NCBI GenBank assembly: GCA_964016885.1
Contig: OZ024741.1
Location: forward strand, 303,366,001 to 303,430,000
Origin: Eledone cirrhosa
Lineage: Eukaryota
Reading direction: 5' to 3'
Length of the DNA stretch: 64,000 nt
Shown here: positions 1-64,000 of the stretch, piece after piece
Position numbering within the stretch: position 1 is the stretch's first letter
Layout: the number at the start of each line of letters is the position of its first letter
Made by a program: the position numbers and the translations under genes
The notes under the pieces: model-generated
What the model saw: only the letters and a program-made list of their open reading frames with translations
Databases searched by the model: none
What the model was told of the DNA's origin: nothing

Positions 1-204
1 CGGTGAAATGTAATGAAAACGAAAAAAGAGAAAATTAGCGACAGAAATGTAAACGTTATGATATAACGATGCAAATATATGAACATTTATATAAGTGATG
101 TGATATAGCGTCCGTTATATTATAAGCGGAAGTATTGACATTTGAAAATTTTGAAAGAAGTTAATCTTAAAATAAGTAATCATTATCTCTAAGGCGGGTA
201 AAAT

Positions 205-355
205 TCCCGAGATCCATGGACGAGTTCTCTCCAGCGGTCTCTGTCCCTCATTATCGCTGCCATGTCCTGCGTCTTCAACAGACCAGTGTCTGTCCTTAGG
301 GCATCAACATACGTTAACCTTGGTCTTCCTCTTCTAGTGTGTCCAGTGGATTGTG
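205..355 (-). mobile_element. RTE-like LINE C-terminal fragment
   Basis: Minus strand reads RRGRPRLTYVDALRTDTGLLKTQDMAAIMRDRDRWRELVH, the GRP..TY.D..DTG..M.DR..WR tail typical of RTE-type ORFs. Confidence 0.7.
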
Positions 356-410
356 ATGGTCAATTACTTTATGTCAATTAATCAGGTAGCTATTTTTTAT
401 TCGGTCTAAG

Positions 411-412
<2 letters not shown>

Positions 413-502
<90 letters not shown>
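413..502. repeat. (TG)n microsatellite
   Basis: Pure dinucleotide run. Confidence 0.98.
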
Positions 503-504
<2 letters not shown>

Positions 505-544
505 CAGCAGCAGCATTATCCCAGATTTTGGGACATTATTTCAT

Positions 545-860
545 GGTGGATTGGCAGTACCGGTAGAGGGTCGGACGCCATGCTTTGATGCATAGAGTTA
601 CGGTCCTTGCCATTCTGAGTTCAAATCCCGCCTAGGTTTACTTTGCCTTTCATCCTTACGAGGTCGATAAAATAAAGTTCCAGTAATGCACTGGGTAATT
701 GCTGGCCTTGTGCCAAAAGTAGAAACAATTATTTCATGGTTAACTTTGCCTTTTATCCTCACGGGGTCGATGAAATAAAGCACCAGTAATGCATTGGGGT
801 CGATTTAATCAACTTTCCCCTCCCCTCAAATTGTGGGCCTTGTGCCTATTCTAGAACCAA
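545..860 (+). mobile_element. tRNA-derived SINE family A, full copy plus a second partial 3' unit
   Basis: A box TGGCAGTACCGG, B box GAGTTCAAATCC, body GCCTTTCATCCTTACG.GGTCGATAAAATAAAG; more than 20 copies in the window. Confidence 0.9.
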
Positions 861-905
861 TTATTTCTCTGAGTCTCAATTGTGTTTTGTATAAGATTAA
901 CAATA

Positions 906-1150
906 GGCGCTGAATTAGCAGAATGGTTAGAACATCGAAGAGAATGTTGCATGTTATTTATTCCGGGCTCTCTGCACTCTAAGTTCAAATCTTATCGAGG
1001 TCGACTTTGCCTTTCATCCTTTCGATGTCGATAAACAAAAGTGCCAGTCCAGTACTGAGCTGATTCTTCCTCTCTATGTCTTTCTCACTTCCTCTGTCAC
1101 TCTCCCTTTCCTTCTCGGGAGTAAATCGGAAGTGTTCAGATCTGGAGAAG
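906..1150 (+). mobile_element. SINE family A variant with extended CT-rich tail
   Basis: GTTCAAATC...GCCTTTCATCCTTTCGATGTCGATAAA then CCAGTCCAGTACTG, CT tract, AAATCGG..GTGTTCAGA. Confidence 0.75.
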
Positions 1151-2050
1151 GGATGTGCTCCGCTGGTTTTTCAAATATCCAAGATATGTCGGGTGTCACT
1201 ATGATAACCTCACGACTCAATGAAGAGTTAAGGGTTTATGCATAGAGTTAGTAATTTTTTGAAATAGAAGTATTTTCTGAAGAGCACGGTCTGAAGAGTA
1301 AGGTCTATAAATTTTATGCAGTCTTTGCTATGTTGAGATTACCACTAATGGTGAGTCCTATTACTTCTCGTGACTTTGAGGGATCTAGAAAGTTCTATAG
1401 GTTGGTGAGTACACCACTGTTTTCTTTATTTGTGTAGAGATTTTGTCAGTATCCAGGTAAAGGGGACAAGATTGGCATGACCCCATTGGAGATTGATTTT
1501 GAGGTCTCTGATTATAGAGACAGTACAGGTTGGTGGGAGCTAATTAAGTTACATGTGAATGACGTTTGGGTGCAGCAGGTTAGGTAAGCATGATATCAGC
1601 TGCATGGGAGTGAGCATTGTTGAAGGTAACAGCAAGTATGTCTTTGGTGTATAGGAAAGTGTGGGAAGATTGCAACAGCGGTGATAAAGCGTGGATCAAA
1701 GAGAACGAGAGAAGGGAATATAGAGAAACGGGAGAAATATGAGAGGAGAGAGAGAAGGGAAGAGAGAGTGGGAATAGAGAGCGTAAAAGAGAGAAAGGAA
1801 TATCGTCAGCACAATCTGCGGTTGTAACTAACAGGAAACCTTTAAATCGAAAGACGGGAGATGGATAGAGCCTATAGACAGGCAATTTAGAGTATTTGCT
1901 TGCCTGATACGATCGAATGCTTAGCTGATGTCAAGTTCAATGAGACTGTTTTCGCCACATTTCTGAATGGTGAGGTTTCATTGATTAGTAACATAGGAGA
2001 ACAGGAAGCCGCATTTGAGGTCATTAAGAGATTAGATATTTTAAAAGAGG
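1150..2050 (-). mobile_element. highly decayed CR1/Jockey-like LINE fragments
   Basis: Minus-strand peptides ILAVTFNNAHSH (GDFNAH-like) and GENSLIELDIS (ALDISKAFD-like); many stops. Confidence 0.4.
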
Positions 2051-2299
2051 CCTTTATTAATGACTATCTCGATCACCCTTGCGATGTTGGATGTGAATGT
2101 TAGATGGATAGTTGAATGGGACCCGTGAAAGGTTTCAAAGATCGATATAGATCTTTCAGTAGATCAAAAGATTGCATTCCCGCATGTATATTGTTGGGTA
2201 CATATATGTATGTATGGACCCATACTCCTGATAGAGTCGCAGACGCATCGCCAGGACATACTAGCCTTGCGCACTGTAAACCTGGCGGAGCCCATCCCC

Positions 2300-2527
2300 T
2301 CTCCAGGTTGGAATACAGCCGATTTCTTTCAGAGCGAGAGATAGAGATAAGGAGAGAGAGAGAGAGGCGGGGGAGAAAGAGATATAGAGGAATAATCGAC
2401 CGCAATACTGGACTGGTGCTTTTTATCGACCTCGAAAGAATGGAAGGCAAAGTTGGCCTCGGTGGGAGAACCGCAACAGGTACCGCAAAGTATTCTAGCT
2501 CACATTCTAACGGCTCTGCCAATTCGT
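2300..2527 (-). mobile_element. SINE family A extended-tail variant
   Basis: TTATCGACCTCGAAAGAATGGAAGGCAAAGTT with AG tract and ACAGCCGATTTC. Confidence 0.75.
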
Positions 2528-2604
2528 CACTCGTGGTACATCTTATATATACACGGCAGTTAAACAGCCAGGCATTTGACTTTTCGGTAAAAGTATCTTG
2601 ATAT

Positions 2605-2760
2605 GAGCCAACAAAAGAGTTGCTCAATTTGCAAGAAATGACAACCAAAAATCCCTTAAATCATACATTGGATAATGTAGTCGTAGATATGATAAAAATA
2701 CACGGCTGAAATAAATTTGATTGTACATTTGATCGATTAGAACTGTATGTTCTGAACCCG
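2605..2760 (+). repeat. dispersed repeat family C (also ~3110-3240, 24850-24970, 48200-48320 -, 49700-49920 -, 60350-60420, 62085-62325)
   Basis: Shared GAAAT..CA.CCAAA..CCCT.AAATCA...CATTGGATAATGTAGTC motifs; (AAC)n-like tail in some copies. Confidence 0.55.
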
Positions 2761-2934
2761 TAATTCCTAATGGACTCTTCATCACTTTAGATCTGGCGGA
2801 ACCCATTTCTCTACATGTCGGAACACTGCCAAAGAAGGAAAAATATAGAGGTATACACATATTCATATAAACACACACACATATATGTATATATATAGAG
2901 AGAGAGAAGTGAAATGAGAAAGAGATATAGAGAA

Positions 2935-3080
2935 AGAATCGACTCCAATACTGGATTGGTACTTGAAAGGATGAAAGGTAAATATGATTTCGGTGGGATT
3001 TGAACTCAGAGCACAGAAAACCAGAACGAATACTGCAATACATTCTCTCCTACTTTCTAACGACTCCCACATTCACCTCC
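2935..3080 (-). mobile_element. SINE family A (degraded)
   Basis: GAAGGATGAAAGG...GGGATTTGAACTCAGA. Confidence 0.75.
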
Positions 3081-3789
3081 TTTCTCCTATAAACCATACA
3101 TCAAATAATTTATGAAACATTACTTTGAATAATGTAGTCGTAGATGCTCTAATAAAAATATGATATGGCCATGGCTGAAGTGCATTTGATCGGAAGTCTG
3201 ATCAATCAAGGTTGACATGGGGTTAAACAACAACAATAATCTAAAAATAGTAACTAGTTACTAAGTTTTCTGAATCAACTAAAATATGATCAGTAAAGCA
3301 ACAACAACAAATACATGAGCCTTGTCTCCGACACTACAAAAACAACAACAAAACTGTCTCCATCACAGCATAAACTCAGTTTATGTGTGAAATTAATCGA
3401 TCGTTGCATAATAGTCGCCAACAATGTTGTTGTTTTTGTTGATGCTGACTGCTTTGTAATCAGCACTGTTGTTCTTGTTCTAATTGTAGTTGTAGTTACC
3501 AGCTGCACTTCAATTTTTGTGAAGGCCCTTCCCCTGATCTTCCACTTCCTTCGGTTTCATCAAAGACTTCGATAATAATACCCAGTATATAGGTTCATAT
3601 GTTAAACATGATACATGTTCTCGTCCGTTACATATTTTAAGGTTTTGTTACACAACTGACAAAGTCTTTGTTGAGTTATCGGTTTTTAGAACCCGTTTAG
3701 TATACATAAATACATACATCACACACAGACACGCCCCCCCCCCCACACACACACATATATATATATACACACACACACACACATATATA

Positions 3790-3824
<35 letters not shown>

Positions 3825-4147
3825 ACTATAATAATATTTGAAGTGGGAATAATGAATTAGCAAGACAGTTCATTGTGCATTAATCTCCCCGCGGTCGATG
3901 AAATAAGTGGCGAAACAAACAGTTGGTTTAACTAAATCGATTCTTCAGCTTCTCCATAGAAAAGTTTGACCCTATGGCAAATCAATTGAAATCATCATGC
4001 GTAAACATTATTCGCGAGACTGTAAATTGTTAGAGGAAGACTGAATAGCAAAACAAAAATTAGAAACCAAAGCTGACCAGAAACAATCCAGTAATTTAGT
4101 GAATTACACTTATGAAATGTATTCTTTATTAATTACATTTATAGAGA

Positions 4148-4420
4148 ATGCGCGTGTCTTAGTGGTTATAGTGTTCGGCTTATGATCTTGAGTTCGATTC
4201 CCGGCGGCGAATTGTACCCTTGAGCAAGACACTTTATTTCACATTGCTCCAGTCCACTCAGCTGACAAAAATAAATTTTACCTGTATCTGAAAGGACCGG
4301 CTTTGTGTCATGCTGAATTTCCCTGGAACTATGTTAAGAGTACACGTGTCTGTGAAATGTACTTGCACGTAAATTTCTTGAGCAGGCTGTGACTCTCGTC
4401 GTCGGAAACGACAAGGGGCC
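4148..4420 (+). mobile_element. tRNA-derived SINE family B (CORE-like domain)
   Basis: TTAGTGGTTA..GTG..GAGTTCGATTCCC head then CCTTGAGCAAGACACTTTATTTCACATTGCTCCAGTCCACTCAGCTG. Confidence 0.85.
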
Positions 4421-4775
4421 AACATGTACATTTTTTAACTTATTCAGAATCTGTTAGTTTACTGTCACATTAAGAAAGGTTACGCTCACAAGATTAAGAA
4501 TATTTCTCACTGAGATTGTTTGAAAATAATGACTCTGTTATTTAATAAGTCTCCTATGAAATCACGGAAAAGCTATAAATTTCATATGAAGTATATGTAA
4601 ATGTGTGACGTCCAAACGAGTATCCTCCACCACCAACTAACTAACCTTCCGACTCTGGGTAGCGGCTGATAGGATGGAGAATGTATTGTCCCGGAGGACG
4701 ACGCGAGAGACACGCTGGAACAATCACTCCACCTCACGGGGTTCTGAATTTTGATCTAGAGCAAAAAAAGAATAA

Positions 4776-5105
4776 GGCGCATGGCTTAATGGTTAGAGCA
4801 TTGGGCTTGCAATTGAGAGGTTGTGAGTTCGATTCTCGGACCGGGTGATGCGTTACGTCCTTGAGCAAGACACTTTATTTCACGTTGTTCCAGTTTATTC
4901 AGCTGTAGAAATAAGTTGTGACGTCACTGGTGCCAAGCTGTATCGGTCATTGTCTTTCCCTTGGACGTCATCGGTGGCGTGGAGAAGGGAAACTGGTGTG
5001 CATGGGCGACTACTGGTCTTCTACTAAACAAACATTGCTCAGACTTGTGCCGCGGAGGAAACTTTCTAGATGCAAAACCATAGTCATTCATGACCGAGTG
5101 GGGCC
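4776..5105 (+). mobile_element. SINE family B (different 3' part)
   Basis: GGCGCATGGCTTAATGGTTAGAGC...GAGTTCGATTC...TCCTTGAGCAAGACACTTTATTTCACGTTG. Confidence 0.85.
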
Positions 5106-5723
5106 TTAAAAAAATTATTTGAACAGACAATAAACAAGAATAGATAGATAAGAGAAAAGGCAAAGAAGTATTTCTTTAAAAAGGGAAGGGGGAAAATGAG
5201 AAGGCAAACTCTACACCCTTGGCTAGTTTGTATATCTCAGTTGTCCACCGCGAATAACATCCAGCGGCACCCGCTCCATCAGTCATTCCACCTTGCAGGG
5301 CTCCTTCCTCAAGCAAGATACACTGCTTTCTATTTTGTAGAGATAAACAGCAGTCCGGGAACCGAGGACACCGGAAGTCTCGATAGCAACCAGCACAAAA
5401 TGGAAATATGCAGTTATTTAACTACAGTCGGACGTCGAAAATTACCCACATAAGAGAAGGAAAAAAGATAGAAAGAAATTGATTGTTGCTGTATACAATA
5501 AAAGTTTAAAAAATATATTTCATTGTTTTTTTTTTTTTTTTTTTTTTTTAAATATACATTTATTTAGGTAAAAGCATTGAGTTATAAAATTAGTCCAAAA
5601 ATCTTCAGATAAGGATTGTTTGGGGCGAGAAAAAAACACACCGAGAGACAGTCAATCAGACAAGCATAGTAACATTTCTGAATGATTAATATATTATTCT
5701 AATTATTTCAACAAGTACTAGTG

Positions 5724-5772
5724 ACAACTCCGAACATGTTTCAGTCTTATTAGACTTCTTCAGTGAAGTTGT
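5724..5772 (-). ncRNA. minimal type I hammerhead ribozyme
   Basis: Minus strand ACAACTTCA-CTGAAGA-AGTCT(AATA)AGACT-GAAAC-AT-GTT-CGGAGTTGT: complete core, 5-bp stem II, palindromic stem III ACATGT, about 8-bp stem I. Confidence 0.75.
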
Positions 5773-6146
5773 GATATGAGTATCATATAGTAAATGATTA
5801 TATCAATATCCATAAAACATGTAATCCGATGACAGAAACCTCTAGTATTTCTGAAATCATCAACACCATCGTCCCCATCCCCATCGGTTTCGTTGACGTT
5901 GTCGTCATTTCTTGGTGGGCATTAAAATGTTGGAGGCTTGACTGTTTTTAACGATTACAGAAACCATGTTTACATTGCAAATGATATAAGACTTTAATGT
6001 AAAATTGTTTCTTTTTCTTTACTTCAAAATTATTTTCAATACACTTTTGATGTTTACCGCTTATAATTAACACTAACGTACATTTATTTTTTTATTTTTT
6101 TCGCGTGGCTGGTTTCTCCGTGTAATCTCACTTAATGGTCTATTTT

Positions 6147-6205
<59 letters not shown>

Positions 6206-6229
6206 ATTATATATATATATATATATATA

Positions 6230-6295
6230 TCAACTTTGCCTTTCATCCTTTCGAGGTCGATAAAAAAGTACTTGTCCAGTACTGGGATCGATTCT
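6230..6295 (+). mobile_element. SINE family A 3' fragment
   Basis: CAACTTTGCCTTTCATCCTTTCGAGGTCGATAAAA. Confidence 0.8.
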
Positions 6296-6319
6296 TTTTC
6301 TGGTGGTCCGCGCCAGCCC

Positions 6320-8625
6320 CTTTTAAACCTACCAGGGCTTTACCAGTAGGATACATAGTTGAACGAATCGAAAGTCGCCTTGAGTCGATGAAGGCGACGT
6401 AGAGGTGGCGATCTTTTCGGAACTCCCGAGATCTTTCAATAACGAGATGGAGGGAAGTATTGTGGTCGGCAGTAGATCGATTTGGTATGAATCGGGTTTG
6501 TTGTGGGTGACGTCTGCTTCTAATGGCAAGAGAGCACGGCTGAGAAGGATGTTGGTGAAGAGCTTGCTCGAAATGGAGAAGAAGAGAGGAAGGTGAGGCA
6601 CCTGTGGTTGCTGCAGATGAGTTTGACACCCTTCCGTTTCCAGAAGGAGAGGATAGTGCCCCAGGTCTAATCATTTGGTTGATGATGCGAGTGAGCAACT
6701 GGATTATATTATCTCCACCGGCCTTCAATATCTCCATGGTGATAGTACAGATTGCAGGGACTTTGTGGTCGGTCGTTGAGCTTCTTCAGGGCGGCACATA
6801 TTCCGTCGGAGGTGACAGGCTCGAGTCTGCACTTGTCGCTGGTTGCAGCTGTGTCTGCGGTGATGGTCAGGCAGGAATCGATTGGGATGGGTGGGTGATG
6901 AAGGAGAAGTCTAAAGTTTAGGTCGAGAGAAAAGAAAAGAGGTCATATGATTAATAGAAAATATATTACACGAATATTCAAAGATATGGAAAAATCTCTA
7001 AGATGTATATAATTACATATGTATTCAAACATGCGTCTATATATTATTGAATTTGTACATTAACAATATATTACAATATGTTCGACAACCAACAATGGGC
7101 ACTGACACAGTGACATACATAAAAATACAAGCACAGGCCCCGACGACGAGTTTTCCAGTTGTTTGATTAACTGTTCCACCTGCTCTTGAAATTGACGTAC
7201 GATTAGTTGAGCATTCTATAAACACATGTACCTTTAACATAATTCTCAGGGAGATTGTGCGACAAGCTGACGCTTTTGAATTGCAGGTAGAGCTCATTTT
7301 CGCCAGCTGAGTTGATTGAAGCAACGTGAAATAAAATGTCTCGTTCAAAGAATCGTGACAGTCGGGAATCTCACTCATGACCTCACGATCGTGTGAGGCA
7401 AGCGGTCTGTGTGGTGATGACGTCGCCATTGGTATCCTTCACCAGGTTTCTTTTGATATAGGGACCTGTAGGATTATGCGGAGCGTGTTGAACACTTGGC
7501 TGAAGTTATTGTTCCTTGCCGCTGCTTCCAGGCGCTCGGTGTCTTCCGCCCAGAGCTTCTCCCAGTCATCTGTAATGGCTTCGTTGTGTATCTGGTTGAG
7601 CCGGCGATACTCATTCATGTCGCTGCGCAGGTGAACCTAGCGACGAAAGTTGCTTATCTCCAGCGTCTGCAGTGAGATCTGAGGCCGTTTGGGAAGAGGT
7701 CTTGAGTTTACTAGGACTTCGCGCGCAGACTGGTTGACACTTGATTTAAAGATCTCCTGGTTGTCGGTCTCGTCTCCGGCCATGGTGCTATGCCATTGGC
7801 GATAGATCACGCAAATATAGAGGCAATTTTGGGATCACGGAGACATGATGAGTCAAAGCGGGACTGGTGCTTGGTGGCAGAGTTCACCAGCCAGCTCAGC
7901 TTCAGTATCGCAACCAGCTATCGATGGTAGGTATTGCCAGCTTCCGGGTCACCAGAGGAGCTCGTGACAAACGACCTCCAGCGACGGGAGATGATGATGT
8001 GATAGATTGCCTTCCATGTGTAACCGTCAAGACTGTACCAAGTCCAGTGATAGATGAGTTTGTAGGGGAGCCAGGTGTCAGTGATACAGAGATTGTTGTA
8101 GTGGTACAGGAGTAGCGGGAGATTACCGTTGTCATTGGTGGATAGGTCAGTGAAGGTTGTGCCCATGGGCTGAGTCAGCAATGGATCGGTTGGAGGGAGC
8201 CTGGTAGAAGAGGAGCTGGTAGCCGTCAGGATTATCGTGATATAGGGTAGGATTTGTCTTCAAACCTGCCGGAGGTGGTCGTAATAGTCGTCCTTGACAG
8301 TGTCCTCTGCGATGTCTGTAGGGGTATAGACAATGACGATAGTCATCTTATAGTGCCGGTGGAGTAAACGGGTGGACAGCAAACGATTGTTCACGCGGGT
8401 TTCAGCTGATGAACGACTTGTGAACGTGCTTGGGTATGGCCAGTGCCACTCCAGATGGGACAGTGGTCTTCCGCGATGAATTCACCACTGCCAGGCCAGC
8501 ATGTCTCGCAGAGTCTCGCCAGTGTGATGTAGTGGGTTATTTCTCGGACAGCACAGTGGCTGCCAGGGCGCGAAGGAGCGAAAGGAAATTCCATGTAGCA
8601 ACACGAATTTTGTAGGTTCATACAT
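6320..8625 (-). mobile_element. decayed RTE-clade LINE (APE endonuclease to RT N-half), interrupted at ~6922-7395
   Basis: LCETCWPGSGE (APE N-term SETRWPGSG-like), EILKAGG, FIPNRSTADH, IERSREF...LYVAFID; frameshifted. Confidence 0.8.
6922..7395 (-). mobile_element. 5'-truncated SINE B plus ~215 bp 3' flank, paralogous to 9370-9845
   Basis: Colinear similarity to 9370-9845; ORFs 7037-7429 and 9475-9828 share most residues. Confidence 0.85.
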
Positions 8626-8863
8626 ACATATTTCGGCAAGAACAGTGAAATATACGTTCCCTGAAGAGATGTAATAACACGGACATAAACTCGTTCATAT
8701 TTCTCGTTCATGCCAAAATTATTAATATATCAGTCATTGATTTTAATATTTTTTACTTAAAAGGAGCATAAAAATTGGATTAAATATGTTAAAAGTAATT
8801 TAACTATATAAGTTGACAGCTGTCAGGATTCTTTATTCACTTTTTCCTTTGTCTTTCTGAGAG

Positions 8864-9282
<419 letters not shown>

Positions 9283-9589
9283 AGTATCTGTTTCAACACA
9301 TGTTTGCAGATAAGAGATGTTGCAAAAGAAATACACAAACGAAATTTATAGAGATATAGAAAAGAGAGGTTGGGAGAAAGAAAAGAAAAAAGTCATATGA
9401 TTAATAGAAAATATATTACACGAATATTTAAAGATGTCGACAAATCTTTAAGATGTATATAATTACATATGTACTCAAACACGCGTGTATATATTATTGA
9501 ATTTGTACATTAACAGTGTATTACAATATGTTCGACAACTAACAACGTGCACAGGCAGAGGCACATACATAAAAATATAGGGACAGGTT

Positions 9590-9878
9590 CCGATAACGAG
9601 TTTTCCAGTTGTTTGATTAACAGTTCTACCTGCTCTTGAAATTGACGTACAATTAGTTGAGCATTCCACAAACACGTGTACCTTTAACATAATTTTCATG
9701 GAGATTGTGCGACATGCTGAGGCCCTTGAATTGCAGGTACAGCTCATTTTCGCCAGCTGAGTTGATTGGAGCAACGTGAAATAAAATGTCTTGCTAAAAG
9801 AATAGGGACAGGCGGGAATCGAACTCACGATTTCACGATCGTGAGTCGAACACCTTAAGCACTATGCCACGCACCTCC
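9590..9878 (-). mobile_element. SINE family B, full length
   Basis: Minus strand GGTGCGTGGCATAGTGCTTAAGG...GAGTTCGATTCCC...AGCAAGACATTTTATTTCACGTTGCTCC. Confidence 0.85.
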
Positions 9879-10064
9879 ACACATAGGTGTACGCCCTTTA
9901 ATGCGAATTATTTTCTTCTCTTTTTACTAGTTTCAGTCATAAATAGACTATAGAAGACACAACATACCCAAAGTACGGTGCAGCAAGATCGATCCCGGGA
10001 AGTCTGAGTTGCCAAGATAAGTTCTTAATCACCATCATCATCATCATCATCATCATTATTGTCA

Positions 10065-11049
10065 CTAGCAGAAAAACCACCCTTCCGATGGTTTTCTGCT
10101 AGCGTGTGTAGTGTGCATATTGATATTAGCCTCGCCATCACCCGAGGTAACACTGCGAGTGTGCTGGCTTTCCTAAAAAATCATTAGAGAGGTTGCCCAG
10201 TACTCCTCGCTGCTGTCTTTTGCTCTAGTGGTGGCTCGGTTGTTCACCCCTTCATTTACATTTTCTTTAATATTGCAACATTAAAGGAATATATCCTTCT
10301 GACAGAATCGTGAGCAATTTATAATTGTTTCTACTTTAGGCACAAGGCCAGCAATTACCCAGTACATTACTGGTACTTTATTTTATCGACCCCGTAAGGA
10401 TGAAAGGCAAAGTCAACCTCGGCGGGATTTGAACTCAGATCGTAAAGGGACGTAACTATGCTGGAAAGCATGGCGTCCGACCCTCTACTGATACTGCCAA
10501 TCCACTGTGAGCAATTTATAATGTTATCTAAGCATTTGTAATATTATTTATGTATATATCTAAAACATATTTGTTATGTTATTCTACTGTAAATTTATTT
10601 ATATGCTTATATATCATATGTGTTCATATTTTCACTCCCATTTGTAACGTTATTTAATAAAATAAAAATATATATGCATGTAGATATGATACATCAAATA
10701 AAATCGTAATTGACAATATACACAGAAATTGAACGAAGACAGCGTTAGCACTCTCTTATGTAATCAGTAACGTAATCCATGATTCATTAAAAAAAGACGA
10801 TATTAGGATATAATTAGTGACAGAAATATATGAATGTTTATTTAAGCGATCGCTAACCGGAAGTGTTGACATTTGAACATTTTAAAGAAGTGAATGTTTA
10901 AATAAACAATAAAATATACGAAATTTAGTAGATAAATTATGTAATATTCATTCATTATTTATTCAAAGTAATCCTACTTATTTTACTAACTGGAATAAAA
11001 GAAATAAACCGTACGCAGTCCCGCACTCCTTACTTTATTATAGTTTAGA
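10065..11049 (-). mobile_element. non-autonomous Helitron-like element (contains a SINE insertion)
   Basis: Minus strand starts A|TCTAAACTATAATAAAG and ends with a hairpin AAAACCA..TGGTTTTT then CTGCTAG|T; internal 10700-10920 is homologous to 70-190 and 27040-27228 (opposite strand). Confidence 0.55.
10323..10506 (-). mobile_element. SINE family A, young copy with TSD GTGAGCAATTTATAAT
   Basis: Near-identical to the 27781 and 51727 copies; the direct repeat flanks both ends. Confidence 0.95.
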
Positions 11050-11457
11050 TAATTTAACGCCCGTTTTTCCATTCTTGAATAAGTTGGATGGTGTGTATAT
11101 TAAGGATTGTTTTTTCTAGCTGGATGTTCTGCCTATCACCAATCCGGTCACAGTATGGAATTGATGCATTTTATCGTGCCACCAACAACAGAGATGTTGT
11201 TTGAAAATTATGTATATATATATATATTTTTTATTTTATTAGGGTGTTTCAAATTTATGTTGAAATCACCTCATGACAATTGCGACCTGCATTCATTTTA
11301 CATAAATGGTATAACGGGGAAAATACGAGGAGATAATGGAATATTTAGGGGTTGGACTGTTTGGTGCTTTTTAAATGCTGTCTAAAAAAAAAAAAAAAAA
11401 AAATTACTTCAACACTTGTTGGTTGTAGATAGGCTGCATTATTTAGAAAGGTGAAGG

Positions 11458-11672
11458 GTGGTGGATTGGCAGTATCGGTAGACAGTCGGACCCCATGCTT
11501 TGCAGTATAGATGTACGGCCCTTTATGATCTAAGTTCAAATTCCGCCGAGGTTAATTTACCTTTCATCCTTACGGGGTCGATAAAATAAACTACCAGTCA
11601 CGCACTGGGGTCGATTTAATCGACTTTCCCCATCCCCAAAATTGCTGGCCTTGAGCCTATATAAGAAACCAT
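11458..11672 (+). mobile_element. SINE family A
   Basis: GGTGGATTGGCAGTATCGG...GTTCAAATTCC...CCTTTCATCCTTACGGGGTCGATAAAAT. Confidence 0.9.
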
Positions 11673-12119
11673 TATTCGTTAAAAAAAGAAGAATTTGGTA
11701 TCACATTGATGAAATGAACTTTTCGATATTTTTTTTGATAAGTCAACAATGTAATGAGTTAACAATAAGGTTCTAATGCAAGGTTGATTGTATTGTTGGT
11801 TCAGTATTGGTTTTGTTAGCGAGCTGTAAACACGCTGGTTCTCGTCACAATCCACCCGATGTTATAAAGTTACGAAATAATTTTCTTTTTTGTTGCTATG
11901 TTCTTAACCTGAATGGGTTCCAGAAATGTAAGAATCCAAAGGCTCTAAAAATAACTGATTGATTGATTTTGCTTTTCATCTTTCAGAGTGAATAGAAAAT
12001 GTAAACCAGAAAAGCCATTTGGCTGCTTGAGAAAAAGCTCAAGTGGAAGATACCTCAGACTCTACTCCCCAAACAACGCAATGAGTGCTCTTGTGTTTTC
12101 TCTACCATCACGTCACACT

Positions 12120-12300
12120 CACCGAGATAATTTCAGTCGTTGTGTTGGAGTATTGTGGTAAAGGCAAAAGCCTACAACAGACGAGGTATGAGATGCTACT
12201 TATGTACCACTAGAAAACTAAATACCATAGCCTCATCAACCAATATCTTGTTCTCATGCTTACACACAAAAATGTTCTTTTTGTGTCACTTCAAACATAA
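12120..12300 (+). mobile_element. Penelope-like element, GIY-YIG C-terminal remnant
   Basis: WSIVVKAKAYNRRGMRCYLCTTRK...SCLHTKMF resembles the W.I..KA..Y....C.LC..EK...CRH..KF tail. Confidence 0.65.
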
Positions 12301-12774
12301 TTATTCACTGGACAGTACACCGGATAACCCACTACTCCACGGAGTATCTACCAGATAACGATGTGTAACATATTGTGTATATGTGGGAGGGCCCTCACCC
12401 ACACTCCGTCTAGACTCTATACATCGTCAACCAATGCCAAGCCCCAGGCCTTACTATAAGAGGGTAACTCAGCATCATCTATTTCACTACTCATATGTGC
12501 TATACATCAGATACCATACATTATACTCTATAATCCTTATATTCTTTAATCCCATATCATATTATTATTTTGATATTTAATTATATTTTTAAATTAACAT
12601 TTTTCTGATTTTTAAATTTTAAATTAAATTTATTTTAAATAAAAATAAATGATTTTGTTATTTTATTTATTCGATAAATTTTTTTATTTCTTTTCTTCCA
12701 TTTTTCCATTTAATCATTTTGTCATTTCTGGCATCAAACTAATTTTTTTTCCTTATCCCCTTTATTGTTCATTC

Positions 12775-13832
12775 CTCATACCTTATAGCTTCCACCTCAT
12801 ACCTCATACCTTCTACCTTCTACCTCATACTTTCTACCTTCTACCTTCTACCTTCTACCTCATACTTTCTACCTTCTACCTTCTACCTTCTACCTCATAC
12901 TTTCTACCTTCTACCTTCTACCTTCTACCTTCTACTTCATGCCTCATATTTTCTACCTCATACCTTATACTTCATACCTTATACCTTATACCTCATATCT
13001 TCTACCTCATACTTTCTACCTTATTCCTTATAGCTTCTACCTTCTACCTTCTACCTCATACTTTCTACCTTCTACCTTCTACCTTCTACCTCATACTTTC
13101 TACCTTCTACCTTCTACCTCATACCTCATATTTTCTACCTCATACCTCATACCTTCTACCTCATACCTTATACCTTATACCTCATATCTTCTACCTCATA
13201 CTTTCTACCTTATTCCTTATACCTTCTACCTTCTACCTCATACCTTCTACCTCATACCTTCTACCTTCTACCTTCTACCTAATAACTTCTACCTTCTAAC
13301 TTCTACCTCATACCTTCTACTTTATACCTTCTACCTCATACCTTCTGCTTCATACCTCATACCTTCTACCTCATACCTTCCACCCCATACCTTCTACCTT
13401 CTACCATATAGCTTCTACCTTCTATCTCACACCTTCTACCTTCTACCTTCTACCTCATAACTTCTACCTTCTACCTTCTACCTTCTACTTCACACCTACC
13501 TTCTGCCTTCTACCTTCTACCTCAGACCTTCTATCTTTTACCTTCTACCTCATACCTCATACCTTCTACCTTCTACCTTCTACCTTCTGCCTTCTACCTT
13601 CTGCCATCTACCTCATACCCCATACCTCTGGCCTTCTACCTTATACCTTCTAGCTCATACCTCATACATTCTACCTCATACCTTCTACCACATATCTTCT
13701 ACATTCTAACTCCTACCATATACCTTCTAGCTCATACCTCATACATTCTACCTCATACCTTCTACCACATATCTTCTAAATTCTAACTCCTACCATATAC
13801 CATCTACATCAAACCTACCTTCTACCTTCTAT
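12775..13832. repeat. 7-bp-period satellite (TACCTTC/TACCTCA/TACCTTA variants)
   Basis: About 1 kb of heptamer variants with higher-order duplications. Confidence 0.95.
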
Positions 13833-14256
13833 TCATATATACATGTATGCATGTATATATGCATATATGTATGGCTGCCCGTGTATAGGCATGTATTTCT
13901 TTACATATTTATGTGTATATTTATGTGTATACATATATATATATGTATATATATATATGTATATATGTGTGTGTTTGTATGTGTATTTATATATATATAT
14001 GTATATATGTATGTTTAGGTTTACATGCGCATACATGTATCTTGTATGCGTATTTATCTTTAAACTCTTTTATAACTTTTATAATTTCCTAATAATTTTT
14101 TGAATATTTTTTATATATTTCCTTGAATGTCCTTTATAAGTATAGTTGTGTATATATATATACACGCACACAAACACACACTCATATATATACATACAAA
14201 CATATATATATACAATGATATTAAATAAATGGAAACTATATTTATAAAACCATATT

Positions 14257-14318
14257 TATTCTATTATATATATTTCAAGGGTACCAAAAACTTTGGTACG
14301 CTTTCATCAGATAAAATA
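14257..14318 (-). ncRNA. type I hammerhead ribozyme in the Penelope 3' pLTR
   Basis: TATTTTAT-CTGATGA-AAG(C)GTACCAAA..TTTGGTAC(C)CTT-GAAA-TATATA-TA-ATAGAATA; same strand as the ORF. Confidence 0.8.
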
Positions 14319-15227
14319 CAAAGAGTGTTTTATAAATTTTGACATAGCCAAGGAAAACATACCTTATCAGTTGAATATTCCTTGGGTAGTGAGATTACAG
14401 AACGGATTTTTCAAACTTATGGATGAGTATGCAAATGAATATGTAAATAAGTTTGAGTTATATGATTGAAAAAACGTTATTTTAAACGCTATGGAAAATT
14501 TAAAGAAGAAAAGAAAAAGGAAAAAGAAGAAGAAGGAAAAGGAAAAAGAAGACCACTTATATACGTTAATTTGGGGGAAATAAATTTTATGTATATATTT
14601 ATATGGAGAATTATGTTTGTAAGTATTTATCTTATTATAATATTGTAGTGGATTACATATATAAATATCTATATATATATTTTAATAATAGCATATGTTT
14701 ATTACAAAGATAATTTGCAATAATTAGTTGTTTATAATATGAGTTACGAGGAAGTTAATTTTGTGTTTTATGTAGATAAATAGGTAGTTAAAATTATGAA
14801 TAAATAAATAAATAAATAGGTATTTCAAGTTTTAGGTGGTTGTTTTTAATATGAGTTACGAGGGAAGTTGATTTTGTATTTTATGTAAATAAATAGGTAG
14901 TTAAAATTATGAATTTATATATTTGGATAACTTGTTCGGCATTGGGAATGTTTTAAATTAACGGAGATAGGTATAATAAGTTTATATGATTGAGAAAGGA
15001 AAGATAACTCCAATTTTATTAATCGATACATTTTTAAGAGTTAGTGTGAGATTAATTAATTATTTAGTCGAAAGAAATATGAATGTTTAAACATCGTCTT
15101 GAATAGGATACATTTTCCTAAAGTCAGTTAATGGTTATTAATCTACATTTAAAAAAATAGCTTTAGAGAGTGTCATTGGAAAACGTAAAGAATTAAAAAA
15201 TTAAAAAATTAAAATTATATAGATATG

Positions 15228-15272
<45 letters not shown>

Positions 15273-15604
15273 GATGAGAAATTTTTGCTGAAAGGTGAAA
15301 GTACTACAAATATTAGAGATATTATGATTTAGAGATATTAATATATTAAAAATATAAATTGTTTATAAAGATAGGATTATTTTGAAGATTTATAGGAATA
15401 TTATAAATTACACATAGTTCTGAATGTAGAAATGTCTGCAAGAATTAAATAATTCTGTTCTGAGATTAATAGAGTTTTGACAGTTAATTATATAAAACAT
15501 TTCTTCAATACACAATTTACAGAATTTTGATAAAGCCATATTTCAGTACGCAGGTGCTCATGAAATCGTTTTCCAAGATATTGAATAGTCTATATTCTTG
15601 CTTT

Positions 15605-16687
15605 TTAAGTTCCATATAAGATGTGAAAGAGAAGTAGAAGATTTTTTTTATCAAATCTTCTGAAAGAATGATTATGATTATTCCAGCGATCTTTAAATTT
15701 TGTAGAAGTGGCACCGACATAGTTAAATATATTATCACTAGTTTTAACTGTGCATTTATAGACTACGTTTTTATCTAAACACTTATTTTGTAAAGGGCAG
15801 TTTGAGTTGATTCTACAGTTACATTTTACGGAGTTGTTGTTGCTCGGAACGGTACTATTATGTTGGATATTGCTAGAAATATTATTGCTATTATGGTTGT
15901 TTTGGTTAGGGTTTAAATTTAAGTTTCTATTATTAATTCTATTTATATTTTGTGCTATGTTCATAGTAGTAGAGTAGGATAGTTTTATAGTATGTCTGTT
16001 AAAGATTGAGTGGTATCTGTGGGCTTTAGGAAAACATTTGTCTAGTGCTTTAAAGAATAGTTTTGCTAAAGGTATTTTAACGCTTAATGAGAATGGGGGT
16101 GAGTACCAAATAATATTTCTAGTTCTAGTTCTTTTGTTTGGTTTAGAGTTTAAGTTAAATTGTTTATTATTATTATAATTAATACTAGGGGTATTTGCCA
16201 TGTTATTGTTGTCAATGTATTTAATTTCATTCGAATACCCTGCTCTATTTAAAGCTTCATTATAATATTCAGCCTTATCATCAAAAATATTTTTATTAGC
16301 AGAGATGCGTGAAATTCGTTGTTGGACACTATTGACAATAGTGTTCTTAATAGATCTAGGATGATTAGAGTTAAAACTTACGTAATTTAGATTCTCATTA
16401 ATTTTATGGAATGAATAGTAGAGCCCTGTGCTAAGGTTTAATGTTATGTCTAAAAAGTTAACGATTTCATAGTTATTCTCTATTTCTAACTTAAGGTTAT
16501 AATTATTGAAGAATTGTATTATGGATTTTCTTTTCCGATTAATTTCACTATTGCTATGGTTTTCAATTAAAATCAGCATATCATCATGATATAAACTACC
16601 GGTCATCTTTGGCATTTTCCTATGCAGTGTATTATTAATAAATAAGCTCACAAGATCCGTTATTTGCGCCGAGTCTGATGATCCCAT
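15605..16687 (-). pseudogene. Penelope RT C-half/thumb plus GIY-YIG endonuclease ORF remnant
   Basis: 360-aa ORF; in-frame stops upstream (TGA near 16725, TAG near 16860) and a frameshift near 15640. Confidence 0.88.
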
Positions 16688-17263
16688 AGTGATATCAAAA
16701 TTATTTTTTCTATCGGCTCTTGTTCAGAGATGATTGTTGAATTCTATTAAAGTTTTCCCTGCTGTTAGAATGATATGCATTTCATCACTAGATACATTTG
16801 TATGTTTAGATGCGTAGATAAGAGCCCTATTAAGTAAACTAGGAGTAATGGAGGAGTACTAATTTGCAATATCCATTTGAATGAATTTTTTGTTATGTTT
16901 AAATTTTATGTTATTGAACCAATCTATAACTTCATTAGTACCGTTCCATAGTTTCAGGTGTGATTTTTCTTTAAGTTGCGGTATGATTCTATCTAATATA
17001 TGTTTACTAATTATGCCTAAGTCTGATTTAGATGGTGCTATAAGTCAGACTGGTAGTTCTATTTCAAAGTTTCTTTTGTGGTCTTTCAGGTTAATTTTCG
17101 GTCTTCTGGGTATAAAGAGTTCAGTCCTATTTTGGATGCCTAATTTATGAATTATTTCAGAAGCTTCTCTATTTAACGTTGAAAGATCTTCATTTGTTGT
17201 TATTTTGTAGTTTATTTTGAGTTCTTTCAGAATAAGGTTATTATATTGGTCTTTTTGCATTCC

Positions 17264-17391
<128 letters not shown>

Positions 17392-17434
17392 TATACGCAC
17401 ACAAAAACACACACACATAAATATACATACAAAC

Positions 17435-17493
<59 letters not shown>

Positions 17494-17495
<2 letters not shown>

Positions 17496-17682
17496 GGAAA
17501 AAGTATGACCCCGACGGCAGAGCTTAAGCCGTTTCGACGGCTATTTCTGGACGAAATAGCCGTCGAAACGGCTTGAGCTCTGCCGTCGGGGTCACACCTT
17601 TTCCTATTACCCACTCTACTATCCTAAGTATTGAGTACTCTGGTGCGTTATGGTCTATCTGGTTCCTTACCACAATTCCTTC

Positions 17683-17688
<6 letters not shown>
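17494..17688 (+). mobile_element. (TA)n-embedded hairpin element family H1
   Basis: Hairpin 17494-17606 containing GAAACGGC..GCCGTC, plus an 80-bp tail; homologues at 19130, 29139 and 36229. Confidence 0.85.
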
Positions 17689-17753
<65 letters not shown>

Positions 17754-17757
<4 letters not shown>

Positions 17758-18052
17758 GTAGAACTCTGCTGGGTTATATCCGAAGTAGTGGAGCATTAGT
17801 AGTTATATCCCGTTATATCCGAAGTAGTAGAGTTTGGTAGAAGTAGTTCCGAGAACAATTGTTTCACTATAGTCGAATCATCAGCTGATGAAACGAGTAA
17901 GGTGAAACAATTGTCATTACAACAGCAGAGGTCCGACGAACTTTTGATTCCAGAGTCAGGCCAGATCGACACAGATCGAACCTTGAGCTGTTCAGCAGCG
18001 AAAGTGCGTCACCAATCAATAAACGTAATGAAGGCTTAAGAAATCATCCTTG

Positions 18053-18056
<4 letters not shown>
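17754..18056. mobile_element. (TA)n-embedded element with two divergent HHR cores
   Basis: ACAATTGTTTCA..TCATCAG|CTGATGA..TGAAACAATTGTC; left part homologous to 20976-21118. Confidence 0.7.
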
Positions 18057-18120
<64 letters not shown>

Positions 18121-18123
<3 letters not shown>

Positions 18124-18259
18124 TTATTGCTCGCACCAACCTGAGGTATATGATTTTTAATGTGATGAAATACCAATGATGGTTGGAAAATCACTGACGA
18201 AGGACTATTTTTATCATATGTAACCTATGTGCAACCACGGAGTATTCTTCTTTCTTCTC

Positions 18260-18267
<8 letters not shown>
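18121..18267 (+). repeat. (TA)n-embedded short repeat, homologous to 62890-63008
   Basis: TGATTTTTAATG.GATGAAATACCAATGATGGTTGGAAAATCACTG.CGAAGGACTATTTTTATC shared. Confidence 0.85.
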
Positions 18268-18320
<53 letters not shown>

Positions 18321-18322
<2 letters not shown>

Positions 18323-18392
18323 GGCTCGGAAAAATCTCTTTCCTAGAGCTATTTTATTGTAAGAGACTATTTTGAATTTCTAACTCAATATA
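18321..18392 (-). repeat. (TA)n-embedded short repeat, homologous to 46898-46970 (+)
   Basis: ATTGAGTTAGAAA.TCAAAATAGTCT.TTACAAT..AATAGCTC.AGGAA..GA...TTTCCGAGCCGT shared. Confidence 0.85.
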
Positions 18393-18807
18393 TACTTTTG
18401 ATATATATATATATATTGAGAGAGAGAGAGAGACAGAGAGAATCTGTATATGTGTGATGTATGTATGTGTAAATATGTGTGTGTATGCATGTATATTTAT
18501 GTATATGTGTAATTGTATACATATATATATTCCATTCATCACCTTATCCTGCAAATCCCACCAACCTTTACTCTAACCCCACCCATACACCATCTCCACA
18601 TTTACCACCTGCCTTCCACTGACCAGGTAAAATGTTATGGTTATACCCACCACCACCCTTTCACACCTTCTTCTTTCACACACCCATATCCCCCCTACTG
18701 CTACCACCACCCTGCCCAAGCTATCTTAATTATCCTTCTCAATTAAATCCCCCTTCCCCTACCCAAGTCTTCCTTAGTTATACTGTGTCTGCCATTGAAA
18801 CGTTATT

Positions 18808-18945
18808 TCTTATCTGATGACCCTACGATAAACGGGCGAAAATCCAGAGTAACGAGACTCACTAATTAGCCTTAATAAATTGAATATTAAAACTCTTCTT
18901 CGGTATTGAGTACTCTTTTCTGTCAGCTGTCAATCACATACGGAT
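18808..18945 (+). mobile_element. Penelope pLTR-like tail with degenerate HHR
   Basis: TCTTAT-CTGATGA-CCC..GGG-C-GAAA..GAGTA-ACGAGA, AATAAA, ACTC..TT-GAGTACT, then (TA)n. Confidence 0.6.
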
Positions 18946-18968
18946 ATATACATATATATATACATACA

Positions 18969-19004
<36 letters not shown>

Positions 19005-19040
19005 CATATTTATATATATATATATACATACATACATATT

Positions 19041-19121
<81 letters not shown>

Positions 19122-19129
19122 ATATATAT

Positions 19130-19313
19130 AACAAAGAAAGTGTGGTAAGGAACCAGGTGAACCATAACGCACCAGAGTACTCGTTATTTAGGGTAGTAGA
19201 GTGGGTAATAGGAAAAGAGTCAGGACCCCGACGGCTGAGCTCCGGCCGTTTCGATTTCGACAGCTGTCGAAACGGCCGGAGCTCAGCCGTCGGGGTCCTG
19301 ACTCTTTTCCTAT
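19130..19313 (-). mobile_element. hairpin element family H1
   Basis: Perfect 47-bp inverted arms 19208-19313; tail homologous to 17607-17688. Confidence 0.88.
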
Positions 19314-19321
19314 ACACACAA

Positions 19322-19373
<52 letters not shown>

Positions 19374-19381
19374 ACACACAT

Positions 19382-19450
<69 letters not shown>

Positions 19451-19527
19451 CTTATATATATATATATATATATATATAAATGAAAGGTATAGAAAGTATT
19501 GTAGCAAGAAACCAACAGTATTCCATA

Positions 19528-19600
<73 letters not shown>

Positions 19601-19627
19601 ATATATATAAAGAGAGAGAGAAGGGGA

Positions 19628-19713
<86 letters not shown>

Positions 19714-20193
19714 TAGAGAGGGAGAGAGTGAGAGAGGCAAACCCCCGGTGAGATGGACAGATAGCCAGGAAAATGAATAGATCTGAAAATAGGAGTAACT
19801 AAACGTCAATAATTCATGAACAAAATAGATATTGGTGATTGGCGATATACACTAGAGGCAGATGTATTGGTCGACCATATTACACGACGTTACATATGTC
19901 TCATTATTCAACTATGAATAGATATTAGGAATAAACATAGACAAGCACGTTTCAATTATTAACTCATAATTTACTCGTCATACTGGGAAACCACATGAAT
20001 ATATAACTTAAGTAGACACACGCACACACGCTCATGCATTCACTCCTCACATGTATTTATTTTATCTCCCCCTCTCTCTCTCTCTCACTCTCTCTTTCTC
20101 TCTCTCTCTTTGTATATATGTATATATATAGAGAGAGAAAAAGAGAGAGAGAGACGTGATTACGAACGTCTGTGAGTGTATATTTATATTTCA

Positions 20194-20240
<47 letters not shown>

Positions 20241-20247
<7 letters not shown>

Positions 20248-20355
20248 TAACAGATTAAAGTTTAATCTGTTATTTTAATAAATATTTGCTCTACGGTATA
20301 TATTTGATATATATTTATCCTTATCGAGCCCTCTTTGGATTTTAGTCTTCAAATT

Positions 20356-20356
<1 letters not shown>
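20241..20356 (+). mobile_element. (TA)n-embedded hairpin + tail element
   Basis: ATTAAAATAACAGATTAAA-G-TTTAATCTGTTATTTTAAT palindrome; tail shared with 27308-27358. Confidence 0.7.
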
Positions 20357-20386
<30 letters not shown>

Positions 20387-20419
20387 ATGTATGTATATAT
20401 GTATGTACATATATATACA

Positions 20420-20940
20420 TGTCAGGTCGCGCTCGAGTGCTATTAGTAACATGTAACCAAGTACAACCTGTCTCATGGTCGAGTCGTCGGCGACTAAACC
20501 GGCAACCTCACGAATCTTGCTTAGTGAGGAGGGTGATATTTGGACACCCTGCGGGATGAAATACGAGACCCGGCAAATAGCAGAGGAACTAAGAAGAGTC
20601 AACGGCCATCCAAATAGTACTTTTTTTTCACCTGGGAGTGAATGGCCCCCAGTTGTTATCACAACACCTTTCTATGAGAGGGAAACTCTGAAAAAGAAAA
20701 CCCTGCGGGTTCGGAAAAATCCGATGATGTTGACCATTTGTTCTTTTCGGGTAGTGTTTTCGATGGTCAGATTGTGGGATTGGTCGAGTGCAAAGCCTTT
20801 CCATACTTAAAAAACCTTCAAAGCGAAGGCATTGTTTGTTCAGGATGTGTTAGTTTTGTGTGGCTGGCCGTAGCCTAAAAGTGCACCAAACTCTGTAATC
20901 TGACAAGCGATTGCAGTACTCTTAGCAGAGTTTGCAACCA
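20420..20940 (+). mobile_element. non-autonomous RTE-derived element (5'UTR-like part plus short 3' part)
   Basis: Homologous to 44582-44880; GAGAGGGAAACTCTG motif resembles RTE 5'UTRs; microsatellite flanks. Confidence 0.6.
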
Positions 20941-20975
20941 TATACATGTATGTGTATGTAAATATATAGATATAT

Positions 20976-21118
20976 AGTGGTGGAACACTGGAAGGTAATA
21001 TCCGTAGTGGTAGAGCACTCAGTCCATGGGACGAGTTAGGTAGAAGTGGTTACACAACAGTTAGTTCACCATACCGAGAACAATTGTTTCAGCTTAGCGG
21101 ATCCTCAGCTCGGAATGG
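20976..21118 (-). ncRNA. pLTR-like element with type I HHR (21069-21118)
   Basis: CCATTCCGAG-CTGAGGA-TCCGCTAAGCT-GAAAC-AATT-GTT-CTCGGTATGG; stem II weak. Confidence 0.65.
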
Positions 21119-21124
21119 GCATGG

Positions 21125-23880
21125 TTATAGGAACAGTGTTCCATCCACCATCTGAGTGAGTTTCGTGGTCAGTGTCCAAGTCTCAGACCCGTACAACAGC
21201 ACAGACTCCACTACAGAGGCAGATCTTCAGGTCTTTACGAAGGTCCGACTTCCACACCGATCTCAAGCTGTAGCACGCCGCCCAGGCTTTGCTCTTCCTC
21301 GCGACCACGTCATCTTCCGTATTCCCAATCTTTGCTCTCAAATACAGGAAGTCCTCAACCAATTCTAGCGGCTTCCCGCCTACATTAGTAATCTTCTCTC
21401 GCTTTTTAATATTCTCTACCAGATATTTCGTCTTAATCTCATTCATTCTCAGCCCCACACTCATCGATACAGTCTCCACCTCCTGCATCAAATCCTCTGC
21501 CTCCTTCACTGTGTTTGTCACCAAAACTATGTCGTCAGCAAATTCAGCATCCGATATATTTTTTCGCCTTAACTCTCCTGCTCTGAGCCGGTGTTAAAGT
21601 AAAGCCAGAGTCCTGGTGTTTCTCCAGCCGAAGGCGCATACAATAGGCCACTGCGATGATAAAAAGGTAGGGAGCCAATGTATCTCCCTGGAGCACTCCA
21701 GCCAGTATCTCAAAGAACTCTGTCATCCCATCAGGTGTAATGGCTTGTGCTTTGGTGTTGGTGTAGAGCAGTAATATCAGGTCCACTATCATCTTGGGGA
21801 TTCCATAAGCCTGTAAGATCTTTATCAGGCAGTGACGGTCCACAGAATCAAAGGCCTTCCTAAAGTCAATGAAAACCATGACCGCAGGAAGGCACTTTGC
21901 TCTAGATCCCTCTAATATCCGCCTCAGCATCAGGATGTGACTGGTGGTTGATCTTCCCTATCTGAAGCCGTTCTGGTTGTCCCTGAGCTTCTTCTCCATC
22001 TCGAGCTGGATCCTGTTAAGAATCATCCCGTTGAGGGTCTTTGCCACAAATGACGTCAGTGAGATCCCCCTGTAGTTGTTGGTGTTAGAGAGATCTCCCT
22101 TCTTTGGCACTGGGACGATGTTTTTGATCCTCCACTGATTCGGGGCAACTCCTTTCTCCAGTGCCTGGTTACAGAACTCCAGGATGATATGAAAATTACA
22201 CCTCTTCATCACCTCTGATGCCACTCCATCTTCTTCATGAGCCTTGCCATCCTTGATCTTCTTCTTGGCTCTCTGAAGCTGCTCTCTGGTGAAGGGCCTT
22301 GTCTCAATATCCAGTTCCTCAAACAGCCGCCTGATCTGCCCAGTGTTCTAGGCTGTGGAGGGCGGCTCTCCTAGTAGGGTCCTATAATGGTCCAGCCATT
22401 TCTCCTTCCTACCCTCGTGCCCTGTTCCCTGGATCTGACTCGAACACCTCTTCCTCCCTGTGATCTCGTTGATGATTATCCAGCTCTCCTTACATCCAGA
22501 CCTGCCAACCGCTCTCTCCACACTTCTGATCTCATTTATCAGTCCTCTTCTCTGGCCTCAGTGTAAGCGGTACAGAGTTCTTCCCTCATCATCTCCACAT
22601 TCTCCTTCCTCTCTTCCGTAGGATCAGCACGGAATTGGTCCTTGGCAACTTTCAGGTGTTCTCTGGCTGCACACACTTTTGGGTCTGCAGAGCTGACGTG
22701 CTTCATTTTGTTCTTTCTCCTCGGCACCAGGGTCTCACTTGCTTCCGCCACTGCCTTGTTGAAGTACCCGTACCTCCTCGTCACACTCTCCTCAGTCCCT
22801 CCAATCTCTCTCTCTCTCTCTCCTCTGTCTCTCCACATAGAGCACTGGACCTGTTCCTCACTTCAACTGTGAACCTCTCCTGTAGCTTAACTTCCTTGAA
22901 AGCTCCCCAGTCATAGATTGCTCTCTGGGGCTGAGCCTTGCTCTTTCTTAAGCTCACTCGGACATCACTCATAACAAGCCGATGGTCACTGCCCAGTGTA
23001 CTGAAATAGTTGTATGGTTCTGTGTTCAGAACACTATTCCGCCACTTTTTCCTCACCAGAATGAAATCAATCTGGGACTTGGACAGGTGCCTATCTGAGA
23101 TGTAGGTCCACATCTTCTCCGGATTCTTCCTAAACCTTAGGTTGGTTGCTATCAAGTTCGCCTCCAGCAGGGTGTCTCTCGGTAGTCTTCCATTTCGGTT
23201 GATGTTGTTATGGAAGTACCAGCAAGGATCTTCACTGCTCTCCTTACTCAGATGTGCATTGAAGTCCCCCATAACAAGCAGGATGTTGTGAGCTTGTGTG
23301 GTGTTGACAGCTCTACACACCTCGTCATGGAACTCTTCCGCACTCACATCATTGTCTCCCTCGGTTAGACTATAGGCTAAGATGACTGTCAGTCTCGGGT
23401 TTCCATTGAAGGTAACCCTCAACACTCGCGGGGAGACAGGTATTATTTCCCTCACCAATAGACTGGTTTTTGCGCTGAAAACAAAACCCACTCCTCCTAC
23501 TGCAGCATTGGTCATGTTCCTCACTGCTGATGTGGTCATGAGCTGGCTCCTCTTCCCAATCATCACACTCCTCACGAGCTCATCGTGTAGGATCCTGTGT
23601 TCTTGGATCGCAAATATCTGCATACCACTCTCCTCGAACAGATGACCCAACTCCTCCGTCTTCTCTAGCGTCTGAATAGTCCTCACATTCAGAGTGCCCA
23701 TTTTAATGGCTCTTCTGCAGGACAAAACTGCATTCTCTATATTTGTCTCAGAGACAACTGATCCATCATCCACTGGCCCTCCCTGTGGCTCTAAGCCAGC
23801 AGAGTCATAACGACCAAACCGCTCCTTGACAGTGCAGTTAGGGGCTCTAACATTAGTGCTGTTAAATACACTCTCCATGT
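21125..23880 (-). mobile_element. RTE-like LINE, near-complete APE + RT with frameshifts, 3' end missing
   Basis: GTLNVRT, AIQEHR, GDFNAH, QIDFILV, SDHRLV; PVPKKGDLS..NYRGISL, QNGFR, FIDFRKAFDSV, GVLQGDTLAPYLF, FADD. Confidence 0.95.
22781..23878 (-). pseudogene. LINE apurinic-type endonuclease domain ORF
   Basis: 365-aa ORF carrying the APE motifs listed for the parent LINE. Confidence 0.9.
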
Positions 23881-23924
23881 TCTTTTCAATGGCTGATAAT
23901 ACCTTACCGGCGCCACTCGAATAA

Positions 23925-24086
23925 GGTAATTATTTAACCCATAAATGGGGACCTAACAGGTACTACTACTCCGGGCCAGAGAAGACCTGGGAGTTATGAC
24001 AACTAAGAGGTAACTCCCCATTCCCCACAGCTCCTGAACTTCCGAACTGGAGCCTTGCCACTGGAATGTAGTTTAATGTCATACCC

Positions 24087-24091
<5 letters not shown>
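23925..24091 (-). repeat. GC-richer repeat directly upstream of the RTE ORF (possible 5' UTR or separate SINE-like element)
   Basis: GTCCTGGGTATGACATTAAAC...CTCCCAGGTC..CTCTGGCCCGGAGTAGTAGTACCTGTTAGG between (TA)n and the ORF start. Confidence 0.45.
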
Positions 24092-24142
<51 letters not shown>

Positions 24143-24179
24143 TTTTCAATCATTTTTCAATCATATTTTATTATTTGTT

Positions 24180-24532
<353 letters not shown>

Positions 24533-24974
24533 TCATATTTGTGAGTTATGTACATACATATGTCTGTATCTGAGTCATTGTACGTACGCACATATACGTC
24601 TATATGTATATTATTTTTATATAAAATTGAAATTCGTACCTGATTGATTAGTCTATATTGTCTTTTATTATAGTATTTTTTAAAGTGAAATTATAAAGCA
24701 AACAGTATTAGAATTATTTATCCTTCTACCATTTTAGACGTAAATAGCAGAACGTACTAACGGTGTTAGAAAAATGAATCAGAACATAAAATTTATATTA
24801 AAAAGCACCTATTAAACCTCCGTGAATAGAAATTACTTTAAAATGCGATAAGGACGAAACTACTACATGCTTGCATCATTTGCTAGAAATAACAGCCGAA
24901 TTTCCCTGAAATCATGTCTTAAAAAATCCAGAACATCTTGGACAATTTCGTTCCTGATATACAACAAGAAAAGG

Positions 24975-25230
24975 TGAGAATTTGGCAGAATCCTTAGAGC
25001 ATCGGCTTAAATGCTTTGCGGCAATTTGTTATTTTTCTACGCTCTCTGAATTGAAATCCTGCAGAGGGCAACTGTGCCTTTCATCCTTTCGAGGTCGATA
25101 AAAAAAAAAAACATCAATCCAGTAATGGAGTAGATTCATTGCTTCTCTATCCATCGCTCTTTCTCTCTCCACCCCGAGAAGAATCGGCTGTGTTTAGACC
25201 CGTAAAGGGAATAGCTTCGCTGAGTTTAAG
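24975..25230 (+). mobile_element. SINE family A extended-tail variant
   Basis: GCCTTTCATCCTTTCGAGGTCGATAAA, CT tract, GAATCGGCTGTGTTTAGAC. Confidence 0.7.
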
Positions 25231-25249
25231 ATGCTCAAGATACGCCGTA

Positions 25250-25805
25250 TGGTCCTGAATGTCAGGTAATAAACGAAAGAATACGATGACGAATTCAAGC
25301 AGCTGAAATGGAGTTTCTCCGAAGGGCTTTTGGAGTAACGTTACTTAATAGGGTGCATAGCTTGGAGATCAGGAGTCGCTCCAATTAGAGCAGTTATATC
25401 TCCGAATAGAGAGATCACAGCTCCTGTACTACAGACACAATATTTGTATGTGTAAGGAAATAATTGTTTCTACTTTTGGCATTACTGGTACTTTATTTTA
25501 TCGACCCCGTAAGGATGAAAGGCAAAGTTAACCTCGGCGGGATTTGAACTTAGATCGTAGGAAATAATTATTTCTACTTTAGGCACAAGGCCAGCAATTA
25601 CCCAGTGTAGTACTGGCACTTTTATTTTATCGACCCCGTAAGGATGAAAGGCAAAGTCAACCTCGGCGGGATTTGAACTCAGGTCGTAAAGGGACGTAAC
25701 TATGCTGGAAAGCATAGCGTCCGACCCTCTACCGATACTGCCAGGAAATAATGAGGCAAAACCAACAGGCAGAAGACCAAGAGGATAACACCCATGAGAT
25801 GTTAA
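25250..25805 (+). mobile_element. RTE 3' ORF fragment split by SINEs
   Basis: GVTLLNRVHSLEIRSR..LRIERSQL.YYRH, then KPTGRRPRG after the SINEs. Confidence 0.6.
25462..25745 (-). mobile_element. two tandem SINE family A units
   Basis: TTTATCGACCCCGTAAGGATGAAAGGCAAAGT twice; both units preceded by GGAAATAAT. Confidence 0.92.
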
Positions 25806-40659: not shown

Positions 40660-41885
40660 TTATTTTTGCTTATTTTTTTTAAATGGACAAGGCATGCTCC
40701 CAACATTACGTCTGCCGTCTCGCGATAACGACTTAATAGCGAGAGGTTGGATAACTTAACAACAAGCACCATTGGGGATACAGAAAAAATAACAATTACA
40801 AACACAACGTGAAATGGGTGCTTACACCCAAAGGCAAATATTGCAAGACGGTACCTTAAGATAAAGGAAGTTGGGAGAGGTTTAATTTCGGTTGAGCAAT
40901 GTGCATGTAGTGAGTGCAACAGCTTGTGAGACTATCTGACATTAACTGAAGAACCGCTACTCAGAGAAGTTCTGAAGGAAGTCTTTTCATTAGAACATCA
41001 AGGTAAGAATGCTTACAACAAAGCCTTTAGAGAGAAACAAGAGCAGGCATGGAAAGAAAAGTATCTTCATGGCAAATTTCCAGCTGACATCAAAGACATT
41101 GCTGATCATAGGTCTTGGCTTTTGCTTTGGACAGGTTGGGTTAAAAAGAGCACTGAGGCTATTATTACTGCTGCATAAGACCAGGTACTCAGAATCAATT
41201 GGGTAAAAGCTAACATTGATGGACAAAATTGCTCCCCAATATGTAGAGTATGTTATAAAGCATACAAATCTGTGGTACATATTGCTAGTTGATGTGAGCA
41301 GTTAGCAACAAAGCGTGATAAAATTCCGGTATGATCTTATAGCAAAAAGAGTTCATTAGGAGTTGTGCCAAAAATACAACATAGAAATGCAATGTCAGTG
41401 GTATGAACATATTCCTCTTGAATCCTGCCTATCAGGGGAGGGAGCAGAGATATTTTGGGATCTTGTGATCAAGATCACAAACACAGTTCAACACAACCAC
41501 CTTGATATTGTTGTAAAAACTAACAACCCCTCAAAATGGACTCTAATTGATATAGCGATCCCTCAAGACCACAATGGGGATGAAAAAGAAATAGAGAAGA
41601 TCAATACGTATGCATACTTTGCAAGCGCTATTAGAACTGATTGCCATGTAGAATCAAAAGTCGTGCCAATCATCAGTGGCACGCTAGGCACGATCCCTAC
41701 GTCTTTCATCAAAAGCCTTGGGATCCACGACTTCATAGGCAGTGCCCAAATTTCTACCATCTGCCAGAATCCTACGCCATATACTGAGACTCTGAGATCA
41801 GCGACTGATCTGAGGCCAATTAACACACTTCACCTAGCGACGGATTTTTAGAGAAACCTTACAAAAGAAAAAAAAAATATTATTA
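40660..41885 (+). mobile_element. R4/Dong-like non-LTR retrotransposon 3' part (CCHC knuckle + restriction-like endonuclease), decayed
   Basis: GRGLISVE, WKEKYLHGKF, STEAIITAA*DQVL, CRVC..SVVHIAS*C, WYEHIP, IFWD, HNHLDIVV, LIDIAIP.D..EKEIEK, VPIISGTLG; ends in A-rich/(TAT)n. Confidence 0.9.
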
Positions 41886-41889
41886 TTAT

Positions 41890-42110
41890 GCCGTTGAATT
41901 GGCAAAATCGTTCGGTCGTTGAATAAATGCTTAGCAGTATTTAGTTTCGGCTCTTTACTTTCTGAGTTCAAATCCTTCAGAGGTCAACTCTGTCTTTCAT
42001 CCTTCTGAGGGTCGATAAAATAAAGTACCAGTCAAATACTGGTGTCAATATAATCGCCTGACTCGCCACCGAAATTGCTCGTCTTGTACCAAAACTAGAT
42101 AGAAACAATT
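41890..42110 (+). mobile_element. SINE family A (older)
   Basis: GAGTTCAAATCC...CTTTCATCCTTCTGAGGGTCGATAAAATAAAGTACCAG. Confidence 0.85.
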
Positions 42111-42207
42111 ATTGATATTTACTAATAATCAACTTTACATACATCAGTGGGGACAAAGTTCATTTTTTCCACTTCATAATTCGTATCGTGTGTTTGTTTT
42201 GTAAGTT

Positions 42208-42241
<34 letters not shown>

Positions 42242-42388
42242 GGGGGTGGTGGAGAGGGAGGCTGCTTCTGATGATGATGATGGTCAGTCATTTTGGTTGT
42301 GTTCGTAGTGGTGATGAGGGTTGTGATTTTTGATGATGATGATGTCGTGCATGTGCATTTTTCATTTGTTCAACACACAAACACATAA

Positions 42389-42459
<71 letters not shown>

Positions 42460-43012
42460 AGAAATATATTATATATATATATAATATATTGTATATATAT
42501 TATATATAAATATATATACTATATATATATATACATACATATATATCTACACAGACACACAAAGACACACACACACATATATATATATATGCATATATAG
42601 GTATATATATGTATACACATACACACAAATATATATTTATTTACATATTTATGTATTTATGTACCAACTATCTTTTATTTTTATTTTTTGTAATTTTTAG
42701 TATTTTCTAAATTTTTATTATTTTCATCATATTACATGTGTTTAGTGTGTATGTGCTTTTTACAGCTGTTTTATTTGTTTCTTTATTCATATATCTTTTA
42801 TTTATTTATTCATTTGTAGTTGCTGCTCCGCCTCCATGGCCACCCCTCTCAACCGTGTTTCCCTGGTGTGAAATGCCATTATCCACACGTGTCACTGATA
42901 TCGCGAAAACACGATCGTAATCTAGTTAGTCTTCTAGCGCCGCTATGGACAACTATGTTGTGCAATACACTCGTTCTCTCACACATATATAAACACACAC
43001 ACATATATACAT

Positions 43013-43043
<31 letters not shown>

Positions 43044-43580
43044 GACATACACACACACACATACACACACACACACATACATACATACATACATACATAC
43101 ATACATACATACATACATACATACATACATACATACAAATACACACATGGACACACATGTAAAAACTCACATTCATACACACACGCGTCCGTGCACACAC
43201 ATATGCATACACATTCACACACCCTCATACACACACGTATCTGTGCGCACACGTGCATACACATTCGCAAACAATCATACACACACATGTACATGCGTAC
43301 GCGCATTCACATGCACATGCACATATACACAGGCTCCAACTGATACACAAGCACTCACCCTCACACACACACATACACACCCACCCACCCACAGACACCC
43401 ACACCCACCCACACACCCACACACACCACATGATGACAGTATAACTTAAGCGCTCTCTTAAGTTCACAATATCTATTCCAATCTCATCCATTCTCTGTTT
43501 CTCTCTCTTCTATATCGCCGTCTTACTCTTTCTCTCTTTCTGTGTGTGTGTATATATATATACACACACACACATCTCTT

Positions 43581-43657
<77 letters not shown>

Positions 43658-43670
43658 AGAAAAAGAGAAT

Positions 43671-44158
43671 CAGTGTTGCGACGAATGGAATTTATTGGAC
43701 ATATTACAATCGTTTCTCTGGCAACCAGCTCGAGGCACGATCGATGTGATGATCGAACCTGACTCTGAAAATCGCAGGGTCCTCAGATACCTCTTGATTC
43801 TAAGAAGCAGATTTTACTTATAAGGATACGATTCTAATATGTCCAATAAATTCCATTCGTCGCAACACTGTGATATCATACTCTGCTCTATGAGAGCATC
43901 GAGTGCTCAAACGGCCGCTTTAAGCATCCAACACCAATTATATATATATATATATAGTTTTAATATAGATGAGATTCTACAGGACTAGAACTGTTTCATT
44001 CTTTAGAAATCATCAGGAATGAGATTCCTGATGATTTCTAAAGAATGAAACAGTTCTAGTCCTGTAGAATCTCATCTATATTAAAACTTTTATACTCTGC
44101 AATGTATTGAGTACCTTACTTACTGTGGCTACCTCCGATTCAACCCGGAATAACGTAC

Positions 44159-44224
<66 letters not shown>

Positions 44225-44475
44225 GGTGTTGGATGCTTAAAGCGGCCGTTTGAGCACTCGATGCTCTCATAGAGCAGAGTATGATATCACAGTGTTGCGA
44301 CGAATGGAATTTATTGGACATATTAGAATCGTTTCCTTATAAGTAAAATCTGCTTCTTAGAATCAAGAGGTATCTGAGGACCCTGCGATTTTCAGAGTCA
44401 GGTTCGATCATCACATCGATCGTGCCTCGAGCTGGTTGCCAGAGAAACGATTGTAATATGTCCAATAAATTCCAT
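43671..44475. repeat. nested inverted-repeat structure with HHRs
   Basis: About 270-bp near-perfect outer arms, each with an internal ~46-bp IR; central perfect palindrome 43956-44088 with 65-bp arms. Confidence 0.93.
44019..44075 (+). ncRNA. type I hammerhead ribozyme
   Basis: ATGAGATTC-CTGATGA-T-TTC(TAAA)GAA-T-GAAACAG-TTCTAGTC-CTGTA-GAATCTCAT: 9-bp stem I, 4-bp stem III, GUA triplet. Confidence 0.8.
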
Positions 44476-44516
44476 ATATATATATATATATAAATTCCAT
44501 ATATATATAAATTCCA

Positions 44517-44555
<39 letters not shown>

Positions 44556-44581
44556 GTATATATATGTGTATATATATTTAT

Positions 44582-45515
44582 GTCAGGTCACCAGTTGGTG
44601 CTACTGGTAACATGTATTCCAGTACAACCTGTCTCATGGTCGGGTCGTTGGCGACTAAACTGGCAACCCCACCAAGGTTTCTTGGTGAGGAGGGTGACTT
44701 TGGACATCCTGCAGGACTAAAAACAAAACCTGTCAAAGGGCAAAGGAGCTCTTAAGAGTCAATGGCCATCCAAAATCACCGGGAGAGATGACCCCTTAGC
44801 CTTTGTCAAGGCAGAATTCTAGGAGAAGGAAAACTCTGATATAACACCTGCAACCCTGATGGTATCCAATGATGTTGACTTGTTCTTCTTTTTGGTAAAT
44901 ATCATCTTGGTTAAGAGAGTGGGACTGGCTTTGTGCAGTGCCTTTGCTCACTATAAAAGCTTCACGGCACAGGCATTGCTTTATATCTGGAGATCTCTCT
45001 GCACTTGTCGTCACATGGTACCATGGGCCCAGCACTATGTGTCAATAATTGTCACAAGTGTAGTGTTTGTACCAGAGTTTTCAAGTCGCTGGCTGGACTA
45101 AAAAATCACACTCGTTCAGCGCATCGGTAGGGGTTCTCCTACATGGATATAAAGTAGGGGCCGTACTCGAAAATGAGTTGGCAGCCACCATGTATGTATG
45201 TATGTATGTATGTTTGTGTGTATATATGTATCTATATATGTATGTATGTATATGTGGATGTATGTATGTATATGTGTATGTATGTATGTATATATATATG
45301 TTCACGGCACAGGCATTGCTTTGTATCTGGAGATCTCTCTCCACTTGTCGTCACATGGTACCATGGGCCCAGCACTATGTGTCAATAGTTGTCACAGGTG
45401 TAGTGTTTATGCCAGAGTTTTCAAGTCGCTGGCTGGACTAAAAAGTCACGCTCGTTAGGGGTTTTCCTACATGGATATAAAGTAGTGGCCGTACTCGAAA
45501 ACGAGTTGGCAGCCA

Positions 45516-45518
<3 letters not shown>
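44582..45518 (+). mobile_element. bipartite RTE-derived non-autonomous element with duplicated 3' end
   Basis: GGAGAAGGAAAACTCTGA (RTE 5'UTR-like) fused to a 3' end encoding RVFKSLAGLKSHAR; 44961-45190 repeated at 45301-45518. Confidence 0.7.
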
Positions 45519-45574
<56 letters not shown>

Positions 45575-45752
45575 AGAAAAACCACAAACCCTCCATCTCA
45601 ATTCTACTTTTGAAAAGCACAAGAACTGCGAAACCAGTATAGGAACCAAATAAATATATTTAAAAAAAAAAAAACTCCAGTTGCATTTCGATTTCATCTT
45701 TTTCCCTTATACTTTCACTCGTTTTTTTTTTAATTTTGTAAAAAAACCTCAC

Positions 45753-45798
<46 letters not shown>

Positions 45799-45804
<6 letters not shown>

Positions 45805-46028
45805 TAATAAAAATAATGAATAAAAACAAAGAAACAGTTCCTTATATTAAAAAACTGTTTCTTTGTTTTTATTCATTATTTTTATTAATTTATCTTGACT
45901 CTGTTTTCCTGTATTTTTCATCGGAAAACATTTTTGAATACATCTTCTCTTTTCATGATATTCGGATTACATTGAGTTCTTCATACGGATTGGACACTAC
46001 CGTACATTTTGGTAGATTTATCTACACA
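45799..46028 (+). mobile_element. (TA)n-embedded hairpin + tail element
   Basis: 41-bp perfect arms 45799-45839 / 45853-45893; tail with ACTC-TGT..ACA-TT-GAGT. Confidence 0.75.
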
Positions 46029-46057
46029 TATATATATATATATATATATACACACCC

Positions 46058-46873
46058 GTATTTTTAGGAATATAGGACGCACTCTAAATTTAACATAAAT
46101 ATCCAGGAAATCTAAAATTAAGGGGAATTAACACTATTAACGCTATTAAAATTTTAATCACTTTCAAATCTTATTAAATCATGACTACTGTCATCCTCAT
46201 TGATTTCCTGGCTGCCACCCTCTTCCAGTTCCTGAAATTCATCATCGTCCTCACATTCCCCGGGATCATCCCTGTTTTCAGAATCACTTGTATCGCTATC
46301 ATTATAGAGAAAACCCTCTTCGGTGCCATCTAGGGCGTTGTTGTTGCTACGTTTTTTGAGAGCTTTTATAACTGTTTCGGTTTTCGCACCACTCGCACGA
46401 GTGTTTCACCCACTGGGTTACCTGGGAAGAATTAGGTCTCTTCATACGTCCTATCGGTGTCAGTTCACGTTGCGGGTCCTTCATCCAATTATCCCATTCC
46501 TCACTCATGTGTGCCTTAAAAAGCTTGTTTAGTGAAACATGAAGGGGTTGTAATTGAGAAGTCAGTCCACCAGGTATGACAACTATTCCAGTGTTTAACT
46601 TCTTAACCCTCGAAATTGGTCCCAAACAAGAAGTGATGGTCTTTTGAGTAAATCACCATGACGCCGTGACCATACATTATCTAGCCATAACTTTCCGCTA
46701 TTTTCGTCCATCCACCCCTTGGTGCGGACATGAATAACAACTCCTAATGGAAAAATGTCTTTTGGAAATGTACTGTAATTACCCCATACTTGACCTTCGC
46801 GTTTTAAGATGCACAGTGATTTTGAGGATCAAATTTGGGGAAAAAAATCGCGTCCTATATCCCGAAAAATACG
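46058..46873 (-). mobile_element. internally deleted pogo/Tigger-like DNA transposon
   Basis: TIRs CGTATTTTT.GG.ATATAGGACGC; VIPGGLTSQLQPLHVSLNKLFK..W..WM..LTPIGRMKRP..V.QWV (DDE_1-like, catalytic D mutated to H). Confidence 0.9.
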
Positions 46874-47067
46874 ATATGCATATGTATATATGTATATATA
46901 TTGAGTTAGAAACTCAAAATAGTCTTTTACAATTAAATAGCTCAAGGAAGGGAATCTTTCCGAGCCGTGTAATACAATTGAATATATCCCTCTCATATAT
47001 TCAATTGTATATGTATATATATATATATTTCTCGCTCTCTCTATCTCCCTCCCTCTCTCTCTCTCTT

Positions 47068-47204
<137 letters not shown>

Positions 47205-48339
47205 GAGAGATAGAGAGAGCGAGAAAGACATATATGGACATATATATATTTATGACACTAATTATGGTATCATTTATGTACAATTGATTCGCTACTATCT
47301 GTTTCAGATATTTAACTTACACGGAATCCAGTTTTCAGCCTATAATGACGCCATTGTGTGATCTTTGTGTTCTGTTCCTTCAAATGTAAATGAGTTTCAA
47401 AAGAAGAGAAGAAAGAATAAGAAACATATAAGGAAGAGTGCTGGACGTATAGAGTATTAGAATGTAAAAGCAAAGGAGATAATTTAATAAGTGATTTGAC
47501 AAATACATAAAGATAGTCCGAAAAATTATGGGAGCCAACTTTTATAAAACGAACATATAGAAAAAGAGATGAAAAAAGTAAGAGATTGGTTTTGTAGAGG
47601 AGAATCCGTGTGGAAGCTAAATGATATCTGTATTCAGTGGTTGGAGTTCGTGGTATCCAGAGATTTTCAATCTGGTATGTGTAGGATTAATAAGCCAGCC
47701 CTCGTGTTAAGACAGTTTGTGAAATTGTCTAGCTTTTTCAACATATTTCAACTTTCAGTTGTACACATCTGGCGCGTCTTCTAGCCGATTGAATTGGGTC
47801 TGAATCTTTCTAGAATACTCAATTTGATGGAAAAAAATTGTGCTGCTATCTTTAAGATCCTAAATGTGACTGGTGAGTTTAGTGTTGGCTCTTTTATCTA
47901 AATATTTGAAGGTCGTAGCGTAGTTTAGGAAACGGTTTTTAGATCTGCCTTCCGACATTTCTCAACAAAATTTCCGAGCACATGCTGGTTAATCGGATCG
48001 AGGTCGAGGTGACCTTAGCCTGGATCCCGCATTATATAGTCTAGGGAGGCCATCTCTGGATTTTGCTTGAGAAATCTGTGTTTCCTGGGGATACGGGAAC
48101 CAGTGTTTCTAACACAGTAGTAATTGATTTTAAACGCTGTCTGCTAAAAGTTTTCCCGTTGTTTTTTTAAACCAGAATTCCTCTCATCATTAAAGCTCCC
48201 TAACTGGATTTTCGGCCCCAAAATCATACCATGGTGCTAATAAGGTTTTGATTAGAAATATATTTAGCTGCTGTTTCTAGCAGTTAAAGTGACAATATTG
48301 AAGCTCCTTCGTTTGCTCGACGGTATTGGAACTGTTTTG

Positions 48340-49640
48340 ATAGTGAGGGTGGTGGTAGGTGTGGAAACAGTGATGTTGACGGTAGTGATGATGCTGGTAG
48401 TTGTGGTAGGGTGGGGTTGATGGGGAAGAGGCAATGTTGATGGTAGTGCTGGTGGTGGTGGTAGTGGTAGTGGTGGTGGAGGTGATGCTAACAGTGTTGG
48501 TTTGTCAACACCTTAATAACGACCACCATTATCATAATTAATTTCACCACCACCATCTCCACCACCACCTCCACCACCACCACCACCACCACCACCACCA
48601 CCACAACTAGTACTAGCACCACCATTCACATCATCACCCTCACAACAAACACAACCACCACCACCATAATCATCACTACCAACACTACCATCACCAACAA
48701 CACTACCCCCCATCATCATCGCCACCACCACCACCACCACCACCACAATACTATCCTCCAGAAACCAAACCAAACTAAACCAAACCAAACCAAACCAAAC
48801 CATCTCCAAATCCAATATATTTTAAGATTTAATGTAATAACATGGCCGGCTTTATATAAAGTCTTAACATGGACCAACGTGGTGGAGATGAAAGGAATTG
48901 AAATACACCTGAAAGTGCCACCATCCTCCCAAATTTACACTTCATTGTAGTCAATTTAACACCTCCAGCACACACTTTTATCGTCCACCCCACCACATCA
49001 GCACCTCCTTTCACTATTGTTTTTGTTGTTGTTGTTGTTACTTTTATTGTCGTTGTTGATAGTAGTTTTGTCGTAGGTTGTTGCTGTTGCTGGTAGTGTT
49101 GTTGTTGTTGTTATTGTTATCATTTTACTTTTCTTTTACTTAAATTGTGTTTCTTCTCCTCTAGATTTTCACCCCTTACCCCTCCTCCCCCTCCCCCCCC
49201 CTCCTCTCCCCCTCCTCCTCTGTTTCATAATTATTTTTCTCTTTCTCCTCCTCTTCTATTTCTTTATTATTCTCTTTCTCATCCTTATCATGATTATCAC
49301 CATCACAATCACCACTATAATCAGCATTATCACCACCACCACCACCACCACCACCATCACCACCAGTAGCAGCATCACCTCCACTGCCACAATCCTTACC
49401 ACTACCAACCACCTACACCACCCCCATCACTACTATTATTAACACCGCCACCACCATTATCATTACCACTGTCACCACCAGCATTATCATCATCATCACT
49501 AGCCACCATCACCATCATCACTAGTACCGTCACCATCGCATCACCACCATCACCACTCCTACCACCGTCAGCACCACTACCAACCATTCCCAACCCACAC
49601 CACCGATGTCACAACTACCACCACCACCACCACTTCATCA
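48340..49640. repeat. GGT/ACC-rich low-complexity region
   Basis: Degenerate trinucleotide tracts in both orientations, plus (AAACC)n. Confidence 0.85.
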
Positions 49641-50412
49641 CCACTATTCGTCGCCCCCTCTCCTTCGGCAACATTGAATATTTATATACCCCCTAGTGTT
49701 GTTGTTGTCGTGTTTGGTCGCAGGCTAGCCCTCATCGAGCAAACCTTTGATCAAAGGCGTTCCAGCCATAACCTTCGCACCTTTTTTTCTATACGAAGGA
49801 CTATGGTATTGTTCAGTGAGTTCTTCCTTTTATGTGACTGTTGAATATAGTCTAAGAGTGATGTGGGTATTATATTTAGCAGACATGTAGAGCAAAGATC
49901 CTTTTGAGGCGCATTTTTAAAACCTATAATTAAGGGGTCGAACACATCTCAAGCCTGCAGACGTTGCATAGGTCAAGAATCTTTAATTTTTCAAAAGAAT
50001 ATTTGTCTAATGCTCGACCCATTAATTATAGATTTACAAATTGGCCTCAAAAAGTGTCGACCGATATACAAGTATACGGTATGAGCAATTTATGATCACA
50101 TATTATGTGAGTAATATAAAAATAAGAAAAATAAATGTATTCTACCCTCGTGCTTGTGTGAAGCTCTTAAAAACAAACAAGAAAACAAAATCAAGTGTTT
50201 ATTTGCTTTAATTGATCAGTTATGCATCATGTATTACTGCTTTCGGATAATTGGCACCTTTTCGTATGGGTTATTGCGTCAGATAAATACCAAGGACTAA
50301 GCTGAAGCCATTTTTAGTATTGAATTGAGGTGGTTCTCAATAAGCAGAGACGAATGTCGAGACTTATTCAAGTTCATAACAAAATAGTAATTCACAGATA
50401 TAAGTGCTTCCA

Positions 50413-51005
50413 AACATTGACATAATCTTGGAGGCTAAATATTTCATCCTGGGATAACATTGACATAATCTTTAAGGCTAAATATTTCATCCTACGATAA
50501 CAATGACATAATCTTTAAGGCTAAAAATTTGATTCTGCAATGACATTGTCATAATGTTAGGGTTAAACATTTGATTCTGGGATGACATTGTCATAATCTA
50601 ATCTTAGGGTTAAACATTTGATTCTTGGATGACATTGTCATAATCTTAGGGTTAAACACTTGATTCTGCAATGACATTGTCATAATCTTTGGGGTTAAGC
50701 ATTTGATTCTGGGATGACATTGTCATAATCTTCGGGTTAAACATTTGATTCTGGGATGACAGTGTTATAATCTTAGGGTTAAACATTTGATTCTGCAATG
50801 ACATTGTCATAATCTTTGGGTTAAACATTTGATTATGCAATGACATTGTCATAATGGTGGAGGCTAAATGTTTGATTCTAGCATGACATTGTCATAATGT
50901 TGGAGGCTTTATATTTGATTCTGGAATGATATTAGCATAATATTGGAGGCTAAACCTTTGATTATTTGATACATTGACATAATCTTTAAAACCAGGCATT
51001 TGAAT
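50413..51005. repeat. 42-bp minisatellite, about 14 units
   Basis: Unit TTAGGGTTAAACATTTGATTCTGGGATGACATTGTCATAATC; 14-aa periodicity in ORF 50652-50852. Confidence 0.95.
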
Positions 51006-51259
51006 CTGAATGAATTTTGCCCAAGATTTCTGAAAACCTTTTCTTCAATACAGACTTAGACTGGTCCTGTTACCATATTAACTTGAACAGAAAATAGGTC
51101 ACTAAAACACAACACCATTTTCAAAGTCCTTAATGCCAGTAAAACCTTCTGGGAATTCATTAATTATATTAGACACTTTATTCGGTAATTTTCTCAGTTG
51201 ATATCGCTGTGAAACACATGCGTGTCTCGCAGATACTTTAACGCTCGAAAGTGTGTAAT

Positions 51260-51470
51260 ATTGATTTCTAAATTAGACTCAAGGCCAGCAAATTTGAGGG
51301 AAGGGCAAAGTTATTTAAATCAACCCAGGTACTTGACTGATACTTTATTTTACCGACCTCCGGAACAAGGAAAGACAAAGTTGACTTCGGCGGGATTTTA
51401 ATTCAGAACTTAAAGAGCCAAAACAAATACTGCAATGGCATGTTATTCAGTGCTCTACCAATTCTGCCAG
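51260..51470 (-). mobile_element. SINE family A (older)
   Basis: CAAAGTTGACTTCGGCGGGATTTT..TCAGA...CTACCAATTCTGCCA. Confidence 0.8.
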
Positions 51471-51479
51471 CATTGCAGT

Positions 51480-52770
51480 TTGGTAGCTGACGTTAAAAAA
51501 TGTTAAGTTTAATTTCAAAGGCATGAGTAGTCTTTATTCGTACTTGCAACTTTGGAGTAAGTTAAATGCTCTGTAAATATCTCTCTTGAATACATTCATT
51601 ATCTTTCAATTCTTGCTCACTCCTTCTTTTTCTGTTTCATAAATATCTGTATTTCACCTCGCATCTCAGAAAATTGCTTCAGTAAGGCTCCTCAAATTAA
51701 CTAGCGAACATTAATGTAATACAGAAGCGGTGGATTGGCAGTATCGGTAGAGGGTCGGACGCCATGCTTTCCAACATAGTTATGTCCCTTTACGATCTGA
51801 GTTCAAATCCCGCCGAGGTTGACTTTGCCTTTCATCCTTACGGGGTCGATAAAATAAAGTACCAGTAATGGACTGGGTAATTGCTGGCCTTGTGCCTAAT
51901 GTAGAAACAATTAATGTAATACAGAAGCCTATGCTTTTTATGACTTCCCTCCAAAGTGCAATTGAACTGACTGTGGTTCAGATCTCGAGTATGTATGAGG
52001 TTCTCTGTCTTTATAACAACACCCATGACAATTTCCATCATTAATAATTTACCATGCAACACTTCTTTGTGTGTGATGCAATGAACATTATAAAATTGAT
52101 GACTTGACCTCCCAACTTGTAGTTTTTCCTTGTTGTCGGGCCAGCTTTTCTACCATTCATTTGCAGTTTTTCATCTGTAGTGCGACTCAGAGTTTTCACC
52201 CTGTCAACACCATTTATATTATCAAGAGTCCCTACCAAACTCACACACATTCCATTCTTTGTTGATGGTCCCTTCATTAGTATTAGTTCCACTAATTCTT
52301 CTGTTGTATACACATTTTCATCCATACTGTGTATAGAAACAGCTCGTTGTTCTATATAACTTACATTAATTGCCACAGAAAATAAATAATATTGTCTTTG
52401 TTTTGACCGATAGGATTATCTGATCCTTCATCGTTCTGTAACTGTTCTCCTTGGGAGGCTTATGTTTGCAAATGCTTGATGGTGTTACAGACAAATATCA
52501 TTAAAGATGAATTTCTGAGAATCTCTTTGATGAGCTCTGTGCCATGTGCATTAAAACATAATTTAATTACATCACTGACTTGATGAACTACGGGATTTTA
52601 AATAATTTTTCCAACTCGTTAAATTTGGCTTCATGTTATTTTTCACTATATTCATCGTGATTCGAATCATGAGTGGCTTTATAATGCCATCTAGTGTAAT
52701 TTGTTTTCCCTAGAGCTATATGTTACATACACATCAAACACGTTGGCTTTTCTTTCAACCCTACGAAAAA
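51480..52770 (-). pseudogene. decayed hAT transposase, Buster/SPIN/GTF2IRD2-like
   Basis: KPTCLMC..WHYKATH; TTD..MNGRKAG; HCITHKEVLHGKLLMMEIVMGVVIKTENLIHTRDLNHSQF..LLYYINVR*L..GALLKQFSEMRGEIQIFM after removing the SINE. Confidence 0.8.
51727..51911 (+). mobile_element. SINE family A with TSD ATTAATGTAATACAGAAGC
   Basis: Young full-length copy inside the hAT fossil. Confidence 0.95.
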
Positions 52771-53714
52771 GTAGATTTTCATCAAAGGTTTAGAAATAAA
52801 ATTAAGTTGAATATATGCAACGTCACAACTTATTTGAGAGATTGTACAAATACTTTACATTTTCTATACATTTTCACTTGCTAATAATTTATATTCCCTT
52901 CCATTTGTTTAAACCTGATCACATGTTGCTGCTAATCACTAATAGAACTATTACTATGAGGTGGCTGCACTATGAGAGCAATCGACAGTAAATTTTCTAC
53001 TGATAATACTCTTCCTACATATTTTACACTAGCCCATGAGGACGAGTACCAAGGCATACTTTCAAACACAGAAAGTCTCGTAATTGTTTCGGACTTGTTA
53101 TTAGATCGCTTTGGCCGACATGTTGTTAGACGTTTTAGCATAATGTTAACACTGGCTAATGTTACGTAAATAAGATAAAAGAGTAGAGAAAATCAATAAT
53201 TTTCTTAGATTAAAAGGAAAATGATATTATATTATATAATGTGGAAAGTGCTATAAGGTTAAAAAAAATGCAAAATGGACTGTAACATGAAGGTAACGAA
53301 AAAGTATGTTACTTGGTAATCTTCGTTTTATTTTGTTGTTGTTACTGTGGTTTCTTTCGTCCTAATATTTCGGGACTTAAAATTCCCTTCTTCAGAGTAT
53401 AAGGAACTTTCAGAGAAAAATATTATTTTATAATTTTAAATAATGCATTGTAAAGTGACGATGCTCAAGCAGTCGGCTGGAAGAGGCAAAAATGTAAAGT
53501 GTAAAGTAAGAATTTGACTGAAGTAGCAAATGTGTCTAGGGCAACAGATAAGAAAACTGTCAATTTGACACTATTGACGAAGAGGTTTTATCATTGTCCA
53601 GGTGTAATATAATACAACAACCACATATGAATGTTTCTATTGCCAGGTTTAATATTGTCAGTCATTAAAAGAAATTTATCGATCAGTTATATTGCTATCA
53701 GTCAACAATATTAG

Positions 53715-64000: not shown

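What the first reader, a model, noticed from the sequence alone, without database searches (positions are those of the whole stretch)
43671..44475. Three-level nested palindrome with mirror-image hammerheads at its centre
Seen: about 270-bp outer arms (I see one mismatch) each contain their own ~46-bp inverted repeat. They flank a different element whose 65-bp perfect palindrome places an HHR core on both strands (full 9-bp stem I only on +). (TA)n spacers separate the modules. Near identity implies recent formation or conversion. Inference: an inverted duplication centred on a (TA)n target that later received a second insertion; a transcript would form long dsRNA, a potential ADAR or Dicer substrate.
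Basis: partly seen in the sequence, partly recalled or inferred. Interest (0 to 1): 0.75.

Follow-up and report, generated by a model that had tools for sequence, protein, structure and literature searches.

The report
Penelope stubs mirrored across TA repeat
The nested mirror is real and is built from two short, naturally palindromic leftovers of known Penelope-type jumping genes, one of which was likely copied backwards by a DNA-copying slip at a TA repeat, likely when the other inserted; the hammerhead motifs are predicted to be locked in a long hairpin, so this is likely an ordinary scar.

Summary
The palindromes are real. The two inner levels are the normal insertion form of two abundant Penelope-like element (PLE) families: an inverted arm without tail, a forward arm, and a tail, set in (TA)n.

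The centre (B, 43957-44159) is the ribozyme-plus-tail end of a PLE. I found its parent reading frame in this genome, with Hydra-clade motifs. The genome has 1269 pattern matches to this fold-back point. It lies 30 nt after the parent's TATA box and has an extra G in 774 of 1269 matches, so it likely marks the capped RNA start. The scan reported this before on other DNA of this genome.

The arms (A, A') are one older stub of a second PLE family. Only their tail-to-tail duplication (254 nt without TA, 1 mismatch) is specific to this locus. It is likely a recent template switch at (TA)n, about as young as B. Coupling to B's insertion is slightly favoured but not shown; one analogue was found.

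The 9-bp stem I is partly a junction accident (6 bp in the parent). No RNA data exist here, and no read spans the junctions.

The parts
43586..43654 (.). (TA)n run at the tail-less end of element A
   Evidence: family copies abut TA at this end
43655..43815 (-). A, long inverted arm without tail (PLE family A end; no canonical hammerhead found in it)
   Evidence: differs from family majority at 4 of 161 positions; parent with RT-thumb and GIY-YIG pieces in L166
43816..43826 (.). A, copy-specific junction filler, shared by both outer arms
   Evidence: junctions differ from copy to copy; no third copy above 84% identity among the 40 scored of 2445 candidates
43827..43938 (+). A, short forward arm and tail, carrying two copy-specific deletions
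   Evidence: comparison with family copies
43939..43956 (.). (TA)9 between the A tail and the tail-less end of B
   Evidence: sequence
43957..44020 (-). B, inverted arm without tail; hammerhead core with only a 4-bp stem I
   Evidence: 0 of 55 other B minis carry a tail on both arms
44021..44021 (+). extra G in front of the predicted RNA start (parent has C here); likely a copy of the 5' cap
   Evidence: 774 of 1269 pattern matches have G; 57 of 57 promoter-bearing copies have C
44022..44088 (+). B, forward arm from the predicted start (+1 = 44022). Type I hammerhead motif: core 44028-44034, GAAA 44047-44050, predicted cut after 44066, templated stem I 44022-44027 / 44067-44072
   Evidence: TATAAA 30 nt upstream in 48 of 53 long copies
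44089..44159 (+). B tail; in the parent it is 5' leader upstream of the ORF (ATG at +182)
   Evidence: L122/L123/L131 run on into the ORF
44160..44221 (.). (TA)31 between the B tail and A'
44222..44475 (-). A', inverted near-identical duplicate of 43685-43938, tail towards B, truncated by 30 nt; keeps the ancestral base at the one mismatch
44476..44581 (.). distal junction: AT microhomology, two further 7-nt repeats of the A' end between (AT)n runs, then interrupted (TA)n

Best explanation
Two short stubs of Penelope-like retrotransposons, each naturally palindromic, sit in TA repeats, and the older stub was likely copied backwards by a DNA template switch at the TA repeat, likely while the break that admitted the younger stub was repaired. 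Step 1 (shown): A and B are members of two high-copy families with the inverted-arm + forward-arm + tail layout, and both have RT/GIY-YIG parents in this genome. Step 2 (inferred): each stub is two cDNAs primed from TA ends on both strands, one from the tail end and one from the arm/tail boundary, joined head to head. For B both ran to the capped start of a short RNA made from the element's TATA promoter. Step 3 (shown): A diverged from its family first, and A' carries all those differences. Step 4 (inferred): a 3' end in (TA)n, which is self-complementary, switched template, copied 254 nt of A and returned at an AT microhomology (order 3-2-1-4). Step 5 (weakly inferred): this happened with B's insertion. 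No function is predicted; a read-through RNA would fold into long duplexes that prevent the hammerhead fold. Module identity is about 0.95 and a DNA-level switch about 0.8; the confidence given covers the whole chain, including step 5.
For: Families. Parents: the L131 ORF of 632 aa follows the B tail directly; ORF, UTR, arm and tail with an inverted tail-less arm occur in 5 of 5 long loci examined; the A parent is in L166. Two fixed outer ends: 0 of 55 B minis have two tails, 55 of 55 have TA on both sides, and 34 of 55 tail-less arms end 12-13 nt after stem I. This matches the two RT start sites and both-strand extension of PMC11167929. RNA start. Among 29 copies picked without junction bias, 16 forward arms start at +1 to +9, 1 near +15, none at -1 to -13 and 12 further upstream (by eye). 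Age: A differs from its family at 4 of 161 and 1 of 46 positions but from A' at 1 of 254; P = 4e-5 if the arms were as old as A. B's arms are identical over 65 bp, and 5 other loci are 100% identical to it over 116 nt. Fold-back at TA recurs: 3 A tails (16-18 nt), 1 B tail (39 nt) and 4 other cases of 22-36 nt, two of which abut a B end. Analogue L230: 235 nt in two modules, 1 mismatch, tail-to-tail, abutting a B tail. L1 precedent for fold-backs with insertions and for cap G: PMC11702581 (passages).
Against: None of 55 other B minis has an inverted duplicate of one flank on its other side; 2 of 55 gave hits, one checked and due to a shared 96%-identical repeat, one only 16 nt. A test for fold-back copies next to B ends showed no enrichment (1 of 168 B ends against 9 of 3094 other TA runs) and missed known cases. 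In the analogue, B lies outside the arms, not between them, and that locus was fetched because it held B. In family A no excess of G was seen at the common 5' end (23 G, 29 A, 32 T of 84, by eye). Part of B's G could come from the cDNA folding on stem I. Gene conversion between the arms could hide an older duplication. No read spans the junctions.
Confidence: 0.45

Rival explanations
1. One reading: A first folded back on its own (TA)n to give a spacer-less tail-to-tail palindrome, and B later inserted independently into the central TA run (same parts, two separate events).
For: Tail-to-tail fold-backs across pure TA exist without any insertion between the arms (L224, L226, L228, L056). B targets TA runs (55 of 55). 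A' has 1 mismatch while B's arms have none. No enrichment of fold-backs at B ends was found.
Against: The spacer-less cases found have arms of only 16-39 nt. Two independent, equally young events at one TA run are needed, when TA runs are very many (2199 in the DNA held). One mismatch against none is not a significant age difference.
Confidence: 0.35
2. A' is a retrocopy or RNA self-priming product: a read-through RNA of this A copy was reverse transcribed from its tail and inserted beside its source.
For: A' begins exactly at the family's tail-end priming site and is truncated at the other end. PMC3846280 says that self-priming on a sense template would give tail-to-tail repeats (passage).
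Against: No third copy elsewhere (best other hit 84%). No promoter is known for this stub. A DNA fold-back predicts the same start point. Short fold-backs also occur on flanking sequence that I did not recognise as an element end (L192, L211).
Confidence: 0.1
3. The outer duplication is an assembly or fold-back read artefact.
For: The locus-specific junctions were not seen in the contigs or reads laid, though these cannot show absence. Palindromes in TA runs are hard to assemble.
Against: The mirror is only 254 nt, has an asymmetric 247-nt spacer and has different flanks on each side. The arms differ at one base where A' keeps the family state. A second locus has the same kind of structure.
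Confidence: 0.07
4. The structure is a selected regulatory RNA (ribozyme switch, or editing / small-RNA source).
For: The hammerhead motif covaries in a sister family. Duplexes of 142, 128 and 65 bp are predicted.
Against: All parts are very young repeat copies. The hammerhead fold has probability 0.001 in the isolated 57-mer and the stem I test pair 0.000 in B or the whole structure. No host exon was recognised among 65 window ORFs scanned (short exons would be missed).
Confidence: 0.03

Closest known systems
Hydra clade of C-terminal-endonuclease Penelope-like elements (Craig et al. 2021, PMC8557442; abstract, passages, sections 11 and 15 read)
   Same: [quoted passage not shown] Inverted 5'-truncated copy with a one-sided tail.
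   Different: Tails are about 70-80 nt here against 30-40 in the paper. The stubs carry no ORF. No phylogeny was built, and the named consensus files in the supplement were not read.
Poseidon of Anolis carolinensis in vitro (Frangieh et al. 2024, PMC11167929; parts 1-2 of 4 read)
   Same: Two internal RT start sites bounding the tail, both strands cut and extended, uncleaved RNA as template, hammerhead inactive without protein.
   Different: There the tail lies inside the ORF; in B it is upstream of the ATG (+182). Head-to-head joining and flank duplication are not addressed in the parts read.
Penelope insertions of Adineta vaga (Arkhipova et al. 2013, PMC3846280; passages)
   Same: Inverted pLTRs with palindromic junction, tail on one side, TATA and Inr in the pLTR.
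   Different: The paper explains head-to-head joins by self-priming on an antisense template. Here the arms stop at the sense start with an extra G and either arm can be the longer, which fits two sense-templated cDNAs.
Minimal type I hammerheads of metazoan PLEs (Cervera and de la Pena 2014, PMC4209133; passages)
   Same: Type I motif in the pLTR; dual motifs on opposite strands close together already described.
   Different: B has U.U instead of the conserved G10.1-C11.1 pair, a 3-bp stem II and a 4-bp stem III.
Four-point template switch, type 3-2-1-4 (Loytynoja and Goldman 2017, PMC5453318; passages)
   Same: Creates a local inverted repeat; 31% of their high-confidence events (with its mirror case).
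   Different: The copied stretch here is 254 nt, and both switches lie at TA/AT sequence.
L1-associated fold-back junctions with insertions (PMC11702581; passages)
   Same: A retro-insertion at the centre of a fold-back; extra 5' G from the cap.
   Different: Kilobase to megabase rearrangements in human cells, not a 254-nt germ-line duplication by a PLE.

Membership tests
EN+ Penelope-like element (B) | parent ORF with RT and C-terminal GIY-YIG endonuclease joined to the repeat | tested here: met
   (motifs read directly; Pfam gave no hit at E <= 0.01 for the B ORFs)
EN+ Penelope-like element (B) | inverted 5'-truncated copy with a tail on one end only | tested here: met
   0 of 55 minis with two tails; 5 of 5 long loci
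EN+ Penelope-like element (A) | linked RT-thumb / GIY-YIG coding sequence upstream of the repeat | tested here: met
   L166; weak PF01541 match, E 0.0018, below the curated cut-off; broken copy, no full ORF found
Hydra clade | RWK-like motif, DKT, CxCX5C linker, no CCHH, CxxC and CxH near E and N | tested here: met
   B parent: RWR, DKT, CNCLNKEAC, CDLC and CMH in most copies against section 11. A parent shows CNC...CPL, CKLC, CKH in fragments only
Hydra clade | (TA)n targeting | tested here: met
   55 of 55 B minis; A copies
Hydra clade | placement in an RT phylogeny | not tested
   no reference sequences fetched
Hydra clade | canonical hammerhead in the repeat | tested here: inconclusive
   B has the core with U.U at 10.1/11.1; none found in A by the descriptor; no Rfam hit
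Type I hammerhead ribozyme | CUGANGA / GAAA / NUH core with stems I-III | tested here: met
   compensatory stem I change in a sister family (4 copies)
Type I hammerhead ribozyme | G10.1-C11.1 pair | tested here: not met
   U.U in the family
Type I hammerhead ribozyme | self-cleavage | not testable with these tools
   active fold is 3.4 kcal/mol above the minimum-energy fold in the 57-mer
Non-LTR retrozyme | head-to-tail tandem units each with a hammerhead | tested here: not met
   head-to-head single unit; definition from bioRxiv 10.64898/2026.07.22.740005
Template-switch inverted repeat (3-2-1-4) | derived state shown against an ancestral allele | not testable with these tools
   no relative or second haplotype held

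The most novel reading that the evidence does not exclude
Penelope-like insertion itself makes local fold-backs. The two cDNAs of B were primed from two copies of the same broken TA end (sister ends, or an end that first copied its neighbour), leaving the stub at the centre of an inverted duplication of the flank. PLE activity at TA repeats would then be a source of new long dsRNA-forming palindromes in this genome, and the stubs would record a two-cDNA, cap-to-cap joining mechanism.
Probability: 0.2. Interest if true: 0.55.

Novelty: new member of a known kind. Interest (0 to 1): 0.3.

Why it matters
As a locus it is probably a neutral scar. Two leads have wider value. (1) How PLEs form their tandem and inverted repeats is named as open in PMC8557442 (section 15). 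The B family gives a countable genomic test: fixed outer ends, a turning point 30 nt after TATA, and an extra G. This favours two sense-templated cDNAs over antisense self-priming. The scan has noted this before in this genome. (2) If PLE insertion causes inverted duplication of flanking DNA at (TA)n, it links these elements to palindrome birth. One analogue was found, but no enrichment.

Tried and rejected
Rfam scan: no hit. No RNA holder listed, so there is no evidence on expression. Contigs and RAD reads laid on 44222-44500 and 43780-44020 showed family copies only, and the tool skipped the repeats at the junctions, so they are uninformative.

Cap-G test in family A: the first pattern was too tight (6 matches); the second showed no G excess (23 of 84). 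Search for flank inversions across B minis: none real among 55. The scan for long inverted repeats in 840,874 held bases flagged 3 'inner-TA' cases; 2 were ordinary head-to-head minis and 1 was the analogue. That scan did not list the window's own arms, so it is insensitive and gives a lower bound. The enrichment test at B ends was negative and insensitive.

A hammerhead in A: not found by descriptor or by eye. A (TA)n acting as TATA box for an A transcript: spacing about 40 nt, not convincing. Pfam scan of 65 of the 104 window ORFs listed found no host gene. Literature searches for a cap or twin-priming account of PLE inversions found nothing relevant: 4 listings, unrelated titles; 0 papers; 2 listings, not read; octopus + Penelope + hammerhead, only PMC8557442 relevant. 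Supplements were not read; the consensus files of PMC8557442 may already name A or B.

Full report
OBSERVATION. The window is G000:C2:303366001-303430000 of a 3.0-Gb animal genome. It is likely an octopod; that is my inference and the wording of earlier AI notes, and I did not test it. One search confirms the outer arms (43685-43956 / 44204-44475, 272 nt of which 18 are TA, one mismatch), the perfect 65-bp palindrome with a 3-nt loop, and hammerhead cores on both strands. The inner 46-nt repeat is whole only on the left; on the right it is 32 nt, because A' stops 30 nt short. The left element begins at 43655. Shuffles give at most 18 nt of exact inverted repeat (200 shuffles). Rfam reports nothing.

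THE CENTRE, B. A search with 43957-44150 gave 1548 first-look candidates; the 40 scored were 96-100% identical and all palindromic. Copies read (TA)n, inverted arm, forward arm, tail, (TA)n. Of 55 other minis, none has a tail on both arms, all have TA on both sides, and 34 end the tail-less arm 12-13 nt after stem I. Longer copies carry CCAAT and TATAAA upstream. L122 and L123 run on from the tail into an ORF: L131:1169-3064, 632 aa stop to stop, ATG at +182. Other copies supply the endonuclease end. In 5 of 5 long loci the layout is ORF, UTR, arm, tail, with an inverted tail-less arm at the other end. The motifs RWR, DKT, YRDD, CNCLNKEAC, YIG without CCHH, CDLC and CMH match the Hydra clade description in PMC8557442, section 11. 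Pfam gave no significant hit for this ORF, and I built no tree.

WHY B FOLDS WHERE IT DOES. An exact pattern for the turning point has 1269 genome-wide matches, with loci counted twice when both arms fit, and 0 for the reversed control. In 774 of 1269 a G precedes the first templated A, whereas 57 of 57 promoter-bearing copies have C there. TATAAA lies 30 nt upstream in 48 of the 53 copies where it was found. Among 29 copies retrieved without junction bias, 16 forward arms start at +1 to +9, one near +15, none at -1 to -13 and 12 further up (by eye). G also precedes several arms that start at +2, which folding on stem I would not give. An extra 5' G from the cap is described for L1 (PMC11702581, passage). 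Either arm can be the longer one (L063; many A copies), so the inverted arm is not a copy of the forward cDNA. With the two RT start sites and both-strand extension shown in vitro (PMC11167929), I infer two sense-templated cDNAs joined head to head at the capped start. PMC3846280 proposes antisense self-priming instead. Against my reading: family A shows no G excess (23 of 84), and about 55 of the first 100 G matches have T before the G, which a 2-nt fold-back on stem I would also give (by eye). I reached this reading before the look-ups; earlier notes of the scan say the same for other DNA of this genome, which is not independent support.

THE HAMMERHEADS. The templated stem I is 6 bp (44022-44027 / 44067-44072). 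The other 3 bp are the extra G and two bases of the opposite arm. The family has U.U where the G10.1-C11.1 pair is usual (PMC4209133). A sister family keeps the fold with a compensatory stem I change (4 copies). The active fold scores -9.8 against -13.2 kcal/mol for the best fold of the 57-mer (probability 0.001). The stem I test pair has probability 0.039 in an RNA starting at +1, and 0.000 in whole B or the whole structure, which folds into helices of 142, 128 and 65 bp. Dual hammerheads on opposite strands are already described.

THE ARMS, A AND A'. The arm sequence gave 2445 candidates. The same architecture recurs with variable junctions, and L166 links it to RT-thumb and GIY-YIG coding pieces. 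Among the 40 scored, only the two copies in this window share the junction and two deletions; the next best is 84%. A differs from its family majority at 4 of 161 and 1 of 46 positions, all shared with A', yet A and A' differ at 1 of 254, where A' keeps the family base. So A aged first and was duplicated recently (P = 4e-5 otherwise), unless conversion homogenised the arms. B is equally young: identical arms, and 5 other loci 100% identical over 116 nt. A' ends at an AT microhomology followed by two more 7-nt repeats of its end between (AT)n runs. This fits template switch order 3-2-1-4 (PMC5453318).

HOW COMMON IS THE OUTER LEVEL. Ten of 2199 TA runs were flagged for direct flank inversion, against 28 of 20000 random pairings. 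Five are clear near-identical fold-backs of 22-39 nt, one (77 nt) is more diverged, and four are short or low-complexity. Genome-wide, 3 A tails face an inverted copy across up to about 66 nt, with arms of 16-18 nt. One analogue turned up at C8:37116462-37117974: two modules of 60 and 175 nt duplicated tail to tail with 1 mismatch, another stub inside the 1003-nt spacer, and a B tail 47 nt of TA beyond the right arm. Against coupling: 0 of 55 B minis repeat the window's geometry, and the enrichment test was negative (1 of 168 against 9 of 3094) though insensitive. This is an argument, not a test.

ARTEFACT AND EXPRESSION. Laid contigs and RAD reads showed only family copies, and no RNA holder was listed. 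Neither point is evidence. The short mirror, asymmetric spacer, different flanks and the analogue make an artefact unlikely (0.07). No host exon was recognised among 65 of 104 ORFs scanned.

VERDICT. Real, and explained by known parts: two PLE stubs and one recent local inverted duplication. Papers were seen as follows. PMC8557442: abstract, passages, sections 11 and 15. PMC11167929: parts 1-2 of 4. bioRxiv 10.64898/2026.07.22.740005: parts 1-2 of 5. PMC3846280, PMC4209133, PMC5453318, PMC11702581 and PMC2377424: passages only. No supplements were read. Hammerhead numbering, the NUH rule and the TATA-at-minus-30 rule are recalled. Interest 0.3; new member of a known kind.

Noticed in passing
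L230:3963-5475 (G000:C8:37116462-37117974): Second near-identical tail-to-tail inverted duplication (60 + 175 nt, 1 mismatch) across a compound TA run that holds another stub; a long B copy abuts its right end.
   Followed up: partly
window 15605-16723 (-): 372-aa frame of another PLE family, 40% identical to the B parent over 363 aa, with CNC...CPL and YVG motifs.
   Followed up: partly
window 43872-43915 and 44089-44115: The tails of A and B share ATACTCTGC just after the arm boundary and an ATYGAGTRC word downstream, a candidate RT-binding signal; similar words occur in other families in the loci.
   Followed up: no
L197 near 930; L032 near 486; L120: Sister family of B with covarying hammerhead, the same TATA spacing (about 29 nt) and palindromes centred at the same position.
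   Followed up: partly
window 14310 (-), 17884-17885 (both strands), 21108 (-), 54080 (+): Further hammerhead-core motifs, probably other PLE stubs.
   Followed up: no
window 21183-23929 (-): Broken LINE with endonuclease and RT frames (RTE-like by eye).
   Followed up: no
window 46350-46828 (-): DDE_1 transposase fragments (Pfam PF03184).
   Followed up: no
window 44961-45245 and 45301-45573: Direct duplication of about 340 nt (95% and 86% identical blocks) just right of the structure.
   Followed up: no
L131-L133 (G000:C2:16.675-16.702 Mb); L134-L135 (C8:43.99-44.02 Mb): B-parent copies repeated within segmental duplications, interrupted by LINE copies; L133 also holds an LTR-retroelement-like insertion.
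   Followed up: no
L041 around the B hit: A tail-less B arm lies on the tail side of a forward copy, between two TA runs, instead of at the 5' end.
   Followed up: no
L088:1709-2400; L098:1100-1250: Nested inverted and direct re-copies of element ends around TA runs.
   Followed up: no
window 50414-50987 and 12774-13831: Tandem arrays of 42-43 nt and of 14/21/35 nt.
   Followed up: no
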